Shown here: one piece after another, positions 1 through 64,000 of the stretch
Layout: the number at the start of each line of letters is the position of its first letter
How positions within the stretch are numbered: position 1 is the first letter of the stretch
Sequence record: MK327932.1
DNA from: Escherichia phage vB_EcoM_G2248
Reading direction: 5' to 3' (one strand)
Length of the DNA: 64,000 bases
Position numbers and translations under genes: made by a program
The notes under the pieces: model-generated
The model's input: the letters and a program-made list of their open reading frames with translations, nothing else
Database searches by the model: none
What the model was told of the DNA's origin: nothing

Positions 1-2109
1 TTAAAATTTAACATTCTTAACCAGTTTCATAAAGTCTTGTGCGCGTTTGTCGTTATGTAGAATACGATACCAGTTATCTACAATATCATACAGTAACGGG
101 CTATTCTCTTTAAACTTCGCACAAACTGCTTTAATTCGTTCGTTTGCTGCCGTGAATTTTTCATCACAGATCTTTTTAGTTTCTTCGTCCATAATCCAAC
201 GAGTATGAAGGAGTAACTTGGAAACCTCTTTATTATAATGGCGACCGTACAGTCTGTCAATAAATTCTGGAATACAGCGTTCTAATTCATCGTCATGAAA
301 CAACATAGTGATCACACCCAGATATTCGCCATACCCCAGATGATTGGTCTTAACCTTCTTAGCCAGACCAGCCAGCTTACCGCGAACAAATTCTAGCGCA
401 CATTCCAATTGTTCGTCAACGAGATATTTTTGTGTCTCATTACGGGTAATAATATACTTTGTTACCCCGAAGTAGTCAAGCGCCATGTGTAATGTATTTT
501 CATTATAGATCGATTGACGGCTACGGCTTTCGAATGCATCCCCCACGCGGAACATGTGCAAGCCTGATAACTCGCGAATCTCTGCCGCTTTCATGTGATG
601 GCTGGTTTTATGCCAACTGTCACCAATCTTTTCCATGATATACACGTTAGGTAGCTTAGGAGTAGCTTCACGTTGTGTACGCTCGGTCTTCTCCGGCTTA
701 ACTGCTTTAGCACGCAGATCATCGGCCTCAGACACTTTAATCACGGTCATTTCAGATTCATCATAATACTGTTTGATGTACTCGAAAGTCTCCATATGTT
801 TTTCGTTGTTCTGACGGAACACCAGTACCTTTTTATTGATGCCGTATTCCTGGACCATGCCGTTAAGAGTCAGTGCACGCAGTTTCGGTTTATCGGTATC
901 ATCAATAAGACACAGAATATCTTCTTTATGCATCCATACAAAATGCGTAATGTTGTATTGACTGCTAACGAAAGCAGGGCGCAATTTACTGATTGTGTGT
1001 CGAGTACGATACAGAGTATACACTTGACCTTCTACGTCATTAGGCGAATCTTTACCAGCATTAACAAACTTATTATAGATTTCTACCGGATCATCCCATT
1101 GTCCGATCTTACCCATCTTGCTAATAATATTGCGTTGAGTCGATGAATACTCGCTCATAAATTGCGCAAGTTTACGCTCTGTTTTAATGTTGGCGATCTT
1201 CTCTTTGACCTTTTCCAACATCATTTCATTGATTTCTGCAATACGTTTTTCGATGTTCGCTTTAGTCTCAATTGACAAGTGAACTTCTTCACGCGATGGC
1301 ATCAGGTCCAGATCACCCAAATCAAAATTAATGTAAATGGTCTGGTGCTGACGGTTTACAGCTTCTAACCATGTTCCGCGAACATATTCATACGGGATCG
1401 GATACTGAATCTTACCCATGATTGCATATACTACATAGGAATCGTTATCACGCCCATTACAAACATAATAATTATCAAAGCTAGGGAAATAATTAATTTC
1501 GATTGCATTGATATTAGGTTTGTGTTCCCCAAAATGACGCAGTACAAATTGCGCTTCTCGATGCCATGTCTGAATATCTTTTTCTTTCACTGGAATAGTG
1601 ATTTTCAGACCATTGTCTTCATCAGTCGGTTCGTCGAAAATCTGCACCATTTTCGGCATAGAGTTTTGCACAAATGCCGTAAAGCCATAAGCGCGACCAT
1701 TGTAACAGTTTACGATTGTAAAGGTGTCAGTGTAGCTATAAGCAGATTTCGCACCTAAACCAAAAGATCCGATATAATCATTAGTTTGGTCTTTTGTTGA
1801 TTCAAAGTAAACCGTAAACAATTGTTCTAATTCTTTCTTAGACGGAATACCAGTACCATAATCACGCACAGAAAAATACGGTTCGATTGCAGTCGGTAAA
1901 TGAATATCAAACGGACGATCTAAGGTTCCGGCTTCTTTGTGAGTGTCGGTAGCATTGCACGAATACTCACGGACGCAAGCACGCTCACAATATTGATAAG
2001 TGTTCTTAGAAAGCACCATAAAAGCCTTGCTACTTGCTTTCAGTGAAAAATCAACCGCACCGCTCAAGTCACTGCCAAATACTTCTTCATTATCAATATG
2101 CATTTTCAT
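1..2109 (-). CDS. rIIA: rIIA-like protein with N-terminal GHKL-type ATPase motifs
   Basis: 702-aa ORF, stop at nt 1-3, ATG at 2107-2109 with GAGGA SD; GHKL G1/G2-like boxes RDYGTGIP and GSFGLGAKS; first gene of T4-like order next to topoisomerase. Confidence 0.75.
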   Translation of the reverse strand: MKMHIDNEEVFGSDLSGAVDFSLKASSKAFMVLSKNTYQYCERACVREYSCNATDTHKEAGTLDRPFDIHLPTAIEPYFSVRDYGTGIPSKKELEQLFTVYFESTKDQTNDYIGSFGLGAKSAYSYTDTFTIVNCYNGRAYGFTAFVQNSMPKMVQIFDEPTDEDNGLKITIPVKEKDIQTWHREAQFVLRHFGEHKPNINAIEINYFPSFDNYYVCNGRDNDSYVVYAIMGKIQYPIPYEYVRGTWLEAVNRQHQTIYINFDLGDLDLMPSREEVHLSIETKANIEKRIAEINEMMLEKVKEKIANIKTERKLAQFMSEYSSTQRNIISKMGKIGQWDDPVEIYNKFVNAGKDSPNDVEGQVYTLYRTRHTISKLRPAFVSSQYNITHFVWMHKEDILCLIDDTDKPKLRALTLNGMVQEYGINKKVLVFRQNNEKHMETFEYIKQYYDESEMTVIKVSEADDLRAKAVKPEKTERTQREATPKLPNVYIMEKIGDSWHKTSHHMKAAEIRELSGLHMFRVGDAFESRSRQSIYNENTLHMALDYFGVTKYIITRNETQKYLVDEQLECALEFVRGKLAGLAKKVKTNHLGYGEYLGVITMLFHDDELERCIPEFIDRLYGRHYNKEVSKLLLHTRWIMDEETKKICDEKFTAANERIKAVCAKFKENSPLLYDIVDNWYRILHNDKRAQDFMKLVKNVKF

Positions 2110-2123
2110 AATATAATCCTCAC

Positions 2124-2381
2124 TTAATTAAAATCTTCTTTGTCCATCTCTGCGTAGATTACATCCCACGCCCATAAATCAATAAACGCATTATATGTCA
2201 CGGTGCAATCGTTGTCAATCACTTCTTTCGCATATTTCTTGATGTTTTCGTAGGAAACTTGCGGGTCAATTTTGTGTTTACGAAGGTGCGCATATTCATA
2301 CCTCAAACATTTCATAAACAGGTCCATCGATTTCTTTTCTCGATGACACTTGGCGATCAGAAAATCAAAACTTCGACTCAT
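2124..2381 (-). CDS. hypothetical protein (rIIA.1 position)
   Basis: 85-aa ORF co-oriented, tightly packed between rIIA and downstream genes; no recognisable motif. Confidence 0.45.
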   Translation of the reverse strand: MSRSFDFLIAKCHREKKSMDLFMKCLRYEYAHLRKHKIDPQVSYENIKKYAKEVIDNDCTVTYNAFIDLWAWDVIYAEMDKEDFN

Positions 2382-2578
2382 TTTCTACTCCTTATACATT
2401 TTCAATCACCCATTGCAGATGGGCTTCTGCGTCAACCAGTTAAGCGCGGCTTTTCTCTAAGCACTTGCTGTATTCTTTACGTTCCCAATCAGCAATTTCG
2501 TTTTTCAGGACTTCTTCATAGTAAGCAATTACGCCTTTCAGGTCTGAAACTTTACGGCTTGCCAATTCGATGTAATGG

Positions 2579-2773
2579 TTACGCATTTTGATTCTCCTTT
2601 GTTACTAGATAACGAATTTGGTCTTGCATTGCGATCAGTTCCCAGCGTGCTACTTTCATCATGGAAACTGACTCTTTGAACATAATATTAGCTTTTTCCT
2701 TATTCCCTGTCAAGTAGATTTCTGCAATTTTTTCACAAAATTTTTGAGTTTCTTCATTCTTAAACGGTTTCAT
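2579..2773 (-). CDS. hypothetical small protein
   Basis: track ORF begins at TTG; first ATG gives MKPFKNEE...; preceded by promoter cassette at 2804-2832. Confidence 0.4.
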   Translation of the reverse strand: MKPFKNEETQKFCEKIAEIYLTGNKEKANIMFKESVSMMKVARWELIAMQDQIRYLVTKENQNA

Positions 2774-2803
2774 ATAAGTCAACCTTTTGTTTTCGATGGG
2801 GAC

Positions 2804-2832
2804 ATTATGATATATCCCCGATCCAGTGTCAA
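2804..2832 (-). promoter_or_regulatory. sigma70-type early promoter cassette
   Basis: minus-sense TTGACA-N17-CATAAT; G/C-rich inverted repeat in the spacer; then CATCGAAA leader. Confidence 0.5.
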
Positions 2833-2839
2833 CAGATTT

Positions 2840-3139
2840 TTAATCTTTTTTCAGTGCGTCCATTACTCGCTCTGCGATCAGTTCTCGTAAGCACTGATAA
2901 CCATGATATTTGATGGCAATGTCACGCAGATCATTAACCAGTTCCCGTACTTCATGGTCTTTCAGATCGTCTCTGTATTTCGATTTAACCGTGTCTTTAG
3001 GTGGATTGTGGATAACCTGAAAACCTTGTTCTGCAATCACTGCGGCTTCGCGCTGGCGTTCATGCTGTACTGTATTTTTGATCAGGTCTGCTTCCATGAA
3101 CTTTGCCATACTCATCATCATGTTATTCTTTTTGCTCAT
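2840..3139 (-). CDS. hypothetical protein
   Basis: track ORF starts at TTG; internal ATG at 3137-3139 has GAGGA SD 8 nt upstream (MSKKNNMMMS...); promoter at 3174-3201. Confidence 0.5.
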   Translation of the reverse strand: MSKKNNMMMSMAKFMEADLIKNTVQHERQREAAVIAEQGFQVIHNPPKDTVKSKYRDDLKDHEVRELVNDLRDIAIKYHGYQCLRELIAERVMDALKKD

Positions 3140-3173
3140 TATTAAATCCTCATAAAAGAAAAGGGAGACTCCC

Positions 3174-3201
3174 ATTATAGAGAATCTCCCTTGTATGTCA
3201 A
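3174..3201 (-). promoter_or_regulatory. sigma70-type early promoter cassette
   Basis: TTGACA-N16-TATAAT followed by GGGAGTCTCCC palindrome. Confidence 0.5.
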
Positions 3202-3204
3202 GTG

Positions 3205-5028
3205 TTATGATTGCATCCAAATTTTGCGCTGATCTGCATCTTCACTATAGAGCAAATCGAATAGCTCTTTATAGTTTTCCGGTAACGTGATGATCTCCAT
3301 GACAGGATCGTTGATCACGCGATGATAGTCTGATTCTGTGAGCGATGCTAAACCTTTGATATATCGAATGTTGTAACCTTTGATATTATCTCGGTCGTTC
3401 TCGAAATCTTCTAGGTCATAATACCATCGAACATCATCACCTTTCTTTGGTTCCGCAATGATAATAGGTGTTTTGATAAACCGGATTCGTCCATCTTCGA
3501 ACAATTCAGGCCAACGTGCAAAGAAAGAGATCAGACTAGGTTTAATAGACCCGATCCCGTCAGTATCAGCGTCTGTCATAATCGCAATATTTTTGTATTG
3601 CATAACGTCCAGCGCATCAACACCAAATTGCAAACCAGTGATCGCCATGATGTTAAAAATTTCGGCGTTCTTAACGATCTTTGCCTCTGGTTGTTCCCAC
3701 GTTGTAAGAGTTTTACCTCGCAACGGGAAACCGCCATGTAAATCTTGATCACGTACAGAGATCAGATAGTTGATCGCGGAATCACCTTCCGTCAAAAACA
3801 GGGTAGTTTCTGCGTCAGTTCCAATAAGGTTAGCTTTAACGTGTTTTGCCACCTTAGCCCGTTTCGCTGCCTTTGCTGCCTTAGTCGCTGCCGCTTTATC
3901 TGCTGCCTCTTTGCGTGCCAGGACTACAGCAATAATAGGCATGATAATGTTTTCTTTCTTAGCAATGACTTTAGCCAGCTTTTTAAAATCCAGATCAATG
4001 TGTCGCTTGATATCACCAGTTGGGTTAGTCAAGCGTTCTTTTGTCTGTGAATCAAAACGAAGGTTAGGCAATTCACGAACAATAAGAATACAGGTCAATC
4101 CAGACTTAACCGCAGCTTTAGTAACATCAACCTTATATTCTTTCTTGATTCGTTTTACAATCTCTTCACAAAGATCATCTGTCACGTAGTCTACGTGTGT
4201 TCCCCCGTTTTTGGTAAACAGACCGTTAGCAAAGGATACTGATTTAAAACCTTCTCCCTCGACCGCCGGAACTAGGGCAAGTGAAAAGTTTTTATCTTCA
4301 ATGACAAACGGATCATCATTGTATAGTTTAGCATAATCCTTGAACTTGCTGGTTATCTTTTTGCCATTAAACTTAAACGTGATCTTAGGAAAGATTACAC
4401 TCAATGAATACATTCGATCGCAAATCACATCTGAAATTTCTTGTGACATGATCATACCTTCAAAATGATCGAAATCGGGGCAGAACGTAACCTTAGTTCC
4501 TTTCAGTTTTGACGGCTTAGATGACCAGCTAATATTTTCTGCACCATTGGTACATTGAACGGTCAGTTCATTCTCTCCGTCACACGTCACACCAGTAAAC
4601 CAGGACGAGAAAAATGATGTGAGCGCGCTTCCGATCCCATTCATACCCATAGTAACACGATTTGTATCATCAAAGTTAGACCCTGCTTTAGCTCGTGTCC
4701 ATGCAGCAACTGGTTGTGGAATCTGTTTCCCTTCTGGCGTCGTAACAATATGTTGCGGAATACCGCGACCATTATCTGTTACTGACACAATGTTATCTTT
4801 TATATCCACACTAATAACATTAGCGTACTCAAAATTAGTGCGGATCGCCTCGTCCACAGAATTGTCGATAATTTCATCAATAATTTTAACTAGACCGGGA
4901 ACGTATGAAACTTTGGTCCATTTTCCAAATAGGAAACGATTGTGTGATTCATAAGTCGTTGACCCGATGTACATTGAAGGTCTCTTAAGACAGTGAGCGC
5001 GATCATCCAACAGCAAAAATTCAGACAT
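3205..5028 (-). CDS. 39: DNA topoisomerase II large (ATPase) subunit, gp39 with gp60-equivalent C-terminus fused
   Basis: 607 aa; GyrB-type GHKL ATPase motifs (DNGRGIP, GLHG-like) and TOPRIM-like region; length matches T2-type uninterrupted 39 rather than split T4 39+60. Confidence 0.9.
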   Translation of the reverse strand: MSEFLLLDDRAHCLKRPSMYIGSTTYESHNRFLFGKWTKVSYVPGLVKIIDEIIDNSVDEAIRTNFEYANVISVDIKDNIVSVTDNGRGIPQHIVTTPEGKQIPQPVAAWTRAKAGSNFDDTNRVTMGMNGIGSALTSFFSSWFTGVTCDGENELTVQCTNGAENISWSSKPSKLKGTKVTFCPDFDHFEGMIMSQEISDVICDRMYSLSVIFPKITFKFNGKKITSKFKDYAKLYNDDPFVIEDKNFSLALVPAVEGEGFKSVSFANGLFTKNGGTHVDYVTDDLCEEIVKRIKKEYKVDVTKAAVKSGLTCILIVRELPNLRFDSQTKERLTNPTGDIKRHIDLDFKKLAKVIAKKENIIMPIIAVVLARKEAADKAAATKAAKAAKRAKVAKHVKANLIGTDAETTLFLTEGDSAINYLISVRDQDLHGGFPLRGKTLTTWEQPEAKIVKNAEIFNIMAITGLQFGVDALDVMQYKNIAIMTDADTDGIGSIKPSLISFFARWPELFEDGRIRFIKTPIIIAEPKKGDDVRWYYDLEDFENDRDNIKGYNIRYIKGLASLTESDYHRVINDPVMEIITLPENYKELFDLLYSEDADQRKIWMQS

Positions 5029-5034
5029 ATTATA

Positions 5035-5778
5035 TCATTCTCCGTCAGTTCGTTTCAGGTATTCCAATGCCGCATATAATCTTTGAGGATCGTCTTTGAA
5101 CATCCCTAATCCGGCATTACATTTTCCACAAAGAACACCTCTTATCTTACCAGTCTTATGATTATGGTCAAGATGTTTCCACTTTTGGCGTTTTCTCACG
5201 CCGCATCGTTCATTTATGAATTTTACACCGCATATCTCGCAATTGTCAACTCTGCCTAAAATTTCTAACGCTTCTCTTTTTGATATTTTTATACCATTTT
5301 CGGCATGATGATATGGCCTATCTAGTTCTCGCTCTCGCTTCTCAAACAATCGACACTCATCAGAACAATACTTTTGAGATACGTTTATTGCAACAAATGG
5401 TTTACCACATTTAGCGCATTCTCGTTCAATCTTTATGTTTTGTGCCTGGTCCAACGATGCGCAACGAGAACAGCAAAATTTATGATAGCCTTTAGAGTAT
5501 GTATGATAATTTACAGGATTTGGGCATCTTGCACATTTAACTATTCCTGTTATTCCGTGGCGCAATCTATAAACAGCCTCGTTATATGGTTGTTGATTTC
5601 TGAGACCTCCATTACAGAACTTAAACTCATTCCTTATAATCTGAAATTCAGCAGGATACAATTTTTCCATTTCTGGAATTTTATTTTCTTTAAAAAGATT
5701 TGAGTTTAGTCTATTTCCGCTTTTCGCCTCCAGAACATCAACAATAAACTTTTTGATGTTCACTTTTTCTCTCTCCAA
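5035..5778 (-). CDS. HNH endonuclease of the Endo VII type with N-terminal zinc-ribbon repeats (probable homing endonuclease)
   Basis: C-terminal HLDHNHKTGKIRGVLCGKCNAGLG matches the T4 endonuclease VII catalytic signature; several CxxC...CxxC ribbons upstream; locally AT-rich. Confidence 0.65.
   Translation of the reverse strand: MEREKVNIKKFIVDVLEAKSGNRLNSNLFKENKIPEMEKLYPAEFQIIRNEFKFCNGGLRNQQPYNEAVYRLRHGITGIVKCARCPNPVNYHTYSKGYHKFCCSRCASLDQAQNIKIERECAKCGKPFVAINVSQKYCSDECRLFEKRERELDRPYHHAENGIKISKREALEILGRVDNCEICGVKFINERCGVRKRQKWKHLDHNHKTGKIRGVLCGKCNAGLGMFKDDPQRLYAALEYLKRTDGE
5035..5778 (-). mobile_element. free-standing HNH homing-endonuclease-like gene inserted between topoisomerase and dexA
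   Basis: endonuclease signature plus compositional shift; no T4 counterpart at this position. Confidence 0.45.
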
Positions 5779-5866
5779 TACATAACATAACCATAACTTA
5801 CTGCAACCGCCACAAAGACGGCTGCAACAATCATATTAAAAATTGAGTGATTGTCAAGTATATGAC

Positions 5867-6040
5867 TCATGACACGCGCACATTTTTATCATAGTACCCG
5901 CCATTAATCCCGCGCGGGGCGGTTAATCCCTGTTTGCATTCTTTACCACATTCAGGGCATTCTGCCTTTTCACGTTCGGAAATTTTGCGGATTTTCTGAA
6001 ATTGACCGTGTTCTTCACAAGAATAATCATATAATGGCAT
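5867..6040 (-). CDS. small zinc-ribbon protein (FmdB-like CxxC...CPxCG)
   Basis: internal ATG at 6038-6040 (MPLYDYSCEEHGQF...CPECGK); track ORF extends further 5' over dexA. Confidence 0.45.
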   Translation of the reverse strand: MPLYDYSCEEHGQFQKIRKISEREKAECPECGKECKQGLTAPRGINGGYYDKNVRVS

Positions 6041-6041
6041 A

Positions 6042-6710
6042 TTATCCCCTTTGTTTCTTAACTGAATTTGGATCTGGATTTTCTGGCAAGTCTTCCAGAC
6101 CCATAGCATAACGTTGTGCATAGATTAGCATAAGAATATCGCGAGCGCAATCATGAATCGCATCATGTGCGATAAAACCATCTAGCGTACCCATTGGTAA
6201 CGGACACTCACACATCCCGCGATGCATCAATGTACGCTCAATGGCGGTACGAACATCTCGGATGTTCCAGAATCGCACAGGTTCAAGATTGAACGTCTCT
6301 CGTGTATTGTGTGAACGGCGGATCATATCAACTAGTAACGGAATATCAAACGCATTACCGCGTGACCACATTACGGATTTAACCGGATCTACTCCTACGG
6401 CTTCACAGAATGCGTTAAAACGCGCTAAACCTTCTTTAGTTGATACTTCCGTACCATTTGTGATTAATTGCTTTCTCATGCCTTCTGAGGCGGTATTCTT
6501 CCACCATTCAACCACACCATGATCAAACACCCTTACACCTTTCTGGGAAGGAATATCAAATTTTACCAGAAAGGAATTGTCAACCAGTTCTTTAAATGTA
6601 GGTGGATTGTGCGGATCTTCTTTAAATCCGATTGCCGCCATATTGATCACCGCCCCATCAGGCGGATAACCTAAACTTTCAAAGTCAATCATTAAATCCA
6701 CTGGAAGCAT
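6042..6710 (-). CDS. dexA: exonuclease A (DEDD-type 3'-5' exonuclease)
   Basis: start at internal ATG (MLPVDLMIDFESLG...), about 222 aa as in T4 DexA; position upstream of dda. Confidence 0.75.
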   Translation of the reverse strand: MLPVDLMIDFESLGYPPDGAVINMAAIGFKEDPHNPPTFKELVDNSFLVKFDIPSQKGVRVFDHGVVEWWKNTASEGMRKQLITNGTEVSTKEGLARFNAFCEAVGVDPVKSVMWSRGNAFDIPLLVDMIRRSHNTRETFNLEPVRFWNIRDVRTAIERTLMHRGMCECPLPMGTLDGFIAHDAIHDCARDILMLIYAQRYAMGLEDLPENPDPNSVKKQRG

Positions 6711-6711
6711 T

Positions 6712-6954
6712 TTAAATATCCTCCGCGATGTGCCGGAATAACTCCAGATCATTTTTATCAAGAATGAAACCACTACAATCAATAATTCCTTTACCGTAAT
6801 TATCGATTAATAGTCGGTCCGTTGCCATGTATGCGCGTACTTTGTTGTTAAAATTAATTACATGTTGTGCATAGTCACAATGAATCTTTTGACGGTTCCA
6901 CGCGACAATTGATTGTAGATGTATTACATTAGCCATATCATTAATAACAACCAT
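6712..6954 (-). CDS. hypothetical protein
   Basis: 80-aa ORF, ATG at 6952-6954 with GAGG SD, stop abuts dexA start. Confidence 0.5.
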   Translation of the reverse strand: MVVINDMANVIHLQSIVAWNRQKIHCDYAQHVINFNNKVRAYMATDRLLIDNYGKGIIDCSGFILDKNDLELFRHIAEDI

Positions 6955-6957
6955 ATC

Positions 6958-7128
6958 AAAAACCTCGCTTAGTGAAATGCTCGATCATTTTATTGATACA
7001 TGCAGCTTCACTATCGCCGGACACGTTCCAGCCGTATAGACCCCATCTAAAGCACATGGTAACAGTTCCATTGTGACGGCTTACCGTCACATCATTAAAT
7101 TCTGGGATACTTCGCATAATCATAATAA
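6958..7128 (-). CDS. hypothetical small protein (56 aa)
   Basis: untracked short ORF with GAGGA SD, fills the gap between dda and the next gene. Confidence 0.3.
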
Positions 7129-7133
7129 TTTCC

Positions 7134-8525
7134 TCAAATATAGTCTACTCGATACCGCGCACGGGTAACACCCACATATAATAACTGCATTGCCAATTCA
7201 AAGTCAACATTGTCTGTACACATACAAGGAGTATACAGGAACACGCGGTCTACGCTGACCCCTTGTGACTTATGAATGGTGCAAGCTGGTAATGCTTTTA
7301 CATTCAAGAACATACGTTTAATCGTCCAGAAGGAATCCCAATCTGGTTTAAATTTTGGATTCTCTTTCTTCATTTCGCGATATTGTCCGGCGACCGTATT
7401 CAGATAGATAAAGAAAATGTTCTTCTGACGTTGTTCTGTCAGAATGTTGATTTCTACCAAATCCGGTTTATCTGTAGTGATTCCGACTGCATCTAAACCG
7501 ACTTTCTGATTTAGGATTTCTTTGTCTTCGTCATCATCGACGCTTTCCACTTTCAGAGTATAGCCTAAAACTGGTTGCGGATCTACCCCCGTGCAACGTA
7601 ATGTAAATTCACGCGGGATGACCTCTTTAACTCGGATCATCTCACCATTGTTAAAAATGACATTGGGAATCTTCTTCCCGCGTTCATCTCGCAGATATTC
7701 GATCAACGGTTCCTGAGTAACCAGAATTTCATCTACAATCACTGGTTCATCTGTGTTATAAACGCGCTTGCGCACAATTTCATTGAGTTTTTCGACGCTC
7801 TTGTTAGTGTAAGCCAGAATACGGTTTTCTAGAAGGTCTTCCGGCGTTTTAACGGTTTCGAAATAATGTTTCATAAACTCCGGCAGAGTTGAGCTATGGA
7901 ATACACCCTCGTTACCGCACTGCTTTTCGAATACCCATTTACCGTTACGGACAGCGGTCGCCACATCAATGATCGGTGCATTAGAACGTTTAATTTCTGT
8001 CAACTCCACGTTTTGAAAATTTTCATCCGTGAAGAAAGGAGAAATTGACGTTGCACCGCTCGGATCAACTGGTCGTAACTGGTGCGGATCGCCAACGGCA
8101 ATAATAACAATTCGACCGTTGATACTCTTCATGAGAATATCAAATAACTTCTTATCGACCATACTCGCTTCATCAACAATGATGATCTGAACATCATCTA
8201 GTTTAGGAGTATCTTTTTGTTCAAATACTTGAGTATCTTCATAGTTGGTCGGGTTTAGTCGCAATAAAGCATGTAAAGTAAATGCTTGACGACCTACCGC
8301 TTTACTCAAAACTTTTTTAGCCTGGTGGGTAGGCGTTGCCAAAACCACACCAGTTACACCACGGCGGACCATTTCCTGAACAATGAATTTCATCATTGCG
8401 GTTTTACCAGTACCCGCCGCACCACGGACAGTTGTATGCTTCTTTTGTTCAATTCGTTTCATTAGAACATCAAAAGCATGTTTTTGTCCGTCTGTCAACA
8501 TATCGAAAGTTAATACTCTGCTCAT
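7134..8525 (-). CDS. dda: Dda-type SF1 DNA helicase
   Basis: 463 aa; Walker A GAAGTGKT, Walker B IIVDEASM, C-terminal LYVGVTRARY; collinear with T4 Dda. Confidence 0.9.
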   Translation of the reverse strand: MSRVLTFDMLTDGQKHAFDVLMKRIEQKKHTTVRGAAGTGKTAMMKFIVQEMVRRGVTGVVLATPTHQAKKVLSKAVGRQAFTLHALLRLNPTNYEDTQVFEQKDTPKLDDVQIIIVDEASMVDKKLFDILMKSINGRIVIIAVGDPHQLRPVDPSGATSISPFFTDENFQNVELTEIKRSNAPIIDVATAVRNGKWVFEKQCGNEGVFHSSTLPEFMKHYFETVKTPEDLLENRILAYTNKSVEKLNEIVRKRVYNTDEPVIVDEILVTQEPLIEYLRDERGKKIPNVIFNNGEMIRVKEVIPREFTLRCTGVDPQPVLGYTLKVESVDDDEDKEILNQKVGLDAVGITTDKPDLVEINILTEQRQKNIFFIYLNTVAGQYREMKKENPKFKPDWDSFWTIKRMFLNVKALPACTIHKSQGVSVDRVFLYTPCMCTDNVDFELAMQLLYVGVTRARYRVDYI

Positions 8526-8839
8526 TATCCTAAAATCCTCACCTTGCGAACACAGATAGTATTGAGTTCCCGCCGTACCCGTTCTTTTTCATATTCAGGA
8601 ATTTTGTATTCTATACCATCCCGAACAATTTCAGAAGATCGGATTATACCAAATTTTCTTTTAGGCACAACCTTGTATTTCGGTTCGCCTGCCAATAGAC
8701 TCTCACAATAATCTATCTGATCACACATTGACGCTAACGCAGCATCATGTGTTTCGCAAGTTAGGACGCGACCTTTCGCGTCCACTGAGTATTGAAAGAA
8801 TCCGTCTTTATCACGATAACATACAGCAAATACATGCAT
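8525..8839 (-). CDS. hypothetical protein (dda.1 position)
   Basis: 104-aa ORF, start overlaps upstream stop. Confidence 0.5.
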   Translation of the reverse strand: MHVFAVCYRDKDGFFQYSVDAKGRVLTCETHDAALASMCDQIDYCESLLAGEPKYKVVPKRKFGIIRSSEIVRDGIEYKIPEYEKERVRRELNTICVRKVRILG

Positions 8840-9594
8840 TATAAACCTACCTTCGCTTTCATCAATTCAATCCACGACGCATCAATCGGAAGCCCGTATT
8901 TCACGCGTTCTTTTTGTGCTGGCGTTAAGTTCTCATACTTAGAAAGAGATTCAATCAAAACGCTGGTATATTTTAGCACGATTTCGGTATTGTTTGCAAT
9001 AGCCTTGAGTTTTTCCTCTTTCTTGTTGATTTCGCTAAGGGCTTGCTTGAGATCTGCAATTTTCTGATAACGTTCTTCCATACGGAAGATAGTATTTTTA
9101 ATCGCTCGCTCGGCTGCCTCTGCTTTCTCCGGTTCGTTGTGCTTTTTGTGGCGCTCGATTGCTAATTTCTTTTCTTCGATTGCTATTTCCTGATTTTTGA
9201 TGCGATTCTCGTTAAGTTCGATCCACTCGATGTACTTCGCACGTAGGGCAATTTCATCATCAGAAAGTTTACCGTTAGTTCCTAGTTCCTGAATCTCTTT
9301 AAGAGATTCGATAGTGTGATTGCCACGGAAAGAATTATATTTCAGTTTAACCGGAATTACATTGCCATCAACATATCCCAGATTGCAATCAATGCGCTCT
9401 AAGGAGAGTCCGTCATCACCTTCACCGAAAGCCTCACCTGAATAGGCGCAATGAGTCTGACGGTAAATGTTACGCACAGTGACTAAGCTCATAGAGAAGT
9501 CTTTGTTGCGACGTGAAGCGCCAGCCATGATAGAGTTCAGACGGAAAACAACCAGCGCCAGTTCTTCGTTAGATTTAAAAGCAAACAGTTTCAT
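8839..9594 (-). CDS. hypothetical protein with K/E-rich coiled-coil C-terminus (srd position)
   Basis: 251-aa ORF; ATG at 9592-9594 with GGAGAATCAATTATG; promoter cassette at 9624-9652. Confidence 0.5.
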   Translation of the reverse strand: MKLFAFKSNEELALVVFRLNSIMAGASRRNKDFSMSLVTVRNIYRQTHCAYSGEAFGEGDDGLSLERIDCNLGYVDGNVIPVKLKYNSFRGNHTIESLKEIQELGTNGKLSDDEIALRAKYIEWIELNENRIKNQEIAIEEKKLAIERHKKHNEPEKAEAAERAIKNTIFRMEERYQKIADLKQALSEINKKEEKLKAIANNTEIVLKYTSVLIESLSKYENLTPAQKERVKYGLPIDASWIELMKAKVGL

Positions 9595-9623
9595 AATTGA
9601 TTCTCCTTAGTTGGTATGTGTGT

Positions 9624-9652
9624 ATTATTGTCTATCTGGTTTGTGCTGTCAA
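9624..9652 (-). promoter_or_regulatory. sigma70-type early promoter
   Basis: TTGACA-N17-AATAAT upstream of GGAGAATCAATTATG. Confidence 0.45.
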
Positions 9653-9655
9653 CAC

Positions 9656-10159
9656 TTAAATTAAAGAAAATTTGTAAATCTCTATCAGATCGCCATTACA
9701 CGCGTAAACTTCCTCGATCTCATCAAGGATCATGGTCGTCCCTGTCTTGTATATGCACTCGCGCTCATCTGCCAACATAGCATACAAAGACAGTCGAGTA
9801 GTCGGATTGTCATACTCTTTAGACACCACTCGGTCAATAGCATGTTCGTAATAATTCATGCAAGGCTTGGTAGGTTTTATTGCAATAATCTTTCCTGTTG
9901 CATAAACATCGGTTGCAAAGTCCTCTGCTGTTGATTGCAGTGGCGTAAAGCTCATAGGACGCTCTACAACGAAAGAATCACCTACAATTAAGGTATCCAG
10001 CTTACGGCCTTCTCTTTTGCTCACACCGCGATACAAGGCTTCATGATGCACTAACCGCTCAGTCTTTTCGATCAATCCATTAAGGATCGACATATCGATA
10101 TTTTCTTTAGAGTTCATCACTTCATCAATGATGTTAAGTTCTTCTGGTGTAAATTGCAT
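9656..10159 (-). CDS. ADP-ribosyltransferase, ModA/ModB-like
   Basis: 167 aa at the T4 modA/modB position; R-S-ExE-like triad candidates (LYRG, QSTAED, ADERE). Confidence 0.5.
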   Translation of the reverse strand: MQFTPEELNIIDEVMNSKENIDMSILNGLIEKTERLVHHEALYRGVSKREGRKLDTLIVGDSFVVERPMSFTPLQSTAEDFATDVYATGKIIAIKPTKPCMNYYEHAIDRVVSKEYDNPTTRLSLYAMLADERECIYKTGTTMILDEIEEVYACNGDLIEIYKFSLI

Positions 10160-10162
10160 AAT

Positions 10163-10192
10163 AAAAAAGCCTCCAATCTTTCGACGGGAGGC
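10163..10192 (-). terminator. rho-independent terminator-like hairpin that also sequesters the SD of the Mod-like gene
   Basis: minus-sense GCCUCC-loop-GGAGGC followed by U6, ending 8 nt before the ATG at 10157-10159. Confidence 0.45.
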
Positions 10193-10228
10193 ATAATAAA
10201 ACCATGATAGAGTAGTGTCAACTAATTT

Positions 10229-10753
10229 TTAGTAGCCGCGTTCTTGACGGGCGAAGTTTTCAGCATTTTTCAGATAGTACAGAATAAAGAGTTCTTGAGC
10301 GTCAATACCCAGCGGGATCATCTTTGACAGAATGAAGTGGATCGCGTCCACAAATTCAAATTTCACTTCAAGCTGATCTTCTGGTGACAGTTCAGAGAAT
10401 TTACGCGCTCGCGCTTCCCCGTGGTTCTTTTTCCACATTTTCCAGATTGCACTTGCATCTTTACCATTGGACATTCCACCCAGCGATGTGTAAAGCTCTC
10501 GTGTTTCGTCTGCGATAGCGTCATCCATCCGTTGCATCCAATCCAGCATTTCACCGCAAGTCTCTAGCTTAGTTGGATTTGGGACCCAATCAAATTTTTC
10601 GGATAGTGCAACCTGCAAACCAGTTTGCATTTCTAGCATCACCTGAAACGGATCTTTACCTTCTGCAATCGCGTGATGATATGCGGCGATAGCCGCGTTA
10701 ATATCTTTTTCGTTAACCAGACCAGCACAAGAATTAAATTCTGACATATTCAC
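10229..10753 (-). CDS. 56: dCTPase/dUTPase (MazG-like), gp56
   Basis: 174 aa; matches my recollection of T4 gp56, notably the C-terminal LYYLKNAENFARQERGY. Confidence 0.8.
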   Translation of the reverse strand: MNMSEFNSCAGLVNEKDINAAIAAYHHAIAEGKDPFQVMLEMQTGLQVALSEKFDWVPNPTKLETCGEMLDWMQRMDDAIADETRELYTSLGGMSNGKDASAIWKMWKKNHGEARARKFSELSPEDQLEVKFEFVDAIHFILSKMIPLGIDAQELFILYYLKNAENFARQERGY

Positions 10754-10761
10754 CTCATTAA

Positions 10762-11790
10762 TTAAAATTTACAATATTTCATAAACCGCATTTTAGCCAT
10801 CAGACCTTGTACGGTGTTCTCTTTGATATATTCCATGATCTGGTCGCGTGTAGCGCCCTCGTCCTGAATCATGGCGTTAACGTCTTTAGAATGCCACGGG
10901 CAACGGTCCCACAATACAATCTTTTCCCCTGCATTGATAAACTTTTCCAGTCGGTGCATTGTATCGGCAGACCGTGGTTCCGCATCAAGTACAAACACTC
11001 GCTGATCAGGGAAAGGAATTTCATCTAATCCCAAAGTACCGCCAGTAATTGCACACCCGTTATCAATAAACAATGAATCGATCGGACCTTCTAAGAAATA
11101 CACTGGCCTACTCGGATCGGCGCGTTCAAGACCATAGACCTTACTCGCTAACTCATGAGTTTTAATCGTCATATATTTGGTCTTTCCGTAATCCTTTCTC
11201 AATGCTCGCCCCTGAATGGATTCTATCTTGTTCTCGCGGTTAAAGATAGGAATCACTAAACGCGGTTCAGGTTGTGGATTCTTGAAAGTATCAGCCTTAA
11301 TGTGATTTGCTACCTTTTGCCATTCTCTCGTGAAATACAGAAGATCCCATTTATCGTGGGGAATGCAACGATCACTGACATACTTTATTATAGGATGATT
11401 AGCCGGAAGAGTATCTAATCTCTCGCAGAAAGGCAATGTTTGCACTTTCTTAATCTCCGGCTTTTCTACCTTTTTAAGTGGCTTGAACGTGGTGTTCTTG
11501 TGGTCGCCTTGTTCCTTCCGTCGTTCCATAAGCCATTCCCTGAATAGGTCCGGCTTATACTGTTTGAGAAATTCACCTAACGGCTGATTGTAGTTACAGT
11601 TGAAACAACCACAACGCAAACTATCTTTATAGGTATAGATACGGAATCGCGCTTGAGTATGATTTTTCTTTGAGTCACCGCAGATCGGACAACTACAGAC
11701 CAGCGTAAATGAGCTAGTATGCAACCGTTTAAAATTTCGTTCGCCGTATATGGCTTTTTCCGCTATTTCATAATCTGCGTAGTAAATCAT
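10762..11790 (-). CDS. 61: DNA primase gp61
   Basis: 342 aa (T4 gp61 length); N-terminal zinc-binding CxxC...CxxC; position upstream of 41. Confidence 0.9.
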   Translation of the reverse strand: MIYYADYEIAEKAIYGERNFKRLHTSSFTLVCSCPICGDSKKNHTQARFRIYTYKDSLRCGCFNCNYNQPLGEFLKQYKPDLFREWLMERRKEQGDHKNTTFKPLKKVEKPEIKKVQTLPFCERLDTLPANHPIIKYVSDRCIPHDKWDLLYFTREWQKVANHIKADTFKNPQPEPRLVIPIFNRENKIESIQGRALRKDYGKTKYMTIKTHELASKVYGLERADPSRPVYFLEGPIDSLFIDNGCAITGGTLGLDEIPFPDQRVFVLDAEPRSADTMHRLEKFINAGEKIVLWDRCPWHSKDVNAMIQDEGATRDQIMEYIKENTVQGLMAKMRFMKYCKF

Positions 11791-11799
11791 AATAACCTC

Positions 11800-12003
11800 T
11801 TATAGCTCAAATTTCATGAAAGTTCCTACACTTTCATTTTCATTCTCTCCGTTTTCATCTAAGCCAAATTTGTAGACACTACCATCTGGCGATGTGTAAG
11901 AGAATACACGAAAACGGCCTACCGAATCAAGTTCTGTAAATTCATATTCTTTTCCGGCTTCAAAAAGTGCATATGTGCTTTTAAGACATTTCATCGTAAT
12001 CAT
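11800..12003 (-). CDS. hypothetical protein
   Basis: 67-aa ORF, start overlaps upstream stop (ATGA). Confidence 0.45.
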   Translation of the reverse strand: MITMKCLKSTYALFEAGKEYEFTELDSVGRFRVFSYTSPDGSVYKFGLDENGENENESVGTFMKFEL

Positions 12004-12143
12004 TTAAGCGCCACCGACAACAGAATGAGAACTACACCAACATACATTGTGATCTCGGATAACTTTTCTGTTTTTGTTTTGTGTCCAGATAATCCGAAAA
12101 CAACAACACCGATAATAGCGGACAGCAAGCCAACGATAAACAT
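12000..12143 (-). CDS. small membrane protein (47 aa)
   Basis: untracked ORF MFIVGLLSAIIGVVVFGL...; single TM segment; stop overlaps next ATG. Confidence 0.35.
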   Translation of the reverse strand: MFIVGLLSAIIGVVVFGLSGHKTKTEKLSEITMYVGVVLILLSVALK

Positions 12144-12150
12144 GATGATA

Positions 12151-12327
12151 CTAAGCACCGTCTTTCTCCTTTTTGCGTTTTTCTTTACCCGCTACACTAG
12201 GTCCACGATTGGTAATAGATCCGCTCGTTTCACCTGCTGCGATCTTCTCAGGATTGCCGCCAGCATCGCCAGCGGTCATATCTTCTTTGAGTTTATTTTC
12301 TTCAACAAACTGTTTAAATCCAATCAT
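12151..12327 (-). CDS. hypothetical small protein (58 aa)
   Basis: untracked ORF; ATG overlaps stop of upstream gene (ATGA). Confidence 0.3.
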   Translation of the reverse strand: MIGFKQFVEENKLKEDMTAGDAGGNPEKIAAGETSGSITNRGPSVAGKEKRKKEKDGA

Positions 12328-12701
12328 AGAATAATCTCTTTCAGTAAGTCAACAATTTGGTCTTTCGTCAGTTTATCCTGATTCTCTACAATCTTGATAA
12401 CACAAGCATTAACATCTTTTCGAGTCACGCGGGAGATCGTTTTAATACGATGAAACGGTTCGTAGAAATATACTGCTTCATTATAGAGCGCAGCAATTTT
12501 TCGACGCATTTGATCTTTATCTGACAAGAAAACAAGTGCTGTTTTATGACCTTCTACACCCGCCACGTTATATAGTTCAGCAACACCCCAGCGACCTTCC
12601 GGTTCAATCATTCCGGCGTGTTTACCGTCGATAAAAATAAGAATATCTCCGTTGAATGCGGTTTTGAATGCTACATCTTCCGGCGTAATCATATTTTTCA
12701 T
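12324..12701 (-). CDS. hypothetical protein
   Basis: 125-aa ORF in the 61-41 interval. Confidence 0.5.
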   Translation of the reverse strand: MKNMITPEDVAFKTAFNGDILIFIDGKHAGMIEPEGRWGVAELYNVAGVEGHKTALVFLSDKDQMRRKIAALYNEAVYFYEPFHRIKTISRVTRKDVNACVIKIVENQDKLTKDQIVDLLKEIIL

Positions 12702-12731
12702 AATATAGTCTCCTTAGAGTTTCATTATAGA

Positions 12732-13367
12732 TCAAGCGAATGTAGAAAGCAAATGTTTTGTTTCTTTCAGTTGTCGTTCAAGATCTTTGCGTTTCTCTTT
12801 AAGTTGCATTTTAGCATTATTTCGCTGTTTTTCAACATCTTTATCAATACTCTTATTCCAGTTATCAATATCAGAATAAGTTGGCATACCCAATTCTAGA
12901 CCTAATGCGGTTGGATACAGGGTAACAGTCCATAAACCGCTAATCTTCTTAAATAGGTCGGGGTGTAGTGTACTATCTACATCTTCCGGTGTCAACTCTT
13001 TTTCTTCTTTCAGTGGTGGGATCTCGTCATATGGTTCCAGTGCATTTACTTTAATATCAGATACCTCATCAAAGAATCCGCGTACATCCGCAGGAAATAC
13101 ACAAGCAATTTCCCAACCGTGATCACGCAGAGAAGTAATATTTTTCACTCCCCCGCCATGTGTGATGATTGATGTGACATTGCCATCAAGGTCCACCGAA
13201 TTTACGAGAAATGGCTTATCGTCTGTCAGATCATTATAAAACTGTGCTTCGGCTGTAGTCATCTCCAGAAACAGATCTCGGATCGGACGACCATCAGGTG
13301 CGTTACCTTCCTTGAGAGTATAAAAGCGACTTACGATCCATTTTGGCGGTAAAGCATTAGCGATCAT
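12732..13367 (-). CDS. hypothetical protein
   Basis: 211-aa ORF immediately downstream of 41; acidic middle region, basic coiled-coil tail. Confidence 0.5.
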   Translation of the reverse strand: MIANALPPKWIVSRFYTLKEGNAPDGRPIRDLFLEMTTAEAQFYNDLTDDKPFLVNSVDLDGNVTSIITHGGGVKNITSLRDHGWEIACVFPADVRGFFDEVSDIKVNALEPYDEIPPLKEEKELTPEDVDSTLHPDLFKKISGLWTVTLYPTALGLELGMPTYSDIDNWNKSIDKDVEKQRNNAKMQLKEKRKDLERQLKETKHLLSTFA

Positions 13368-13417
13368 GTTATATCTCCTATCAAATCATTCACCAGCGCC
13401 CCGCAGGGCGCATTTTA

Positions 13418-14830
13418 TTAGAAAGTCATGTTATTTGCTAGCTCGTCGAGTTTTTCTCGTTTCTCGGCTTGCTGTGCGCTTTGTGGTTTAACTTGTGCAT
13501 TCTCCTGATCTGCGATCTGGTTTGGAACTTCATACCAACGCTGATTTCCTTTTTTCACACCAACGTTAAACCGTGAATAGTAGTTCTTATCGCCGTAACG
13601 AGACTTGATCTGCTTCATGAGTTGGACGCCCATTTTAGCCAGGTCTTCGGTTTCGATAACACCCAACATAAAATCTGCTGTAGCCGGAAGACCTGCTGAT
13701 TCAGCGGTATCACTCATGTTAAGGTCTGACGCATCCCAACCCGCGCGGGTAGTCTGTGCCGCAGTCCAACCAACAACATCCCACTTAACAAAAAATCCTC
13801 GCAGTTCTTCCGCAATCGCCTTAACTAGTGTGTAACTATTTTCAGAGTATACACGCAAGCGAGACGATGCGCAAATCCCCAGATAGTCAACAATCACAAC
13901 ATCAGGTTTAAACTGTTTCTTGAGTCGCAATTCATTCATTAACGCCTCAAAGTGATTGGAGTTCGCGCCACCAGTCGGATACTGCTTGATCATCAATTTT
14001 CCAACCGGACGATCTCCGATCTTCTTATTCTTAACACGCTTCATACGTGCGGAATATTCCGCAAAAGAAACATTACCATTATCCAATTCATCTAATGTAA
14101 TGTCAAGCAAGTTTGCGTCAATACGTTTGGCTACGACATGCTCTGCCATCTCCATTGAGATATACAATACATCATAACCACATTCCATATAATCCGCAGC
14201 AAGAGAACACAATCCAAGCGATTTACCAACATTTACACCAGCAAGCAACACATTTAGCGTTTTTCTTTCCGCCCCTCCTTTCGTGATTTTATTCAACATC
14301 GGCAGCTTAAACGGGATCTTATTCGCCTTAGTCTGATATAGCAAGAATCGTTTTTCAAAGTCATTAAACCAGTCATGACCTACATCAGAATCAAACGTAA
14401 TTGATAGTGCTTCCTGCATAATCTCAGGAATAGCTCCCTCGCCAGGCAATTTCTTATTCTGTTTCTCTTTTGGTAGTTGTGCGTTCGCCTGAATCTCTAG
14501 CGCCCGTGACATTGCATTATACATGGCACGGTCACGAATAAATTTTTCGGTTTCCTTCATCAACCAATCAAGGTCTTCCGGTGTATTCTCAAGCGAATCA
14601 AGAAGAGTTTTAGCCCCTTCATATGTTGTCTGATTGCCTCTCTCCTTGTCTAAAGCAATCTGTAATGCAGTTGGCGTAGGAATATTGGAATATTCGTCTA
14701 CGTGCTTTTTAATCAGCTTATAAATCAGTTTTTCTTCGTCTTCGGTGAAGTAGTCCGCTTTAAGGTGAGGCCATACATTCGTAAAGAATGCGCCATTGTA
14801 AATCAACTGTGAAAAGATAGTTTTAATCAT
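13418..14830 (-). CDS. 41: replicative DnaB-like helicase gp41
   Basis: 470 aa; Walker A GVNVGKS; collinear with T4 gp41 over full length. Confidence 0.9.
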   Translation of the reverse strand: MIKTIFSQLIYNGAFFTNVWPHLKADYFTEDEEKLIYKLIKKHVDEYSNIPTPTALQIALDKERGNQTTYEGAKTLLDSLENTPEDLDWLMKETEKFIRDRAMYNAMSRALEIQANAQLPKEKQNKKLPGEGAIPEIMQEALSITFDSDVGHDWFNDFEKRFLLYQTKANKIPFKLPMLNKITKGGAERKTLNVLLAGVNVGKSLGLCSLAADYMECGYDVLYISMEMAEHVVAKRIDANLLDITLDELDNGNVSFAEYSARMKRVKNKKIGDRPVGKLMIKQYPTGGANSNHFEALMNELRLKKQFKPDVVIVDYLGICASSRLRVYSENSYTLVKAIAEELRGFFVKWDVVGWTAAQTTRAGWDASDLNMSDTAESAGLPATADFMLGVIETEDLAKMGVQLMKQIKSRYGDKNYYSRFNVGVKKGNQRWYEVPNQIADQENAQVKPQSAQQAEKREKLDELANNMTF

Positions 14831-14832
14831 AC

Positions 14833-15144
14833 TTAGCCCCCAACTACACGCATAACAAAGGTCTTGAGTTTATACCAGAAAGTTTCTTTTTTCAACTTTT
14901 CTTCTGCTTCTTTGATTTGCGCGGTTAACGCCTTAATGACGTGTGGATATACCACATCACGATCTGACGGCGTGGAGTAGTCGACCACAATACCTTTAGT
15001 GTCTGGATCGTATTCAACATTATGAATATAGACAATATGATGCTCTCCCTCTTCATCAACAATTATCAATTCCTGAATAACTGTCTTCATTGCTTCTTGA
15101 ATCAAGCCGTGTGCTTCTTCTAAACTTGTTGGTTTCTTATCCAT
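14833..15144 (-). CDS. hypothetical protein
   Basis: 103-aa ORF between 41 and uvsX. Confidence 0.5.
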   Translation of the reverse strand: MDKKPTSLEEAHGLIQEAMKTVIQELIIVDEEGEHHIVYIHNVEYDPDTKGIVVDYSTPSDRDVVYPHVIKALTAQIKEAEEKLKKETFWYKLKTFVMRVVGG

Positions 15145-15166
15145 AATATAATCCTCTCTAGATATG

Positions 15167-15186
15167 AAAAAGGGGCACGTAGCCCC
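15167..15186 (-). terminator. rho-independent terminator after uvsX
   Basis: hairpin GGGGC-ACGUA-GCCCC followed by U-run in minus sense. Confidence 0.5.
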
Positions 15187-15199
15187 TTTACTACCATTG

Positions 15200-16270
15200 T
15201 TATGCTAACATATCTTCGATTTCTTTGTCAACTGCTTCGTCGCTGATCACTTGCCCCAGCTTATAATGATCGTTGATTGCTTCGTTAAACTTATCGTTTG
15301 TCAGAAGTGGTTTCCAGAACTCAATGCTATTGGTTTCTTTAGCACGGAACTTGCGTTCTTCGGTTTCCATCTCTCCGGTCTCGGTATTCAGGATTGAACG
15401 AGAATACCAGCCGTTTGACGGTTTCACTACCCAGCCTAACTCTACAGCCAATTCCAGCAAGCCAGAATAAGGATCGATACCACCGCTAAATGTTACGCTA
15501 ATCGGGAACTTAGATTTTTCTTTAACGGTTCGTGATTTTTCCGCATTCAGGATAAAATCATAACCAGTAATTTCGGTTCCTTCTTTCTGCTGACGACGAC
15601 CAATAATGAAAACTTCATTGGCTGAATACATCGCGCCCGTACCGCCGGACATAACGGTCTTACTAAACATTTCTTGCGTTTCGTAAGTGTGGTTAATAGC
15701 GATGCACGGGATATCATTCATAGTCAGATACGGCGTCACCATACGGAACAAGCCTTTAAGTGCTTTAGCTCGCGTCATATCCTGTGCGGATTTCTCATTA
15801 ATCGCGTCTTCAACTTCTTTTTTACTTGCTAAGTTACCGATTGAGTCAATAAAGATGATCACTTTATCTTCACGGGTAATTTGCTCAAGCTGGTTCATGA
15901 TTTCAAATTTAAGTTCTTCGATGTTCTTGATTGGAACATGCACCACGCGATCAGGATCTACACCCATAGATTCAAGATAAGCGGATGTAATACCGAACTC
16001 AGAATCAAAGAACAAACACGCCGCATCAGGATTCTGTTTCATGTATGCACTAACACAAGTTAATCCCATGTTTGATTTAAAGTGCTTAGACGGACCAGCA
16101 AAGAAAATCAGACCAGATTGAAAGCCTTTTTTAACATCACCCGAAAACGCAATATTCAGCATCGGGATCTTAGTGCGAGTATTTGTTTTTTCGTTAAAGA
16201 AGCTGGATTTAGACAGTACCGCAGTAGTTTTCAGTGTAGAGTTCTTTTTCAGTTTTTCCAGTACAGACAT
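15200..16270 (-). CDS. uvsX: RecA-like recombinase UvsX
   Basis: 356 aa; Walker A GPSKHFKS; RecA-fold motifs. Confidence 0.9.
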   Translation of the reverse strand: MSVLEKLKKNSTLKTTAVLSKSSFFNEKTNTRTKIPMLNIAFSGDVKKGFQSGLIFFAGPSKHFKSNMGLTCVSAYMKQNPDAACLFFDSEFGITSAYLESMGVDPDRVVHVPIKNIEELKFEIMNQLEQITREDKVIIFIDSIGNLASKKEVEDAINEKSAQDMTRAKALKGLFRMVTPYLTMNDIPCIAINHTYETQEMFSKTVMSGGTGAMYSANEVFIIGRRQQKEGTEITGYDFILNAEKSRTVKEKSKFPISVTFSGGIDPYSGLLELAVELGWVVKPSNGWYSRSILNTETGEMETEERKFRAKETNSIEFWKPLLTNDKFNEAINDHYKLGQVISDEAVDKEIEDMLA

Positions 16271-16281
16271 TATTAATACCT

Positions 16282-16509
16282 CTATTCAGTTAATCCGTAA
16301 TACTTTAATTGCTTCATTGTTATTCGATCTTTGTAGTGCTCTTGAATTAACTTTTTCATCGCATCAACATCGATCGTCACAAATACTTCGTTGCTGTGAT
16401 TTCCGTGAACTTTCTTGAAATGCTCTATGCCTTCCTCACGTTCACGTTTAATCTTTTCAATGTCTCTCATAGTATATTTCTCACGTTGGCGGGTATCGTC
16501 ACACAACAC
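16282..16509 (-). CDS. hypothetical protein
   Basis: 75-aa ORF; the only ORF between uvsX and 43. Confidence 0.4.
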   Translation of the reverse strand: MLCDDTRQREKYTMRDIEKIKREREEGIEHFKKVHGNHSNEVFVTIDVDAMKKLIQEHYKDRITMKQLKYYGLTE

Positions 16510-16531
16510 CCGCCATTATACACACTTTATC

Positions 16532-19240
16532 TTAAATGTCAAACAGGTCAGTAAGCGATGCAACTTTTTCGTATTGCAGCTTTGCAGCCGTGGTAATGTT
16601 CTCCAGCGGTTTGACGAAAGTCTTATTAAACAACAAAGGCCAGTCTAACCACTTCAACACTTCTGATTCAATTTCTGGCGGAATACGAGTACCAGACAAC
16701 CAACCAAAACAGATTTCTCCAAACGGATTTCGATCTTTAAGCGGTACAATCATAACCTTCTCGCCTTCACGAATCGGATCTAGTCCGAATTTTCTGGCAT
16801 TACGATTATAACACAATACACTCTTAACCGCATACGGACAACCCTTAATCGGATACCCGTTTGAATCGCTGTATTTCTGTAGGTTGTTTGCCGATGATAC
16901 CGCAGCAACCTCAAGATAGTCAAGTTTTCGAAACTCTTGCTCAAAAATACCGTAGTATTCCTGCAATGACTCTTCCCCTTCCTGCAACATACGGCGAATA
17001 CATTCTTTCAGTGATTTCTGACATGCTTTAGGGGTGGAGCTACGTTGCGTTTCCAAGCCCATGATTTTTAGCTTAGGTTCAGCAAAGCGCGTTCCTTCCA
17101 TATCCCAAACATTAAGAGCATAACGCTTTTTGCCAGTCCAGAATCCACCGATACCCGCAGATTTCAACGGAGGACCAGCAATTGCCTCGCGGTCCATAAA
17201 CATCAAGTGCTCGTAGTTGTTCATGTACTCGCATAACTCGCGATATCCCTTGTCGATAATAGGTTCCATTCGATGTTTACCGAAATTATCAAGGAAGTCA
17301 ACAAGTTTTTCGGTATCGTCGAAACGGTCTTCCCCGCCAACCTTATCAATAACATTGTTAACCAGCACATAAACGGAGTCAGTATCACAATAACGAACAT
17401 ATGCAAAATCGGTTGTTCCGCAAAGATCGTTTAAGTATTCGTTAATCTTACGCTCAATCCACTGAATTGCAAGCTGACCGAACAGTGTGATCGCACTAGC
17501 GTTACGGAGATCATAAAAACGGAATTTAGGATTCCCCAACGCACCATAAAGGGAGTTGATCAAAACTTTTCGAGAAAGCTGGTTTGTATTGCACAAGATC
17601 GACTCGCCTTTACATTCTTCCAGCAATTTCTCTAAGGCATCTTTACTTAATTCAGAAAGCATCGATTTAAACGCTTCATCGAAGTCGTGACGCACTTCAA
17701 CGCTATAGCTAATGGTTCCCCCATAAACATGATTTTCATCGTGTAGAATCGCTTTACAGAGTTCAGCATTGCGATCACATGCCAACATCATGTTTTTGTA
17801 CTGCTTACGCTGATCGAATACCTTTTTAATCTCAATCGGTACGATACCATGAATATCTTTTCTATACATCCATCCGTTAGGCGAGCAAGAATACTCATCA
17901 CTCGGACGTGGTGCAGTTTTATTGATATACTCGTGCATCGGTGCAGCATCAAAAGATCCAGCGATTGTTTCAGGCGAAATGTTAACCTGTCGAATAATAG
18001 ATGGGTACAGACTTGTTAAGTCAAAGCTCATCATCCAACGGTAAGCATTCGGCACAGGTTCTTTTACGAATGCGCCTGGATACGTCTGCTTAGGCTGTAT
18101 CTTGTTCTCTGGTACTACTTTACCCTCAGCTTTCAGAGATCCGAAGATAATAGCATCCCATACTTTCATTGGGTTATAAACATGGTTAAATTTAATCTTT
18201 GCATAGAAACATAGGCTATACACCAGATCAATAAAACCACGCTTTTTATCAATCGCCAGCACACGGTCAACGTCGCCGATGTTATAATCTATGTAAAGTT
18301 GATGGTTGTCATCACGCAATTTCTTTAACGGACCATCATAATCAACCTTACCGATTCCGGTCTCATATTCAGCAACATAATCTAACGCATATGTTGGTTG
18401 AGTCGTAAAGCTAAATTTCTTGTACAGGTCAATATAATCAAGGCTTTCGATCCCCATGATCGTAAATGCTTCACGCTCGTTGCCAAAATCATCCTGTGAG
18501 ATTCGGGATTTAATCTTACCGCACGGGCTTAGACGGTTAGCGGTTCTACTTCCGAACTTATTACTGATACGTTTAATGATATACGGTATATCGAATGTTT
18601 CTGTGTTCCAGCCAGTGAAACCAACGGGTCGGTTTTCCTCAAAGAATCGGACGTATTCTAACAGCAATTCATCTTCTGTGTCATAGACGTTATAAACAAC
18701 GCGCTCTACAATATCAGGTCGAAGAATAGACTTGCTTGCTTCCCAGATTTCATCGTTTTTTCCTTTCAAATCAAATACAAAGAAACGATCATGTACGGAA
18801 TCATAATGCGTAATTGCATCGATAGGATATTTCGCTTCTTCTGGTTTAGGAAATTCTGGGGCAGTGACCTCGATATCAACCCATGCTACACGGATTTTAT
18901 TTCGGTCATATCGAATCTCTCCTTTATACGTATCGGACAGATAGGAGATGATAAAATCATCCATCCCTAGTGCCTCTTGCCCCATCTCCCCCATCTTTTT
19001 ACGCCATTTGTTGGCCTCGTTCATAGAGGGGAATTTTTTAGCAATGCAAGGCTTGCCATAGATATCTTTATAATTCGTCACCATACCAGGCGCGGCATGA
19101 TGAAATAAAGTTGGCGTATATTCAACGTAACGCTCTTGTTCTTGTCCAGCATCATCAATATAACGCTCGTAGATCTTATCACCCACTCGCTCACATGACA
19201 GAAAATACATAATATAAACTCCTTCACTTACGAAAGACAC
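16532..19240 (-). CDS. 43: family B DNA polymerase gp43
   Basis: 902 aa; exonuclease and polymerase motifs (DxE, YGDTDS-like CDTDSVYV, KxxxNSxYG) collinear with T4 gp43. Confidence 0.95.
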   Translation of the reverse strand: MSFVSEGVYIMYFLSCERVGDKIYERYIDDAGQEQERYVEYTPTLFHHAAPGMVTNYKDIYGKPCIAKKFPSMNEANKWRKKMGEMGQEALGMDDFIISYLSDTYKGEIRYDRNKIRVAWVDIEVTAPEFPKPEEAKYPIDAITHYDSVHDRFFVFDLKGKNDEIWEASKSILRPDIVERVVYNVYDTEDELLLEYVRFFEENRPVGFTGWNTETFDIPYIIKRISNKFGSRTANRLSPCGKIKSRISQDDFGNEREAFTIMGIESLDYIDLYKKFSFTTQPTYALDYVAEYETGIGKVDYDGPLKKLRDDNHQLYIDYNIGDVDRVLAIDKKRGFIDLVYSLCFYAKIKFNHVYNPMKVWDAIIFGSLKAEGKVVPENKIQPKQTYPGAFVKEPVPNAYRWMMSFDLTSLYPSIIRQVNISPETIAGSFDAAPMHEYINKTAPRPSDEYSCSPNGWMYRKDIHGIVPIEIKKVFDQRKQYKNMMLACDRNAELCKAILHDENHVYGGTISYSVEVRHDFDEAFKSMLSELSKDALEKLLEECKGESILCNTNQLSRKVLINSLYGALGNPKFRFYDLRNASAITLFGQLAIQWIERKINEYLNDLCGTTDFAYVRYCDTDSVYVLVNNVIDKVGGEDRFDDTEKLVDFLDNFGKHRMEPIIDKGYRELCEYMNNYEHLMFMDREAIAGPPLKSAGIGGFWTGKKRYALNVWDMEGTRFAEPKLKIMGLETQRSSTPKACQKSLKECIRRMLQEGEESLQEYYGIFEQEFRKLDYLEVAAVSSANNLQKYSDSNGYPIKGCPYAVKSVLCYNRNARKFGLDPIREGEKVMIVPLKDRNPFGEICFGWLSGTRIPPEIESEVLKWLDWPLLFNKTFVKPLENITTAAKLQYEKVASLTDLFDI

Positions 19241-19292
19241 TCATTATAGGGGAATCGACTTAGTTTGTCAATACCCCTATCTCATCAGTATC

Positions 19293-19655
19293 TTAGCGTC
19301 CGATCTGATATTTCTCGATCAGCGTCCACTCTTCTTTCTGTTTGAAAGACAGTACACGGAAATTATTAACTTCGGTAGTTTCAAAATCACTATCAATCAG
19401 GGTACACAGATTCCACTGCGCCAGAAGTTTTGCAATGTTATTACGGCGTAATTCATCTTCCCACGTCATTTTAACACTACGACCATCTAATTTCAACAAC
19501 TCCTTGAAATGAACGATGTAATAGCGCCCTTTCTTCTGGAGAATATGACAAGACTGATACAGTGTCTTGTCACGATTGTTGGCAATGCCGCAGCGGGTTA
19601 AAGTCTCCTTAATTTTAAGGAAGTTTTCAGGACTAATCAAATTAATTTCAATCAT
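19293..19655 (-). CDS. regA: translational repressor RegA
   Basis: 120 aa; near-identical blocks to T4 RegA (VLYQSCHILQKKG, NNFRV). Confidence 0.9.
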   Translation of the reverse strand: MIEINLISPENFLKIKETLTRCGIANNRDKTLYQSCHILQKKGRYYIVHFKELLKLDGRSVKMTWEDELRRNNIAKLLAQWNLCTLIDSDFETTEVNNFRVLSFKQKEEWTLIEKYQIGR

Positions 19656-19656
19656 T

Positions 19657-20235
19657 TTACCACCTTTCTATAATCTTTTTAAGTCGTTTCCTTTCTGTCT
19701 GATTCTTAGTAACACCCGCCAAAAGTTCATCGGTCGCATACGGTTTAATGTGCTTCAATAACTTGTCCATATATCCCTTTTCATTAGCCAAATCGAGATA
19801 AAACCGGGCGTCATCCATATTTACACAATATGCTTTCGCCACTGCCATTAAAACCAATTTTTGGTCCAATTCTTCTGTTAGTTTAGCCCATTTACCGTAT
19901 CGTTTCCCCTTAGAAATACTCTGTAAGAGATAATCAAAATGCATTTGATCTGGGAGGCCATGACCGATTAAATTCATCACATACGCGCTATATAGACAAT
20001 CTGCGTGCTGGGAAAGAGCGGTGTTAATCCATCTCTGGTTATATGCAGAATTGTTTCCCACATTAACGCGCTGTTTATCTAAGGTGATATGATCCATCAG
20101 AGCAAATAATGCATTGTCGGTTTTCTCGGTGAATGTGTCCGCTAGTTCAGACACTTTTTCCCAATCACGAGAGCGCCATGCAATTTCATGCTCGTTTAAT
20201 TGTGTATCATCTTCACCGAAAAATTGACCTAACAT
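19657..20235 (-). CDS. 62: clamp loader small subunit gp62
   Basis: 192 aa; position and KGKRYGKWAKL block. Confidence 0.85.
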   Translation of the reverse strand: MLGQFFGEDDTQLNEHEIAWRSRDWEKVSELADTFTEKTDNALFALMDHITLDKQRVNVGNNSAYNQRWINTALSQHADCLYSAYVMNLIGHGLPDQMHFDYLLQSISKGKRYGKWAKLTEELDQKLVLMAVAKAYCVNMDDARFYLDLANEKGYMDKLLKHIKPYATDELLAGVTKNQTERKRLKKIIERW

Positions 20236-21224
20236 TATACAAACTCCAATTCAACCATTAATTGCATTAACAAAAAGACAATGTGAATCTCTTTATCAGC
20301 CGCGTGCGCAAACATCTGATTATTTTCACCGATAATCTCGGTCAGACGGATAATCGACGCTGGCTTAACTTGAGTATACAACTCATTATAAAGTTTCTTG
20401 ACAAATTGAGCGTATGTATTGGTATATCGCGGTGCAAGTTTACGCACATTAGCAAACTGTTTAGTTTTCAGTGCTTCCACCACATCGGTTACTTCGGTAT
20501 TGCTACTTTCGATAACCATACTCAATACGCCAGCATCAATTTTACCATGTTTAGCGTAGCGGTCCAAAAGTTTCATTACGCGCCGGAAGTCTGGGAAGTT
20601 CTGCTTAACCAGTTCCGCTAATACGCGCATTTCTTCGACTGGCACACCTTCTTTATCAAGAATTGCTTTACACCGGACGATCATTTCTTTCATCATGCGA
20701 AGCTGATCATCTTTAGTCGGAGATCCAAACGTGATGGGATCAAAACGAGAACGTAACGCTGGGATAATACCTTCTAGATCGTTTGCTGTGATAATGAATG
20801 TCACGTTGTTTGAGTATGCCTCAGAGAAACTACGCAAGTGTCTTTGAGCGTCAGCCAACCCAGCTCGGTCATACTCATCGATAATAACAACTTTGCCTTT
20901 TTCTCGTTTTTCTTCATCGAGTGATACACTCTGCGCAAAGCGTGTAATCTCATCGCGGATAAAATCAATCTTACAATCTGCGCCGTTAACAAACAGATAA
21001 TCAACACCCACATCTTCGCAAAGCGCCTTAGCAACGGTTGTTTTACCAGTACCCGGCGATGGGCTATGCAGGATCATAGAAGGGATTCGGCCTTGCTTAA
21101 CAATCTGCGCGAAGATCTTTTTATCTGCTTCCGGCAGAATACATTCAGAAATTGATTTCGGACGGTATTTCTGTTCCCACTGAAACTCATTTTCATTAAC
21201 ACTCAGCATATAATCACCTCTCAC
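20235..21224 (-). CDS. 44: clamp loader ATPase gp44
   Basis: 329 aa AAA+; Walker A PSPGTGKTT. Confidence 0.9.
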   Translation of the reverse strand: MRGDYMLSVNENEFQWEQKYRPKSISECILPEADKKIFAQIVKQGRIPSMILHSPSPGTGKTTVAKALCEDVGVDYLFVNGADCKIDFIRDEITRFAQSVSLDEEKREKGKVVIIDEYDRAGLADAQRHLRSFSEAYSNNVTFIITANDLEGIIPALRSRFDPITFGSPTKDDQLRMMKEMIVRCKAILDKEGVPVEEMRVLAELVKQNFPDFRRVMKLLDRYAKHGKIDAGVLSMVIESSNTEVTDVVEALKTKQFANVRKLAPRYTNTYAQFVKKLYNELYTQVKPASIIRLTEIIGENNQMFAHAADKEIHIVFLLMQLMVELEFV

Positions 21225-21274
21225 AAATTACATCATTAAAACGGGGAGTATTTACACTCCCCACAAACATTATA

Positions 21275-21964
21275 TTAGTCGGTGTAGCTGGAGTCAAGGT
21301 CACACGCGATCATATAAGATACGGTTTCACTTGCCAGCCATACAGCCTTACGGCGAGTGAAGCTCAGTTTGTAATCGCCGAAGTCAGTAGCAACCAGTTT
21401 CATGTTATCTTTACGAATAAAGAAATGGAAGTCTGCGGTTCCGGTATATTCGCCCATATCAAGACAAAACATCTCATTAGGATTATTTTTGTCAATCTCT
21501 TCCCAACCTTTGATCATCAGACGACCATCAATCGGAAGAAATTCAAGGCGATCCACTTTAAGCTGATTGCTCATTTTCATAAGCTGTTTCAGATCGTCGT
21601 TGCTCAGTTCGTAATCTACATCGCTTGCGGGTGGAGTAACTCGGCCTTTCGGTGATACGATAGCAGCAGCACTAGCACCAGGGTAATTAATTTTCAGACG
21701 ATCATTAGACACACGAATGTTACCAGTGCGGTCATCAACCGTAATATCTGCTTCATCGCCTACCAGATTCAGAATACCCAGGAAAGAGTTAAGGTCATAG
21801 ATCCCGATTTCGTGTTCCAGTTCTTGATTCAGAGTCGCTTCACCATATACAACGTTTGTCATGTTTTTGGTGATCAGGACGTTTCCTTTTTTCAGGATGA
21901 TACCTGGGTTAATAGCGGAAAAGTTTTTCAGGGTAGCAATGGTTTCTTTAGTCAGTTTCATCAA
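21275..21964 (-). CDS. 45: sliding clamp gp45
   Basis: 229 aa; collinear with T4 gp45. Confidence 0.9.
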   Translation of the reverse strand: MMKLTKETIATLKNFSAINPGIILKKGNVLITKNMTNVVYGEATLNQELEHEIGIYDLNSFLGILNLVGDEADITVDDRTGNIRVSNDRLKINYPGASAAAIVSPKGRVTPPASDVDYELSNDDLKQLMKMSNQLKVDRLEFLPIDGRLMIKGWEEIDKNNPNEMFCLDMGEYTGTADFHFFIRKDNMKLVATDFGDYKLSFTRRKAVWLASETVSYMIACDLDSSYTD

Positions 21965-21991
21965 ATCACCTTTATCATGTTAATCAATTAA

Positions 21992-22390
21992 TTATGGGTT
22001 TACTGCGTGTTCGTTACGAATCTTGAGCATTTTGTTTTGGAAGTTTTCCGCAGCTTGCTCATCAATAGCATGAGTATACTTAAATCCAATGTATGCTGTC
22101 AAGTATTGTTGCAGAGCATAGACAGTAACAGGATTCTTTGCGGTCTTCTTGCCTTCGAGATATATCAGATCACCACGAACATCAAACGCAAGTTTACGAC
22201 GAATCACATTATCAACAAACTCATCAACAACAAAATGCCAAATGTTGCTATCGGTTCCAATATCAAAATTAACCACACATCCTCGTTTGACATAATCAAA
22301 CGGTATCGGGAATAGTTTATAGTCAAGTTCGATAAACATTAATTGTTCTTTTAGGCTCATACGTTTCATTCTATCACTTCCCATCAGCAA
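21992..22390 (-). CDS. hypothetical protein at the rpbA position
   Basis: 132 aa; synteny only (45-rpbA-45.x-46). Confidence 0.45.
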   Translation of the reverse strand: MLMGSDRMKRMSLKEQLMFIELDYKLFPIPFDYVKRGCVVNFDIGTDSNIWHFVVDEFVDNVIRRKLAFDVRGDLIYLEGKKTAKNPVTVYALQQYLTAYIGFKYTHAIDEQAAENFQNKMLKIRNEHAVNP

Positions 22391-22766
22391 TTGCGATCAG
22401 ACGAGTTACTACTACGCCAGCGGCTTCAATCAGCAGTTCATCAGTGTCAATCTGATAACCCTTTTCGAGAATATCTTTACCTCGAATAGTTTTAGCGCCT
22501 TTAGCAATTGAATCATCGTAATACTTGCGCATTGCAGCGATCCATTCTTTTTGCACCATATCATCAATATGCGCGTACAGTTCAAAGCGTGCTTGCTGCG
22601 GGATAACCTTCATTTTAGCTTTCTCGCTTTCTGGCATTTGTAGTACCCACGCTTTACGGATCTTGTTCATTGCTCGGTCAAATTCGAGACTGGTTTTCTT
22701 GTTCTGAATGTCTGCTACAGTAATTTTAGCCAGGTTTGCGGAAGTAGTCATAATATTAATCTCCAA
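22374..22766 (-). CDS. hypothetical protein (45.x position)
   Basis: 130-aa ORF. Confidence 0.45.
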   Translation of the reverse strand: MEINIMTTSANLAKITVADIQNKKTSLEFDRAMNKIRKAWVLQMPESEKAKMKVIPQQARFELYAHIDDMVQKEWIAAMRKYYDDSIAKGAKTIRGKDILEKGYQIDTDELLIEAAGVVVTRLIAIADGK

Positions 22767-22781
22767 AATAAAATCAGTATA

Positions 22782-23012
22782 TCACGTTCTAAAGTTTGTT
22801 GCAACCCCAGCATCAGGGTAATCAAGTTTATCAAAGTTGGGGACCAGCATAAACTCATGATGACGACAAGACAACATTTTTGTTATGTCTTCATCGCTGT
22901 ATATGCTGTTTTTCATATCCCACATACTAACTACATATTCTTCACCGGAATATAGATTGATTAATGTATACAATTCTAACTCCGGCTGCGTTACTCTGTC
23001 AAATGTTAACAT
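22782..23012 (-). CDS. hypothetical protein (45.x position)
   Basis: 76-aa ORF. Confidence 0.4.
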   Translation of the reverse strand: MLTFDRVTQPELELYTLINLYSGEEYVVSMWDMKNSIYSDEDITKMLSCRHHEFMLVPNFDKLDYPDAGVATNFRT

Positions 23013-24696
23013 TCATTTCAGTGAATCGCCCACGTTTAACCATCTTGAGATGACGGCTAAAATCATCAGGGTTATGGTCACGATGGCTGATAATATACAC
23101 GTTATCATCTAACTTGTCAATGATGGAATCAAGTGCTTTTACGCCTTGAACGTCCGTAGCCCCATCATAAATTTCGTCGAGTACCAACAAAGAAATGTTA
23201 GTACCAGATACTTTACCAGCAACATCACGCCATGTAAAGAGCATCGCAAGGTCAATACGTGCCTTTTCGCCTTGACTGAATGATGTATACGAAAACGATT
23301 CACGCCCCCGTGATTTGATTGTTTCGTTAAACTCTTCATCTAGCGTAAAGATATAATCCGCTTCCATGATATCAAGATAATATGCAATCCGATCATTGAA
23401 ATATGGAATATATTTCTTGACGATAGACGCCTTAACACCGGAATCCTTCAACATTTCTGTTACAAATCCACGATGATATTTTTCAAGAACTAGTTTTGAT
23501 TTTTCATTAGTGATCTCTACCAGTTCGTGTTCCAGTTTAGCAAGTTCTTCGGAATTGTCAACCCTTTCTTTTTGCAATTCCTGCATTGCTTTCTGGATCT
23601 GTTTAGCCCGACCTACAGATGCCGTTAAATTCGCTCTCTGTGACTCTATAGCGCGTTTAATTTCCAAGACCTTAGTTTGTGCTGTCTGGAAAGAATTTGC
23701 TTTCTCTGCGTATTCTACGCGTTTCTCGTCAATAAGAGACAGTTTATGTTCCGCTTGTGCTTTTTGTTCGCGTACAGCCTGATCATTACCCTGAATGATC
23801 GGTTGTGTGCACGTAGGACAGATCCCGCCTTTCTCGTGCATATGGATAACACGGTCAAAGTTCTGGATCTGCGCACCAATCTGTGCGATAGCCGTATTAA
23901 TTTTCGCCAATGCCGCGCTAGGATCTTCCGGCATAACAACAGCCAATAGCTCATCGGTCAAGCGCGTTTCTTCGGCTTTAAATGCTTTAGCCGATTCTAC
24001 CTCTTTATCATACATATTCTGTAAACGCTGGATATTCTCGGCACTCGCCTTGCTAGCGTCTTCTATGTACTTTTTATGAGTGTTGATTTGTTGCTGAACG
24101 TGATTAGCTTTCATTTCCTGCATTTGGATATTCTGGGTAATCTCGCGCACATACGCTTTATTCAGTTTATCCATTTCGCCTAGCGTAGCAATATCAAGCA
24201 AATCCTCGACCAGTTTACGGCGACCCGCTGCCGGAAGACTCATAAACGGAACATAACCAGCAGTGCCTAAAACAACGATCTGTTTAAAGCTGGCTAGGTT
24301 CATGCCTATGATACCTTCAAAATATTCCTGAAAGTCTTTGGTGCTTGCGCTCTCGTCGATCTTTTGACCGTCGCGATGCACTTCGAATACTTCCGGCTTT
24401 TGACCACGTTTGATATAAAACTCTTTCCCGTCCAGTTCAAACCAGACTTCGACTAACAGTTTCTTTTTGTTGACGCTGTTAATCAATTGGCCTTTCTTGA
24501 TACTACGAAACGGTTTACCAAACAGCACAAAGCAAAGCGCCTCGATCATTGTTGATTTACCAGCACCGTTAACACCAGTGATCAGTGTCTTTTTGAATCC
24601 GTCTAGCTGAATCTCTACAGGTTCAGCACCCACGCTCATTATATTTTGATAGCGCAAGGTTTTAAAATTTAACTTTGCCATTAATCCACTCCGCAA
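22999..24696 (-). CDS. 46: recombination endonuclease subunit gp46 (SbcC/Rad50-like)
   Basis: 565 aa; Walker A GVNGAGKST, central coiled coil, C-terminal signature/Walker B. Confidence 0.9.
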   Translation of the reverse strand: MRSGLMAKLNFKTLRYQNIMSVGAEPVEIQLDGFKKTLITGVNGAGKSTMIEALCFVLFGKPFRSIKKGQLINSVNKKKLLVEVWFELDGKEFYIKRGQKPEVFEVHRDGQKIDESASTKDFQEYFEGIIGMNLASFKQIVVLGTAGYVPFMSLPAAGRRKLVEDLLDIATLGEMDKLNKAYVREITQNIQMQEMKANHVQQQINTHKKYIEDASKASAENIQRLQNMYDKEVESAKAFKAEETRLTDELLAVVMPEDPSAALAKINTAIAQIGAQIQNFDRVIHMHEKGGICPTCTQPIIQGNDQAVREQKAQAEHKLSLIDEKRVEYAEKANSFQTAQTKVLEIKRAIESQRANLTASVGRAKQIQKAMQELQKERVDNSEELAKLEHELVEITNEKSKLVLEKYHRGFVTEMLKDSGVKASIVKKYIPYFNDRIAYYLDIMEADYIFTLDEEFNETIKSRGRESFSYTSFSQGEKARIDLAMLFTWRDVAGKVSGTNISLLVLDEIYDGATDVQGVKALDSIIDKLDDNVYIISHRDHNPDDFSRHLKMVKRGRFTEMNVNI

Positions 24697-24925
24697 TCAC
24701 ACATTCCATAATATTAAATGCTAACACATCTTCATCAATGTTGTAAACACTTGCCGCCTTCACTTTAACTAGTGTGTCTCTGCGATCTGGCAACATGATC
24801 ACATAATCCAGTGTCGCCGGATCATATGTCATAAAGGGATCAACATAAATCCCTTTATTCAATGCCAGATATTCGCGAAGACCTTCTATAACCCTGTGTC
24901 TAAGGTAGGTCATCGATAGAATCAT
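24662..24925 (-). CDS. hypothetical protein
   Basis: 87-aa ORF in the 47-46 interval. Confidence 0.45.
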   Translation of the reverse strand: MILSMTYLRHRVIEGLREYLALNKGIYVDPFMTYDPATLDYVIMLPDRRDTLVKVKAASVYNIDEDVLAFNIMECVIAEWINGKVKF

Positions 24926-25518
24926 TTTAGTTTATGTTCCTCTAAAAATTCTTCAATTTCACCTTGCAGGTCTTCCGCTTGTTGTTCCAGAATATCGCGA
25001 AATTCACCTACAGTCAAGCGGTAATCACATTTCACCAGTCGATGCGGGAGAATATACCCTTTATACATTGTCTCTGACGCTTCCAGGAATACCCCACTAT
25101 GCATGACAGAGATCCAACCTGTTAGCGTCAATGGAGTATTCGGAAAATAATACTTGCTGGATTGTTTCCACTGGACGAAAGCACTATATACAATCGGATT
25201 ATATTCACCAACCACACTCTTAATAATTGCTTCTACTTTGTCTTTTACAAAGTCGCCAATACCCACAGTCACCATCAATTCTTGTGGGTGAATCACTTTA
25301 AGGTAACGACGGTAGCCGTCATCATACCACAGCTTAACCACTGGCTGACCCCACATTTTAGCAATACGCGCTTTCAGATAACCATAAATCGGATTCTTGT
25401 AATATGATTGTTTTAGTGTGTATGCGTGCACTAATTCAATAAAATATTCCATTGCTATCGAATCAGGATCAGCCGCGACCATAGTCGTATTCATAATATG
25501 TTCCTCGTTCAATTTCAT
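24922..25518 (-). CDS. hypothetical protein
   Basis: 198-aa ORF; true start probably an internal ATG. Confidence 0.45.
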   Translation of the reverse strand: MKLNEEHIMNTTMVAADPDSIAMEYFIELVHAYTLKQSYYKNPIYGYLKARIAKMWGQPVVKLWYDDGYRRYLKVIHPQELMVTVGIGDFVKDKVEAIIKSVVGEYNPIVYSAFVQWKQSSKYYFPNTPLTLTGWISVMHSGVFLEASETMYKGYILPHRLVKCDYRLTVGEFRDILEQQAEDLQGEIEEFLEEHKLK

Positions 25519-25786
25519 ATTGTTTCAGGTCTTCTAACATTTCATCAATAGCTTGTTTCAGCATATGACGCAGCGTAAAGTAATAGCTTTCATCAAATTC
25601 TATTTCCGCGCGAGGAATAGAGCGAAACTTGCACTTAACGGTAGTATCGGTGAGTCGCTTTTCGACCATCATCCGAACTTCTTCATGCTCTTTGGAATAC
25701 CATACATCAACGGAGATCCCCTTGCGTCGAGCAAACATAGGCAATGCCGCATTAAATTCCATTACCTTTTGTGCAAGTGTTTTCAT
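25469..25786 (-). CDS. hypothetical protein
   Basis: 105-aa ORF. Confidence 0.45.
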   Translation of the reverse strand: MKTLAQKVMEFNAALPMFARRKGISVDVWYSKEHEEVRMMVEKRLTDTTVKCKFRSIPRAEIEFDESYYFTLRHMLKQAIDEMLEDLKQYEIERGTYYEYDYGRG

Positions 25787-26034
25787 CGTACAGACTCCAT
25801 AGATCCACGCGCAATAACATTCTGGGTAATATCAGCAACCTTACGGGATACAATGTTTGTTAGCCCCTCTTTGGTGATATGTTCACGATCAAATGGGATT
25901 TCGTCATGAGTCCACAAACCATAGTTAGACCGAAATGATAGCATATACTGACCATCTCGCACAACCTCAAATACATGGATCTTAGTGAATTTCGATAAAC
26001 CTTCGTTGATTTCTTTCAGTGCATTAGCAATCAT
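25783..26034 (-). CDS. hypothetical protein
   Basis: track start is TTG; ATG 12 nt in has GGAGG SD; promoter at 26060-26088. Confidence 0.45.
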   Translation of the reverse strand: MIANALKEINEGLSKFTKIHVFEVVRDGQYMLSFRSNYGLWTHDEIPFDREHITKEGLTNIVSRKVADITQNVIARGSMESVR

Positions 26035-26059
26035 AACAACCTCCAATCAATTTTTAGAG

Positions 26060-26088
26060 AGTATACCGGGGATTTCTCCCCGCGTCAA
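26060..26088 (-). promoter_or_regulatory. early promoter cassette with spacer palindrome
   Basis: TTGACG-CGGGGAGAAATCCCCGG-TATACT. Confidence 0.5.
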
Positions 26089-27114
26089 CTAACTTTTTGC
26101 GCTATTTACTTCGGCTAAAAGTTCATCAGAAATACGCTTGACCGCCGCAAGTTCTTCCGGTTCTAGGTTTTGTTCTTCCAGATATTCATAGACCATCTGA
26201 ATAGTGCTTTTAACTTCAATAACACCTGTTTCCTGTGATGCGCTACTCTCCAGTTTATGGACCACTTTTAGCTTGTGTACAACGGCCTCTAACGCGCTTT
26301 CTAACTTAGTTAACCCATTATCAGCAACCGTTGCGATAAGACGCACACTAAGCCCCTTAAAGCGTTCTACATCGATTTTATCATCTGACGGGTAAGTGAT
26401 ACGCACATGATAAGTTTTGTCATTCTGGATAAACTCTTTTTTGTGTGTATCGGTATCGAATACCCAAAACCCACGCGGATCGTTTTCGTCACCCGCCGTT
26501 AGTGTGTATGGTGTACCAATATACGTTACGTTACCGCCATCACTGATAGTATGAAAGTGACCCGAAAACACTTCACGGTATTTCTTGAGGAAGTCCGCGC
26601 TATAACCTTCGGATTTTAGCCCTTTATAGAAATAGTAACCGGACAATTCCCAATGGCCTACACAATATTCGCTGAATGAGTTTTGAATAAACTCTAAAAT
26701 CTCTGATTTATTGTCATCACAAAACCACGGGAACAGATCAAATGATACACCATCAAAGGTAACTGTTTCCGGTTTATCGATAACCTTAATGCAATCATAC
26801 TGGCTTAACACTTCACGCGGTGCGTTAGGCTGGATCTTGTTTCGTTTAAACATATCATGATTCCCGACCGTGGTATAACAAGTAATATCAGCCTCTTCCA
26901 GTAGCGGTATGACCTTAGTACGGTTAAATTTCATGGTTTCATGGGTAATTGCTTTTCGGCAATCAAACCAATCCCCTGTTTGAATCCATGTCTTAATATT
27001 ATGCTCTTTGGAGTATTCAACCGCTTTCTTGATGGTGTCAAGAATATACTCATGCACCCACGGATCATCGCCACCGATACCAGTATGCAGATCACCTAAA
27101 AGCAAAATTTTCAT
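26089..27114 (-). CDS. 47: recombination endonuclease subunit gp47 (Mre11/SbcD-like phosphoesterase)
   Basis: 341 aa; calcineurin-like motifs (MKILLLGDLH, GNHD). Confidence 0.9.
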   Translation of the reverse strand: MKILLLGDLHTGIGGDDPWVHEYILDTIKKAVEYSKEHNIKTWIQTGDWFDCRKAITHETMKFNRTKVIPLLEEADITCYTTVGNHDMFKRNKIQPNAPREVLSQYDCIKVIDKPETVTFDGVSFDLFPWFCDDNKSEILEFIQNSFSEYCVGHWELSGYYFYKGLKSEGYSADFLKKYREVFSGHFHTISDGGNVTYIGTPYTLTAGDENDPRGFWVFDTDTHKKEFIQNDKTYHVRITYPSDDKIDVERFKGLSVRLIATVADNGLTKLESALEAVVHKLKVVHKLESSASQETGVIEVKSTIQMVYEYLEEQNLEPEELAAVKRISDELLAEVNSAKS

Positions 27115-27205
27115 AGTCTCTTCCTCTCTTCGTTTTCGATGCTCTCACTATATCACAGAAAAATAAAAAGGGAAACCCCTTTCAGAGTCTCCCTTATAAA
27201 AGCCA

Positions 27206-27493
27206 TTACAGCATACTTAATACCGTTTGCCGTGTACTAATCCACATAGCAGAAAGCAGTTCTGGCGTGTGTGGCTGTTTGTAGATATCACGTAACTTTC
27301 CGATAGCGTAGATATACGCATCACGGTTATCATCGATGATAGCTTGTTCAGCCCACCGCTTAAGGCGTGCAATCTCTCGCGAGTTCTTACGCAAGATCTT
27401 TTCCGCTTTCTTAGCGGCTTTAGCCTCTAGTTCTGCTTGTACTTTGTCTACTTCATTCACTGCAATCTGGTCATGCTGTTCATTGCAAGTCAT
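27206..27493 (-). CDS. hypothetical protein
   Basis: 95-aa ORF between 47 and 55. Confidence 0.45.
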   Translation of the reverse strand: MTCNEQHDQIAVNEVDKVQAELEAKAAKKAEKILRKNSREIARLKRWAEQAIIDDNRDAYIYAIGKLRDIYKQPHTPELLSAMWISTRQTVLSML

Positions 27494-27494
27494 A

Positions 27495-27728
27495 TTATTT
27501 TACCTCTGGGATATAATCAATTATTAAAGAAAATTCATCTTCTGATACATTATAGCTATGTGAGATTGTACCCGTAAAGACCTCAAGATCCGGTGATTTG
27601 ATATTGCACGGATCGATAATCACCGGAACGCCGCAATCTCTCAAAAATAATTTGGCGAAATACGGCACAAGGTCAGTTTCAAACTCTGCTTCTTCCAGCA
27701 AACGGGAAATGTTAATTTTCAATCTCAT
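27495..27728 (-). CDS. hypothetical protein
   Basis: 77-aa ORF between 47 and 55. Confidence 0.4.
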
Positions 27729-28245
27729 AAAATTGGTCCAGGCTAGGCAATTCCTCGGTCAATACATCTTCAACCTTTGGCGCTTTCGGTTTATTGACCG
27801 ATTCCTCGTAGTTGTTGATTTTATCGTAAATGTCCTGTATGAATGCCTCATCAGCAATCTGGCACATATCAGCGTCGCGTTCGTCATATACATGATGCAC
27901 AAAATATTTGTATTTTGCGGCTGTCGCTGTTCTCTCTTTTTTAATGCGCTGTACAAAAGCATTAAAGCACGCTTGCGTGATGTAAGCATGAGGATTTTTA
28001 TACTTTGTCTCGTCAAAATTAATCAAACCCTTGACCGCCGCTTCGATTCCGTCGTCGATCATTTCTTCGCGCCATGTTTGACTATAACCAGAAAAGTTAA
28101 AACGACGTGATAGATTTTTAGAGATTTGCATAATTGCTAGGCCGATTTGATCGCTCATTGGAACTTGCCGACCTTCTGCTGCAATTTGTTGTTTCCAACG
28201 GCAAATTTCTTCGTAAAGCTCTTTATTGTTTACATAATCAGACAC
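27712..28245 (-). CDS. 55: late-transcription sigma factor gp55
   Basis: 177 aa; long identical blocks to T4 gp55 ([33 protein letters not shown]). Confidence 0.9.
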
Positions 28246-28285
28246 TTCGCACCCTCGCTATTATTTAGGAAATAACCCTTTCGGG

Positions 28286-29755
28286 CTATTCCCCATTGCC
28301 ATTATACTTTCTTTGCTTAGTTATCCACACTCTAACCATCTCTACAGATTCGCCGTCAGACGGATCAAGAGTTTTTCCTTTTTTCTTCATACGGTACTTA
28401 AATCCGTTAAATCTTGCATTCTCTTGCTCGTTAAAGTCGAACATCTTTTTAAATGATTTTCGCCCTTTACGCTCGCCACATTCTAGCGGAATCATTCGGT
28501 CTGTTATTACATTGGCATTAGGTAGAAACGTTTTTAGATAATCTACCAACGCCCAATCAGGAACATATAGATTAACATTCTCCTTGCTCTCGTTGTCTCT
28601 CAGGTTACAACGCAAACATAATTGAAATGCTGGTTCCAGATAATCAGACACATGACGCGCTTTCAAAAACTCGTTTGTCGGGAGATCGCAACTATTAGCA
28701 AGACCTTTTAAAATATCAATCTCCCATCGTTGAGGGTTAAAGCTGAACATCACAGCAACATTTTTATGATGAATGTAAGAGTTAAGACCATAAGATCCGT
28801 AAGGTATCCTCTCACCAATACCATTTGTGCACGCTTCACGGTCCCGATTCACGGTATAAATGAAGTCATCACCACATTCATTTTTAACCATATCAACAAG
28901 ACGTTCAAAGGTATTGTTTGTTTCTGACTGGTGACGCGACCATCGTTCAGAATCCGTCATAAGGATGATGTTAACTCTATCTGTATTTTTATACTCTTTG
29001 AAATATAGTCTGGATTCTAGCGCACTCGGAACAAAATCGCAATTTGCATAGTATCGTAGATACTTCCCACTATATGTATCAAAGAGATTTGCACATGCTA
29101 TCGTAACCTTTTTAAAGTCTCCCCACGTACCGTGTTTGTTATCGTTCAAGAAAACAATTTTCGACCCATTCTTCCGGTGTCCTTCGTTATGTTTTACCAT
29201 AACGTTGATTTTCTTCTCTAATAACGCCTCATAAAGCCCTCTAAGAGAAGAATCGATCATATCAGTACCATCCTTTGCACTTTCTATCTTTTCTTTGATA
29301 ACGGCCTTCTCAGAGTCTTTTAGAACTAAGTTCTGTAGGCATTCCGATTCGTCGGCGATTGGTTCGCAATGCTTCGTGATAAGTTCAAGATTAGACTTAA
29401 ACGGATACTCATTAAATTCAACCAGTTGAGGAACTTCATCAATGTAAAGAGCATATTCACCAAACATTTTTGAACGTTCCATATTAGATAACGCTGTATG
29501 TGTAATGAATATCACATCAGCACCATCTTTAACTGATTGCATTATCGACGCTTGCACTGTCTTAAGGCTTCTTAGTCTTGTGCTATCAATCAAGACAGCA
29601 CGACCGCCCATTCTTTTAAACTTATTGTAAGATTGTTCACTTAAAACACGAGATGGCGAAGCAATAACCGCTTTTTCTTTTGTCTCTAGGACGTGGGAAA
29701 GTATAGCATCAGTTTTCCCCGCCGCTGGCAATGCGATTAATGTTTCAATCTTCAT
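28286..29755 (-). CDS. helicase-like P-loop NTPase, function unknown
   Basis: 489 aa; Walker A-like LPAAGKTD, motif Ia-like ASPSRVLSEQ, Walker B YIDEVPQ; C-terminal ~300 aa without recognisable motifs. Confidence 0.55.
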   Translation of the reverse strand: MKIETLIALPAAGKTDAILSHVLETKEKAVIASPSRVLSEQSYNKFKRMGGRAVLIDSTRLRSLKTVQASIMQSVKDGADVIFITHTALSNMERSKMFGEYALYIDEVPQLVEFNEYPFKSNLELITKHCEPIADESECLQNLVLKDSEKAVIKEKIESAKDGTDMIDSSLRGLYEALLEKKINVMVKHNEGHRKNGSKIVFLNDNKHGTWGDFKKVTIACANLFDTYSGKYLRYYANCDFVPSALESRLYFKEYKNTDRVNIILMTDSERWSRHQSETNNTFERLVDMVKNECGDDFIYTVNRDREACTNGIGERIPYGSYGLNSYIHHKNVAVMFSFNPQRWEIDILKGLANSCDLPTNEFLKARHVSDYLEPAFQLCLRCNLRDNESKENVNLYVPDWALVDYLKTFLPNANVITDRMIPLECGERKGRKSFKKMFDFNEQENARFNGFKYRMKKKGKTLDPSDGESVEMVRVWITKQRKYNGNGE

Positions 29756-30042
29756 TAGAAACCCTTACGTCGTGCTTTCTGACATTTCTTGATCATTTTA
29801 TCAGAAATTTCGCGCTTAGGTGCAATCTCTTTCACACCGAAAGCACTAATGCCAAATTCAGAGAGAATATATTCAACCAACAATTCACGCACACGCGCTT
29901 TACCGATATTCACGCCGTTATTTTTCAGATATGTCTGACCTTCGACTTGCATCAGATCTAAATCTGCGTCTGTGATATTGATTTCTTCCATGCGCCCAAA
30001 TCGAGAATAAACCATGTGTGCGATTGCATTGTGTACTAACAT
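29755..30042 (-). CDS. hypothetical protein
   Basis: track start is TTG; ATG at 30040-30042 with GAGGAA SD (MLVHNAIAH...). Confidence 0.45.
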   Translation of the reverse strand: MLVHNAIAHMVYSRFGRMEEINITDADLDLMQVEGQTYLKNNGVNIGKARVRELLVEYILSEFGISAFGVKEIAPKREISDKMIKKCQKARRKGF

Positions 30043-30063
30043 AATATATTCCTCACTCAAGAA

Positions 30064-30222
30064 TTACTTAATGATACTTACTTTACCAGATCCGTGACAA
30101 TGAGCACAACACCCATCACCACGCAATCCTGTTCCGTTACAGTGTTTACACTTCTTCAACGGTAAAGCCATTATAGCAAATAAAGCAATAATGAATACCG
30201 AAACTAAATTCTCAATAATCAT
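30064..30222 (-). CDS. small membrane-anchored zinc-ribbon peptide (52 aa)
   Basis: untracked ORF MIIENLVSVFIIALFAIMALPL... then CKHCNGTGLRGDGCCAHCHGSGK; start overlaps nrdH stop. Confidence 0.3.
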   Translation of the reverse strand: MIIENLVSVFIIALFAIMALPLKKCKHCNGTGLRGDGCCAHCHGSGKVSIIK

Positions 30223-30481
30223 AAATCGCCCTCAGTTCTTTATAGCCTCCAATGTGCTCGTTGTCAATGAATATCTGGGGGTATACAAACCGGAGGCTCT
30301 TTGAGTTCAGCCTCCCCGCCAGTTCTTCAATCATATCACGGTCGGGAATAATGTCAACCCCGACCTGCTTGAATACTGGTTTAAGTGTATACGGAATACC
30401 CAGATCATCCAGTAGCTTCATTGCACCAATACAACCATAACAATGATAAGCCTCTTTCGGTATGCCGTATATCTCGATCAT
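30212..30481 (-). CDS. nrdH: glutaredoxin-like protein NrdH
   Basis: 89 aa; CYGC redox motif near N-terminus; position near nrdG/nrdD. Confidence 0.7.
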   Translation of the reverse strand: MIEIYGIPKEAYHCYGCIGAMKLLDDLGIPYTLKPVFKQVGVDIIPDRDMIEELAGRLNSKSLRFVYPQIFIDNEHIGGYKELRAIYDY

Positions 30482-30978
30482 TTCTCAGCCTTTAATCTTT
30501 CTAGTTCTTCTTCCAGTTCCTTGATCCGTTGGTCACGTTCAAAGTCACGCTGTAGCTTAGTGGCAAATACTCGCTTAAACTGATTGTAATCATCGATTTT
30601 AAACACTTCTTCTTCGCCATAGCGACGTACAGAAACTTCGTAGTTATTGAAGAATTGTTGCATCATTGCTTCGGATGATAGTTCTGCTGATACTACTTTA
30701 AAATATTGATCTTCTGTAGGCGAAAACCAATTACAAGCATAAAGATAAACCTTTTCATTGTCTGGACACTGGTAAGCCTTACCATCGATTTCAATCACAG
30801 AAACATATTCAGGTATAGTAGATGAATCAATAGCTAAGACTTTAAACGAACGGTCCCCGATAAACTCGGAGATCACACGATTCGCATCACTGGTTGCAAA
30901 TGCTTTACGCGCTTGTTCGTTTTTCCACTGATAGGTCATGCCAACAACAAACATATTACCATCCTCGCTCTTTACCAA
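30478..30978 (-). CDS. paralogous family member A (beta-rich domain + charged coiled-coil tail)
   Basis: 166 aa; shares domain pattern with ORFs at 30956, 31793, 32283, 36635, 37184, 38419 and 39000. Confidence 0.5.
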   Translation of the reverse strand: MVKSEDGNMFVVGMTYQWKNEQARKAFATSDANRVISEFIGDRSFKVLAIDSSTIPEYVSVIEIDGKAYQCPDNEKVYLYACNWFSPTEDQYFKVVSAELSSEAMMQQFFNNYEVSVRRYGEEEVFKIDDYNQFKRVFATKLQRDFERDQRIKELEEELERLKAEK

Positions 30979-31780
30979 TCAAAAATTCAACTTCACGACG
31001 TTTAATATCTTCTTGAAGGTCTTTAATCTTCTGGCGATCTTGCATGATTTCATCCATCTTGTCAAGTGCCGCAATGAAATCATCGAAACGTTCAAAGGTT
31101 TTACCTTCATTTGCTTCGCCAAATTTAACCATTGTCAGGCCGTAACGACTACTAAACAGACGTTTCAACTGTCCAACGATTTTAGAATCAGTGGTTATAA
31201 CTTCCAATTCTTCTACCTCTTGAAAGAATTTTCTATCAGAATCAATAAACCAGCTAGTTCCCTTATGGTCGCTATCTTCGGTTGCGCTCATTAGAGTATG
31301 GTCTTTACCATCAATTTCAATTACATTAACTTGCCCACATAGACTAACATTTTTAACAGTAAAAGGTCTATAATTTATTGCTCGTGCAATAACATAATTA
31401 AGGTTAGATACGTTTTCAGCATAATGACAGAAGTCGGTCATAGCATTCGCATCTTTCCAAGTATAAGTTTTACCAACTTCCCATTTCTGGGGAACTTCTT
31501 CAACTTCACGAAAGAATTTTCGATCGAATGGACTAAAGAAATATGTTGCAGTCCAAATGTCTTTTCCTGTAGCAGTTTTCGCCGTATGATAAACACCGTC
31601 TAGCTCTATTGCATTAATCCAACCGTTACCCTCGATCTCGATGATGGTAAATGGCTTGTCACCAATAGCTGCACTAATATCGCTGTTAAGTGGAGAAAGA
31701 ACACCTTCTCCGTTAGTAATAAACTCAGTTTTAGCGTTTTCATCTTTCCAGGTGTAAGTTTTACCAATTTCCCATTTCAT
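30956..31780 (-). CDS. paralogous family member B (two tandem copies of the domain)
   Basis: 274 aa; repeats MKWEIGKTYTWKDENAKTEF and KWEVGKTYTWKDANAMTDF, each ending RKFF(R/Q)EVEE. Confidence 0.5.
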   Translation of the reverse strand: MKWEIGKTYTWKDENAKTEFITNGEGVLSPLNSDISAAIGDKPFTIIEIEGNGWINAIELDGVYHTAKTATGKDIWTATYFFSPFDRKFFREVEEVPQKWEVGKTYTWKDANAMTDFCHYAENVSNLNYVIARAINYRPFTVKNVSLCGQVNVIEIDGKDHTLMSATEDSDHKGTSWFIDSDRKFFQEVEELEVITTDSKIVGQLKRLFSSRYGLTMVKFGEANEGKTFERFDDFIAALDKMDEIMQDRQKIKDLQEDIKRREVEFLIGKERGW

Positions 31781-31792
31781 AATATATTCCCC

Positions 31793-32293
31793 TTAACCGA
31801 TTTTATCAAGTTCGTTTAATGCTTTCTCAGCTTCCTGTATAGCTTGCACTCTTTCCGGCATTTTGTCAAGAAAATCTTTCAACTCTTCAAAACTGGAGAT
31901 ATGACGCAAGGCGTTAGCACCGATAGCCGCATGTGATTTGCATTCAAAGCGGATTTTATAATTATCCATAGCCAATTTTAGAAGGTCTATTAGATCATAT
32001 TCATGACCAGGCAATAAAACTTCTTTGAAGCACGCTCGGTCGCCATCGGAAAACCATATATTATCACCAACATCGATAGAACTAATATAATCCCCTTCGT
32101 GATTATAGATTGAACGTACATTACCCCAACGGTCTACCGTAGCGACAGTAAATGGTTTATCTAGATATGTAAACACACCATCAATATTAGGTTTTTGTTC
32201 GTAACGCCAACAATCACGCAAAATACGCTTTTCGTCCTCACCAACCAACTTATATGTCTTCCCTTCTTCCCATTTCATAATATCATCTCTCAT
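31793..32293 (-). CDS. paralogous family member C
   Basis: 166 aa; MKWEEGKTY... domain plus helical tail. Confidence 0.5.
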   Translation of the reverse strand: MRDDIMKWEEGKTYKLVGEDEKRILRDCWRYEQKPNIDGVFTYLDKPFTVATVDRWGNVRSIYNHEGDYISSIDVGDNIWFSDGDRACFKEVLLPGHEYDLIDLLKLAMDNYKIRFECKSHAAIGANALRHISSFEELKDFLDKMPERVQAIQEAEKALNELDKIG

Positions 32294-32819
32294 TTTTGAT
32301 ACGTGATTCTAATTGGATCATACGGTCTCGCGTTTGCTTGTATTCGCGGATAGCACCAATCCGGCTAGGCATACCATTTAGAACGCTCTTAATACCTTCT
32401 AGGGTAGTGATTTTGGCAATACTATGTTGTAGCCCCGTCTTATCGATCAACTGAATGTCGTAGGCTTCCATAAGCAGACCCAGACGTTCTAAAGTTAGGT
32501 CTTCTTCTTTTTCTTCCGATTCTGGAATCTTAGGTTCAATAGTAACTTCGGTAAAGAAACGACGCTCACCCGACCAAAACCACACACCGGAACAGCCAAT
32601 AGGGGATTCTTTTAACGTCATAGAGTCGAAATCACTACCAATAATAGTAATTTCTCTAACATCACCATCATCGTCAATGTCTTCTACCCTAAACGGGCGA
32701 CCAGCCAACAAGTCAACAATACATCTGTTAATAGACGACGAAAATTTAGTCAGTTCGGCTTTCGACGCTTCGCATTCAATCTTGTAAGTTTTACCAACTT
32801 CCCATTCCATAATAATCAC
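32283..32819 (-). CDS. paralogous family member D
   Basis: 178 aa; MEWEVGKTYK... domain, ERRFFTEV motif, helical tail. Confidence 0.5.
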   Translation of the reverse strand: MIIMEWEVGKTYKIECEASKAELTKFSSSINRCIVDLLAGRPFRVEDIDDDGDVREITIIGSDFDSMTLKESPIGCSGVWFWSGERRFFTEVTIEPKIPESEEKEEDLTLERLGLLMEAYDIQLIDKTGLQHSIAKITTLEGIKSVLNGMPSRIGAIREYKQTRDRMIQLESRIKNER

Positions 32820-32820
32820 C

Positions 32821-33330
32821 TCAAATAATTTTCACTGGAATACTATTAACAATCTTGTATTGTACTTGATTGTCGGACCCACGCCACGGTTTTTTCGTTG
32901 GCATGTCTTTAATATACCGACCATCGATGAACATGTCAACTGATTCTACAATTTTTCTTTGCTCATCATTCAATTGGTCAAGGGTATAACCGGACCATAG
33001 CCAAATATCTTTATTTGGCATCCATGATTTTACTTCATCGATGATCCGCTGTACACCCTTTAAATTGCGTTTATACAGTGGATCGCCACCTAAGAATGTT
33101 AGCCCCTGAATAAAATCAGGTCTAAGCAGATCCAGAATCAATCCCATTGTATCATCGGTGAATGGTTCCCCGTTCTTAGGATTGAGTATGCTAGCATTAA
33201 AGCAACCATCACATGCGTGTGAACATCCGGTAACGTAAAGGGAGACTCTCACTCCCTCACCGTTAACCATATCACAATCTTTAATATCGGCATAGCGTAG
33301 TTTGCCGTATGTATCAGAACTCATATTCAA
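32821..33330 (-). CDS. nrdG: anaerobic ribonucleotide reductase activating protein NrdG (radical SAM)
   Basis: 169 aa; CxxxCxxC cluster CSHACDGC; adjacent to nrdD. Confidence 0.85.
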   Translation of the reverse strand: MNMSSDTYGKLRYADIKDCDMVNGEGVRVSLYVTGCSHACDGCFNASILNPKNGEPFTDDTMGLILDLLRPDFIQGLTFLGGDPLYKRNLKGVQRIIDEVKSWMPNKDIWLWSGYTLDQLNDEQRKIVESVDMFIDGRYIKDMPTKKPWRGSDNQVQYKIVNSIPVKII

Positions 33331-33466
33331 TTACCCCGAACTCGTTTACAATCTGCGCTTTATAGTAACCACCGCGAGATGCCAATAGATAAGCTGGGCT
33401 TAGGTATTCGTATTCACGGATTTCTACTTGTGCGTTTTCAGTTTCCCAAATCAGTAAAGTCCACAT
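33314..33466 (-). CDS. hypothetical small protein (50 aa)
   Basis: track ORF 33314-33541 overlaps the promoter at 33509-33537; ATG at 33464-33466 follows GGAGAATCAAATATG. Confidence 0.3.
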   Translation of the reverse strand: MWTLLIWETENAQVEIREYEYLSPAYLLASRGGYYKAQIVNEFGVIEYEF

Positions 33467-33508
33467 ATTTGATTCTCCTGTAAGGTTGTATCTCGTCTTG
33501 ATGAATAT

Positions 33509-33537
33509 AGTATAGGGGATCTCGCGATCCCCGTCAA
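33509..33537 (-). promoter_or_regulatory. early promoter cassette with spacer palindrome
   Basis: TTGACG-GGGATCGCGAGATCCCC-TATACT. Confidence 0.5.
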
Positions 33538-33541
33538 GCAT

Positions 33542-34069
33542 TTATTTTAAATTTTTTCGAATGTATTCAGACCATTCCTTCCCTGTCATTTCGGACCCGT
33601 TCTGGAAACTGAAATATTCATACGGCATCGAGTCAAGATAAAACAGGATCATACATCGCGCCATATAATACCAATCACGATTAAAGTAAACTACGTTATC
33701 ACCAGTACCATCAGCACCTTTATCATAACCATCGCGGGTACGGGCGACCCATTGAATAGTATCATTTTTCTCACGGATAGTAACAGGTTCCCAATATCCA
33801 GCACATCCAGCATGACCACACGAACAAGTAAGGAAATATTGACCTTTTGCTTTGTTGTCATCCCATTCACGATGGATTGGTTCGATCTCGTGAAACAATG
33901 CCAAGCAATCATGATTATGCAACACTGGCTTACCATCAATCAATGCATGGAATGTATACAAACGACCAGTAGACAGATAGCTATCCTCACGCTCAACCAG
34001 TTCAATAGCAATCTTTTTAGCTCGTTCTTTGTGTCGTTGTGCTTTACGCTTACGGTTTAATGATTTCAT
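33542..34069 (-). CDS. hypothetical Cys/His-rich protein
   Basis: track start is TTG; first plausible ATG gives MKSLNRKRK...; CSCGHAGCAGY cluster. Confidence 0.45.
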   Translation of the reverse strand: MKSLNRKRKAQRHKERAKKIAIELVEREDSYLSTGRLYTFHALIDGKPVLHNHDCLALFHEIEPIHREWDDNKAKGQYFLTCSCGHAGCAGYWEPVTIREKNDTIQWVARTRDGYDKGADGTGDNVVYFNRDWYYMARCMILFYLDSMPYEYFSFQNGSEMTGKEWSEYIRKNLK

Positions 34070-34086
34070 ATTCACCCCACACATTA

Positions 34087-34626
34087 TCAAAGGTCGCGAT
34101 ATAGTACATTATGAAAATGAGAACTTGCATTACCAATATTGTAGATAATAAATTCTTCATCCGGCGCTTGCGCTACAAATTGAGTATGAGCAACCGCCAC
34201 AACCTTAAAAATACGATCCGTGATCTTGTGTTTAATTTCTGCCCCTACTTCCATAGGAACATATTCATTTGTTTCTGTTTCAGTCGCAAAACAGCCATCT
34301 TCTTCATAAGCACGAATAAATCGGTCGCAATCAGTACGCTTAACAAATTCAAGAGTATATAATTCTCGTGAATTGTCGGTATAGACCAATACAGAATTAT
34401 TATGATAGCGAATCACATACAGGTTATTATCATCGTCAATTACGCAAAAGCTACGGATTCCTTCGCCTTGACTCCAGCAGATATTAACCACCGTTCCTCT
34501 AATAAAAAAACTTTCCTTTAAATTAAAACTAGCCAATGTGCTAGCGTGCATTTTAACAACAACACCATCACCAATTTCCAGTTTACGAAGTTTAACTTCT
34601 TTGCTCAGTACACAAAACATCATCAT
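34087..34626 (-). CDS. hypothetical protein
   Basis: 179-aa ORF; triple ATG with GAGGA SD; promoter at 34656-34683. Confidence 0.5.
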   Translation of the reverse strand: MMMFCVLSKEVKLRKLEIGDGVVVKMHASTLASFNLKESFFIRGTVVNICWSQGEGIRSFCVIDDDNNLYVIRYHNNSVLVYTDNSRELYTLEFVKRTDCDRFIRAYEEDGCFATETETNEYVPMEVGAEIKHKITDRIFKVVAVAHTQFVAQAPDEEFIIYNIGNASSHFHNVLYRDL

Positions 34627-34655
34627 GTTGTCCTCTCGTTGTTTTCGATGTGAGC

Positions 34656-34683
34656 ATTATACATTAGCTAATCATGTTGTCAA
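34656..34683 (-). promoter_or_regulatory. early promoter
   Basis: TTGACA-N16-TATAAT then CATCGAAAAC leader. Confidence 0.5.
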
Positions 34684-34695
34684 CACCCCAAAACG

Positions 34696-34720
34696 AAAAA
34701 GCCGACCCTTTCGGATCGGC
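34696..34720 (-). terminator. rho-independent terminator after nrdD
   Basis: hairpin GCCGAUCC-GAAAG-GGUCGGC + U-run, 6 nt after nrdD stop. Confidence 0.6.
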
Positions 34721-34726
34721 TAAAAA

Positions 34727-36589
34727 TTACATGTGCTTAACGCGGTTTACCATCTCGGAGTGTTTCCCGTGGTTGAATGGACGCAGATCAACAGATCCAA
34801 GATATCCACTAACGCGACGGATAACATTCATCTTTTCCAGATTGTCATTGCCGCAATCAGGACAAACAAAACCAGACTCGGTCGCTCTCATTTCCTTAGT
34901 AGATCCGCATACATGACATACATCAGAAGGAGTATTAACACCGAAGTAGTGCAATTTATCCATTGCATAGTCTACTACAGTTTCAAGACCTTTCAGGTTG
35001 TTTTTCATGTCTGGGAACTCAACATAAGAGATCATGCCACCGGACGCCAGCCAGTGATAATCTTTCTCAAAGTCGATTTTCTCAAATGGAGTGACTTTCC
35101 GGTCTACGTCAAGGTGGAATGAGTTGGTGTACCAGTCTTTATCGGTAGCACCCTTAACAATACCAAATTGCTCTCGGTCCAGTCGATTAAATCGATAGCA
35201 AAGGCTCTCGGCTGGCGTACCGTAAAGACTAAACCCAAGTCCGGTTTCATCCTTCCATTTTTCAGTATAATGACGCAAGATCTTAAGAATATGTTTACCG
35301 TATCGCTGCGCATCTTCCGAATCAAACGGATGAACACCAAACAGGACGCTCAATACCTCATGTAAACCAATATATCCAAGAGAGATACTAGCGCGACCAT
35401 CTTTCAGAACTTCCAAAATTTCATCGTTTTGATGAATACGGAAAAATGCACCTTCTGTATACAGTACAGGAGCAACATTGGCTTTAGCCCCTTTTAAAGC
35501 GTCTACGCGACTCATGAGCGCATCAAAGCAAATAGGCATACGATTAGCTAGCTCTTGTTCGAATAGCTCAATTCTGCGCATTACAGACGCTTTACCAGCA
35601 CGACGCGCGGCAATAAGGGCAATACGCGGAAGATTTAGAGTCACAACACCTAAGTTATTACGTCCGTCTAATACTTCTTCGCCTTTCTCATTATGCCACA
35701 CACCCAGGAAGCTACGACAACCCATCGGGCTAACCGGAACACTAGATCCAGTGATACTACGGTTATTCTTCGCAGAGATATAATCAGGGTAAAGACGCTT
35801 ACTAGAACATTCCAATGCAAGTTGCTTAATGTCGTAGTTCGGATCTTCCGGTTTAAGGTTTAATCCTTCTTCTAAGAACATCACCAGCTTAGGAAACACC
35901 GGAGTTATACCGTCTTTACCTAAACCTTTAGTTCGAACTTTCAGGATCGCTTTCTGAATCAGTTTTTCTTCCCAGCTAGTACCCATACCAAAGGTTAAAG
36001 TCACAAAAGGCGTTTGACCGTTGGTGGAGAACAAAGTGTTGATTTCATATTCCAACGCTTGATACCCGTCTAGCGTTTCTTTTTCTGTCTTCTCTTGTGC
36101 ATAGAGAGTATCAGCTTTGATTCCGTAGGTTTCGGCATCAGCAAGGTGTTTATGATATGTTTTCTCAACGTATGGCGCTAAAACCTGATCGATGTTTGCA
36201 ATTGTGGTCCCGCCATATTGATGACTTGCCACCTGTGCGATAATTTGAGCGGTTACAGCACAAGCAACGCCGATCGATTTCGGACTTTCGATTTGTGCGC
36301 TACCCAATTTAAAACCATTCTCTAACATGTCTTTGAGATTAACAAGACAGCAGTTAGTAAACGGCATAGCGGGTGCATAATCCATATCATGATAATGAAT
36401 ATCACCATCTACATGCGCTTTATAGATGTGCTCAGGTAACACGGTTTTAGCAATCTGTTTAGACACAGCACCAGCAATCAGATCTCGACGTGTCGGGAAT
36501 GTTCGCGCGTCTTTGTTCGCGTTCTCTTTGCTTACTTCGTTTTCTTTACCCGTTGCGATCTCTGTAATGTCTTTGATTAGTTTTTCCAT
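34727..36589 (-). CDS. nrdD: anaerobic ribonucleoside-triphosphate reductase NrdD
   Basis: 620 aa, uninterrupted; C-terminal zinc ribbon CHVCG...CPDCG. Confidence 0.9.
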   Translation of the reverse strand: MEKLIKDITEIATGKENEVSKENANKDARTFPTRRDLIAGAVSKQIAKTVLPEHIYKAHVDGDIHYHDMDYAPAMPFTNCCLVNLKDMLENGFKLGSAQIESPKSIGVACAVTAQIIAQVASHQYGGTTIANIDQVLAPYVEKTYHKHLADAETYGIKADTLYAQEKTEKETLDGYQALEYEINTLFSTNGQTPFVTLTFGMGTSWEEKLIQKAILKVRTKGLGKDGITPVFPKLVMFLEEGLNLKPEDPNYDIKQLALECSSKRLYPDYISAKNNRSITGSSVPVSPMGCRSFLGVWHNEKGEEVLDGRNNLGVVTLNLPRIALIAARRAGKASVMRRIELFEQELANRMPICFDALMSRVDALKGAKANVAPVLYTEGAFFRIHQNDEILEVLKDGRASISLGYIGLHEVLSVLFGVHPFDSEDAQRYGKHILKILRHYTEKWKDETGLGFSLYGTPAESLCYRFNRLDREQFGIVKGATDKDWYTNSFHLDVDRKVTPFEKIDFEKDYHWLASGGMISYVEFPDMKNNLKGLETVVDYAMDKLHYFGVNTPSDVCHVCGSTKEMRATESGFVCPDCGNDNLEKMNVIRRVSGYLGSVDLRPFNHGKHSEMVNRVKHM

Positions 36590-36602
36590 TGTATCACCTA
36601 TG

Positions 36603-36624
36603 AAAAAGCGGGATTTTCTCCCGC
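36603..36624 (-). terminator. rho-independent terminator upstream of nrdD
   Basis: hairpin GCGGGA-GAAAA-UCCCGC + U5 between family member E and the nrdD RBS. Confidence 0.55.
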
Positions 36625-36634
36625 TCGTTGATAG

Positions 36635-37129
36635 TTATTTTACCAGTTCTGCTAATTCTTTTTCTTTAGCTTCTAGTTCAGCTTTAAGCTGTTTAATCTC
36701 TTGTCGCTTCTTATTAGCGGCTTCTTGCTTACTATTTCGGATAACCTGATCTAGATACAACTCCCAATCCTGAATATTTTTGATAATGTAACCGTCAACA
36801 TTAATTGGTCGGAGATTCAGTACAGCTTCCAGTTTAGTTGCAAAAACTTTAATTGCTGGTGTGAAGTATTCATATTCGTTATCTTCAAACCAATAACCTA
36901 GACTTGCATTCTCAATACGAAGATGAAGTTTAAGATCAAGGTCTTTATCATCGGTATATAGGTCTTTTACACACCCAATAGAATTAACAACAACTTTAAA
37001 ACGAATTTTATCTACACCACCAAACACATCTTCAAGAATATCAGCAATTGAGCTATTAGCGCAAGATTGGTCGCTGAATGCGTCAAGGTTTTCTTTAGTT
37101 ACAGTATACCAAACATCTTGTACCCACAT
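36635..37129 (-). CDS. paralogous family member E
   Basis: 164 aa; family-like N-terminal domain with K/E-rich coiled-coil tail. Confidence 0.45.
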   Translation of the reverse strand: MWVQDVWYTVTKENLDAFSDQSCANSSIADILEDVFGGVDKIRFKVVVNSIGCVKDLYTDDKDLDLKLHLRIENASLGYWFEDNEYEYFTPAIKVFATKLEAVLNLRPINVDGYIIKNIQDWELYLDQVIRNSKQEAANKKRQEIKQLKAELEAKEKELAELVK

Positions 37130-37159
37130 AATATAATCCTCTCGTTGTTAAGTGGGAGT

Positions 37160-37187
37160 ATTATAGCATACTCCCTTCGCATGTCAA
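37160..37187 (-). promoter_or_regulatory. early promoter cassette, stem-loop enclosing the -10
   Basis: TTGACA-N16-TATAAT with GGGAGTA...TACTCCC inverted repeat around the -10. Confidence 0.5.
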
Positions 37188-38362
37188 GCACTAACTTTTT
37201 TCTTTACTGCTTTCACCTTCTGGCGAATTGCTCGAATCTCTTCGATCTCTTTTTCAGTCTCTTTAACAATTTCTTTGCGATTCTGAATATCTGTATCTAG
37301 ATTATCATCAAGTTTAGGCAGCATGTCAATCAAGAACTTTTTAAAGTCTTTCAGGTTTCGGATAACAGCACCTTCACCCATTACCGCCACGCCTACACCA
37401 TCCGGCAGGTCGCCAAACAGTTTAACCAGTTCAGACAGATGATCATGATCTTCTAGTGCTTCTTCCGGTTCAGATGGCAGTTCCACAAAGTAATAACGTT
37501 CATCATTGCTGATCAGGTGATACCAGCAAAGCCCAAAAGATTTAGGAGTATATTCTACACCACCAACTTCAACTGCGTCAACACTTCCGAAAGAATCTAC
37601 TTTAGTTACCTTAAATCCATGTTCCAGCGTTTTAATAATTTCAATAACATGACTGGATACGGTTTCAGTATTAAACCAATGAGGCAAATTATGTGGATTT
37701 GGCTTGTATCGTTCGCCTACTTTAAATCTCTGACCACGCTCTTGCATACGGACATATTCAACTCGCGTGATTTCCGCGAAGTATTCAAATTCGCCACCGT
37801 CAAACACAGAAGCCCATTGATCACAAAAACGATCTGCCTTAACAGTTTCACCTTTCGCGGTGATCATGGTAGCTGATCCGTGCAATTCTTCTTCAACTAA
37901 AAAGCCATATTCGACAAAATCAACAAGTTTCATAGCTTCTTTGTGATCTGGATCATGCTCTCCCCAGAATCGCTTAAATTCTTGCAAACCTTCTGGGGTA
38001 AACGAATAACATTTACCTTTTTCAAAGTAAGTCGGCATTGCATCCTCTTTCTTGTTCATCGCTTCGTATGCCTCTTTTGAGATGCGTTTAAAGTATTTAC
38101 GCTCATTGTGCATAATCATAGTAGCCCAATAATCAACAATATCATTAGCGGAATAAACTACATCTCCAGCTTCAATAGTAATAACATGACCGTGGTCATC
38201 TTTTTCTAATACTTTAAAGCCCTTTTCTACGATTTCAGCAACACGAATATGACCACGGCGCGAAGCATCGGTCAGAATAATTGAATAGCGAGAAAAGTCT
38301 AGAAACTCATCTTTACCGCCTTCACGGAATGCATAGCAATGACCTTCAAAGAATTTAGCCAT
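37184..38362 (-). CDS. paralogous family member F (three domain copies)
   Basis: 392 aa; repeated ERKYFKRI / FEYFAEI / ERYYFVEL motif blocks; K/E-rich tail. Confidence 0.5.
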   Translation of the reverse strand: MAKFFEGHCYAFREGGKDEFLDFSRYSIILTDASRRGHIRVAEIVEKGFKVLEKDDHGHVITIEAGDVVYSANDIVDYWATMIMHNERKYFKRISKEAYEAMNKKEDAMPTYFEKGKCYSFTPEGLQEFKRFWGEHDPDHKEAMKLVDFVEYGFLVEEELHGSATMITAKGETVKADRFCDQWASVFDGGEFEYFAEITRVEYVRMQERGQRFKVGERYKPNPHNLPHWFNTETVSSHVIEIIKTLEHGFKVTKVDSFGSVDAVEVGGVEYTPKSFGLCWYHLISNDERYYFVELPSEPEEALEDHDHLSELVKLFGDLPDGVGVAVMGEGAVIRNLKDFKKFLIDMLPKLDDNLDTDIQNRKEIVKETEKEIEEIRAIRQKVKAVKKKVSA

Positions 38363-38393
38363 AATATAATCCTCTCGTTGTTTAGATGGGAGT

Positions 38394-38422
38394 ATCTTAC
38401 TACTCCCGTTTCATCATGTCAA
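38394..38422 (-). promoter_or_regulatory. early promoter cassette, stem-loop enclosing the -10
   Basis: TTGACA-N17-TAAGAT within GGGAGTAGTAAGATACTCCC. Confidence 0.5.
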
Positions 38423-38985
38423 GCGTTAAATGACTTTTGGATCTCTTTCAGTTCAGCTACTTTATCGGCGCTATATTTTGCTTGATGTTCCATGCGCTTA
38501 AGCTCACCTTTGATATAGGTTTCTAGCTTAGGTTTATTCTCAATCAGAAAATCTTTCAGGTCATCGGCATTTTTAAAGTATAGCTGATTATCAAAGCTAA
38601 AATCTTCCAGCGTCAATGATACCAAAGAAGACTTCGCAAACAAGTTAATCAGATCTTCCAGAGATTCTTCTTTCTTAATTGGTTTCATTTCTTCAAACTG
38701 CTTTTTAGTGATGCGTTTAAAGTATTTTCGCTCGTTTGCAGCAATCAGAACAGATGCACCTTCATACTCATGAGTTTCTACCAGATACACACGCCCCATC
38801 GCATCAACAGTGAGAACTTTAAAGCCGTTACAAAGCACGTCATACAAGAACTTATTATGTTGCGGACATCGTTTGATAAATTCTGCGACTGTTTCTGCAC
38901 TACGGAAAGTATAGTAACGACCTCGTTCAAAAACAGCGTCATTGGGTGACTTAACCGAATATACTTTGTATGTTTTCTGTACCAT
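38419..38985 (-). CDS. paralogous family member G
   Basis: start at internal ATG with GAGGATTATATT SD (MVQKTYKVY...); ERKYFKRI motif. Confidence 0.5.
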   Translation of the reverse strand: MVQKTYKVYSVKSPNDAVFERGRYYTFRSAETVAEFIKRCPQHNKFLYDVLCNGFKVLTVDAMGRVYLVETHEYEGASVLIAANERKYFKRITKKQFEEMKPIKKEESLEDLINLFAKSSLVSLTLEDFSFDNQLYFKNADDLKDFLIENKPKLETYIKGELKRMEHQAKYSADKVAELKEIQKSFNA

Positions 38986-38999
38986 AATATAATCCTCTA

Positions 39000-39272
39000 T
39001 CATTTCACTAATTGAACAGCACGGAACAGAATGCGGTCACACGGAAGCAGCATAAATTCCCAACGCGGATCAAAGTCTTTAGCGGTATATGTTTTCCCAT
39101 CAACCGAGATTTCACTTACATAACCAATAGGTGACACTTTAAGAACAGTAAATCCATTCTTGATGACTTCGTAGGTATCTTTCAATCCTTCGTAGTCATC
39201 CTCTAGGAAGTCTTTACGTGCTTGCTCAGATTTAAAAACATAGGCCACACCGGATTTAAACATCTTACGCAT
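39000..39272 (-). CDS. paralogous family member H (single domain, no tail)
   Basis: 90 aa; GFTVLKVSPIGYVSEISVDGKTY resembles the family core. Confidence 0.45.
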   Translation of the reverse strand: MRKMFKSGVAYVFKSEQARKDFLEDDYEGLKDTYEVIKNGFTVLKVSPIGYVSEISVDGKTYTAKDFDPRWEFMLLPCDRILFRAVQLVK

Positions 39273-39303
39273 TGTTGATTCTCCTTCTTGATTAGATGGG
39301 AGT

Positions 39304-39332
39304 ATTTTACTACTCCCATTTCATGTTGTCAA
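39304..39332 (-). promoter_or_regulatory. early promoter cassette, stem-loop enclosing the -10
   Basis: TTGACA-N17-TAAAAT within GGGAGTAGTAAAATACTCCC. Confidence 0.5.
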
Positions 39333-39335
39333 CCA

Positions 39336-39809
39336 CTATCTTAATCTTTGTATGAATTGTTTCTTATACTTCTTCGTGATCTCTTCTCTTGTATCCGCGT
39401 CACAGTAATCGAAACCTTCTGCGTCCATAATAGCAACCATCTCCGCTCGTGTCAAGCGTGAAAATCGTTTTACTTTATCAACAGCATATTGAGGATGTAA
39501 ATGATTGTTGGTGTAGTCTCCTTTGATGTAATTAACATAGTTTGTAGCCCAAACAACGAAATCAGCACCTAAAGCACCAACACCAAACCGTTTAAAGTCT
39601 CCGGTCAACGATCCTTCTAGGCGGTTGCAACACGAATGAAGCAATCCCCTTACGCGGCCTTGCCCTTTCCCATCTAGATCGTGGTCGTGGTCAAGATGGT
39701 TTTTGCTCATATCCTCAAAAAGTGGCAATTGACAAAGGGGGCAAATGCCCCCCTGTTTTTCGAATAGTTCTTGTTTGTACTCTTTAGCACTCTTAGCAGT
39801 CAGTAACAT
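39336..39809 (-). CDS. 49: recombination endonuclease VII (gp49)
   Basis: starts at ATG giving MLLTAKS... as in T4 gp49; HLDHDH...RGLLHSCCN catalytic/zinc motif. Confidence 0.85.
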   Translation of the reverse strand: MLLTAKSAKEYKQELFEKQGGICPLCQLPLFEDMSKNHLDHDHDLDGKGQGRVRGLLHSCCNRLEGSLTGDFKRFGVGALGADFVVWATNYVNYIKGDYTNNHLHPQYAVDKVKRFSRLTRAEMVAIMDAEGFDYCDADTREEITKKYKKQFIQRLR

Positions 39810-39833
39810 AAATTCACCCTCCAAAGAAGGTAT

Positions 39834-40115
39834 TTAACCATTAATCTTGTTTTTGACTACAAAGGATCGGAACTCATCAAAACCACCGATATAATCACCA
39901 TCATAGAAAATCTGCGGCATGGTGGCAATAACTTCTACCCCTGCGCGATCCTGAATATCGGCAATGATAGAATCAATCTTTACCGGACGACCGTTTTCGT
40001 CCACACCATCATTAACCGGAATGTAGATGTAAGGGATCTTACGCGCTTCACAAAGGCGCTTTGCATTCTGGCAATACTTACAGTTGTAACCTTCAAAACC
40101 AAAAATTTCTACCAT
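39834..40115 (-). CDS. nrdC: glutaredoxin/thioredoxin NrdC
   Basis: CKYCQNAKRL redox motif comparable to T4 NrdC CVYCDNAKRL. Confidence 0.75.
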   Translation of the reverse strand: MVEIFGFEGYNCKYCQNAKRLCEARKIPYIYIPVNDGVDENGRPVKIDSIIADIQDRAGVEVIATMPQIFYDGDYIGGFDEFRSFVVKNKING

Positions 40116-40123
40116 GTTATACC

Positions 40124-40936
40124 TCAATCTACGTTAGTTACATAAACTTCTTGCGTATCAGAAGACTTACCACCTGAACGATCTAGGCAATAGGTCTTAT
40201 TCAACAGGACGCAGTTTAAATCATTCCGCTTGATAAAGTCAAGGAGATGATCATTTACCTTTCCCTTATGATGCGTGACATTACTGATACCAAACTGAAA
40301 ACCACGCGCCATAATCGATTCTACCCACTGATAGAATTTAATCTCTTCCTCGTCACTCCAGAACTTATTATATTCCGCAGAAGTGATAAGGTACGGCGGG
40401 TCCAAATAAACGAAATCACCTGGCAAGATCTCGATCTCGTCATAGCGACCAGACGTAAAACTGATTCGACCGTCTTTGTTTTCTTCCTTAAAATTCAGGA
40501 CACGCTCTACCGCGTTTTCGTTAAAAGTCCGGCGACCAAAATTAGCATTAAATTCTCCCTTCCTGTTATGGCGGTTAATGTTGCTAAAACTGTGCTGAAT
40601 CAGAACAAACAGAGATAGCGGATCTGGATTCTCATTATACTTCTTGCGGAATGCCATATAAGAATCTTTATCATCACGAGACAAACCATTCTCGGCAATA
40701 ATCAGCTTGATCGTAGAAACCGGATCAGGACACTCGTCAATCGCTTTGTACGCGTCAATTAAGCGGTGATCATAGTCATTAGCCAGAACACCCCCTTCGA
40801 CGTACAGAGACACGCTCAAGCCACCACAAAAGGCATCAACAAAGCGGTTATAGTGCTTAGGGAAATACTTACTAACACTTGGCAATAACTTTTCCTTATT
40901 GCCAGTATAGGGAATTAAACCTAATGCTTTCTTCAT
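40124..40936 (-). CDS. dam: DNA adenine methyltransferase (Dam)
   Basis: 270 aa; SAM-binding FCGGLS and catalytic DPPY motifs. Confidence 0.85.
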   Translation of the reverse strand: MKKALGLIPYTGNKEKLLPSVSKYFPKHYNRFVDAFCGGLSVSLYVEGGVLANDYDHRLIDAYKAIDECPDPVSTIKLIIAENGLSRDDKDSYMAFRKKYNENPDPLSLFVLIQHSFSNINRHNRKGEFNANFGRRTFNENAVERVLNFKEENKDGRISFTSGRYDEIEILPGDFVYLDPPYLITSAEYNKFWSDEEEIKFYQWVESIMARGFQFGISNVTHHKGKVNDHLLDFIKRNDLNCVLLNKTYCLDRSGGKSSDTQEVYVTNVD

Positions 40937-41367
40937 TATCCCTTCCTCAAATAAGTTCGCTCAATCTCTACCAGTTCGAAAAATTCATCCCAATCACACG
41001 GAAAATTGCAGTTTCCAAAATGGTCTTCATTGTAAAGCTCTTTACCGGATGGCAACTTAATATCTGTTACAGTATACCAACCGCAACAATCACAATCACC
41101 CTCAACAACAGAAACTTTCGTCGGAATTTGCATCATTGCCAGATAGGTCGGCACGTCAGACTGTTCAAAGATCATGTAACCTTCATTGTCAAACGAAACA
41201 AAATTATCATCGCCCAAAAAAGGGATATAGTGGTCATAATCGGTTACAGGTTGACCGTGCAATTCCCATTCTACAATTTTAACATTACCACTAAACTTGA
41301 TACCCATCATATCAACCATAAAATGAGTATCGTCAATGTAAATCTTACTAGGAGTTGGATAAACCAT
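40936..41367 (-). CDS. hypothetical Cys-rich protein
   Basis: 143-aa ORF; CDCCGW...CNFPCDW. Confidence 0.45.
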   Translation of the reverse strand: MVYPTPSKIYIDDTHFMVDMMGIKFSGNVKIVEWELHGQPVTDYDHYIPFLGDDNFVSFDNEGYMIFEQSDVPTYLAMMQIPTKVSVVEGDCDCCGWYTVTDIKLPSGKELYNEDHFGNCNFPCDWDEFFELVEIERTYLRKG

Positions 41368-41377
41368 TATATAATCC

Positions 41378-41674
41378 TCATATCTCAGAGAATAGAATCT
41401 CTGTTAGCTTCACTGACTGCTCTCTGAATGTTAGCGTATACTCGAAAGGAAAGTCAACACCTAATTTCAGAAGAGAATAGCCTACCGCCTCTTTATGCTT
41501 ATCTGTTAGGGCAATCCTAACCAATTCCAGTTGAATCTCTTTAGGCGGTGAATGGATAGTAACACGGGTATCATGCAATGTCCAGTCACCATTACGAATC
41601 AAGATTAACGGTTTATCGTCATTGAAGATCACCGACCCCTTTCCGGTCGGTGAGTGTTTTATACTAATCATCAA
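41378..41674 (-). CDS. hypothetical protein
   Basis: 98-aa ORF. Confidence 0.45.
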   Translation of the reverse strand: MMISIKHSPTGKGSVIFNDDKPLILIRNGDWTLHDTRVTIHSPPKEIQLELVRIALTDKHKEAVGYSLLKLGVDFPFEYTLTFREQSVKLTEILFSEI

Positions 41675-41885
41675 ATTCTAAGAAATATTCTGGAACGATA
41701 TAACCGTTAAAGTCATTGCACTTATAAAAATGTGGTGCATTTAATGCTGGATGAGCGTTTGTAAAGAGTTTACCCTCTAGAAACAGAATGTAATTAATAG
41801 GTCTAATACCTACAGAATCAGGGTCTAAACCTTTTTCTTTCAGTTCAGCCAGCGTTAAAACTCGTCCAGATCGTAACTTAGCCAT
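41664..41885 (-). CDS. hypothetical protein
   Basis: 73-aa ORF. Confidence 0.4.
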   Translation of the reverse strand: MAKLRSGRVLTLAELKEKGLDPDSVGIRPINYILFLEGKLFTNAHPALNAPHFYKCNDFNGYIVPEYFLEFDD

Positions 41886-42171
41886 GATTTACCCCTAATT
41901 CATCAAGATTATGTCGCAGCATTTCAGAGTATTTTTCTACTTCCTTGATCTTAGTGTGGATCTCCACGATCTCATCTTCACTATCAGATAGTTTAATGGC
42001 AATTGCGAGCGTGCTTTTACCAGCTTTCATAGTCTCTTTCCGTTCAACCAATAGATCCGCGTGTTTCAATAGCAATTCTTCACGTCGAACATAAGCGACG
42101 GTCAAAGCCTCATCAGCAATTTCTAAAGCGTTTTCAGCGACACCAACAACCATTTTACGAGTAGACAGCAT
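41878..42171 (-). CDS. hypothetical helical protein
   Basis: 97-aa ORF. Confidence 0.45.
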   Translation of the reverse strand: MLSTRKMVVGVAENALEIADEALTVAYVRREELLLKHADLLVERKETMKAGKSTLAIAIKLSDSEDEIVEIHTKIKEVEKYSEMLRHNLDELGVNHG

Positions 42172-42185
42172 AAATTCACCTCACA

Positions 42186-42494
42186 TTATTTCACGTTAAC
42201 GCCGTCATCAATCCAGCCGACGCTATTTGGTTTAACAGTTTTACCATAGGATGCATACTTAATCAAGCATGGTTTAACATCATTATCAAATCTTCCTAAA
42301 CGTACTCCCAAATCAGGAATATCCATGTATGCGGCTTTATATCCCCATGTGCCATATTCAGAATCAATCTCAACCGGACGGCCTTTAAAAGCATACACTA
42401 CACCGTGACGGTCAACGATAACATAGCAATAGCCAGCCGGAAGATACACAGTTTCGCCGTAAACTTTAACTGGAGTAGCAGAAGAGATAAACAT
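42186..42494 (-). CDS. hypothetical protein
   Basis: 102-aa ORF; GAGGATTATATT SD; promoter at 42529-42557. Confidence 0.5.
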   Translation of the reverse strand: MFISSATPVKVYGETVYLPAGYCYVIVDRHGVVYAFKGRPVEIDSEYGTWGYKAAYMDIPDLGVRLGRFDNDVKPCLIKYASYGKTVKPNSVGWIDDGVNVK

Positions 42495-42528
42495 AATATA
42501 ATCCTCACATCGTTCATTTGATGCGGTT

Positions 42529-42557
42529 ATTATAGGATAACCGCATTTTCATGTCAA
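42529..42557 (-). promoter_or_regulatory. early promoter cassette, stem-loop enclosing the -10
   Basis: TTGACA-N17-TATAAT within GCGGTTATCCTATAATAACCGC. Confidence 0.5.
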
Positions 42558-42563
42558 CAGTTT

Positions 42564-42938
42564 TTAAAAATCTTCTTCCGGTTTATATCGACCGTCATCA
42601 ACTGGTTTTGGACTGAATCCGGTATGTTTGCGCGGCTTCGCTTCCGGTTTCCCCGCAATCATCAAACCAAAACATTTCATCCCCTTATAACACATAACAA
42701 TATCAACCACGGTCCACGTTATAGGCCATACGATTGCAGCAATACAAAATGCTCCTGTATCGACCTCTTTGGTGTCCTTATCGAATCTGGCATACAAGCA
42801 GAATACTAGATACGAGATCATTGCACCAGTAAGCCAGATATAAAGCACATTAACAATATCTTGTGTTGTCACGTTATCCTCCTTACATGTCTTGCAGTGC
42901 ATAAAAGCATTTTTCTTCATAGTCATAGAAAATGTCAA
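42564..42938 (-). CDS. hypothetical membrane protein
   Basis: two hydrophobic segments; true start probably internal. Confidence 0.4.
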   Translation of the reverse strand: MTFSMTMKKNAFMHCKTCKEDNVTTQDIVNVLYIWLTGAMISYLVFCLYARFDKDTKEVDTGAFCIAAIVWPITWTVVDIVMCYKGMKCFGLMIAGKPEAKPRKHTGFSPKPVDDGRYKPEEDF

Positions 42939-43161
42939 AGTATGCTTTTTCTACATACTCACCATTGATCCAAGCGGCAGTAACAATCAGAGTGGTCCAG
43001 TTCGATCCACTCTCAACGGTAAAGGTTTTAATACCCAGCTTCGCTGCCAAGTCGAACGCAAACCGGACGCAACCACGGCAGGAAGTGATATTTGAAGTTT
43101 TGATTTTAAAGCCACCGCGAGTTTTGGTAATTTCTACTTTAGCGAAAGACAGGTTGCTCAT
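42883..43161 (-). CDS. hypothetical protein (small-protein family 2)
   Basis: 92-aa ORF; GGAGAATCAAAATG start; promoter at 43204-43232. Confidence 0.5.
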   Translation of the reverse strand: MSNLSFAKVEITKTRGGFKIKTSNITSCRGCVRFAFDLAAKLGIKTFTVESGSNWTTLIVTAAWINGEYVEKAYFDIFYDYEEKCFYALQDM

Positions 43162-43203
43162 TTTGATTCTCCTTAAGAAAGTGTGTTTCGTTTTGATGTG
43201 TGT

Positions 43204-43232
43204 AGTATAGGGGATACGTGATCCCCTGTCAA
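43204..43232 (-). promoter_or_regulatory. early promoter cassette with spacer palindrome
   Basis: TTGACA-GGGGATCACGTATCCCC-TATACT then CATCAAAACGAAACAC leader. Confidence 0.55.
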
Positions 43233-43240
43233 CAACTTTT

Positions 43241-43570
43241 TTATGATTTTAGTGAATTAACCACTACATCAAAATGATGTACAGAGTACACCTTATTAAA
43301 CACATATTCATCGTGTTTAGGAATAGCCCCTAATCGCTCTATTTCGCTCGCTGACACGATAAACCGTTTATCCGGTGCATTTACCTTATATGCTTCAACA
43401 ACGCACGGAAAACGCGTTTTAGCGAGTTCGGGATAGTTTTCTGACTCCATCAGGACAATGAATACCCTGTTACATTGATTGTAGAATCCTGTTTTTGATT
43501 TCATCAAGTTTTCTTCTATGTTCAAGTCGTGCAATCTTCTTTTCATGATTTCGTTGGTTCTTGTCTTCAC
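43241..43570 (-). CDS. hypothetical protein (family 2-like)
   Basis: track start is GTG and overlaps upstream gene; true start uncertain. Confidence 0.35.
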   Translation of the reverse strand: MKTRTNEIMKRRLHDLNIEENLMKSKTGFYNQCNRVFIVLMESENYPELAKTRFPCVVEAYKVNAPDKRFIVSASEIERLGAIPKHDEYVFNKVYSVHHFDVVVNSLKS

Positions 43571-43811
43571 AGTTTACCCACTCAACAAGATCTTTACCTA
43601 ACTCGAAAGCCCATTCTCGGTCTTGCTTTACGTTTTGTAGGTATGGACTTTCTGACACTCTACGAAGTGATGTTGTCGTAACAAGAATGATCCCAGGAAT
43701 GGTCGGATGTTCCTTTCCATATACAATCGGACGGGAATCACTTTCGACACCTTGTAAGAAGGTGTATCCTGAATCATTCAGCAACAAATACATTTTCGGT
43801 TCGTTCATCAC
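43470..43811 (-). CDS. hypothetical protein (family 2-like)
   Basis: 113 aa; N-terminus similar to ORF at 43808. Confidence 0.45.
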   Translation of the reverse strand: MMNEPKMYLLLNDSGYTFLQGVESDSRPIVYGKEHPTIPGIILVTTTSLRRVSESPYLQNVKQDREWAFELGKDLVEWVNCEDKNQRNHEKKIARLEHRRKLDEIKNRILQSM

Positions 43812-44065
43812 AGATTCCTCAACCAGTTATTAAAGCGAGCAAAGCATGATTCTTTTCGTGCTTTTTCTGCTTTACGGGCAAATCTATCCAAGAAACACCA
43901 TTCATAATCATCATTGTAAATTCCCTCAAAGGAAGCTCCAGCTTTGCGTAATTCTTTGGTTGTTACCAAGAAACTATCATAGAAGGGAGTTCCTCTAACA
44001 ATGACCGGAAGTTTAACACCTTTCAAGAAAGAATAATCGGCATCATTAATAATTTCAATTTTCAT
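43808..44065 (-). CDS. hypothetical protein (family 2-like)
   Basis: 85 aa; IINDADYSFLKGV...FLVTTKELRK parallels LLNDSGYTFLQGV...ILVTTTSLRR in neighbour. Confidence 0.45.
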   Translation of the reverse strand: MKIEIINDADYSFLKGVKLPVIVRGTPFYDSFLVTTKELRKAGASFEGIYNDDYEWCFLDRFARKAEKARKESCFARFNNWLRNL

Positions 44066-44310
44066 TTTACATTATCTCCATAGATCTTTCCAGCAATATC
44101 AATTTCACCAGCACGAACATCTAGGATAAGATGCGGTAGGTGTATGCAGTTTTCCCACCCTACGCGCTTCATTTCTTCTACGGTAACGTAAGCCCACCCG
44201 TTAGCTGTAATAAAGTCTACTTCAACCTTGAGAGGAAAGCAAGACTTTTCTATGTCTCCGAATCCGACAATATGTTTTGTTGTTGAATATGGAATATATC
44301 CTGTGATCAT
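44062..44310 (-). CDS. hypothetical protein (family 2-like)
   Basis: 82-aa ORF. Confidence 0.45.
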   Translation of the reverse strand: MITGYIPYSTTKHIVGFGDIEKSCFPLKVEVDFITANGWAYVTVEEMKRVGWENCIHLPHLILDVRAGEIDIAGKIYGDNVK

Positions 44311-44768
44311 TTTGTGATCTCCTTATACTCAACACACCATAAGCGTGTAGCCCATGATAAACGCTCATAACGCTGGCAGAAATCGGACCATAGATATTGT
44401 GTACCGTCTTGCATAGTTGAAATATGCGTTTTCTCGCCTACTTTCACGAAAGATGTATTTGACTTCGTGATCTCGACCGGAGTATATCCGAAAGCGGGTT
44501 CCAAGTCAACATCTGAACTAAATGCCAATTTAACAGAATTTGTTTTTCTGACCGCTGTCCGGTTTCCTTCTGGGTACAGCACAGCAGGTTTAGAGCCTAA
44601 GCGGATAAACTCAGTATTTTTAATGAACAGAATATCATGATAACCGTCATATTCCGACACTTCCATAGTAACAGGAAAATCGATATGTGCTAAACCTGGT
44701 AGATCTCGCATATCATGAAATGTAGCCATCAACTTTTTCATTCTATATTCCTCACTCTTCTGTTTCAT
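44307..44768 (-). CDS. hypothetical protein (family 2-like N-terminus)
   Basis: 153-aa ORF; start probably internal. Confidence 0.45.
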   Translation of the reverse strand: MKQKSEEYRMKKLMATFHDMRDLPGLAHIDFPVTMEVSEYDGYHDILFIKNTEFIRLGSKPAVLYPEGNRTAVRKTNSVKLAFSSDVDLEPAFGYTPVEITKSNTSFVKVGEKTHISTMQDGTQYLWSDFCQRYERLSWATRLWCVEYKEITK

Positions 44769-44988
44769 TTCTTTTATATGGTACTATAACAGGATTAATA
44801 CAGCAAGCACCAATTACGTTATGAGCACCACAATTTAAGCATTTATAATCATGGAACTTATTAAGGAATCGCCCGAACTCATAACCGACTAACGCCGCGT
44901 GTACTTGAGTATCGATCTCATCCATATCAGCCAATGTTTTAACCTTCATAATATAATCCTCAAATACTGGTTTTGCGAAGATGGTCAT
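44752..44988 (-). CDS. hypothetical Cys-rich protein
   Basis: 78-aa ORF; CLNCGAHNVIGACC. Confidence 0.4.
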   Translation of the reverse strand: MTIFAKPVFEDYIMKVKTLADMDEIDTQVHAALVGYEFGRFLNKFHDYKCLNCGAHNVIGACCINPVIVPYKRNETEE

Positions 44989-45250
44989 TACATGCTTTTA
45001 ATGCATCAGTCGAGGTGTCATAGCGAGTATTATCATAGCACCAATAACCATCTGTCAACTGATAAATTAATCCATCCTTTTTAGCGTCGATGAAAGACAA
45101 TTCTTTGAAAGTTTCTACTTTCTTTGCTGATACTCCACGGTCACGGCGTTTATAGAGTTTAGCTAAAACGCGTTCAGCTTGTTCCTCTTTATCGCCAGAC
45201 AGATCCCAGATGACGTTTCTGATATGCTTGATTAATTGTTCAGTGGTCAT
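44960..45250 (-). CDS. hypothetical protein
   Basis: 96-aa ORF; GGAGAATCAAATATG start; promoter at 45281-45308. Confidence 0.5.
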   Translation of the reverse strand: MTTEQLIKHIRNVIWDLSGDKEEQAERVLAKLYKRRDRGVSAKKVETFKELSFIDAKKDGLIYQLTDGYWCYDNTRYDTSTDALKACNDHLRKTSI

Positions 45251-45280
45251 ATTTGATTCTCCTTAGTTGGTATGGTTATC

Positions 45281-45308
45281 ATTATACGGGGATTTCTCCC
45301 CGTGTCAA
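45281..45308 (-). promoter_or_regulatory. early promoter cassette with spacer palindrome
   Basis: TTGACA-CGGGGAGAAATCCCCG-TATAAT. Confidence 0.55.
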
Positions 45309-45311
45309 CAA

Positions 45312-45533
45312 TTAAATGATCTCTGCTTCACCGTTAAGGAAGAAAGACCATGTTTTGTTAGGATAACGAAGCGCCCATGATTCAGCAGTTTTAACACCAG
45401 CTTCGAACAATTGACGGCTGGTTACTTTAGCCATACCATCTTCGATGGCAACGTTTTCAATAATCATCGGGTACTTAGCGCCACGCATGAAACCGAAGCC
45501 AGTGGAAGATTTGATAATTTTAACAGTTGCCAT
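45312..45533 (-). CDS. hypothetical protein (family 2-like)
   Basis: track ORF overlaps promoter 45573-45601; ATG with GGAGAATCAAAAATG gives MATVKIIK... Confidence 0.5.
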   Translation of the reverse strand: MATVKIIKSSTGFGFMRGAKYPMIIENVAIEDGMAKVTSRQLFEAGVKTAESWALRYPNKTWSFFLNGEAEII

Positions 45534-45572
45534 TTTTGATTCTCCTAGAAAGTGTCGTGTTTCGATGGGTGT

Positions 45573-45601
45573 ATTATGCAATAACACCGGATCGCTGTCA
45601 A
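45573..45601 (-). promoter_or_regulatory. early promoter
   Basis: TTGACA-N17-CATAAT then ACACCCATCGAAACACGAC leader and GGAGAATCAAAAATG. Confidence 0.55.
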
Positions 45602-45619
45602 CACTTTCTAAGAAAAATT

Positions 45620-45904
45620 TTAAATTAATCGAATATAACCAAGAATTTCAGCGCCTTTAGCCAGTCCTAAAACTTCCCATTCAAGGTCGCCGTAGTCATA
45701 ATTTGCAACCATCAACTGACCATTTTTCATGCAGCAATCATGAGAGAAAATTTTCCCCGTATAAACTACGATAGTAATAAACTTTCCTGATTCTGGCGGT
45801 GTGGAAGACAAAGCGACCATATGACCATTCAGCTTAGTCACCAGTGATGGAACAATAAAATTCGGGCTTACCTGAATACCGTTAAATTCGTTTGTGTCTT
45901 TCAT
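45620..45904 (-). CDS. hypothetical protein
   Basis: 94-aa ORF. Confidence 0.45.
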   Translation of the reverse strand: MKDTNEFNGIQVSPNFIVPSLVTKLNGHMVALSSTPPESGKFITIVVYTGKIFSHDCCMKNGQLMVANYDYGDLEWEVLGLAKGAEILGYIRLI

Positions 45905-46251
45905 GCCAGACCTCGCAAAACACTAATAGCATAATCATGCTGGTTATTCATAATATCAATTGCATTGTGATAACGAGCTAAACCATCAAGGATAAATTCT
46001 TGTTTATCCTGTTTCAGTTTTGTATCACGCGCAGCCATAAGAGCATCAAGAACAGGTCCAAAGTGATTATCTAATTCATCTTCGGTTGCAATGTTTCCTA
46101 TTGCCTCGTCGATCCGTGATTCTAATGCTTGCTTTTCGTTGATCACTTGCTGGGTATATTCCAACACATCAAGAATATCGCGGGTAACGTCGCCATGATA
46201 AGGTATTCCCGCATGAAAATGATCAATTAATCGCTGAATATCAATGTTCAT
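45901..46251 (-). CDS. hypothetical protein
   Basis: 116-aa ORF. Confidence 0.45.
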   Translation of the reverse strand: MNIDIQRLIDHFHAGIPYHGDVTRDILDVLEYTQQVINEKQALESRIDEAIGNIATEDELDNHFGPVLDALMAARDTKLKQDKQEFILDGLARYHNAIDIMNNQHDYAISVLRGLA

Positions 46252-46586
46252 TTGTAACCCTCCTCTGAAAGCACATCCCAGATCGTTGCGTCAAGATGCA
46301 TTAAATTCCACATAATAGAGTCATAACTACCGAAGCCAGAAGTAAAAATTACATCACACTGGCGATATGTCTTATGAAAATCGGTGGCTGTCTCTGCATC
46401 AATCGGCATATCGTCACCGGAAAGCACCAGACATTTAAGAATCATAACTCTGTTAGCCGTTGGCGCTTGCTTAGTCTTTTCAGCATATTTTTCGATGATC
46501 CGTTTTGCCTTTTCTTCTTTGATACGTCCAGACCAAATCCGGTTTCGGTATTGATTCATAATAATTTCAATCACATCATTTTGCAT
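46248..46586 (-). CDS. hypothetical protein
   Basis: 112-aa ORF. Confidence 0.45.
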   Translation of the reverse strand: MQNDVIEIIMNQYRNRIWSGRIKEEKAKRIIEKYAEKTKQAPTANRVMILKCLVLSGDDMPIDAETATDFHKTYRQCDVIFTSGFGSYDSIMWNLMHLDATIWDVLSEEGYK

Positions 46587-46785
46587 TCTTCACGGTCTCC
46601 ATAATTGTTTTGTAAGCCAGCTTAAAATGATCACCGAAAAACTTTGCGGTGTTACCATTCGGATCGCGGAGCATGGTTTCTACGATCTCATCGGCAGTAA
46701 CAATTTCTCCTTTCTTTGCTGCATGTTCTACCATATACTTCAAAGTTTCTTCGGAGGCAAGTGCTGCGGCTACTGGATTAATCAT
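46576..46785 (-). CDS. hypothetical protein
   Basis: 69-aa ORF; promoter at 46815-46843. Confidence 0.45.
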   Translation of the reverse strand: MINPVAAALASEETLKYMVEHAAKKGEIVTADEIVETMLRDPNGNTAKFFGDHFKLAYKTIMETVKNAK

Positions 46786-46814
46786 TTTGGTTCTCCTTTG
46801 TTGTCGATGTGTGC

Positions 46815-46843
46815 ATTATGCTATACCCTATTCCGGTTGTCAA
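46815..46843 (-). promoter_or_regulatory. early promoter
   Basis: TTGACA-N17-CATAAT then CATCGACAA leader; just downstream of terminator 46856-46883. Confidence 0.5.
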
Positions 46844-46855
46844 CACCTAAAAACG

Positions 46856-46883
46856 AAAAAGCCACCCTTTCGGATGGCTTTTT
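46856..46883 (-). terminator. rho-independent terminator after the 714-aa gene
   Basis: hairpin AGCCAUCC-GAAA-GGGUGGCU flanked by A-run and U-run. Confidence 0.6.
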
Positions 46884-46892
46884 GATTATATT

Positions 46893-49037
46893 TTATTCAC
46901 GTCCATTTGTATAGTAGTGTTTGAATCGACCGTAACCAGTTTCAATGGTCATTGTTCTTTGGTGAACAATAGCCCAATAACCGTTACAGGAATCTTGCAG
47001 ATACAAATCTTTACCTTTCATAAACTCATTAAAGATTGTTTTCTGCCAGTCATAATAGACAGAATCTTCAATCTTATCCATCCAACCGTGTGGGTCTTCA
47101 AGCAGTTCAACAAGTTCATCGATAACCCAATACGGACACGGACTAAATCGACCTTTACTAAATTCGTTGAACACAGTAACGGTTTTAGCTTCCGGTCTAG
47201 GTTCATCAGGTTCTTCCGGTCGACGATTAACCACAACCTGAACATATTTTGTATAACCGATAATTTCCCCAGAGTCCAACTCATCGTTATTGTTCTGGTC
47301 AGCAAAAGCAACGAATCTATAGACTCCAGAGTCACCTATAGTAGCATTAACTTTTGTGTATATCGGTGTTTTGGGATCGATAATCGGCAACCGAACACCA
47401 TTTTTACTAAACTCATACGTTGGAACGTATGTAGAAGGAGGATTTAATGTCGTTGCTTCTAATGTCAAAGTATCCCCTTCCATAATCTGTACAGGATGAG
47501 GTCCGTCAAATTCCATATTAGGAACAACTTCAACATTATAGGTTGCACGCCCTGCAATATCATAATCATGATGCGCACTATATGGGTCTACACTAGGACT
47601 ATCTCTATATTCATGCGCCCAAATGCCATTATGTTCACGATCCGCAGAGTCAGTAATTTTATACTCTTTAGCCTCAATTGGTAGTTCGGTCACAAAAACA
47701 TCATTTTTTGTTATAACCAAAGAACGAGTTTGAGTAAAATCGCTACTTGCGGGTGGCTCTGGATCGACGATCTTAATAACAATAGGTTCACCAACCTCAA
47801 TATTTCGATAATCGTATTCTTTGTCATAAATGTCAAGCATACGACGGTCGTAAAATAATGGCCTTCCTTTATTGAGGTCATATGCACCATCTTGATTAGA
47901 AGGGGCAACTAGTAATTGTAAAGCAACGCTATTATCATACTGCAAGTCCGATAAAGTAATTCGGTCATAACCTTCATCGCCATATTTTTTGCTTTGTAGA
48001 GTTTTACCACCCAACATCCACGTAAAATAAACATTATTATTAATCAAACTATAATGTCGATTCCACGTATTATCGGATGTTACTAATGGCATATCTAGAT
48101 TGACGGTGGACCCAGAAGGATAACGAAATTCAACGGAATTAAAATCACGATCAAAAAATTCATTGTCTTTGATTGTTACCGTGAATCTATGACGATCACC
48201 ATCAATATATGCTGTCCCTTCTCTGGTTTCACTTGCGGCCTTATATGCACGAACCAAAGCAACATAAACACCCGCATCGGTTTCTTGAGCATGTTTCGTT
48301 ACAAACAGAGTCCTGTCTGTAGATTCATAAATTAAGCTACCATCTTCTCTTTCCAGACGATAACGGACAACGGTATATTCATCATTGGCGGGAGAATCGT
48401 CTGTCACCGTAAAATAGACAGGAGCATATTTCTGTGCGTTAAAAATTTCCGCGCTTTCCTGAATGGTGGCCTCAAACGGATAAACAAATTTCACGTCACC
48501 CGCTTCATCGCTAAGTTCCATTCTATATGTGCCAGAAAATTCAGGCCATGCAAATTTTGCAATTTTAAATTCACGATGGTCTAAACCAAGATCCCCGTCA
48601 ATAGTATCAACAAGACCGTCATTATAATAAAGGTCGATAGAAATGTTTTCTGGGATATGAATACGAAAAACAATTTTAGCCTTTATTTCGTCACCAACCA
48701 CAAAGGAAGTTGGAGGATATACATATTCAACATACTGATTATCAAATAATTCAAATGTGAAATTTTCCGTGCCGATATCAACGGATTCACCAGCAAAATC
48801 ATTATCATCTTGGGCATAGCCACGAACATTAACAGACCATCCTGTTTTATCGCTTTCTTTCACAGATTTTAATTCAAAAGACGGTGTATCGGTTGTAGCA
48901 ACAACCACCCCACCTTTTTTCCAAACATAACCTTTTTTCGGTTTAGTTGGATCATCTGATTCGGCAGCAATTGAGCACGCGAACGTATGAGGAAGCCAAA
49001 TGGTTGTGTTAATGCTAGTATCTTTTACTTCTGGCAT
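46893..49037 (-). CDS. large beta-rich protein, function unknown
   Basis: 714 aa; strong SD GGGGGAA; repetitive beta-strand-like segments and distinct C-terminal domain; followed by terminator 46856-46883. Confidence 0.55.
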   Translation of the reverse strand: MPEVKDTSINTTIWLPHTFACSIAAESDDPTKPKKGYVWKKGGVVVATTDTPSFELKSVKESDKTGWSVNVRGYAQDDNDFAGESVDIGTENFTFELFDNQYVEYVYPPTSFVVGDEIKAKIVFRIHIPENISIDLYYNDGLVDTIDGDLGLDHREFKIAKFAWPEFSGTYRMELSDEAGDVKFVYPFEATIQESAEIFNAQKYAPVYFTVTDDSPANDEYTVVRYRLEREDGSLIYESTDRTLFVTKHAQETDAGVYVALVRAYKAASETREGTAYIDGDRHRFTVTIKDNEFFDRDFNSVEFRYPSGSTVNLDMPLVTSDNTWNRHYSLINNNVYFTWMLGGKTLQSKKYGDEGYDRITLSDLQYDNSVALQLLVAPSNQDGAYDLNKGRPLFYDRRMLDIYDKEYDYRNIEVGEPIVIKIVDPEPPASSDFTQTRSLVITKNDVFVTELPIEAKEYKITDSADREHNGIWAHEYRDSPSVDPYSAHHDYDIAGRATYNVEVVPNMEFDGPHPVQIMEGDTLTLEATTLNPPSTYVPTYEFSKNGVRLPIIDPKTPIYTKVNATIGDSGVYRFVAFADQNNNDELDSGEIIGYTKYVQVVVNRRPEEPDEPRPEAKTVTVFNEFSKGRFSPCPYWVIDELVELLEDPHGWMDKIEDSVYYDWQKTIFNEFMKGKDLYLQDSCNGYWAIVHQRTMTIETGYGRFKHYYTNGRE

Positions 49038-49059
49038 GTATTCCCCCTTGTGACTGGCA

Positions 49060-49458
49060 TTAAGCCAGTCGAGTGAGTTTATAAATGGTTTTAAAGCATA
49101 GAGCTTTGATATCGTCTAAAACGCTCTGTAACGAGCTATCAACATCATTATAAATCTCACTAGCCATTTGCGTTAACTCTTGCAAATAGGCAATTTCGCT
49201 AATCTCCTTGCGGACGACCAACGTTGGTTGATAACGACCAGTGATCCCAATATTGGTTTCAGTGAAATTATCAACCAATTCTTGCATTTCAAGATAGAAC
49301 TCTTCTAGCGCCTTATGTTTTGCATAAGAACCAGGACCAGTCACCCCAAAATGCGCAGAATGCATATAAGTAACACTCATCAGACATTCACCGATAAAGC
49401 GGTCAACTTTATTAGCTTTCCCGTCTTCGGACGTCTTTCGAAAATCACTGAATTTCAT
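49060..49458 (-). CDS. hypothetical protein, possibly ferritin/Dps-like
   Basis: start at internal ATG with GGAG SD (MKFSDF...); HSAHFGVTGPGSYAKHKALEEFY resembles the Dps H-x12-H ferroxidase helix. Confidence 0.35.
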   Translation of the reverse strand: MKFSDFRKTSEDGKANKVDRFIGECLMSVTYMHSAHFGVTGPGSYAKHKALEEFYLEMQELVDNFTETNIGITGRYQPTLVVRKEISEIAYLQELTQMASEIYNDVDSSLQSVLDDIKALCFKTIYKLTRLA

Positions 49459-49747
49459 GTTCTCGATTCTCCATATTATGCAACATAACAAATTGGTTTG
49501 CGGCATATTCCCCCATAATAAAACACTGCTTAGAGTCCATACATTTACTACGAGCGTACATCTTCATAATGTGGGCATGAAATTTCTGGCTGGTTTCAAT
49601 GGAAGGAGATATTTTGTTTACATATACTATCATCGCACCGTCGAAATAATCAGTAAAGTCACCAGTTAGATCATATTGATCAGCACTGACACTTCCGACC
49701 GCTGTCAAGCATATTGCCGTTGTTAGAGTTTTACGAATAAATGACAT
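49445..49747 (-). CDS. small secreted protein (signal peptide)
   Basis: 100 aa; N-terminal MSFIRKTLTTAICLTAVGSVSA; late-promoter motif TATAAATA about 33 nt upstream. Confidence 0.5.
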   Translation of the reverse strand: MSFIRKTLTTAICLTAVGSVSADQYDLTGDFTDYFDGAMIVYVNKISPSIETSQKFHAHIMKMYARSKCMDSKQCFIMGEYAANQFVMLHNMENREHEIQ

Positions 49748-49780
49748 GAGTCATTCCCCCAGATTGAAAATATTCAGTTA

Positions 49781-49788
49781 TATTTATA
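49781..49788 (-). promoter_or_regulatory. candidate T4-type late promoter (TATAAATA)
   Basis: minus-sense TATAAATA about 33 nt upstream of the ATG of the secreted-protein gene 49445-49747. Confidence 0.35.
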
Positions 49789-49815
49789 ATCTGGGGCTTT
49801 ATTTATGATTAACTC

Positions 49816-50412
49816 TTAGTTGGTAGTGCCGTCAATAAAATGTTTACGGCACACAGAAACATATTTATCCTCTGCACCAACTTCTATTTGAGCACCATCG
49901 CGAACAACATTACCCTCTTTATCTACACGAAGGACCATAGTTGCTTTCTTACCGCAATGACAAATACCCTTCATTTCGACCAGTTTATCAGCAAATGCCA
50001 TCAATGCCGCAGATCCTTCAAATAGATTGCCCTGAAAGTCGGTGCGAAGCCCATAACACAAAACAGGGATATTGGCATCATCAACCAGTGCACACAAGCC
50101 TAAAACATGCTCTTTAGTCATAAATTGGGCTTCATCTACAAACACAGCAGCAGGACGCCAGCGATCTGGTCTACGCTTACCTAGTGATTCACGATAAACC
50201 AAATCGAAAAGATCATCTGATTTAGTGAATGTGATCGCTGGAGCACTTAGACCAATTCGGGAAACAACTTCACTCTCTGAATCTCGATTATCAATCGCTG
50301 GCTTAAGAATCAATACTCGCATATCACGTTCGGTATAGTTATAAGCACTTTGTAACAGAGAAGTTGATTTGCCAGCGTTCATAGATGCATAGTAGAAATA
50401 TAATTGCGCCAT
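49816..50412 (-). CDS. tk: thymidine kinase
   Basis: 198 aa; P-loop SMNAGKST and C-terminal zinc ribbon CHCG...CRKH. Confidence 0.9.
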   Translation of the reverse strand: MAQLYFYYASMNAGKSTSLLQSAYNYTERDMRVLILKPAIDNRDSESEVVSRIGLSAPAITFTKSDDLFDLVYRESLGKRRPDRWRPAAVFVDEAQFMTKEHVLGLCALVDDANIPVLCYGLRTDFQGNLFEGSAALMAFADKLVEMKGICHCGKKATMVLRVDKEGNVVRDGAQIEVGAEDKYVSVCRKHFIDGTTN

Positions 50413-50705
50413 TAATTAATCTCCAAAAATCCAACAAGACCTAAACCGATATAAGTCCAGATACCAATGAAAAAGATGTTAATGCTCATGGCAAGGATAA
50501 ACCCTTTCAGAGTTTTGGGATACCCGACCCAATATTCCAGACCATCTTCTAACCGGATCAACTTATTGCCTTGCGAGTCCATATCAACTACAACATGTTT
50601 ATTTCGAGATTGCAATAGATATTGTTTTACAATCTCTACACCCGCCATAATAACAATAACGAAAATAAAAGTCCACACAACAAGATTAATGATAGTCTCA
50701 AGCAT
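50412..50705 (-). CDS. small membrane protein
   Basis: 97 aa, two hydrophobic segments. Confidence 0.45.
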   Translation of the reverse strand: MLETIINLVVWTFIFVIVIMAGVEIVKQYLLQSRNKHVVVDMDSQGNKLIRLEDGLEYWVGYPKTLKGFILAMSINIFFIGIWTYIGLGLVGFLEIN

Positions 50706-50940
50706 TTTCTATCACCTCCACCCAATCAGGTGTTTCCTGAAAGACTCCTTCACCTTCATGATGGTCGCAACCTTTATTGCTGCAATACATCCACCAATCC
50801 CACATTCCCCACGGTAAACGCTGCATATCGTCGTTACAGCAAGTGAATACAATAGGCCAACCACATCTACCACAACGGCAGTTTTCCTTCATGTGAGCGG
50901 TATTAGGCTTCTTCATAGATGACTCCAATATAATCGACAT
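50698..50940 (-). CDS. Cys-rich zinc-ribbon-like protein
   Basis: 80 aa; CRCGRCG...CCND...CSNKGC. Confidence 0.4.
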   Translation of the reverse strand: MSIILESSMKKPNTAHMKENCRCGRCGWPIVFTCCNDDMQRLPWGMWDWWMYCSNKGCDHHEGEGVFQETPDWVEVIENA

Positions 50941-51143
50941 TTACATTTAGGGCAATGCGGTTCTTTAATATAATACCCGTCTGTCTTTGGAACACTAACA
51001 GGAGCGGTTTTTATATTGTATTCAGTGAAACAACGAAAACAAGTTACGTTTTCTACAGACTGACGTTTCACCCAATCACCGGAATAGAGATCATTTTTAT
51101 TTGTCATATTCCACCACCACAATGTTAATGTCTGGAGTGGCAA
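50913..51143 (-). CDS. Cys-rich zinc-ribbon-like protein
   Basis: 76 aa; CFRCF...CPKCKC. Confidence 0.4.
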   Translation of the reverse strand: MPLQTLTLWWWNMTNKNDLYSGDWVKRQSVENVTCFRCFTEYNIKTAPVSVPKTDGYYIKEPHCPKCKCRLYWSHL

Positions 51144-51552
51144 TATTAATGATTTCTTCTACACATTCCCACTCAAGGCCACCGATACCGCAACCGATTT
51201 TAGGAATATAGAAAGGCTGTATAGCACCTTCAAAAACATCATTGAGAGCCTCAAATCCTTTCAGGATAGCACCATATTCAGCATTTGGACCCGGTCGGAA
51301 TTGGGTATAGAGATTAACCCCGCACCAATTATAACCATTAACTTGATGCGTCCAGACACTAAACCCACCCAGCTTTTCGACCTTACCGCGAGAAGTTTGC
51401 TTGTCAATCTCTAACGCTTGCGGGAACTCTTTCGCGATCTTCGCAGCAATACCAGCGCCCATAGTATGAAAACAATTACAACCATGAATTAAATGACCTT
51501 TTCCTTGTTTAAACAGGGCGATGAGATCGCCCTTTACAGTATCAATAATCAT
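51097..51552 (-). CDS. macro domain protein (ADP-ribose binding/hydrolase fold)
   Basis: 151 aa; VKGDL...HGCNCFHTMGAGIAAKI and IPKIGCGIGGLEWE resemble macro-domain glycine-rich loops. Confidence 0.6.
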   Translation of the reverse strand: MIIDTVKGDLIALFKQGKGHLIHGCNCFHTMGAGIAAKIAKEFPQALEIDKQTSRGKVEKLGGFSVWTHQVNGYNWCGVNLYTQFRPGPNAEYGAILKGFEALNDVFEGAIQPFYIPKIGCGIGGLEWECVEEIINIATPDINIVVVEYDK

Positions 51553-51567
51553 AATATAAACCTCTCA

Positions 51568-51927
51568 TTAGTCACGGGAAGACAACCCAGCCATAAAACG
51601 GCTTAACAGTGTGTCGCGATAAGCAAAGCATAATTGCTTATCAGGGGCAGTATCACACAGGTTGCGTTTTGTTTTAGCAAAGCTGGCAATACTCAGATCC
51701 CATGCTCGATTTTTTCGTTTTTCGTCTCGACCTTGTTTGTATGCTTCATCAAGTTCGAGCGCGATAAAATCACTACACATGTTATCATCATCACAGAAAG
51801 TTTTAATGATCTTTTTGTTGATCTCAAATCCTTTGTATTCGAACTTTGGATAATGGCGCTCATTACTAGCAAGCGCACCAGCCGATAACATCATAGCAAT
51901 CATAGCAATTATTGTCAACTTTTTCAT
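51568..51927 (-). CDS. small secreted protein (signal peptide)
   Basis: 119 aa; N-terminal MKKLTIIAMIAMMLSAGALA. Confidence 0.5.
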   Translation of the reverse strand: MKKLTIIAMIAMMLSAGALASNERHYPKFEYKGFEINKKIIKTFCDDDNMCSDFIALELDEAYKQGRDEKRKNRAWDLSIASFAKTKRNLCDTAPDKQLCFAYRDTLLSRFMAGLSSRD

Positions 51928-51934
51928 ATATTCC

Positions 51935-52525
51935 TCAATAGCGTTTAGTCTTAAGAATGCCTTTACTCTTTAGATGGTTGGCCTTTTTTAGTACGTCATC
52001 AGCATAACCTAATCCGGCTTTATAGTTCCATCCAGCATTGTAAGAAGCTAGCGCGAGTCGGATATTACCGTTTCGAACATCCAGCCAGTATGCTAACTCA
52101 TCCATCGCGTAGAATGCAGAAACCTCGCGATTCATGATAAAGTTGATAGTCTGGCGATCACTCATTTTAACACCGCGCTTTGCATTTTTCGCTTTCACCG
52201 TTTTAAGGTAATTTTGAAATAATCCATAAGCATGATGATTTTTCTTTGGTGCTAAGTTTGCACCCGCGCTTGATTCTTGCCATGCGATACCCGCCAGGAT
52301 GTGGCCTAAACCCTTTCCGTCATAGCGAATATTCGGATGGTCATTTTTCAACTTACCGCTTTTCTCGAATTGTTCGCCATATTGATAGGCGAAATGTAAA
52401 TTATCTAGTTGGTGTGCTGTAAAGTTGTCTATCGGCGCTTTTTTGATCGGTGCGCTAGTCGATGCGTGTGTAGCACCAACGGCTAGTGACAGACTCAATA
52501 CTATCGCTTTTAGAACTTTTAACAT
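51935..52525 (-). CDS. secreted lytic transglycosylase (SLT domain)
   Basis: 196 aa; signal peptide; SLT catalytic motif GIAWQESS and AYNAGWN. Confidence 0.65.
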   Translation of the reverse strand: MLKVLKAIVLSLSLAVGATHASTSAPIKKAPIDNFTAHQLDNLHFAYQYGEQFEKSGKLKNDHPNIRYDGKGLGHILAGIAWQESSAGANLAPKKNHHAYGLFQNYLKTVKAKNAKRGVKMSDRQTINFIMNREVSAFYAMDELAYWLDVRNGNIRLALASYNAGWNYKAGLGYADDVLKKANHLKSKGILKTKRY

Positions 52526-52612
52526 TAATTTCTCCTGTTTGGCTTAACTTTCTGATTCCATAATATAGCCCTATCACCAGAAAGTCAAGCATTATTTTTA
52601 ACCAATTTTCCA

Positions 52613-53035
52613 TTATTGGTCTACCTTCAAAACAACCGCCGACATTTTACCCGCCAGTCGTTTTGGATTCTCTATAATCATTCGACAGCATAGACCGTGA
52701 TATGGCTTACCCTCTTCGATTAGATCTACTGTCATCCCGATCCACATGTTGCCGTCAGTAATTTCTAATCGATTAGGTCGGTCTTCCATTTTCAGGAAGT
52801 CGAAGATCTCCGGCAAACGAGTTTCTATCTTATTGAATAATTCCATTGTCTTATGTTCATCGATATGACGATCGGTTAGACGGTCGATCATATGCGGACT
52901 AAAGCGAATGAAAATATACTCACCGTAACCATCATTCAAGCACTTTTCTTTGATCTGCGCATTGGTTTTGCGCATTTCGGTTTCGAAGAATCTACGCAGC
53001 TTACTACGGCGAACATGTACGTTAATTGTTTCCAT
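52613..53035 (-). CDS. regB: RegB endoribonuclease
   Basis: start at internal ATG (METINVHVRRSKLRRFFE...) paralleling T4 RegB; RLEITDGN block. Confidence 0.6.
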   Translation of the reverse strand: METINVHVRRSKLRRFFETEMRKTNAQIKEKCLNDGYGEYIFIRFSPHMIDRLTDRHIDEHKTMELFNKIETRLPEIFDFLKMEDRPNRLEITDGNMWIGMTVDLIEEGKPYHGLCCRMIIENPKRLAGKMSAVVLKVDQ

Positions 53036-53039
53036 TTTA

Positions 53040-53375
53040 TTATCCTTTCTTAAACAAATTGCGAATCCAGTATACAAACGGGATTTCTTTAAACTTGAAT
53101 TTCTCTATAGTTAATTCTTTAGTAGCAAGATGAATACCATAAGCATCATGTGTCACGATATGCCATTTTCTATAGTCCAAATGTGAACAACCGTCTGGAT
53201 CTAGGTTAATAAGAGTTTCTCGCTCACTAGGATTATTTTTCCACAATTTTGTAATAGGATCGCACATAATTCGACCTAGCGTACCATGAATAATCTCACA
53301 ACGGTAAAGTTTTCCAGCAGTGAGATAGGCGCACCCGTCATAGTCGGTATAAACAAACACTTCTTTAATACTCAT
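53040..53375 (-). CDS. hypothetical protein (triplet family, CxHLD...W)
   Basis: track ORF overlaps promoter 53404-53432; ATG at 53373-53375 (MSIKEVF...). Confidence 0.45.
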   Translation of the reverse strand: MSIKEVFVYTDYDGCAYLTAGKLYRCEIIHGTLGRIMCDPITKLWKNNPSERETLINLDPDGCSHLDYRKWHIVTHDAYGIHLATKELTIEKFKFKEIPFVYWIRNLFKKG

Positions 53376-53403
53376 TTTAATACTCCTTTGTTTCGATGGG
53401 GGT

Positions 53404-53432
53404 ATATTACTACCCCCGTTTTGTTGTGTCAA
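53404..53432 (-). promoter_or_regulatory. early promoter cassette, stem-loop enclosing the -10
   Basis: TTGACA-N17-TAATAT within GGGGGTAGTAATATACCCCC. Confidence 0.5.
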
Positions 53433-53693
53433 CTACTTTTTCAAGATTTTTTTAATTGCGTTCCAAAGACCTTTATTCTCAGGTTGTTTTGGTTCTTCGA
53501 TCAGTGTCCATGTTCGACCGTCTAAGTGTGCACAATTTTTAAGACAAATAAAAATCTGGTGTCCCTTATCATCACGGATATAACCACTATTCGCAAATCT
53601 TTCATGTGGTGTATATTCATACAGTGTATTTGGTGTAATATACTTGCGGTTACTATAAGGTGTCATCACATACATCATGGTACTAACTCCCAA
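53433..53693 (-). CDS. hypothetical protein (triplet family)
   Basis: 86 aa; ...GYIRDDKGHQIFICLKNCAHLDGRTW. Confidence 0.45.
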   Translation of the reverse strand: MGVSTMMYVMTPYSNRKYITPNTLYEYTPHERFANSGYIRDDKGHQIFICLKNCAHLDGRTWTLIEEPKQPENKGLWNAIKKILKK

Positions 53694-53869
53694 CGATCAC
53701 CGCGAAGATGAGAACATCCACCATCAAGAAGTATCGTAATACGATAACCTATATCATCTTTGATGTAACCGATTGTCGGTGGATTTTCGTCGTCTCGTGC
53801 CGGGGTAAAATCATACATCTTTCCGGGCGTAATATCTTGTCCTTTATTACTATTGGTATAAACTTGCAT
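53675..53869 (-). CDS. hypothetical protein (triplet family)
   Basis: 64 aa; ...GYIKDDIGYRITILLDGGCSHLRGDRW. Confidence 0.45.
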   Translation of the reverse strand: MQVYTNSNKGQDITPGKMYDFTPARDDENPPTIGYIKDDIGYRITILLDGGCSHLRGDRWELVP

Positions 53870-53890
53870 TTTCTTAATCTCCTATATTAA

Positions 53891-54589
53891 CTAACCACGG
53901 GTATAGTGTTCCAGAACAACGGTCAGATGAATATATTCTAATAGATCTTTCCAAAAGTCAACATCTGGTTCTTCCGGCATACCGTTTTTCTTTGCCTCTT
54001 CACGCGCGAGTTTAACACGCTCGTAGAGATCTTTCAATTCTTCCCGCACATTATCAAAGGTTCTTTCTCCTAACTTACACGCTAAGATAGAAGAACGTCG
54101 CGCGAGCGGGAATTGTAGATCACCAGTTTGATAGATTTCAAGTAGCTGATAACCAACACGCAGAGCATGAGAAAGATCTTTCCAGTTACTGAAATACTTT
54201 TCAGATTTGGCTACCTGTTTCTTGAGATAACCAGACAAACCCCACATACCAACATGATAGAATTTATCGCGATGTGTTCGGATGTATTCCCATTCTCTGG
54301 AGGATTCGATCAACATGTTACTAGGCGCGTGCACCATATCAATAGCGCCGATATCACCTTTACATGCCAGATTGATAAACCGTTTTAGACTGAACATATT
54401 AACGTCAATATCGTCTTTGGTGTTCTTGATACCTTGACCGCTAGTGCTTTGGTCATAGTGTTCTTTCATCGATCCTAAGATAATTTCTTTCGCAGTCGGA
54501 ACAAAGATACCACGATAATCTTTATCGGAATTTTCAGTATCAAGGCCGTATAAGTGAGATCCGAAGACCATTTTAACCATTGTATGCAT
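53891..54589 (-). CDS. nucleotidyltransferase-fold protein (Pol-beta-like minimal NTase)
   Basis: 232 aa; hG[GS]x9-13DxD signature FGSHLYGLDTENSDKD, downstream acidic DIDV, helical C-terminal half. Confidence 0.5.
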   Translation of the reverse strand: MHTMVKMVFGSHLYGLDTENSDKDYRGIFVPTAKEIILGSMKEHYDQSTSGQGIKNTKDDIDVNMFSLKRFINLACKGDIGAIDMVHAPSNMLIESSREWEYIRTHRDKFYHVGMWGLSGYLKKQVAKSEKYFSNWKDLSHALRVGYQLLEIYQTGDLQFPLARRSSILACKLGERTFDNVREELKDLYERVKLAREEAKKNGMPEEPDVDFWKDLLEYIHLTVVLEHYTRG

Positions 54590-54638
54590 AATTAAACCCT
54601 CAGTTGATTAAGAGATTGCATCATATCATCATAAAACG

Positions 54639-54664
54639 AAAAAGCCAACCCTTTTCGGATTGGC
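54639..54664 (-). terminator. rho-independent terminator after the GrcA-like gene
   Basis: hairpin GCCAAUCC-GAAAAG-GGUUGGC + U5. Confidence 0.55.
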
Positions 54665-54675
54665 TTGATGAAAAA

Positions 54676-55092
54676 TTAGAGAGATTCGGTAAAGGTACGA
54701 GCGATAACATCACGTTGCTGGTCTGGAGTCAGACTATTGAAGCGCACTGCGTAACCAGAAACGCGAATTGTAAGCTGCGGGTACTTCTCAGGATTAGCAA
54801 CAGCATCCAGAAGAAGGTCGCGACTCATCACATTGATATTCGCGTGCTGACCACCTTCGACAACCGGAGCACCATTATCTACAATCACCGGACGGAAGCT
54901 AGTTGTGTGCAGTGCCAGCGAATCGACGTCTTCTTCGGTGATCACATGGTCTTCTGCGAAAGTTTTACTAACAATTACTTTAGCGCCGATCAGTGCTTTC
55001 GGTTCGGATACCAAAATCATAGGCGCGAAGTGTCCACCGATAATAGTACCTTTATGCTCACCTTTCATGATTTGAATTGCTTTAAATTCCAT
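54676..55092 (-). CDS. autonomous glycyl radical cofactor (GrcA/YfiD-like)
   Basis: 138 aa; C-terminal glycyl-radical signature [32 protein letters not shown]. Confidence 0.8.
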
Positions 55093-55226
55093 AATTCACC
55101 TCTTATAGATCAGGACGTTCGTCATTAATTTTACCAACCAAAACACCATAGAGTTTATCAGGTTGGATTTTACGATTCTTTTTAATTGTAGCACGAAATC
55201 GACGAGCTACGCTATCTTTATTTTCA

Positions 55227-55718
55227 TTAGTTGATACCTAAGCCAATGAAAATAGGTTGGTCTTCTACATTACCCATCCCAACACTAAGTCGATTCAATT
55301 CTAAAAACTGCAATACGCTGTCAGTAAATCCGCGCATGGTAGTATCTAGGATAAAAATTGTTTTGTCAAGACTACGACCTCGCCATGTGATCGGATTCAG
55401 GAAAGTTCGGATCGACGTACAATCTACATCTGAAATATTTACATTTTCACCACGACCGCGATCTCGGATCGTTTTGGCATGTTCCCGCGTTGTTGAAACG
55501 ATAAAGACACTATAGCCTTTTCGCGTATAATGGTCATATAACTTGATTGTAGCGTCTGTATGCCCTGTCTGACGGCCTAAATTGATTGAGACAATGGAAT
55601 CTAGGTCATCAGCAAAATTGCGTCGCTTACGGCGTTCCATGATGCCATTTACAGCAGATACACACGCAGCATAAATCAAATCTTTACTTTCTAATTCTAA
55701 ATCAATGTCAATATTCAT
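55227..55718 (-). CDS. hypothetical protein
   Basis: ATG at 55716-55718 with GGAG SD (MNIDIDLELE...). Confidence 0.45.
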   Translation of the reverse strand: MNIDIDLELESKDLIYAACVSAVNGIMERRKRRNFADDLDSIVSINLGRQTGHTDATIKLYDHYTRKGYSVFIVSTTREHAKTIRDRGRGENVNISDVDCTSIRTFLNPITWRGRSLDKTIFILDTTMRGFTDSVLQFLELNRLSVGMGNVEDQPIFIGLGIN

Positions 55719-55780
55719 GGTAAAGTCTCCAGTGAACGGGGAGAGATCCTTAGATTGTCTCCCCATTGATGGTTAATATT

Positions 55781-56356
55781 TTATTTTGGATCTGGGAAAT
55801 TCAATAGAGCATATTCTCCATAAAATTTCCTAGCTGCATTATCATAAGCGATTGCAGCTTCGATTTCTGTGTCATATTGTCCAAGAACATGTCTTTGTAG
55901 GTTGACCATTATACTAGCTCTCCATTTCTTACGCAAATCCTTCCTGTTACACTTACTAACACCCTTATACACACTAGAAAACTTTTTAGACTTCTTCTTT
56001 CTATTATGTTGATTTTGCGCGTCGGTTGCCTCCCTAAGATTTGGAGGATTGTTATTAGCAGGATTACCGTCAATATGATCAATTAATCTAACTTGCGTCC
56101 CATGTTCTAGAAACCAAACAACCCTATGCACGAATAGATGAACTCTAGGAAGACCGTCATCTCTACTATGCCAAAATCTAAGATGACCATCTTTATTTGT
56201 TCTGACTTTAACTAAATCGCCGTGTTTATATCTACTCCCTAATGGTCGTCCTTTGATAGCTTTACTATCGACTCTATAATATAAGATACCCTCTATATGA
56301 GCATATCTAAGTTTTATCTCGTTTTGTAGGGATTCATCCCAATATTTAAAAGCCAT
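55781..56356 (-). CDS. HNH homing endonuclease with C-terminal AP2 DNA-binding domain
   Basis: 191 aa; HNH motif IDHIDGNPANNNPPNLREATDAQNQHN; AP2-like YKGVS...WRASI...YDNAARKFYGEYALLNFP; AT-rich. Confidence 0.75.
   Translation of the reverse strand: MAFKYWDESLQNEIKLRYAHIEGILYYRVDSKAIKGRPLGSRYKHGDLVKVRTNKDGHLRFWHSRDDGLPRVHLFVHRVVWFLEHGTQVRLIDHIDGNPANNNPPNLREATDAQNQHNRKKKSKKFSSVYKGVSKCNRKDLRKKWRASIMVNLQRHVLGQYDTEIEAAIAYDNAARKFYGEYALLNFPDPK
55781..56356 (-). mobile_element. free-standing HNH-AP2 homing endonuclease gene
   Basis: domain architecture typical of phage homing endonucleases; compositional shift; own SD and a hairpin upstream. Confidence 0.5.
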
Positions 56357-56401
56357 TTTATAATCCTCACAAAGCCAGCGATTAAGCTGGCTTGATTTTA
56401 G

Positions 56402-56791
56402 TTATACCGGGTCTGGATATACCTTTTTATCGAGTTCCATATGCGGTCCGTCTTTAAAAGTAACCCAATCAACACCGCAGATAACAGGAACACCCAATTC
56501 TCGACCAGCTTGTTTAAATGCATCCGCGATCATGCGGTAGTATTTCATGTTCCATGTATCCTTATCTTTCGGATACGCTACAACGTCAACCGCGAAACCG
56601 TGAAGATGACGAGATTTCATAGTCTTAGATTTACCTTCCGCAACATATTTCTTTTGCGTTTCTAGACTACGTACACCTTCCGTAATACCAAAATCGACCG
56701 GAGTCAGTTCTAACGCACGATGAACGACTTTTACCAGGTCAGGATGCACACCAACAAGCCGATCTTTGCTTCTTTGAGATAATTTAAACAT
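56402..56791 (-). CDS. peptidase M15-type cell-wall peptidase (candidate endolysin)
   Basis: 129 aa; zinc-ligand pattern SRHLHGFAVD ... DGPHME as in L-Ala-D-Glu peptidase endolysins. Confidence 0.65.
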   Translation of the reverse strand: MFKLSQRSKDRLVGVHPDLVKVVHRALELTPVDFGITEGVRSLETQKKYVAEGKSKTMKSRHLHGFAVDVVAYPKDKDTWNMKYYRMIADAFKQAGRELGVPVICGVDWVTFKDGPHMELDKKVYPDPV

Positions 56792-56819
56792 TATTCACCC
56801 CCTTTGTGAGTGATAATAT

Positions 56820-57011
56820 TTAGATTCCGGCGATCCTGCATAGAGTTCTTGTATTAGCACCAATCAGGATCGCATTAACGACAACCATTCCCCAATCAAC
56901 CCACTGATTATTATAAATGCTAAACCCGTTTGCAAGACCAAATACAAGCATTCCGGTACACATACTCAGAGCAATAATCAACATCACGGTAAAACCAAAT
57001 GCAAATTTCAT
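56820..57011 (-). CDS. small membrane protein
   Basis: 63 aa, two TM-like segments. Confidence 0.45.
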   Translation of the reverse strand: MKFAFGFTVMLIIALSMCTGMLVFGLANGFSIYNNQWVDWGMVVVNAILIGANTRTLCRIAGI

Positions 57012-57012
57012 A

Positions 57013-57279
57013 TTATTTTCCTTTTCTCTGTTTACGTTTATAAAAGTAATACATTACCTCATCACGTCCGGTGATCCAACATGCTAGGGCGGTAAACAGG
57101 TTTACAATTCCCAACACACCTACTGACGCGGCGCTGTCAACAGACATAGGAACAGTAAAGGCCATAGCTAACATAGCAACGCCACAAATGACATTAAGCA
57201 CCATTATAATAAGACCGAAGAAAACCATTGTCAATCCTCCGACACAAGAAAACCAACAATCACGCCAGTGATAAGACAT
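57013..57279 (-). CDS. small membrane protein
   Basis: 88 aa, hydrophobic, basic C-terminus. Confidence 0.45.
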   Translation of the reverse strand: MSYHWRDCWFSCVGGLTMVFFGLIIMVLNVICGVAMLAMAFTVPMSVDSAASVGVLGIVNLFTALACWITGRDEVMYYFYKRKQRKGK

Positions 57280-57422
57280 GATGCGCCGCTAATCAGACAA
57301 CCCGCACCAAGTGATTCCCACCAGATCAGAGAAGCGACAATAACACAGAATCCCCATACTACCGCAATCACAACATAGGCAAGGGTCGCCCAAAACATAT
57401 ATTTGTTCATAATAAATCCCAT
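57231..57422 (-). CDS. small membrane protein
   Basis: 63 aa, hydrophobic. Confidence 0.4.
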   Translation of the reverse strand: MGFIMNKYMFWATLAYVVIAVVWGFCVIVASLIWWESLGAGCLISGASCLITGVIVGFLVSED

Positions 57423-57595
57423 TCACCAAACAAATAAGAAAAAAGCCATATCAACAGAAACGAGGCAATTGATCCGGCAAGCAAAATGATATTAGAGAAT
57501 CCGCCGTCTATCCAGGCGACAAAACAGAATACGCCAGTATAGAAGCATAAACCCATTACAAAGCATACTATAAGCAACCATAGACAAAACGCCAT
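57407..57595 (-). CDS. small membrane protein
   Basis: 62 aa, hydrophobic; GGAGGG SD. Confidence 0.45.
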   Translation of the reverse strand: MAFCLWLLIVCFVMGLCFYTGVFCFVAWIDGGFSNIILLAGSIASFLLIWLFSYLFGEWDLL

Positions 57596-57639
57596 AGAAA
57601 GCCCTCCATCGAGATAAATTAGTGCGGGTAGGGGACTGC

Positions 57640-57798
57640 ACTACCCGCTTTGTTAATCATCGCAGAGCGTGTTCTAGAACGATTCCACACCAACCGCTAA
57701 CCACACCAAAACACACAGCAACAAGCAGATTCATTCGGTCTTTTGGAATCATCGCAAACAGAACAACACCCACACAGAAAGCCATCACCATTGAAGTT
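57640..57798 (-). CDS. small membrane protein (about 52 aa)
   Basis: untracked ORF MVEQMLTSMVMAFCVGVVLFAM...; coordinates approximate. Confidence 0.3.
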
Positions 57799-57817
57799 AA
57801 CATTTGTTCAACCATTA

Positions 57818-58156
57818 TCACACCTTTAAAGTCATAGACGCATAAACATTAATGCCAGGCCAGTTAGGATCGCAATTATACTCAACATCCCACAAATAAA
57901 GCGGTTTAGATGTATCAGCCAAGTTTTTAAAATCTTCTACCCACATTTCAAGGCTATATGATGGATAAACTAGGCTATCATATCCGCCGTAACGTTGGCC
58001 TACTGGTCGGTCAGTAAAAACTACATCAAGATCCGGTAATTCTTTTTCAAGGATAACCGCCAGCGCATAAATCAGACTGTCTTCCTTGTTACGCTGCCGA
58101 AGGACCGTTGTCAGTTGGTTTTTCTGGTTCACTAGCAAGCACCTCCACATTTTCAC
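57818..58156 (-). CDS. hypothetical protein
   Basis: 112-aa ORF; true start likely internal (overlaps upstream ORF). Confidence 0.4.
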   Translation of the reverse strand: MKMWRCLLVNQKNQLTTVLRQRNKEDSLIYALAVILEKELPDLDVVFTDRPVGQRYGGYDSLVYPSYSLEMWVEDFKNLADTSKPLYLWDVEYNCDPNWPGINVYASMTLKV

Positions 58157-58409
58157 AGAATGAAATTTTCACAGACACAATTTTACCATAAGTGAAGAAT
58201 GAATATACATTATCGAGATATTCAACGTCACCTACAATCACATCAAACTGAGGATCAGCCACCGCCGCAACATATTCTACCAGTTCATCAAGAGAATGCA
58301 ACTTAATTTCATCAATTCGGCTGTATTTGGTTGCATCTTTGATTTTAAAACCACGTTCTTTCAGCTTATCAATTAGAATTTCACGCGGAGTTTCAAACAG
58401 TTTGCTCAT
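58089..58409 (-). CDS. hypothetical protein
   Basis: 106-aa ORF. Confidence 0.45.
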   Translation of the reverse strand: MSKLFETPREILIDKLKERGFKIKDATKYSRIDEIKLHSLDELVEYVAAVADPQFDVIVGDVEYLDNVYSFFTYGKIVSVKISFCENVEVLASEPEKPTDNGPSAA

Positions 58410-58430
58410 AATATAATCCTCACATTAAAT

Positions 58431-58631
58431 CTAAAATTTGTTAACGACGAATTGCATAATTAGACTAATCACAAACATTGCAAACCAAGTATAAATGCAA
58501 CAGATAAAAGCTACATACAATTCAATCTGGTCAGAGAATACACCGGGTAAAAGCATTAGCAAAATAACAACAGTAAAAACGCTAGCGATACCCGCAACAA
58601 AACCAATATCATTTTTACTAATCGTCATCAA
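58431..58631 (-). CDS. small membrane protein
   Basis: 66 aa, two TM-like segments. Confidence 0.45.
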   Translation of the reverse strand: MMTISKNDIGFVAGIASVFTVVILLMLLPGVFSDQIELYVAFICCIYTWFAMFVISLIMQFVVNKF

Positions 58632-58825
58632 GTCACCGTTTTGTAAAGAAACACAATAAAATCCCAGACAAAAAAGACAGTGAAAATAATCATCGTCAAG
58701 ACAATAAACACTGTCAGATTTTCATCGTTAGTTAATTCATGACCGTCCATCCATATAATCACCAGATAAAACATCGAAATCAAGGAGGCGAATACCAAAT
58801 TATAAAACTCTTCCTTTAATGACAT
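58628..58825 (-). CDS. small membrane protein
   Basis: 65 aa. Confidence 0.45.
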   Translation of the reverse strand: MSLKEEFYNLVFASLISMFYLVIIWMDGHELTNDENLTVFIVLTMIIFTVFFVWDFIVFLYKTVT

Positions 58826-58826
58826 A

Positions 58827-59009
58827 CTACACCTCGTCGCGGCTTAAGTCAACAGCAATTGCATACAGCATAATGAATATGCTAGCCGATCCGAGAATCA
58901 ATACACCCTCACATTTTGAAACTCGCTCATCAAAATGTAACATTATCCATCCGAGGATGTTAAAGGCGCAGACCGCGCCTATGTTCGCTAACCAATTAAT
59001 CTTTTTCAT
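58827..59009 (-). CDS. small membrane protein
   Basis: 60 aa. Confidence 0.4.
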   Translation of the reverse strand: MKKINWLANIGAVCAFNILGWIMLHFDERVSKCEGVLILGSASIFIMLYAIAVDLSRDEV

Positions 59010-59017
59010 AATATACC

Positions 59018-59344
59018 TTAGAAAGAAACAGTTTTCAAGAAATCCAGATTTTTAGTACCGAAAACAGAAAAGTAGTGTTTTCCTTTTTCGGTTTTAGAGA
59101 AAGCGATTGTCTTCTCTACATGGTGACGGAAGCCAGACAGACGATCACCCAGGTCAAGGCGGCAAGCGTAAGTAGTGCCGTTTTCGAAAGTAACCTCGAT
59201 TTGAGTTTTGTCATATTCGCTTTCATAGGCTTTTGCTGCCGCGTCCTGTGCTTTACGCTCGAAGTCTTCGAAGTGGAATACTTCGTTTGCGTTAGCGAAT
59301 ACAGAAGATTCAGAGAAGATAACTTTAACAGATACTGGTTTCAT
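59018..59344 (-). CDS. hypothetical protein
   Basis: 108 aa; GGAGTATCAAAATG start; promoter at 59387-59415. Confidence 0.5.
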   Translation of the reverse strand: MKPVSVKVIFSESSVFANANEVFHFEDFERKAQDAAAKAYESEYDKTQIEVTFENGTTYACRLDLGDRLSGFRHHVEKTIAFSKTEKGKHYFSVFGTKNLDFLKTVSF

Positions 59345-59386
59345 TTTGATACTCCTTAGTAGTTCGTGTTTCGTTTCGATGGGTGT

Positions 59387-59415
59387 ATTATGCTATACAC
59401 CCTCTCTCGTGTCAA
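59387..59415 (-). promoter_or_regulatory. early promoter
   Basis: TTGACA-N17-CATAAT then ACACCCATCGAAACGAAACAC leader. Confidence 0.55.
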
Positions 59416-59423
59416 CAACTTTT

Positions 59424-59612
59424 TTAGTCTTTTTTCATAATTTCTAGAGCAGTTTCTACAGCACCTTTCCAACCTTCCCACATAATGGACATAGTAAGGA
59501 AGTTAAAGCACCCGCAGGAATCAACCTTTTTAGAGATAAACCATTCTACAAACGCTTCGCTCATACCATGCTCTTTAGCGGATTCGCGTAATTGTTCAAT
59601 TTGGTCTTCCAT
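59424..59612 (-). CDS. hypothetical protein
   Basis: 62-aa ORF. Confidence 0.4.
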   Translation of the reverse strand: MEDQIEQLRESAKEHGMSEAFVEWFISKKVDSCGCFNFLTMSIMWEGWKGAVETALEIMKKD

Positions 59613-59634
59613 AGTATCACCTCAACACTTAACG

Positions 59635-59829
59635 TTATTCAAACTCAAACGGTCTATTCATCCTATTGTAAAAGTACATATAACAAGCATAGTTATGTTT
59701 TGGTTGTACCGTATCAGATAGACACGCTTTTACAGCCTCGCGGTCCGATGGGTCTACACCCTCAGCTTTAAGTAATGCTAAAATCTGGTTATAGCGTACT
59801 CTTAGTTGTACTAATGGTTTATCCCCCAT
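59635..59829 (-). CDS. hypothetical protein
   Basis: 64-aa ORF. Confidence 0.4.
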   Translation of the reverse strand: MGDKPLVQLRVRYNQILALLKAEGVDPSDREAVKACLSDTVQPKHNYACYMYFYNRMNRPFEFE

Positions 59830-59838
59830 ATTACCCCC

Positions 59839-60060
59839 TTATAGTTGATCAGCGATGTAAGCGTGACAAGCGCGGAGTTTCATTAATGCACTACCTTTCA
59901 CTTCGCCTACGATGTTCATAACTTCTAAGCGGTCGGATGGATTCATCTTAGAGCACCAGATCTGGTTAGCCAATTCCAGTTTACTCATATTTGGTTCCAT
60001 CTCAAACAGTTCACGCTCAAAGTCGATAATTTCTTTTGCTGCGTCTTTAAAGTTAATCAT
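59839..60060 (-). CDS. hypothetical protein
   Basis: 73 aa; GGGAGAATCAAAATG start; promoter at 60090-60118. Confidence 0.5.
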   Translation of the reverse strand: MINFKDAAKEIIDFERELFEMEPNMSKLELANQIWCSKMNPSDRLEVMNIVGEVKGSALMKLRACHAYIADQL

Positions 60061-60089
60061 TTTGATTCTCCCGTTTCGTTGATGGTTGT

Positions 60090-60118
60090 ATTGTAGGGGA
60101 GTTATCCTCCCCTGTCAA
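60090..60118 (-). promoter_or_regulatory. early promoter cassette with spacer palindrome
   Basis: TTGACA-GGGGAGGATAACTCCCC-TACAAT. Confidence 0.55.
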
Positions 60119-60126
60119 CACTTTTA

Positions 60127-60312
60127 TCAGAAATATGCAATATAGTTTGCCAGTCCTACAGAGTCATCATTCGGCATTGCTTTTACTGCCAGTTCAAACC
60201 CTACTTCAACTTTCTGTTTAGCGGATTCTTCGTTATAACCCCAGATTACCAGAATAGCTACTACGTTTTCTTTGCTTACTGCTTTCAGTGCTTTAGTGAT
60301 GCGACGTGCCAT
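60127..60312 (-). CDS. hypothetical protein
   Basis: 61 aa; GGAGAATCAAATTATG start; promoter at 60359-60387. Confidence 0.5.
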   Translation of the reverse strand: MARRITKALKAVSKENVVAILVIWGYNEESAKQKVEVGFELAVKAMPNDDSVGLANYIAYF

Positions 60313-60358
60313 AATTTGATTCTCCGTTTAAGAAAGTGTGTTTCGTTTCGATGGGTGT

Positions 60359-60387
60359 ATTATGCTATAGGCCGGATCTGGTGTCAA
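60359..60387 (-). promoter_or_regulatory. early promoter
   Basis: TTGACA-N17-CATAAT then ACACCCATCGAAACGAAACAC leader. Confidence 0.55.
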
Positions 60388-60415
60388 CAACTTTTTTAAA
60401 AAAATTTTAGGCAAT

Positions 60416-60439
60416 AAAAAAGCCACTCCGAAGAGTGGC
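60416..60439 (-). terminator. rho-independent terminator ending the structured RNA region
   Basis: hairpin GCCACUC-UUCG-GAGUGGC + U6. Confidence 0.6.
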
Positions 60440-60584
60440 TTATAGGGAAGGTAGCGAATCTTCCTTGTCTCCAACCTGCTAGCGGCCTAGCAAGTGAATG
60501 CTTTAGCGTACCGGATCGCCCATACGCTGCAATAAATGCGGCTAGGTGACGTCCAAATCATTCTAACCGCGCTGTCTTTAGTTC
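60416..60584 (-). ncRNA. candidate structured small RNA between a late-promoter motif and a terminator
   Basis: about 170 nt without convincing ORF; four consecutive hairpins (8-bp GCGGTTAG/CTAGCCGC, 6-bp AGCGTA/TACGCT, 8-bp CTTGCTAG/CTAGCAGG, 5-bp GGAAG/CTTCC) then terminator GCCACTC-CGAA-GAGTGGC + U-run; TATAAATA at 60590-60597 upstream. Confidence 0.35.
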
Positions 60585-60588
60585 ACTA

Positions 60589-60807
60589 TTATTTATATCG
60601 CTTTCTCTCGCGACGTTTTTGATCTTCTTCCTTGATAGAGTTAAATGCATCAAAAAGACACATGACACTAATAATAAACATAACCGTATTTTCTACGGTA
60701 TCCCACGGCTTCGCATCAGTACAGATCCCCCAAACGGTAAGAAATGCAAATAAGGCAGAAGAGATCACAAGAATGATACTTGCTAAAATATAAAAAGTCA
60801 TTTTCAT
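60589..60807 (-). CDS. small membrane protein
   Basis: 72 aa, hydrophobic N-terminus, basic C-terminus. Confidence 0.45.
   Translation of the reverse strand: MKMTFYILASIILVISSALFAFLTVWGICTDAKPWDTVENTVMFIISVMCLFDAFNSIKEEDQKRRERKRYK
60590..60597 (-). promoter_or_regulatory. candidate T4-type late promoter (TATAAATA)
   Basis: minus-sense TATAAATA overlapping the stop of ORF 60589-60807, directly upstream of the structured non-coding region. Confidence 0.35.
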
Positions 60808-60998
60808 GGTTTTACCTCAATTCTTCGATATTCATCACACATCCACGCAGTAAGCAAGAATCCCAACACATAAGCAACAAAATACGTTAATGCTTCTTCT
60901 GGTTCGGTGCTATGCGCCATCATCAGACCAGCGAGAAAGGTCTTAACAATTACATTTAAAATAATTAGCCACGCAAATAATTTCATCGTTTGCCCCAT
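60804..60998 (-). CDS. small membrane protein
   Basis: 64 aa. Confidence 0.45.
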   Translation of the reverse strand: MGQTMKLFAWLIILNVIVKTFLAGLMMAHSTEPEEALTYFVAYVLGFLLTAWMCDEYRRIEVKP

Positions 60999-61222
60999 TT
61001 CGGTCGAGTCTTTTCAAACTTATACATTCCGTAACAATCTCGAATCATCCACGTAACAAGAGCACCAGTCAACACAGACAATACACAGAAGAAGTAAAAC
61101 GGTCCGGTTGCATTATCAACATGAGCAAGCCAGGTAAAGAAAACACATGCAAGGAATGTAAAGAACATCATAAAGCACAAGAAAGCGAAATATTTTATAC
61201 TACTCATAGCGCCACCATACAA
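60983..61222 (-). CDS. small membrane protein
   Basis: 79 aa. Confidence 0.45.
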   Translation of the reverse strand: MYGGAMSSIKYFAFLCFMMFFTFLACVFFTWLAHVDNATGPFYFFCVLSVLTGALVTWMIRDCYGMYKFEKTRPKWGKR

Positions 61223-61310
61223 CAGATCATAAGAAACCCCAACGCAATAAGAATTGCATCAAATTTAGTGAACTCAGGTCCACCTATCAACATCATTCGT
61301 TCCTGTTCAT

Positions 61311-61553
61311 TCATAGATCACAGAGCCATCTTACAGCACCACATAAAGCGATCAAAAGACTAGGTATAAACGAGACTAAAACAAGACTACAAAAATCATC
61401 TAAGGTAACGCCGGAATAGCTACCTACTGTAACAACACCGATCATCAGACACAGAAAGAAAACAAATGCAATCAGAAACAAAGTATTGCTAAACAGTTTA
61501 GTGATCATTAGACACCCCACGACGATCAATTTCAAAAACTTTTTTATCATCAA
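61311..61553 (-). CDS. small membrane protein
   Basis: 80 aa, three hydrophobic segments. Confidence 0.45.
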   Translation of the reverse strand: MMIKKFLKLIVVGCLMITKLFSNTLFLIAFVFFLCLMIGVVTVGSYSGVTLDDFCSLVLVSFIPSLLIALCGAVRWLCDL

Positions 61554-61701
61554 CGAAGCATGTCACAACTGCATCGTTGACTTCCGCAAATTGTTGTGTT
61601 ACCCACTTAAGGTCAGAGCGAAACAATGTTCTATTAATAACAAATGTTTTACCGCTCTTATCCTTACCCATAAATTTTGCTTTAACCATATCAAATTCCA
61701 T
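61498..61701 (-). CDS. hypothetical protein
   Basis: 67-aa ORF. Confidence 0.4.
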   Translation of the reverse strand: MEFDMVKAKFMGKDKSGKTFVINRTLFRSDLKWVTQQFAEVNDAVVTCFVDDKKVFEIDRRGVSNDH

Positions 61702-61710
61702 ATTATCACC

Positions 61711-61869
61711 TTATTTGCTAATCGCTAAACCCAATCCGAAGAGAGCACCCGATGCTACAGTATACCCGAAAGTTTCAAATGCAGTAAAGATATCTAAGCC
61801 ACCAGCTAACAGAGTTGCAGTAAACAGAGTACCAGCTACGAACATAAAAGTTTTACCGATAAATTTCAT
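61711..61869 (-). CDS. small hydrophobic protein (52 aa)
   Basis: untracked ORF MKFIGKTFMFVAGTLFTATLLAGG...; GGAGAATCAAAATG start; promoter at 61901-61929. Confidence 0.4.
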   Translation of the reverse strand: MKFIGKTFMFVAGTLFTATLLAGGLDIFTAFETFGYTVASGALFGLGLAISK

Positions 61870-61900
61870 TTTGATTCTCCTTTCGTTTGTTTGTGGGGGT

Positions 61901-61929
61901 ATCTTACTACCCCCGTTTCATGTTGTCAA
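61901..61929 (-). promoter_or_regulatory. early promoter cassette, stem-loop enclosing the -10
   Basis: TTGACA-N17-TAAGAT within GGGGGTAGTAAGATACCCCC. Confidence 0.5.
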
Positions 61930-61935
61930 CTATTT

Positions 61936-62310
61936 TTAAGAATATTTTACTTCGTCTACAATGTCTTTCATGACATTGATTTCCATTCCGGTCAGAACAC
62001 GTTGGAACATGTGCTGCACATACGCTTTCAGGTATTCATTTGATGGCTTACTATCGAAAGTCTTTTTAGTGTAGTAGTCATCACCGAAAGCTACTGTAAT
62101 TACATTTTCGTCGTCGTTCCAAGCGATATAAGCAAATTTGCCGTTATCCCAGAAGCGAGCACTAATTGCTACTTTTGTTGAATCGAATCCTACTTCGCTG
62201 TGAGATTCAAGAACTACTTGCGTACCAGTTTCTTTATGAATGTAGTAGCGGGATACTAAGTCAAAGTTACGGGTGTAGTGACATTCGAATTTATCTTTAA
62301 ACATCATCAT
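61936..62310 (-). CDS. hypothetical protein
   Basis: track ORF overlaps promoter 62348-62376; ATG with GGAGAATCAAAATG gives MMMFKDKFECHYT... Confidence 0.5.
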   Translation of the reverse strand: MMMFKDKFECHYTRNFDLVSRYYIHKETGTQVVLESHSEVGFDSTKVAISARFWDNGKFAYIAWNDDENVITVAFGDDYYTKKTFDSKPSNEYLKAYVQHMFQRVLTGMEINVMKDIVDEVKYS

Positions 62311-62347
62311 TTTGATTCTCCTAAGTGTGTTTCGTTTCGATATGTGC

Positions 62348-62376
62348 ATTATGCTATAGTCGTTTATGGTTGTCAA
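62348..62376 (-). promoter_or_regulatory. early promoter
   Basis: TTGACA-N17-CATAAT then GCACATATCGAAACGAAACAC leader. Confidence 0.55.
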
Positions 62377-62385
62377 CACCTAAAA

Positions 62386-62412
62386 ACAAAAAACCCCGAA
62401 AAATTTTCGGGG
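62386..62412 (-). terminator. rho-independent terminator after the Acb1-like gene
   Basis: hairpin CCCCGAAAA-UU-UUUUCGGGG + U-run, 8 nt after stop. Confidence 0.6.
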
Positions 62413-62419
62413 TATAAAA

Positions 62420-62890
62420 TTACAGTTTGGTCGTCCACTCCAGGTCTAGATCTTCGACATACTCATGAGATCGGACAATCTCTAAATCGAACTCTAGGTC
62501 AGTGCCAAATTTACGCGCACCAACATCATAAGAAAGCGTGATATGCGGTACATATTCAGGATAATCCCACGTCGCACCTAAAGCAGTGCCGATATCGTGT
62601 CTGAATTGCATGTAGTCGCTTTCAAATGCCAGCACAAGCGCATTAGTACCGGATTGAGTTTCAAACACTTTCAGATGGCATAGAGAGCCTAAGAACTTCT
62701 CCCCTTCTTCTGGGATAAACGGAACATAGACACGAGAATATAAGATAGTGCTATGCAGTTTATCACGAGGAACGGCATTAGGCAGATCGTAGAACTCCTG
62801 CAATTTTTCAATGCGGTCTAGTGTATCCTCAGTGAATTTAACCGCCGCATATGTACCTTTAACGGATTCTCTAAACGGGGTCATAATCAA
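62420..62890 (-). CDS. 57B: 2H phosphoesterase, Acb1/57B-like (anti-CBASS-type cyclic-nucleotide phosphodiesterase)
   Basis: 156 aa; two H-x-T/S-x motifs (HSTILYS, HITLSYD); position immediately downstream of 57A and 1 as T4 57B. Confidence 0.65.
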   Translation of the reverse strand: MIMTPFRESVKGTYAAVKFTEDTLDRIEKLQEFYDLPNAVPRDKLHSTILYSRVYVPFIPEEGEKFLGSLCHLKVFETQSGTNALVLAFESDYMQFRHDIGTALGATWDYPEYVPHITLSYDVGARKFGTDLEFDLEIVRSHEYVEDLDLEWTTKL

Positions 62891-63153
62891 GCCTCCGTGA
62901 TCAGTTCTACTTCCTCTTCTGCGTCTTCCGCTGCTTCGTCTTTAGGGAGAAGTGCTTTCACTTCTTCGACAATAGCATCAAGGGAAACAGTCCCGTTTTC
63001 GTCTGGCTGAATACCCAGAATGCGTACCAGTTCCATCAATACACGCTCACGATCTTTCAGTTGGCCTTCTAAGAATGCGGCCTTTTCTTGAGTGTCAAAC
63101 AGACGTACTTTCAGGACATTAATCATTTGTTCATGCTGATTGGACATATTCAC
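62887..63153 (-). CDS. 57A: tail fiber assembly chaperone gp57A
   Basis: 88 aa, coiled-coil, acidic C-terminus; position between 1 and 57B. Confidence 0.65.
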   Translation of the reverse strand: MNMSNQHEQMINVLKVRLFDTQEKAAFLEGQLKDRERVLMELVRILGIQPDENGTVSLDAIVEEVKALLPKDEAAEDAEEEVELITEA

Positions 63154-63179
63154 ATCTCCTACTTGTTGATAACTTTTTA

Positions 63180-63836
63180 TTAAATGTTCGCGAGAATCGC
63201 GCTTTCAAATTCTTCTAATGTACCATTATTTATGATAATGGTTTCACCGTCAATAGGCAAAATTCCTTTTTCGGTGGAGTGAGTCGATACAATACCAGTA
63301 TCACGCTGAATATGCAACACCTTAGCACCCATAGCACGCATGAGAGCAATTTCAATAGGCTGACGCACATCAACCACTACAAAATACCCTTCTTCATTTT
63401 TGCGCTTCATAAACTCATTCACGAAGAGATTACACCAATAAAGCGGATTGATCAAGTTAACCATTATATCAGTACCGAGAGTGGTTAACATGAGACGAAT
63501 AGACCAGACGTTATTATGTTTTTCGCCGATCTCATTAACGACCTTGTAAATCTCAGCCAGACGATCACAAGTAAAGGAACTACCGCCATACTTCGAATCT
63601 AGCATAAGCAGACACTGAATAAACCACTTATGCGCGGTATAGGTATCAATACCTAGATCGGCTTCTCTGTCACGCCCTAACCCGTCAAAGTCAAGATAAG
63701 TCAGACCTAAGTCTGGTTGACATTCGCATAAGATTTCTTTGATCGGTGCTGCCAGTTGATAACTGTGTCCATCAATGATTAACGCGGCAGTATCTTTTCC
63801 TACTCGCTTTTTACCACAAAGTGCAATCAATTTCAT
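63180..63836 (-). CDS. 1: deoxynucleoside monophosphate kinase gp1
   Basis: 218 aa; P-loop CGKKRVGKDT, QLAAPIK, LMLTTLGTD, ALMRAMGA blocks as in T4 gp1. Confidence 0.9.
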   Translation of the reverse strand: MKLIALCGKKRVGKDTAALIIDGHSYQLAAPIKEILCECQPDLGLTYLDFDGLGRDREADLGIDTYTAHKWFIQCLLMLDSKYGGSSFTCDRLAEIYKVVNEIGEKHNNVWSIRLMLTTLGTDIMVNLINPLYWCNLFVNEFMKRKNEEGYFVVVDVRQPIEIALMRAMGAKVLHIQRDTGIVSTHSTEKGILPIDGETIIINNGTLEEFESAILANI

Positions 63837-63848
63837 TATATAAGCCTC

Positions 63849-64000
63849 TTATTACTTTCTAAAAGCAGGGTGCATAGCTTTAATACCTTCCACCCTCTGA
63901 CGATCCGCCGCCTGAATTGCTGGGCGAGGAACGATCAGTTGACCATCACGTTCAATGCTCATTGTTTTAAAGGGAAGAATTGCAGTACACACCAGAGATT
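63849..64000 (-). CDS. C-terminal fragment of an upstream gene (gene 3 position), truncated by window end
   Basis: open frame running to the window edge, ending ...AMHPAFRK-stop; synteny only. Confidence 0.3.

Follow-up and report, generated by a model that had tools for sequence, protein, structure and literature searches.

In bacteriophage T4, the endoribonuclease RegB cuts early mRNAs within the GGAG of their Shine-Dalgarno (SD) sequences. This activity, which a first, sequence-only reading of the DNA studied here had pointed to, is established in T4 (PMC3014915). The site used by RegB together with ribosomal protein S1 is an 11-nt stretch of single-stranded RNA with the consensus GGAGRAYARAA (Durand et al. 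2006, PMC1702504; Uzan & Miller 2010, PMC3014915), in which GGA is invariant, position 4 is G or rarely U, and a 7-nt A-rich tail follows (PMC1702504). Among T4 and SELEX substrates, A is strongest at positions 6, 8 and 11, C is almost excluded from the tail, U is very rare at positions 9 and 10, and the T4 optimum is GGAGAAUAAAA (PMC1702504). GGAG alone is insufficient, as 26 of the 68 intergenic GGAG sequences of T4 are cut and 42 are not; GGAU is cut only with a strict A-rich tail, and the two copies at ORFs motB.2 and 55.2 are the only ones cut among 30 in T4 (PMC1702504). The cut inactivates translation at once, and phosphorylation of the resulting 5'-OH end by polynucleotide kinase opens the mRNA to RNase G/E (PMC3014915). 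The RegB of phage RB49 has also been reported to cleave GGAG- or GGAU-containing RNA, with stimulation by S1 (PMC3014915, which cites Piesiniene et al. 2004, NAR 32:5582).

RB49 and phi1 carry promoter-early/stem-loop (PeSL) cassettes in front of ORFans in their hyperplastic regions (Arbiol et al. 2010, PMC2839356; Comeau et al. 2014, PMC4122927). A PeSL has a TTGACA-16/17-TAnnnT promoter and G/C-rich stem-loops, and its definition explicitly takes in the SD and the start codon at the 3' end; cross-overs between cassettes were mapped between the SD and the -10 box (PMC2839356, PMC4122927). Both papers treat the SD as a part of the cassette, and RegB is mentioned in neither.

RegB and its GGAG/GGAU specificity are published, as are the occurrence and activity of RegB in RB49 and the PeSLs that include an SD. 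What we add is a modest, testable extension of this textbook T4 biology: an 11-nt, RegB/S1-like block with C at position 8 (C8) is built into the cassettes of an RB49-type early region.

The regB gene of an RB49/JSE-type phage

We analyzed a 64,000-nt stretch of Escherichia phage vB_EcoM_G2248 (MK327932.1), hereafter the window. A 6-kb piece around regB shares 97.5% identity with Krischvirus RB49, and ~97% with phage JSE and many relatives. By transfer of the JSE annotation, the window corresponds to JSE coordinates 1 to ~65,000, from rIIA to gene 3, and essentially all of its genes lie on the minus strand. The window is thus the early half of a Krischvirus (RB49/JSE-type) genome. Our gene set (n = 128) consists of the transferred JSE annotation plus a few window-specific ORFs, and the 40 nt upstream of each start were listed.

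The ORF at 52613-53035 (minus strand; 140 aa plus stop) had been named RegB endoribonuclease by the sequence-only reading. Its product matches Pfam PF10715 (REGB_T4) at 1.1e-48 over model positions 4-148 of 148, PHROG 1323 “endoribonuclease” at 6e-51 and the T4 RegB structure (PDB 2HX6) at 2e-26, and it is 100% identical in amino acids to the annotated JSE regB product. The gene order vs (51568-51927), vs.1 (51935-52525), regB is identical in T4. These matches and the T4-like position make the call correct, and on sequence comparison the ORF is regB from a T4-like coliphage of the RB49/JSE type, a gene that public genomes already annotate. T4 RegB is a homologue with 42% identity, and its gene has the same neighbours. 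RB49 RegB, from the same genus, is essentially identical to the window protein, and the gene itself shows no material difference.

We aligned 12 RegB sequences: the window protein, T4 RegB, six from other genera or unclassified Straboviridae and four metagenomic relatives. The family diversity was drawn from a tblastn search against a phage collection; a word-indexed protein search gave 8 relatives. Across this alignment the residues corresponding to T4 H48 and E19 never vary, and the one corresponding to R52 is nearly invariant. Odaert et al. 2007 reportedly describe a role of E19 in T4 RegB. R52L is the T4 regB mutant used by Durand et al. 2006 (PMC1702504), and H48 and H68 are the catalytic histidines of the T4 enzyme (PMC3014915). 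Where T4 has H68, the window RegB has Asn, and G, K, Y or S is found in other lineages; as this column varies across the family, the residue is not family-defining. We therefore rejected the possibility that the change from H68 to Asn inactivates the enzyme, all the more since RB49 RegB is reported to be active (PMC3014915).

The regB transcript and its own Shine-Dalgarno sequence

In the promoter scan and the intergenic listing, a strong σ70-type early promoter (TTGACA-17-TAATAT; 53404-53432, minus strand) belonging to a PeSL cassette drives h97-regB. The first cistron, h97, is a 111-aa ORF (53040-53375) whose start is preceded by the class A-like 11-mer GGAGUAUUAAA (53376-53386, minus strand; class A is described below), and regB starts 4 nt past the h97 stop. 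The window regB is thus the second cistron of the transcript from the cassette promoter, whereas in T4 a promoter lies directly upstream of regB.

The SD region of regB reads AAGGAUAAUAAAAUG and gives the 11-mer GGAUAAUAAAA (53035-53045, minus strand), the last A of which is the A of the AUG. This candidate autoregulatory RegB site combines GGAU with a strict A-rich tail and has 0 mismatches to the RegB/S1 rule if U is allowed at position 4; in the T4 system, too, the regB SD carries GGA(G/U) with a canonical A-rich tail. Within the first 50 kb of T4 this 11-mer is present twice, once directly ahead of the annotated motB.2 start (8157) and once at 38698, which we take to be near 55.2 on the T4 map. 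Among regB SDs, RB49 is the lone GGAU case, and RegB cuts this GGAU in vivo (PMC3014915), which suggests autoregulation. The identity with the motB.2 11-mer and the in vivo cut in RB49 together make autoregulatory cleavage of the regB message well supported, in part by published experiment.

The regB SD is GGAG in all seven other phages compared. It is also of the GGAG type in two distant Krischvirus-like metagenomic contigs, L011 (regB at 4864-5265; GGAGUAUAGAA) and L012 (10001-10420; GGAGGAUUUGA), which indicates that the GGAU autoregulatory site is confined to the RB49/JSE group.

Two stereotyped ribosome-binding sites

Two motifs recur at the ribosome-binding sites (RBSs) of the window. 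Class A, GGAGAATCAA, is present in 11 exact copies and in 15 copies with at most one mismatch, compared with 5.5 ± 2.3 in shuffled sequences, none of which (0/100) reaches 15; 14 of these 15 copies lie on the minus strand directly 5' of a start codon. Class B, GAGGATTATAT, has 9 exact copies, each directly before an ATG, and 18 with at most one mismatch (shuffles 1.6 ± 1.4). All exact copies of both motifs are on the transcribed strand and abut start codons. The 50-kb late-gene region of JSE contains neither motif (0 copies), and the other early region of JSE (118-166 kb) holds 13 further exact copies of GGAGAATCAAA and 4 of GAGGATTATAT. Judged against the shuffles, the two repeated motifs of the sequence-only reading are real and non-random.

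That reading had also placed the motifs at most early genes, and here it went too far. Including near copies, class A precedes ~14 and class B ~14 of the 128 genes, ~22% together, and any GGAG 8-17 nt before the start is found at 46 of the 128 (36%). Only among genes directly downstream of an early promoter does “most” hold, with class A at 13 of 23 and class B at 4 more. The accompanying description, “GGAG-containing”, applies to class A and does not apply to class B, in which GAGGATTATATT contains GGAU.

Class A at early promoter cassettes

The window contains 23 intergenic regions with TTGAC(A/G/T)-16/17-(T/C/A)AnnnT promoters, each ending in an SD and an ATG. Many of them have G-run/C-run inverted repeats between or over the hexamers, and the hexamers are followed by a C/A-rich leader (AUCGAAACGAAACAC...) that runs to the SD and ATG. 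The set was curated by eye from the intergenic listing and rechecked; an automatic promoter regex missed several cassettes. With σ70 -35/-10 hexamers, in many cases a stem-loop, an SD and ATG, an intergenic location and repeated occurrence, these regions have the features that define PeSLs and are the cassettes known from RB49 and phi1.

Any GGAG at SD distance precedes 17 of the 23 promoter-proximal genes versus 29 of the 105 others (Fisher p = 6e-5). For A-rich GGAG, defined by at most two mismatches to GGAGRAYARAA, the numbers are 13 of 23 versus 9 of 105 (Fisher p = 1.2e-6), an enrichment that bears out the link drawn earlier between the stereotyped RBS and the promoter cassettes. The one-mismatch sites are RBSs in 10 of 10 cases, with 0 inside a CDS. 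Among JSE late genes, GGAG is found at 12 of 54 and A-rich GGAG at 4 of 54.

The class A 11-mer GGAGAAUCAAA stands before the promoter-proximal genes h128 (62311-62321), h127 (61870-61880), h120 (60315-60325), h119 (60061-60071), h82 (45535-45545), h80 (45252-45262), h73 (43162-43172) and h54 (33468-33478), all on the minus strand. Variants precede four further promoter-proximal genes on the same strand: h116 (GGAGUAUCAAA, 59345-59355), h86 (GGAGAACCAAA, 46786-46796), h63 (GGAGAAUCAAC, 39274-39284) and srd (GGAGAAUCAAU, 9596-9606). The copy before h3 (2587-2597, minus strand) has no promoter directly upstream and lies within the end of the preceding ORF.

Class A compared with the T4 RegB/S1 site

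When the 14 window sites are anchored only on GGAG, class A appears as an 11-nt block, GGAGAAUCAAA, in the same register as GGAGRAYARAA: positions 5-11 carry 1.3-2 bits and the flanks mostly less than 1 bit. In a pool of 29 sites from the window and JSE 118-166 kb, for which the pattern partly fixed positions 1-10 and left position 11 and the boundaries free, position 11 is A in 26 and position 12 drops to ~0.5 bits. The spacing of the block to the AUG is not fixed, at 10 to 13 nt from G1 to the A across the 29 sites. A conserved 11 nt at a floating distance from the AUG points to the length and register of a RegB/S1 site rather than to an SD plus a fixed spacer.

GGA is followed by G at position 4 in 14 of 14 window sites and in all 29 pooled sites. 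In the tail, 6 of the 7 positions fit the T4 rule; the exception is position 8, where the T4 site strongly prefers A and 28 of the 29 sites have C. By the T4 rule class A thus has one mismatch, and it falls on a sensitive position. The T4 optimum (GGAGAAUAAA, GGAGAATAAA) is absent from the sites of the window and JSE 118-166 kb, and no perfect match to GGAGRAYARAA occurs anywhere in the window. In the other respects compared, namely a length of 11 nt, a GGA start, location in early initiation regions and unstructured RNA, the class A candidates are like T4 sites. Predicted cassette leaders are 19-40 nt long with predicted MFEs of -0.6 to -9.4 kcal/mol, most of them between -2 and -5; the predicted class A leaders, directly behind σ70 promoters, are 22-40 nt long with predicted MFEs of ~-2 to -8 kcal/mol. 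These leader folds replaced base pairing in fixed -35..+30 windows, a measure that was non-discriminating (0.49 for A-rich GGAG versus 0.45 for other GGAG). In contig L012, the RegB of which is only 64% identical, GGGAGAATCAAA is kept behind early promoters.

How much weight C8 deserves depends on how the tail is read. The 7-nt tail is thought to be read through host S1, a protein common to T4 and the window phage, so that an adaptation of the phage enzyme to C8 cannot simply be assumed and offers no easy escape. A single deviation is tolerated in T4, where the regB SD GGAGAAUAACA, in our own reading, has C at position 10 and is described as cut in the review (PMC3014915). Taken together, the sequence comparisons make RegB cleavage of class A somewhat more probable than its absence, and we infer a RegB-mediated shut-off of the class A genes.

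In the annotation of the T4 record, ModB ADP-ribosylates ribosomal protein S1, the RegB cofactor. The window has a modB homologue (9656-10159, minus strand) behind its own PeSL promoter, and modification of S1 by phage ModB could influence the choice of RegB sites.

We also considered depletion of GGAG inside coding sequences as a sign of RegB-driven selection. Among tetramers, GGAG shows the strongest depletion in the minus-strand CDSs of the window, with 71 observed against 165 ± 11 after codon shuffling (obs/exp 0.43, z = -9). The ratio is 0.43-0.51 in early regions, 0.57-0.63 in late genes and 0.65 (rank 6) in T7, which is not a T4-type phage and has no annotated regB. The depletion in late genes and in T7 indicates that it is mostly generic SD avoidance, and we rejected it as a sign of RegB-driven selection; a weak hint is left in the additional depletion of early regions (0.43-0.51).

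Class B and RegB

Class B, GGAUUAUAUUA or GAGGAUUAUAUU, lacks GGAG and has GGAU followed by the tail UAUAUUA. Against GGAGRAYARAA it shows 4 mismatches, positions 9 and 10 both being U, and it lacks the strict A-rich tail required of GGAU sites. The combination of GGAU with a poor 3' context predicts that class B is RegB-resistant, and GAGGAUUAUAUU is not expected to be a RegB target. The coordinated RegB shut-off proposed by the sequence-only reading is partly supported for class A, which is enriched behind promoters and site-like, and is not expected for class B, which fails the GGAU rule.

All exact copies of class B are on the minus strand. One, GAGGAUUAUAU(U)AUG, lies before rIIA (2111-2121), and the others precede gene 40 (15146-15156), h60 (37131-37141), frd.2 (38364-38374), h62 (38987-38997), h67 (41369-41379), h71 (42496-42506), h79 (44951-44961) and h113 (58411-58421). 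Three of them follow promoters (h71, frd.2, h60) and six are internal to operons (rIIA, gene 40, h62, h67, h79, h113); frequently the leading TGA doubles as the stop codon of the preceding gene.

Class B, (T)GAGGAUUAUAUUAUG, is A+U-rich from SD to AUG and resembles T4 RegA operators (rIIB, AAAAUUAUGUAC; gene 44, AAAUUAUGAUU). Class B precedes rIIA in the window and cd in JSE. Both rIIA and cd are RegA-sensitive in T4. The window encodes regA at 19293-19655 (minus strand), and class B may stand for genes repressed by RegA rather than for a RegB class.

A proposed shut-off of cassette transcripts

We propose, as somewhat more probable than not, a model in which GGAGAAUCAAA in the PeSL cassettes is a near-consensus RegB/S1 target and its cutting silences the cassette-driven immediate-early transcripts together. 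Roughly every second PeSL cassette ends in this 11-mer (13 of 23 in the window, and 13 more in the other early region of JSE), which would place the target in short immediate-early leaders that lack structure, ~10-30 nt from their predicted 5' end. With the help of host ribosomal protein S1, RegB would cut between GG and AG and thereby destroy the SD of the first cistron; since class A lies near the 5' end, a single cut would strip both the SD and the triphosphate end from the whole unit. As in T4, the 5'-OH end would then be converted by the phage polynucleotide kinase into an entry site for RNase E/G, and pseT is present in JSE. The mostly ORFan cassette-driven immediate-early transcripts would in this way be silenced together. 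The steps of this shut-off are drawn by analogy with T4.

The alternative that survives best, which we regard as possible but doubtful, is that class A reflects cassette homology only: the RBS would simply be the 3' end of the PeSL, kept uniform by recombination and by selection for strong initiation, and it would be a poor substrate or a non-substrate, with RegB acting mainly on its own mRNA and on a few other sites. Because the SD and ATG are part of the recombining cassette, homogenisation could give the same invariance without any role of RegB, and the published PeSL cassette, with its SD and start codon at the 3' end and its cross-overs between SD and -10 box (PMC2839356, PMC4122927), already explains the stereotypy of the RBS in part. 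The near-exclusion of C from cut T4 sites and the strong A at position 8 (PMC1702504), the lack of a perfect consensus site in the window and the silence of both PeSL papers (PMC2839356, PMC4122927) on RegB point the same way. However, plain homology tracts are not expected to end at an 11-nt boundary, and here the leader from the -10 box to the SD differs in both sequence and length from cassette to cassette, whereas an invariant stretch of exactly 11 nt from GGA floats by 0-2 nt against the AUG. The T4 regB SD, with the C at position 10 noted above and its reported cut (PMC3014915), also shows that one deviation can be tolerated.

We consider it unlikely that class A is a translation signal unrelated to RegB, in which the SD and an A-rich, unstructured spacer maximise initiation on abundant immediate-early mRNAs, possibly through S1. 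GGAG followed by such a spacer makes a good initiation region, the leaders are unstructured, and GGAG is a frequent SD among T4-type phages (PMC3014915). However, the motif is never used by late genes (0 copies in 50 kb), although their expression is high as well, and the close match to the RegB/S1 footprint would be left unexplained; in addition, a translation signal is compatible with RegB targeting, and the two are not mutually exclusive.

The broadest reading, that GGAGAAUCAAA and GAGGAUUAUAUU are both RegB targets and essentially the whole early gene set is shut off, is highly improbable: although both motifs are confined to early regions and GAGGAU holds a GGAU of the kind cut by T4 RegB in two cases (PMC1702504), only those 2 of 30 T4 GGAU sequences are cut, a strict A-rich tail is needed (PMC1702504; the T4 motB.2 11-mer is GGAUAAUAAAA), class B has 4 mismatches with the very rare U at positions 9 and 10, and GGAG precedes just 36% of the genes.

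If RegB does cut class A, ~25 immediate-early transcripts per genome, mostly encoding ORFans of hyperplastic regions, would be silenced by one nuclease through a signal carried on a mobile cassette, and RegB and PeSLs, two separately described features of RB49-type phages, would become linked. If class A is not cut, the finding reduces to an annotated gene and a known repeat. Reading the 11-nt block as RegB/S1-like is our addition to the published cassette. More tentatively, PeSLs may be complete mobile “express-then-destroy” modules that combine promoter, terminator and RBS with a fixed RegB/S1 variant, GGAGAAUCAAA, so that an ORFan captured between two cassettes would gain both immediate-early expression and a RegB-timed shut-off; the invariant C8 would then imply a shifted 3' specificity of the Krischvirus RegB/S1 pair. 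If class A is cut, the natural C8 variant would also be a test of how RegB and S1 share the recognition of the 11-nt site.

Other features of the window

Two genes of the window differ in structure from their JSE counterparts. The nrdD gene (34727-36589, minus strand) is an intact single ORF, whereas JSE nrdD is split by a homing-endonuclease insertion. Gene 43 (DNA polymerase, 892 aa; 16532-19210, minus strand) is also an intact single ORF in the window; the JSE annotation splits it into two CDSs that lie ~530 bp apart.

Four ORFs, at 5035-5778, 2579-2773, 46893-49037 and 58628-58825 (all minus strand), have no JSE counterpart at the same place. Two of the four are small. Another is a Cys-rich 247-aa ORF between gene 39 and the FmdB-like gene, with a CxxC/HNH-like pattern suggestive of a nuclease of the homing or endonuclease VII-like kind. 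The fourth, upstream of rI.-1, is a 714-aa ORF that stands in place of the JSE gene annotated as “tail fiber protein; host specificity”. The 68-nt spacer before rI (49748-49815, minus strand) contains the late-promoter motif TATAAATA, an isolated late-type signal in a region that is otherwise early.

Follow-up and report, generated by a model that had tools for sequence, protein, structure and literature searches.

Three adjacent small genes of a Krischvirus (RB49-like, T4-type) coliphage, designated A, B and C here, are anciently diverged members of one phage-restricted family, and the slot that they occupy between nrdC.11 and regB evolves by cassette replacement and recombination between paralogs, much faster than its flanks. 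The genes were already known as deposited hypothetical proteins clustered in two PHROGs, and the shuffling of ORFans in Krischvirus has been described previously. New in our analysis are the recognition of A, B and C as a single domain family with a confident predicted fold, and the demonstration that the nrdC.11-regB slot is a variable array of this family.

A domain family with three members beside regB

The window, by which we mean the whole stretch of 64,000 nucleotides that was analyzed, has nearly all of its genes here on the minus strand. The three ORFs fill exactly positions 53040-53869, and the features of the locus are as follows:

53891-54589, minus strand: nrdC.11, the upstream flank, an RlaP-type nucleotidyltransferase by the annotation of relatives
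53675-53869, minus strand: gene A, 64 aa, a bare ~60-aa domain predicted to be a beta-barrel, MQVYTNSNKGQDITPGKMYDF...CSHLRGDRWELVP
53433-53678, minus strand: gene B, 81 aa, the domain followed by a basic amphipathic tail of 20 aa, EEPKQPENKGLWNAIKKILKK
53376-53432, minus strand: B-C intergenic regulatory cassette with promoter, stem-loop and SD
53432-53427 (TTGACA) and 53409-53404 (TAATAT), 17-nt spacer, minus strand: predicted sigma-70-type early promoter, a 10/12 match in the scan and a promoter in the GEC-3S annotation
53398-53417, minus strand: polyG/polyC stem-loop GGGGGTAGTAATATACCCCC, overlapping the -10 box, RNA fold -15.3 kcal/mol
53040-53375, minus strand: gene C, 111 aa, the domain at residues ~3-76 plus a 35-aa C-terminal extension
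52613-53035, minus strand: regB, the downstream flank, a site-specific RNA endonuclease of 140 aa with its ATG at 53035, by annotation

The starts of A, B and C are consistent with the GEC-3S and RB49 annotations, in which all three are listed as ‘hypothetical protein’ (RB49p097, RB49p096 and RB49p095, respectively, in RB49). For C, the mechanical ORF list gives a 130-aa form with a TTG start that is too long, and we prefer the 111-aa form. Each gene is preceded by an SD containing GGAG at normal spacing; in A it lies 9 nt upstream of the start, with nrdC.11 21 nt upstream of the gene. Because 36 of the 141 mechanical ORFs on the same strand have a GGAG SD, we judged its enrichment uninformative. 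The start codon of B overlaps the stop codon TGA of A (ATGA), which suggests translational coupling of the two genes. Like the fused two-domain protein P0021, this overlap also raises the possibility that A and B form a heteromer. The tail of B has a hydrophobic moment (muH) of 0.72. Gene C differs in having a longer variable loop in its domain and an extension that ends in the conserved tail KFKFKEIPFVYW(I/L)RNLFKKG, and its last codons overlap the ribosome-binding region of regB. The regB SD is GGAU in the window, the same sequence that was noted for RB49 regB (PMC3014915). Some records label C ‘putative endoribonuclease’, and these labels look like annotation spill-over from regB.

An earlier note on this DNA had proposed that the three ORFs beside regB are paralogs with a common small domain, and both alignment and profile searches bear this out. 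In pairwise BLASTP, A and B are 40% identical over 63 aa (E 5e-13), A and C are 31% identical over 67 aa (E 2e-4), and B and C align in the C-x-H-L-D..W block only (E 0.002). The homology of all three is settled by profile matches. PHROG 6261 is matched by A (1.3e-28), C (1.1e-37) and B (6.3e-6), and PHROG 15978 by B (6.9e-61) and A (1e-7). An independent family HMM, made from 52 members that are each <45% identical to A, B, C and P0002 (the divergent ortholog of C), scores A at 67, B at 78 and C at 53 bits, compared with 10.3 bits for the best of 900 shuffles. The three motif blocks described in the same note all occur in A and B. Only the third of them is found in C as well (CSHLDYRKW), which lacks ‘TP’ and ‘GYI(K/R)DD’ and keeps an N-terminal V-Y-T-x-Y-x-G-x-x-Y-L-T-A-G-K-L-Y.

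Neither tblastn nor the family HMM detected a fourth copy elsewhere in the 64-kb window. One candidate at 2582-2839 (HMM E 0.08) is unrelated in sequence and helical by eye, and a weak tblastn match of A at 37994-38074 belongs to another repeat family.

The tandem duplication had been described as recent, yet we found it to be old, since the copies have no detectable similarity in DNA, are only 31-40% identical in protein, and have nearer relatives in other phages. By nearest-relative rank, A has B in 14th place, and C has A in 31st and B in 52nd. The order A-B-C between RlaP/nrdC.11 and regB is already present in a diverged metagenomic lineage, L017/L018, and in another contig, L019, RlaP is followed by an A-like gene (59% identical) and a B-like gene (45%) up to the contig end.

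Over its whole length, a 2-kb query around the genes is 90-99% identical in DNA to 58 phage records, and the A-B-C triplet is intact in all 58 of these related Krischvirus records, each time annotated as "hypothetical". Pairwise dN/dS values are ~0.1-0.25 for the three genes (0.06-0.27 for A and 0.1-0.25 for C), and about 0.2 for B against the divergent allele of phage Skers. Purifying selection is acting on A, B and C within alleles. Annotation solely as hypothetical proteins would be compatible with non-functional ORFs whose similarity is due to chance or to decaying duplicates. This reading is scarcely credible and is already contradicted by the evidence: besides the dN/dS values of 0.1-0.25 and the intact genes in 58/58 genomes, the HMM scores of 53-78 bits compare with at most 10 for shuffles, the fold is predicted with confidence, and the SDs stand at the correct spacing.

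Word-indexed searches recovered close relatives only, and a search for related loci using A alone returned one Krischvirus contig. An exhaustive profile search yielded 144 cluster representatives at E<=1e-3, most of them 58-70 aa long. We aligned a family set of 63 members, which have a mean identity of 23% and the consensus MKVKTxYxxxxYITAGKxYx(~12)IxDDxGxxIxIxxxxCAHLxGxxWExVE; the family signature reads T-x8-Y-I-T-A-G-K-x-Y ... D-D-x-G ... C-A-H-L-x-G-x-x-W-E-V-V. Only two residues are invariant in 63/63, Y19 (in G-K-x-Y) and W60 (before the last strand) in A numbering, and both are present in A, B and C. Conservation reaches 90% or more at another five (T5, T14, K17, I36 and H54). Most copies of the domain are acidic; the median net charge is -4 and the median pI 4.8. 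It occurs alone, as two or three repeats per polypeptide (P0021, P0023, P0034), or as an N-terminal module on unrelated C-terminal regions. Among the aligned members, 61 match PHROG 6261 and 50 match PHROG 15978.

Scans of A, B, C and the 63 relatives against Pfam, NCBIfam and PADLOC gave nothing above threshold, and a profile search of PDB chain sequences gave chance-level matches only (best E 0.12, dipeptidyl peptidase 4). All members that are named are ‘hypothetical’ phage proteins, and the longest contig that carries the domain is 171 kb. With no member having a name of its own or a Pfam domain, and with contigs up to this length only, the family looks confined to phages. The sequenced carriers are Krischvirus, Vibrio myophages of ~135-141 kb, T1-like coliphages and a Pectobacterium phage, where the copies are hypothetical or unannotated, and one further carrier is a contig with a T7 gp5.9-like neighbor. 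When the two-domain protein P0021 was used in tblastn, no sequenced phage was found. Literature searches on the locus tags, DUF6501 and SH3-like early proteins found nothing, and literature and database searches together found no experiment, named homolog or solved structure bearing on function.

Predicted fold and the Cys/His motif

With the 63-sequence alignment, AlphaFold2 modeled gene A at a pLDDT of 96.1 and a pTM of 0.80 in five concordant models, and the secondary structure was unchanged with an alignment of eight sequences, though the models agreed less well. DSSP assigns strands to residues 2-4, 19-23, 33-37, 43-47 and 61-63 of the model and a helix-like turn to residues 52-55, so that the C-x-H-L motif (C-S-H-L) forms a one-turn 3-10 helix that leads into the final strand. 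SH3-like small barrels have this order of elements, with five short strands and a 3-10 helix ahead of the fifth. The predicted model has these five antiparallel strands, with the 3-10 helix between strands 4 and 5, and we describe the domain as a predicted five-strand barrel of ~60 residues with SH3-like topology. The top entries of a Foldseek search against the PDB were SH3, Pif1-SH3 and Tudor domains, with non-significant values (E 0.5-1, TM 0.38-0.47), and on no solved SH3, Tudor or Sm structure did the model superpose significantly. Due to these non-significant matches, we use the term ‘SH3-like topology, predicted’ and do not assign the domain to any solved family. All matches in BFVD are uncharacterised phage proteins.

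A resemblance to the glyoxalase/FosA (VOC) proteins was also considered and rejected. The match is a 29-column hairpin on glyoxalase I at E 0.5-1, and one relative matches FosA models with E values no better than 0.001. A long helix is absent from the model, and a beta-alpha-beta-beta-beta module with metal ligands was not found.

The C-x-H motif had previously been taken as a sign of possible metal binding. It is frequent in the family: Cys52 is present in 55 of the 63 members (87%), with Ser and once Asp as the replacements, and His54 in 57 (90%). In addition, 41% of the members, including C, have an extra Cys at position 10, and 36 of the 63 domains contain at least four Cys and His in total. 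However, the 63-member alignment contains no set of four Cys/His positions. C10, C52 and H54 occur together in only 18 of them, with no fourth aligned ligand, and gene A encodes one Cys and one His in all. Natural alleles replace Cys by Ser, or His by Tyr as in the B gene of phage Skers and the divergent C allele (ortholog P0002), and there is no match to a Pfam zinc family. As judged from these sequences, metal binding is unsupported. A small Cys/His metal-binding domain that arose by recent tandem duplication is thus a very unlikely description of A, B and C, the more so as the paralogs have no DNA similarity and are not each other's nearest relatives.

Variation within the nrdC.11-regB slot

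Replacement and recombination are apparent when the window is compared with related contigs. Against L017, the flanking genes are 92% (RlaP), 91% (regB) and 93% (vs.1) identical, whereas the array genes are 75% (A), 57.5% (B) and 37% (C) identical. The C orthologs P0002 and P0047 keep the tail, with a barrel that is only 37-39% identical. In L003, the barrel-coding part of C has been replaced between two boundaries that are almost identical in DNA, consisting of the promoter/stem-loop upstream and of the last ~66 nt of C with the start of regB downstream. L002 contains a single A/B hybrid gene with the crossover in the common GYI(K/R)DD codons. Copy number also varies: L011, a distant T4-like contig with a regB that is 51% identical, has six domain copies in five consecutive genes from RlaP to regB, and the T1-like phage W011D has two adjacent copies. 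The RlaP gene bounds the array here and in diverged lineages, with the Pfam RlaP domain (PF10127) found in L011, L017 and L019, and REGB_T4 (PF10715) was found in related contigs.

The upstream boundary of the C replacement is the regulatory cassette between B and C, where an SD (AGGAG) follows the stem-loop ahead of C. This cassette is near-identical in L002 and L003 despite the different barrel downstream, and ~10 similar promoter/stem-loop elements are located on the same strand of the window. Promoter-early stem-loop (PeSL) cassettes have been demonstrated to drive modular ORFan shuffling in RB49/phi1, in a study that mentions neither regB nor nrdC.11 (Arbiol et al. 2010, PMC2839356). The B-C element, in which a predicted promoter and a polyG...polyC stem-loop precede the SD and ATG of a hyperplastic-region ORFan, fits a PeSL cassette by sequence. 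A and B are probably co-transcribed with nrdC.11. The cassette would give C an early promoter/stem-loop of its own, and the transcript from there probably covers both C and regB.

If A, B and C were accessory factors linked to RegB or RNA that modulate RegB, ribosomal protein S1 or the RlaP-type nucleotidyltransferase, this would account for their constant position between nrdC.11 and regB. In four lineages (RB49-like, L017, L011 and L002/L003), whose regB proteins are 51-91% identical, the array is flanked by RlaP and regB, and in the fifth, L019, RlaP and the A- and B-like genes are present and the contig ends before the position of regB. C would share one promoter with regB, whose ribosome-binding site is contained in the 3′ end of C, and SH3-like barrels include RNA binders. 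We consider such a role distinctly improbable, as the family also occurs where no regB is close by (in T1-like W011D, Vibrio phage helene and the contig with the gp5.9 neighbor) and was not found in the regB neighborhoods of T4, JS10, Morganella phage MP1, Klebsiella phage KP182 and Aeromonas phage 31.2. Moreover, a median pI of 4.8 is unfavorable for general RNA binding.

Possible roles and comparison with known systems

Our leading explanation, which we hold tentatively and rate a little short of even, is that A, B and C act early as binding modules without enzymatic activity and are directed at host factors. Two sets of features lead to it: the small size, the lack of a catalytic motif, a binding-type barrel and the occurrence of repeats and fusions on the one hand, and early promoters, restriction to phages, multicopy arrays and allele replacement against conserved flanks on the other. 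According to this explanation, the barrel would be made early in infection and would act by binding. A conserved face comprising T5, Y12, T14, G16, K17, Y19, D38-D39, C52, H54, L55 and W60 may serve a common binding or structural function, and each paralog may owe its specificity to the hypervariable strand 2-3 loop and to the differing C-terminal tails (a basic amphipathic helix in B, a conserved hydrophobic tail in C). The targets would most likely be host proteins, either defense or housekeeping factors, and the array as a whole could represent a diversifying set of inhibitors for host takeover or counter-defense. As for the polar residues of that face, K17, H54, T14 and D39 are strongly conserved in a family of 23% mean identity, which would fit a single small ligand for all members as well as it fits diverse protein targets.

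The corresponding T4 slot, between vs.6 (GrcA) and regB, is filled by unrelated accessory genes, vs.5, vs.4 and vs.3. Vs.4 of T4 is hexameric and has been proven experimentally to be a cGAMP sponge against CBASS (PMC10097602). A search of T4 positions 58000-67000, which include vs.4, with the family HMM found nothing, and we rejected homology to T4 vs.3, vs.4 and vs.5 on this result. The profile search of PDB chain sequences, with its chance-level matches only, should have covered the crystal structure deposited for Vs.4 as well. Acb4 was also rejected as a candidate identity. The synteny with T4 Vs.4 is positional only.

A small-molecule sponge would be an alternative form of binding, in which oligomeric barrels use the K17/Y19/H54/W60 face to capture a nucleotide-derived immune signal in the mode of Acb2/Vs.4, Tad1/2 or Acb4, with the paralogs covering different signals. 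The invariant or nearly invariant aromatic and basic residues that persist at such low mean identity would suit this function, as would the multicopy and tandem-repeat architectures for multivalent binding, and in T4 and JS10 the cGAMP sponge Vs.4 sits where the array is found here. Furthermore, P0105, a member of the family, carries a fused segment with a weak resemblance to Tad2 (E 7.8e-4). We find this alternative unlikely. The domain resembles no known sponge in sequence or in fold, the Tad2-like match covers 32/73 profile positions and stays below the gathering score (20.4 bits against a Pfam threshold of 25), and the conserved residues may merely form the core and turns of a tiny barrel.

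In a broader proposal, a new phage-specific barrel forms an expandable array, of which the triplet may be the version found here, with two to six copies between nrdC.11/RlaP and regB and further occurrences in T1-like, T7-like and Vibrio phages. Its members would be diversifying counter-defense inhibitors or signal sponges, analogous in function to T4 Vs.4/Acb2. We regard this full proposal as possible though doubtful.

As it stands, the locus is an ordinary T4-type feature of ORFan paralogs in a hyperplastic early region, and its value for follow-up is modest. The analysis nevertheless unites two PHROGs and about 140 sequence clusters in one confidently foldable domain family that is without a Pfam entry or a solved structure. 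In Krischvirus-like phages, the nrdC.11-regB slot is a hotspot in which family members undergo exchange, fusion and multiplication between flanks that are 91-93% identical, and such a pattern against stable flanks is typical of genes engaged with host variation. This provides a short, testable list of candidates for host-takeover or anti-defense screens in a phage genus that is used in therapy cocktails.

The two PHROGs are among the known groupings closest to the family described here. A and C match PHROG 6261 and B matches PHROG 15978, with cross-hits between the clusters; the difference is that PHROG lists them without function, fold or description and keeps them as two clusters, while we treat them as one domain family. 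Weak matches to Pfam DUF6501 come from six of the 63 members (best E 0.0017), but A, B and C have none and do not reach its gathering threshold. DUF6501 is itself a family without an assigned function, and we found no paper that mentions it. SH3, Tudor and Pif1 SH3-like domains resemble the domain in predicted element order, in a size of ~60 residues and as the best, though weak, Foldseek matches. In contrast, they have no sequence relation to it, and the SH3 motifs (ALYDY/WW/PxxY) and the aromatic-cage motifs of Tudor domains are absent here.

With the PeSLs of RB49/phi1, the B-C element has in common the described parts, which are a strong sigma-70-like promoter, a stem-loop over the -10 box, and an SD and ATG, as well as an exchange of the C barrel with conserved sequence on both sides, the PeSL before it and a segment after it. 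It differs in that the downstream boundary lies inside C, at the tail, and not at a second PeSL. T4 Vs.4/Acb2 and the genes vs.3-vs.5 occupy the same genomic slot and are likewise small early accessory genes. They are not homologous to the array, and whereas Vs.4 is helical by eye and assembles into hexamers, the domain here is predicted to be all-beta.

Hybrid, arrayed and fused copies of the domain

Further arrangements of the ~60-residue predicted beta-barrel common to the paralogous genes A, B and C were found on three contigs:

L002 45-296: P0012 (83 aa), a naturally occurring hybrid of A and B (ENA ERZ16268176 scaffold_28569)
L011 2665-4360: five consecutive genes with six domain copies, between RlaP (the nucleotidyltransferase type to which nrdC.11 belongs) and regB (ENA ERZ27260015 k141_230232)
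L010 222-942: P0105, fused to a weak Tad2-like segment (Logan SRR22387882_8415992)

The first ~38 codons of P0012 have 97% identity to A and the remainder is similar to the divergent B allele of phage Skers, with the crossover located within the GGTTAYATC...GATGATA (GYI[KR]DD) codons that A and B have in common. The region 5' of the P0012 Shine-Dalgarno sequence is unlike the nrdC.11 end of the window. The five-gene array is carried by a distant T4-like contig, and its two-domain protein had no matching sequenced phage in the collection searched. In P0105, the Tad2-like segment is under threshold (E 7.8e-4); the gene adjoins a T7 Gp5.9-like gene (RecBCD inhibitor family).

Other repeats in the window

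PeSL-like elements, which consist of an early promoter and a polyG/polyC stem-loop, recur in the window, together with a second paralog family:

61929, 60118, 53432, 45308, 43232, 33537, 26088 and 2832 (first hexamer start), minus strand: PeSL-like elements
21297 and 15231 (first hexamer start), minus strand: less clear PeSL-like elements
37184-38362, minus strand: 392-aa ORF, larger member of the second paralog family
38419-39003, minus strand: 194-aa ORF, smaller member, adjoining the 392-aa ORF

The stem-loop of the 61929 element, GGGGGTAGTAAGATACCCCC, has nearly the same sequence as that of the 53432 element between B and C, making these two elements, ~8.5 kb apart, potential recombination partners. 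Since the 194-aa protein aligns with the 392-aa protein at three distinct places (E 6e-9, 2e-7 and 0.02), the larger protein is an internal triplication of a ~95-120-aa domain.

Gene labels, the regB start and the T4 counterpart

The GenBank records MT478991 (011D4), MK962753 (JK32) and MW748999 (Skers) name gene C 'endoribonuclease' or 'putative endoribonuclease'. In KP182 (OM337876) the name 'RegB-like RNA endonuclease' is given to a 93-aa gene that is unrelated and lies upstream of regB. In a Pfam scan, C matched neither the RegB family (PF10715) nor any other nuclease family, and the KP182 locus had no match with the family HMM. These names appear to have spilled over from the annotation of the adjoining regB, with the Pfam comparison covering C only.

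At 53041, a single T/G difference on the minus strand (GGATAA in the window, GGAGAA in the related loci L002, L003 and L007) affects both regB and C. The regB Shine-Dalgarno sequence is GGAU in the window, as in RB49 (PMC3014915), versus the RegB cleavage motif GGAG in the three loci, and the stop codon of C is shifted (...KKG* versus ...KKGE*).

Upstream of nrdC.11 lies a gene with a T4 counterpart:

54676-55092, minus strand: vs.6/GrcA-type glycyl-radical cofactor gene
L008 (T4) 5558-5920: vs.6/GrcA-type counterpart

With this gene as the upstream neighbour, the nrdC.11 plus A-B-C segment located between vs.6 and regB in Krischvirus corresponds to vs.5-vs.4-vs.3 in T4.

Follow-up and report, generated by a model that had tools for sequence, protein, structure and literature searches.

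The minus-strand gene at 53891..54589 of the window (the whole 64-kb stretch of DNA that was analysed) is identified by sequence comparison as the orthologue of T4 nrdC.11, and its 232-residue product as a compact nucleotidyltransferase of the RlaP family with a DNA polymerase β (Pol-β) core. The ORF, the Pfam and PHROG matches, the annotation of the related phage Phi1 and an AlphaFold2 model all bear on this assignment. By analogy with characterized RlaP enzymes, the protein would extend RNA 3' ends by one or two nucleotides and so assist the phage enzymes PseT and RnlA in tRNA repair, a reading to which we give, as a whole, a probability of roughly 0.6. The gene is already known: it is annotated as nrdC.11 in Krischvirus, and the chemistry of its family was described in 2025.

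In the ORF listing of the window, 53891..54589 of the minus strand is occupied by a single ORF, which starts with ATG and encodes 232 amino acids with the N terminus MHTMVKMVFGSHLYGLDTENSDKDYRG. The translation initiation region (54590..54606, minus strand) carries a GAGGG ribosome-binding site 7 nt 5' of the ATG at 54589. Searches of a protein library clustered at 50% identity showed 3575 relatives (E≤0.001), 190 of them with E≤1e-30, and the ORF is clearly a real gene. The region has 96-98% nucleotide identity to Krischvirus genomes (RB49, Phi1, GEC-3S, kvi and others), which places the window in Krischvirus, within the RB49/Phi1 group of T4-like Straboviridae. Between the window and Phi1, nrdC.11 has eight synonymous and no non-synonymous differences, and the gene is under purifying selection. 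A homologue is present in 1619 phage records, mostly of Straboviridae hosts; protein identity reaches at least 95% in 58 of them, which constitute the Krischvirus group, and the copy is intact in all 58.

The first-pass annotation named no T4 counterpart. However, there is one: Phi1 encodes an identical protein under the annotation "nrdC.11, NrdC.11 conserved hypothetical protein"; RefSeq and several further records name the protein "nucleotidyltransferase". The T4-type NrdC.11 proteins have 45-46% identity to the window protein across the aligned parts (46% for RB6), covering both conserved blocks, and share with it the PF10127 domain, the same catalytic and C-terminal motifs and a location in the early-gene region of a T4-like genome. 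They differ in size and in context. RB6 nrdC.11 encodes 336 residues and is flanked by mobD and nrdC.10, whereas the window protein has 232 residues without an interdomain module, and its gene sits between vs.6, which encodes a GrcA-like protein, and three small ORFs preceding regB.

The profile search gave a single Pfam match, to PF10127 ("RlaP, RNA repair pathway DNA polymerase beta family"; E=3.4e-14). The score of 53.6 bits lies well above the curated Pfam gathering threshold of 23, with residues 7-191 aligned to positions 24-198 of the 249-position model, and PF10127 is carried by all 120 homologues among the matches listed. The protein also matches phrog_388 "nucleotidyltransferase" in PHROGs (E=2e-79), and a search of the 232-residue protein against the NCBIfam profiles returned no match. 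Membership of the RlaP family is thus nearly certain.

Conservation was compared in three sets of relatives. In 15 close relatives, residues G10, S11, D22, D24, D59, D60, D62, D84, H87, K137, H141 and R144 are invariant. Among 145 cluster representatives, G10, R144 and P161 are invariant and S11, D22, D24, D60, D62, D84, K137 and H141 nearly so (≥90%). An alignment of 12 proteins, comprising compact phage forms, T4-type forms, Bacillaceae homologues and one canonical RlaP from an rtcB operon, has G10, Y14, G15, S21, D22, D62, F71, K137 and R144 invariant and S11, D24, D60 and H141 nearly invariant (≥90%). The pairwise alignment with canonical RlaP places GSHLYG...SDKDYRG opposite GAHLYG...SDYDLRG, and D62 opposite the aspartate of an IDL motif. 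The predicted catalytic set is G10-S11, D22-x-D24 and D62, corresponding to the hG[GS] motif, the DxD motif and the third carboxylate of the Pol-β nucleotidyltransferase signature. This signature had been proposed at the outset for the ORF, and its five residues are invariant or nearly invariant in all three sets.

The AlphaFold2 model, built from the 145-sequence alignment, is of high confidence (pLDDT 96.4, pTM 0.92) and shows the succession that the first-pass annotation had described, with a nucleotidyltransferase core followed by a helical domain. The N-terminal α/β core contains strands 2-9, 23-30, 44-48 and 61-67, in which D22 and D24 are located at the start of strand 23-30 and D60 and D62 around the start of strand 61-67. 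The C-terminal helical domain consists of helices 136-155, 165-172, 178-201 and 210-230, the last being the terminal helix, and the conserved K137, H141 and R144 lie on the first helix of this bundle. The best matches of the structure search all have a Pol-β nucleotidyltransferase core. Since the GS...DxD residues are conserved and the fold is enzymatic, the nucleotidyltransferase assignment stands.

RNA repair was first discovered in T4, and host nucleases such as RloC have been proposed to defeat the T4 repair enzymes by excising a nucleotide. A comparative study predicted that RlaP restores nucleotides taken by RloC-like nucleases before ligation, and noted that RlaP and RNA ligases are similarly distributed among jumbo phages (PMC7824862). 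The biochemistry of the family comes from a preprint of December 2025 (Carruthers, Fatma and Huang, PMC12776372) on two Pseudomonas enzymes, PfRlaP and PaRlaP, whose genes lie between rtcB and rtcA. These enzymes add one or two NMPs or dNMPs to the 3'-OH of RNA, prefer Mn2+ or Co2+ and can use dATP. Of the macromolecules of E. coli they label only RNA, leaving protein and DNA unlabelled; the labelled RNAs are many, including rRNA-sized species, and there is little NTP specificity. The preferred substrate is the 5' half of a cleaved-tRNA mimic, and the enzymes partly restore aminoacylation of a tRNA from which one anticodon-loop nucleotide was missing before ligation. The same authors propose that RlaP restores nucleotides excised by tRNA-cutting toxins ahead of ligation, and they place T4 NrdC.11 within PF10127 in network cluster 5, the characterized RlaP being in cluster 1a (PMC12776372).

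Comparison with the bacterial RlaP proteins showed both likenesses and differences. The PF10127 match is collinear, an N-terminal nucleotidyltransferase domain precedes a C-terminal helical domain, and the three aspartates are conserved. The model ends in a terminal helix at 210-230; in the PfRlaP crystal structure, the terminal helix of the C-terminal helical domain packs back onto the nucleotidyltransferase domain (PMC12776372). The length is close to that of a canonical RlaP of 255 residues encoded at the Nitrosospira locus L014. However, identity to that canonical RlaP is only ~22-25%, mainly over the first 90 residues (25% over 87). Unlike PfRlaP and PaRlaP, the window protein is phage-encoded, has no adjacent ligase gene and belongs to another similarity cluster (5 vs. 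1a).

On this basis, D22, D24 and D62 would hold two divalent metal ions, probably Mn2+, and the enzyme would place one or two untemplated nucleotides on an RNA 3'-OH. Such RNA 3'-end addition is probable for the window protein; it is transferred from the two Pseudomonas enzymes (PMC12776372) across the ~22-25% identity to canonical RlaP, and it agrees with RNA-end modification, one of several functions listed in the first-pass annotation. During infection, NrdC.11 would partner the phage polynucleotide kinase/3'-phosphatase PseT and RNA ligase 1, RnlA, and the trio would restore host tRNAs that defence nucleases have cut with removal of a nucleotide, as in wobble-nucleotide excision of the RloC type. 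Ligation would then regenerate some functional tRNA. A tRNA-repair role in infection is put at somewhat under even odds. The more specific proposal, that NrdC.11 is the missing third component of T4 PseT/RnlA repair and defeats nucleotide-excising nucleases such as RloC, is advanced more tentatively. Under laboratory conditions, T4 can do without the genes from nrdC.11 to mobD.3 (PMC9825161). Thus, any role of NrdC.11 should be conditional on the host.

The genomic neighbourhoods of bacterial homologues were compared in a scan with the 15-sequence alignment over one genome per bacterial species, which gave 37 loci with relatives. At the 15 loci encoding long NrdC.11-like proteins, the neighbours include RtcB (two loci), a second, canonical RlaP (two loci), RtcA, Hen1 and a PolyA_pol/CCA-adding-type enzyme; the rest of the neighbours have a phage-like appearance, and most of the 15 loci have no RNA-repair neighbours. 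The gene order at L014 is RtcB, RtcA, the NrdC.11-like protein (323 residues, with an identity of 43% to the one in the window), canonical RlaP, Hen1 and an AAA ATPase. At L013 the NrdC.11-like gene is followed by a SNF2 helicase and RtcB, and at L034 it overlaps the CCA-adding-type gene. The Bacillaceae homologues (28% identity, ~250 residues) are collinear with the window protein; their loci have unrelated housekeeping genes as neighbours and none for RNA repair, which, together with the remoteness of nrdC.11 from pseT and rnlA, runs against the repair reading.

In Phi1, PseT and RnlA are encoded at 127.7-130.6 kb, ~75 kb from nrdC.11, and neither in Phi1 nor in the window does an RNA ligase or end-healing gene adjoin nrdC.11. 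No tRNA genes were found within the 64-kb window. The numbers of phage records with RnlA and NrdC.11 are close to each other for the host genera Escherichia (636 vs. 606) and Klebsiella (287 vs. 285), are equal for Shigella, Acinetobacter and Enterobacter, and are 58 each at the Krischvirus level. This co-occurrence fits a shared pathway and could equally reflect shared T4-like ancestry; the match in counts is weak evidence, since any gene conserved in T4-like phages would yield similar counts. A repair role is in keeping with the homologue in the L014 operon, with PseT and RnlA being encoded by phages of this genus and with the purifying selection on nrdC.11.

The first-pass annotation also described the gene as an independent unit flanked by promoter and terminator elements. 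An intrinsic terminator hairpin is present at 54642..54666 on the minus strand, with a 10-bp stem and a 5-nt loop followed by UUUUUCGUUUU. Its predicted RNA fold (54666-54642) has a ΔG of -15.6 kcal/mol and a z-score of -4.74, and none of 200 shuffled sequences was as stable; several GenBank Krischvirus records annotate a terminator at the matching region. However, this terminator ends the vs.6 gene and lies upstream of nrdC.11 rather than downstream. A consensus scan gave a σ70-like promoter candidate at 54620..54648 on the minus strand (TTGGCT-17 nt-(TG)TATGAT; 9 of the 12 consensus positions agree, and a TG extends the -10 element), which overlaps the 3' arm and T-run of the vs.6 terminator. 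Promoter-like matches in the region number 13 vs. 6.9 expected, so that a single match is weak evidence. A MotA-type middle promoter was also considered, with GGCTTTT ~13 nt before TATGAT, and was dropped; the MotA box is matched imperfectly.

On the downstream side, a gap of 21 nt (53870..53890, minus strand) separates the nrdC.11 stop codon from the start of the next ORF (53675-53869, minus strand, 64 residues) and contains an AGGAG ribosome-binding site but no terminator. Since the gap is terminator-free, the two genes are probably co-transcribed, and a scan of 53000-53891 found no terminator-like sites on the minus strand. Thus, a terminator and a promoter-like site do lie upstream, whereas the independence is not borne out: nrdC.11 probably heads a unit extending through the three small ORFs and regB, rather than forming an isolated cassette.

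This arrangement bears on the possibility that the enzyme performs general RNA 3'-end tailing in phage mRNA turnover, after cleavage by RegB and dephosphorylation by PseT, so that the added nucleotides would give host 3'-exonucleases a foothold or otherwise mark transcripts. The Krischvirus gene is ~0.8 kb upstream of regB and probably co-transcribed with it, and the broad labelling of E. coli RNAs by RlaP with little NTP specificity (PMC12776372) would suit such an activity. However, the proximity to regB is not conserved, as T4-type nrdC.11 adjoins mobD and nrdC.10; one or two nucleotides would be a poor toehold for an exonuclease; and the close bacterial homologues stand beside RtcB and Hen1 ligases, not beside decay enzymes. 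A role in mRNA turnover is therefore considered unlikely.

The distinctive feature of the Krischvirus protein, as judged from the alignments, is the absence of a module of ~100 residues that is present in T4 NrdC.11 and most NrdC.11-like proteins. The T4-type proteins and most close relatives have 300-350 residues and match the window protein in two stretches. The stretch missing from the window protein falls between the last helix of the nucleotidyltransferase domain and the helix that opens the bundle; in the T4-type proteins it corresponds to residues ~133-240, an α/β module with five strands between a first helix and a long second one. With its 232 residues and without the module, the window protein is a compact variant of the NrdC.11 group. 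The PF10127 model is collinear on the window protein, but on the T4-type protein the match stops at residue 134, indicating that, compared with canonical RlaP, the module is inserted; the Bacillaceae homologues, like canonical RlaP, are also without it.

In a neighbour-joining tree, the window protein is nested among long-form NrdC.11-like proteins, and compact forms occur in at least three separate places with differing breakpoints: the window protein with P0002; P0143, P0230 and P0247; and P0153. This topology suggests that the module was lost repeatedly, at least three times. The three compact proteins whose contigs were retrieved, P0002, P0143 and P0153, all lie in phage-like contigs. P0002 has 234 residues and 57% identity to the window protein, with every catalytic residue kept, and its contig is syntenic with the window (M15 peptidase, vs.8-like, GrcA-like, HNH endonuclease, RlaP and small ORFs). 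Since P0002 is both compact and syntenic at this identity, the compact form has been kept across substantial divergence. The deletion in the compact form also took two segments with >90% conservation across the clade, KYGxKGSR and YGxRA, so that an altered or reduced activity is possible and the compact enzyme may differ in detail from the long forms. The module is dispensable for whatever function the compact form retains.

The same deletion could be read as decay, in which loss of the module crippled the enzyme and the gene persists through linkage only. The missing KYGxKGSR and YGxRA segments would agree with a remnant of this kind, as would the dispensability of nrdC.11 in T4 (PMC9825161). 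However, all eight differences from Phi1 are synonymous, the copy is intact in 58 Krischvirus genomes, and the equally compact sister P0002 keeps all catalytic residues. In addition, the AlphaFold2 model is confident and has no disordered scar, compact forms appear to have arisen on at least three separate occasions, and the canonical RlaP and Bacillaceae homologues also do without the module. A decaying or reduced remnant is accordingly quite improbable.

Foldseek comparisons of the model with solved structures gave as best matches Hailong HalB (E=4.5e-5), kanamycin nucleotidyltransferase, AadA/AAD(9), LinB and Tam41, all of which pair a Pol-β nucleotidyltransferase core with a helical domain. 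The matches have 9-16% identity and TM-scores of ~0.4, indicating that these structures are relatives at the level of the fold and not family members. Sequence searches of the PDB found no solved relative with the single sequence at E≤10 or with the family profile at E≤1.

The closest solved structure is that of HalB, which partners the HalA channel and synthesizes poly-dA processively from a tyrosine (PMC13434031). The window protein might by analogy be a template-independent polymerase whose oligo(deoxy)nucleotide products, primed by protein or RNA, serve as a signal or decoy; it might, for example, replenish oligodeoxyadenylate as a counter-defence that holds the HalA channel of a host Hailong system closed. 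Apart from the structural match, the support is that RlaP accepts dATP. However, the sequence relationship to HalB (PDB 9dbh, 9dbi and 9dbj) is undetectable: HalB is absent from the PDB matches of both the single sequence (E≤10) and the family profile (E≤1), and its structural identity is 13-16% at a TM-score of ~0.4. The window has no HalA-type partner. The PF10127 score is clear, and the tested members of that family extend RNA by one or two nucleotides but neither protein nor DNA. Both the polymerase and its counter-defence variant are very improbable.

Nucleotidyltransferases for aminoglycosides and lincosamides act on small molecules, and an enzyme of this type (ANT/KNTase-like), or a protein-modifying one (MntA-like) that, for example, neutralizes a HEPN toxin, would be compatible with the fold matches to the kanamycin, streptomycin and lincosamide enzymes. 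ANT(4')/KNTase, AadA and LinB resemble the window protein in combining a Pol-β nucleotidyltransferase core with a HEPN-like helical bundle, but at 9-14% identity and TM-scores of ~0.4 the likeness is one of fold. The protein has no ANT, MNT or HEPN match in Pfam, and none of its neighbours has a HEPN match. The sole Rx4H motif (R107...H112) lies outside the C-terminal bundle and its H112 is not conserved, and PfRlaP left E. coli proteins unlabelled (PMC12776372). Modification of a small molecule or a protein is thus highly unlikely.

The toxin-antitoxin and cGAS/DncV-like second-messenger functions suggested in the first-pass annotation found no support: the protein has no CD-NTase or MNT match in PADLOC or Pfam, no HEPN partner and no conserved Rx4-6H motif. 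Pfam gives RlaP only, without CD-NTase or SMODS; the PADLOC match, to an unrelated CARF/HEPN model, is at chance level (E=0.032), and the defence-system reading was dropped for that reason. A cGAS/DncV-like CD-NTase was rejected, with no profile match and with small ORFs, RegB and the GrcA-like protein as neighbours, and so was an MNT-HEPN antitoxin, which would be a minimal nucleotidyltransferase of ~100-140 residues, whereas the window protein has 232 residues with a fused helical domain and no HEPN neighbour.

In itself, annotating nrdC.11 as an accessory gene that is already known and widely conserved among T4-like phages is correct but ordinary, and its value is that of a pointer. The compact Krischvirus enzyme, with 232 residues and a confident model, would lend itself as a minimal form to biochemical and crystallographic work, and its contrast with T4 NrdC.11 would reveal the contribution of the ~100-residue module. 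If NrdC.11 fills the gap left by nucleotide excision, the PseT/RnlA pathway would gain a third member, and the arms race between T4-like phages and their hosts one more step.

The gene under study, nrdC.11, which encodes a compact RlaP-family nucleotidyltransferase, and regB flank three small ORFs on the minus strand (window 53040-53869). The first (53675-53869, 64 aa) lies directly downstream of nrdC.11, and the other two encode 86 aa (53433-53693) and 130 aa (53040-53432). Sequence comparison showed that the three ORFs are tandem paralogues with identities of 34-42%, and that the invariant residues common to them include C..HL....W near the C-terminus (GCSHL.G..W). None of the three has a Pfam match; their counterparts in the related Krischvirus phage Phi1 are ORF097, ORF096 and ORF095. 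Probably nrdC.11, these ORFs and regB share one transcript.

The GrcA-like gene mentioned in the first-pass annotation was identified as vs.6 (window 54676-55092, minus strand), whose 138-aa product carries a glycyl-radical domain at its C-terminus (PF01228, E=1.5e-15) and is a GrcA-like spare part for pyruvate formate-lyase. A vs.6-type gene is also conserved beside the RlaP gene of L044, a divergent contig syntenic with the window. Two further minus-strand genes, for which the Phi1 annotation gives no more than "conserved hypothetical", encode recognizable domains, namely a Macro domain in Tk.4 (window 51097-51552, PF01661) and a lytic-transglycosylase SLT domain in Vs.1 (window 51935-52525, PF01464).

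A homing-endonuclease-type ORF with HNH_3 and AP2 domains (window 55781-56356, minus strand, 191 aa) lies between a vs.8-like gene and a 129-aa gene (56402-56791). The Phi1 counterparts of these neighbours, vs.8 and ORF102, are contiguous with no gene in between, and thus the ORF looks like a strain-specific mobile insertion. In L044, a NUMOD4 and HNH_3 gene sits elsewhere, directly upstream of the RlaP gene.

Chromosomal RlaP-like proteins of ~250 aa form a family in Bacillaceae (among L017-L043; for example, Bacillus tequilensis L022 7950-8714). They are collinear with the phage protein at 26-30% identity and retain the motif KNTKDD(V/I)D. Their genes are surrounded by varied housekeeping genes, and RNA-repair genes were not found near these loci. 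An uncultured Nitrosospira contig (L014, CAADGK010000054.1) carries an RNA-repair operon at 5709-12274 that runs from RtcB and RtcA through an NrdC.11-like long form (323 aa) and then a canonical RlaP (255 aa) to Hen1 and an AAA ATPase. In a Sulfurimonas MAG contig (L034, 6995-9230), the first few bases of a gene for a PolyA_pol/CCA-adding-type nucleotidyltransferase lie within the gene for a 347-aa NrdC.11-like protein, and therefore two different RNA 3'-end nucleotidyltransferases appear to be encoded in a single operon. The side-by-side placement of two differing RlaP paralogues in the Nitrosospira operon suggests that the NrdC.11-like and canonical RlaP types have non-redundant roles.

Follow-up and report, generated by a model that had tools for sequence, protein, structure and literature searches.

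The window analysed here, a 64,000-nucleotide stretch of Escherichia phage vB_EcoM_G2248 (MK327932.1), is Krischvirus genome sequence (RB49-like, Straboviridae) and carries on its minus strand the gene vs.6, which codes for a small GrcA/Vs.6-like protein (Table 1). The boundaries given for this gene by an earlier sequence-only reading are exact when the stop codon is counted, and the strand, which had been left unstated, is the minus one, with the ATG at 55092..55090 and the TAA at 54678..54676. The Shine-Dalgarno sequence is strong, and a terminator-like hairpin with a GC-rich stem begins 10 nt past the stop codon; its RNA fold reaches -19 kcal/mol (z -4.5), a stability equalled in none of 200 shuffles. 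The hairpin is kept in the phages kvi and JSE, and both the ribosome-binding site and the hairpin are kept in related phages; vs.6 is a real gene with its own ribosome-binding site and terminator. The promoter scan gave only weak sigma-70-like matches (14 against 9.3 +/- 3.0 in shuffles), and vs.6 is probably co-transcribed with the upstream minus-strand genes. The Rfam scan of 53500..56500 gave no match. A plus-strand ORF of 174 aa that overlaps the gene (54604..55128) has no PHROG or family match and was treated as an antisense artefact.

Table 1. Features of the vs.6 locus and of the nrdD and nrdG genes, in positions of the window
Feature	Position	Strand	Evidence and remarks
GrcA/Vs.6-like CDS, 138 aa, 15.1 kDa	54676..55092 (stop included)	-	ORF list; Pfam, NCBIfam, PHROG and PDB matches; nucleotide identity to kvi
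Ribosome-binding site AAGAGGTG	55097..55104	-	Read from sequence; 4 nt 5' of the ATG; same in phage kvi
N-terminal half, residues 1-71	54880..55092	-	Corresponds to disordered residues 1-60 of E. coli YfiD; alignments
C-terminal glycyl-radical domain, residues 72-138	54679..54879	-	Equivalent to YfiD 61-127 and PflB 693-759; phmmer to 6owr and 1h16; alignment
Recombinant patch, gene nt 249-298, residues 84-100	54795..54844	-	50 nt, JSE-type inside an RB49-type gene
Glycyl-radical signature RVSGYAVRF, residues 110-118	54739..54765	-	Sequence; invariant alignment columns
G113 codon GGT	54754..54756	-	Aligned with PflB G734 and GrcA G102
Intrinsic-terminator-like hairpin, 10-bp stem AAGCCAATCC/GGGTTGGCTT, then T-run	54632..54666	-	Terminator scan
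vs.8-like ORF, phrog_1488	55227..55766		Matched to PHROG; annotated vs.8 in Sf20 and JSE
regB	52613..53077		In T4-type order
SLT-domain ORF corresponding to vs.1	51935..52525		In T4-type order
nrdD, anaerobic class III ribonucleotide reductase	34727..36589	-	PF13597 E 1.4e-175; Gly_radical E 5.6e-23
nrdG, radical-SAM activase of NrdD	32821..33330	-	PF13353 Fer4_12 E 1.8e-43; Radical_SAM E 1e-4

The genes of the region are arranged as endolysin, vs.8-like, vs.6, an nrdC.11-like nucleotidyltransferase, three small ORFs, regB, the SLT-domain ORF, vs, and tk, and the succession of vs.8, vs.6, regB, vs.1, vs, and tk is the same in kvi, PP01, and T4. The ORF upstream of vs.6 is vs.8-like and not a pyruvate formate-lyase (PFL) barrel, so that the product is a stand-alone small protein. 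The T4 homologue anticipated by the sequence-only reading exists, being the vs.6 product Y06I, annotated GrcA in NC_000866; judged by its sequence, the window gene is its counterpart, an ordinary and already annotated member of the family. In particular, it is 97.1% identical at the nucleotide level to a kvi gene annotated "autonomous glycyl radical cofactor" and 93% identical to the copies in RB49, ECD7, Sf20, and others, with 63 close records in all; the Sf20 copy bears the label "similar to phage T4 Vs.6; predicted glycine radical domain", and JSE and RB49 use the name vs.6. Homologues were found by tblastn in about 1580 of 50,697 phage records, comprising T4-like phages of Escherichia, Salmonella, Klebsiella, Enterobacter, Yersinia, and Aeromonas as well as T5-like Demerecviridae and the jumbo Alcyoneusvirus. 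That vs.6 codes for a glycyl-radical protein is already known, from T4 Y06I in 2001, from RB49 in 2006, and from near-identical genes annotated GrcA; vs.6 matched Gly_radical in all six T4-like genomes of one survey, RB49 included (Nolan et al. 2006, PMC1524935).

The protein is made up of an N-terminal half, in which the motif KAIQI..KGTI and a further one of 12 residues are found, and a C-terminal domain that consists, in order, of a β-strand, the radical loop, and the helix at the C-terminus. The signature RVSGYAVRF, which the sequence-only reading had noticed near the C-terminus, is present there, and the match to Pfam PF01228 (Gly_radical) lies far beyond chance, with E 1.5e-15 and 58.1 bits against a gathering threshold of 22.2 over profile positions 65-106 of 106. 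The description as a GrcA-like stand-alone glycyl-radical protein is borne out by the best NCBIfam model, the GrcA equivalog TIGR04365 (E 4e-37, with residues 1-36 outside the HMM match), ahead of GrcA3, GrcA2, and the C-termini of PflB and further glycyl-radical enzymes, and by the best match among known structures, that of E. coli GrcA solved by NMR (6owr, phmmer E 5e-30); PflB (1h16 and others) comes second with E 4e-26. The PHROG 1209 profile is matched over its full length (positions 1-121 of 121) by residues 3-138, with E 1e-48. The window protein scores 127.3 bits with TIGR04365 and stays below the equivalog cutoff of 170 bits, which E. coli GrcA passes with 234; this is not read as a different function because the biochemically validated T4 Y06I, with 151.1 bits, fails as well. 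The cutoff parts bacterial from phage N-termini, not functions, and missing it says little about function.

The comparison with E. coli GrcA and the T4 homologue, which the sequence-only reading had named as a check, was carried out in a multiple alignment of E. coli GrcA, PflB, T4 Vs.6, and homologues from Klebsiella, jumbo, T5-like, and Providencia phages. The radical loop is wholly kept and the conserved glycine is in place; the phage, GrcA, and PflB sequences have 37 invariant columns, including P101, K103-P105, L107-N119, L121-T122, and R132-T135, and the L107-N119 block contains RVSGYAVRF with the column of G113. A single-sequence AlphaFold2 model of the protein was too poor to interpret (mean pLDDT 43.1, pTM 0.37); the fold of the C-terminal domain is settled by the 6owr match.

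Validated spare-part proteins number just two, E. coli YfiD (GrcA) and T4 Y06I (Andorfer et al. 2021, PMC8683613). PFL is cut by oxygen at its G734 radical, and residues 61-127 of YfiD repeat the PflB segment 693-759, which comprises strand β10 (y-β1 in YfiD), the radical loop, and the helix at the C-terminus; catalysis does not depend on the disordered residues 1-60, but binding to cleaved PFL and efficient activation do, and the y-β1 strand has been proposed as a safety lever against activation of free YfiD, which is a poor substrate of PflA with a Km of about 100 µM (PMC8683613). According to the account of Wagner et al. (2001) given in PMC8683613, both YfiD and Y06I are activated by the PFL-activating enzyme (PFL-AE) and restore oxygen-cleaved PFL.

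The window protein shares with T4 Vs.6 the gene position, the PHROG 1209 match, the stand-alone small size, and the N-terminal motifs KA.QI..G.HKGTI and A+.IVSKTF.ED, and its last 38 residues are identical to those of both T4 Vs.6 and E. coli GrcA save for D124, which replaces E. However, the overall identity to T4 Vs.6 is 59-62%, and about 55% by tblastn to homologues of T4-like phages such as PP01; of the two proteins, it is T4 Y06I that was tested biochemically. E. coli GrcA has the same plan, a variable N-terminal half followed by a C-terminal copy of PflB 693-759 with an identical radical loop, but its N-terminal half is weakly similar and the window gene is phage-encoded, in a region of early-gene type. 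The resemblance extends to the C-terminal domain of PflB (and TdcE): residues 77-138 align with PflB 698-759 without gaps and with 76% identity, the heptapeptide RVSGYAV is identical in PflB and GrcA, and M89 and N100 of the window allele agree with PflB rather than with GrcA. In contrast to PflB, the window protein has neither the 690-residue catalytic barrel nor Cys418/Cys419 and for this reason cannot be an enzyme alone. The same C-terminal domain occurs in T5-like Demerecviridae, in Providencia phage PR1, and in bacterial GrcA2 and GrcA3, with 74% identity over the last 62 residues and with matches of NF038360 and NF008341 to the window protein at E 1e-25 to 1e-28, but there the N-terminal halves are unrelated, and GrcA2 and GrcA3 have only about 80 aa.

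Two regions of this allele are variable. In the N-terminal half, an insertion of about 12 residues lies between KGTI and AKVIVSK that is absent from the T4, Klebsiella-phage, jumbo-phage, and E. coli proteins, and the alignments show a further 3-4 residues near position 60 relative to T4; the insertion is the main cause of the different lengths (138 aa in the window, 120 aa in T4, and 127 aa in E. coli). In the C-terminal domain, a 50-nt patch accounts for 21 of the 29 nucleotides at which the gene departs from RB49; the patch is common to JSE and mostly to kvi, and it alters two positions, L84 and V86, that hardly vary elsewhere in the strand equivalent to y-β1 (L84A, V86I). A derivation of the patch from E. 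coli grcA or pflB was rejected, as the nucleotide identity to these genes is about 70% and the patch is instead a JSE-type phage allele. In JSE (locus L092, vs.6 at 176..592), vs.6 is followed immediately downstream by a homing endonuclease gene, at the place occupied in the window by the nrdC.11-like gene. Since this endonuclease gene adjoins vs.6, co-conversion during homing is a plausible origin of the patch. L84A/V86I or the N-terminal insertion could change affinity.

The vs.6 gene is under purifying selection. Along the final 62 codons, 82% of the amino acids agree with E. coli GrcA but just 45% of third codon positions do, and among Krischvirus alleles dN/dS is 0.15-0.28 overall and 0-0.09, from small counts, in the N-terminal 76 codons; synonymous divergence alongside conserved amino acids speaks for a function that is maintained and compatible with PFL, and not for a recent capture. 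In T4, the last 180 nt of vs.6 (L005 3561..3740) are identical to K-12 grcA (L003 4070..4249) at 176 of 180 positions and the PP01 gene reaches 97%; the identity of the T4 gene to grcA falls abruptly to about 45% upstream, and the window gene has 73% over the same 180-nt stretch. For Tequatrovirus, the pattern suggests that host and phage recently exchanged just the glycyl-radical domain.

The most probable function of the phage protein, to which we assign a probability of roughly 0.8, would be the repair of oxygen-cleaved host PFL, with the radical installed on G113 by the host PflA. In this scheme, traces of oxygen in infected E. coli would react with the G734 radical of PFL and break the chain, leaving an inactive 1-733 fragment; the phage protein would bind this fragment, its N-terminal half aiding recognition, and its C-terminal 67 residues, nearly the same in sequence as PflB 693-759, would replace the lost β-strand, radical loop, and helix. 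The host activase PflA, a radical SAM enzyme, would then take a hydrogen atom from G113, and with the loop back in PFL's active site the radical could pass to Cys419/Cys418, so that the conversion of pyruvate and CoA to acetyl-CoA and formate would resume. The benefit to the phage may be that fermentative energy, acetyl-CoA, and formate are sustained during infection without remaking a 170-kDa enzyme. The E. coli host encodes pflB with pflA adjoining. A PflA homologue within 10 kb of grcA was found in none of the 80 IMG/VR loci listed, and reliance on the host activase fits the lack of a PflA-like gene near grcA in the loci scanned. Against this scheme count the literature searched, which yielded no phage-level phenotype of vs.6/grcA, the substitutions L84A and V86I, which lie in the β-strand expected to dock on PFL β9, and the N-terminal insertion, which falls in a region important in YfiD for cleaved-PFL binding and activation. 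On balance, the interpretation given by the sequence-only reading is supported, the rescue function being attributed to the vs.6 protein by homology; activation by PflA, binding to cleaved PFL, and any benefit to the phage are likewise inferred.

Other explanations of the gene have to be weighed against PFL rescue. The protein could be a decoy or inhibitor that soaks up PflA or occupies PFL and thereby stops the host's fermentation, or the decaying remnant of a captured host gene, and both the poor quality of free YfiD as a PflA substrate and the unusual β-strand substitutions of the window allele would suit such a role; however, T4 Y06I, as reported in the source cited above, restores PFL activity and does not inhibit it, the radical loop and helix do not vary across about 1580 phage records, which span three phage groups or more, and the pattern of synonymous divergence with amino-acid conservation points to a maintained function, which makes a decoy or remnant very unlikely. 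An origin as a chance ORF, or as a DNA repair gene of the denV type, is of practically negligible probability. The sequence-only reading had observed that the ORF is as long as denV, and this is accurate (T4 denV has 417 nt and 138 aa, and its place, between vs.8 and ipII, is in the same part of the T4 genome), but it had also held that the product is not a pyrimidine-dimer glycosylase, and BLASTP against T4 DenV indeed gave no alignment at E <= 100, so that length alone coincides; the glycyl-radical matches are highly significant and the gene is conserved in the 63 close and about 1580 distant phage records. A third possibility concerns the phage's own NrdD, whose C-terminus the protein might replace after oxygen cleavage. 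NrdD is also cut by oxygen at its radical glycine, its radical loop (residues 592-596) has the pentapeptide RVSGY that PFL and GrcA also carry, with a CxxC...CxxC zinc ribbon ahead of it, and grcA adjoins nrdD/nrdG in some phages; spare parts for other glycyl-radical enzymes have been the subject of speculation (PMC8683613). This role is nevertheless highly unlikely and was rejected on sequence, since the best BLASTP match to the window NrdD (E 1.7) covers the five residues RVSGY and nothing else is shared, whereas 62 residues align to PflB with 76% identity; in addition, the radical loop of NrdD comes after a zinc ribbon and has a different end (RVSGYLGSVDLRPFNHGK).

A different purpose, which would refine PFL rescue without replacing it, is the anaerobic supply of dNTPs, in which active PFL (or TdcE) would provide formate for NrdD and, in a stronger form, NrdG would activate G113. 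The sequence-only reading had taken the gene together with nrdD and nrdG as a sign of investment in anaerobic host metabolism; both genes are present in the window, at a distance of 18-22 kb from vs.6. Formate gives both reducing equivalents for most characterised class III ribonucleotide reductases, and a formate site has been proposed for T4 NrdD (PMC4493059). IMG/VR was scanned with the family alignment, and the 80 loci listed were checked for NrdD, NrdG, PflA, and a PflB barrel; ten of them were excluded as full-length bacterial pflB, leaving 70 stand-alone loci. These ten contigs (L060, L064, L065, L070, L072, L076, and L084-L087), with pflB genes 94-100% identical to E. coli PflB, represent bacterial DNA or the flanks of prophages instead of phage grcA. 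Five of the 70 stand-alone loci among those listed have both nrdD and nrdG on the same strand and no more than about 2 kb away, in two orders: nrdD-nrdG-vs.6-nrdC in the Aeromonas phages Aeh1 (L088 7659..10375), phiAS5, PX29, and phiWae14, where the annotated records agree, and nrdD-grcA-nrdA.1-nrdG in jumbo Klebsiella phages such as Muenster (L009 1..2651); contiguity of grcA with nrdD/nrdG is also listed for loci L018, L035, L041, and L059.

Because grcA clusters with nrdD/nrdG in other phages, these arrangements lend support to the idea of an anaerobic investment by the phage, which may hold for the window as well, and they suggest that formate supply to NrdD may be the selected benefit. 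In favour of a dNTP-supply purpose speak the role of formate as reductant of class III enzymes, the presence of both genes in the window, the same-strand contiguity in two unrelated arrangements, and the RVSGY at the radical glycine of the window NrdD. Against it stand the distance between the genes in the window, the adjacency in just those five loci, the T5-like loci, in which nrdD is absent within 10 kb, and the purely speculative nature of a cross-activation by NrdG. We regard this purpose as possible but unlikely, and a functional tie of vs.6 to the phage's nrdD/nrdG as conceivable from these arrangements. More doubtful still is a combined form in which phage GrcA would be part of an anaerobic DNA-precursor module rather than an aid to energy supply in general, providing formate via host PFL for NrdD and perhaps activated by NrdG in view of the RVSGY loop of NrdD, with the β-strand patch tuning activation; if true, it would explain the occurrence of grcA within the nrdD-nrdG cluster in Aeromonas T4-like and jumbo Klebsiella phages.

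On the PFL-rescue reading, vs.6 would be an auxiliary metabolic gene, a 15-kDa patch for an oxygen-damaged host enzyme of 170 kDa, and would suggest that the phage replicates in the gut under microaerobic or anaerobic conditions; the gene clustering suggests a possible coupling from PFL through formate to NrdD, and with it a physiological role in phages. The natural variation hits the two regions treated as regulatory by the YfiD model, and the natural alleles (RB49- versus JSE-type β-strand, T4- versus Krischvirus-type N-terminus) offer variants for the safety-lever and recognition model.

Some neighbouring ORFs of the minus strand deserve mention in their own right. Between the nrdC.11-like gene and regB, three tandem ORFs of 130, 86, and 64 aa (53040..53869) match the related families phrog_6261 and phrog_15978 and form a set of paralogues. 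A 41-aa ORF stands immediately before vs.6 in kvi (kvi_239), Sf20 (gp241, labelled 'similar to RB49 gp100'), and JSE; in the window (55103..55227) its frame is broken by the loss of one A from the run next to the ATG, from ATGAAAAATAAAG to ATGAAAATAAAG at 55221..55224, and the remaining stretch is about 96% identical to kvi; it is either a pseudogene or the result of a homopolymer sequencing error. Between the endolysin gene and the vs.8-like gene, an ORF of 191 aa (55781..56356) resembles homing endonucleases with HNH_3 and AP2 domains (phrog_99, E 1e-43) and is a mobile insertion that varies among Krischvirus genomes, since kvi has no gene at this site.
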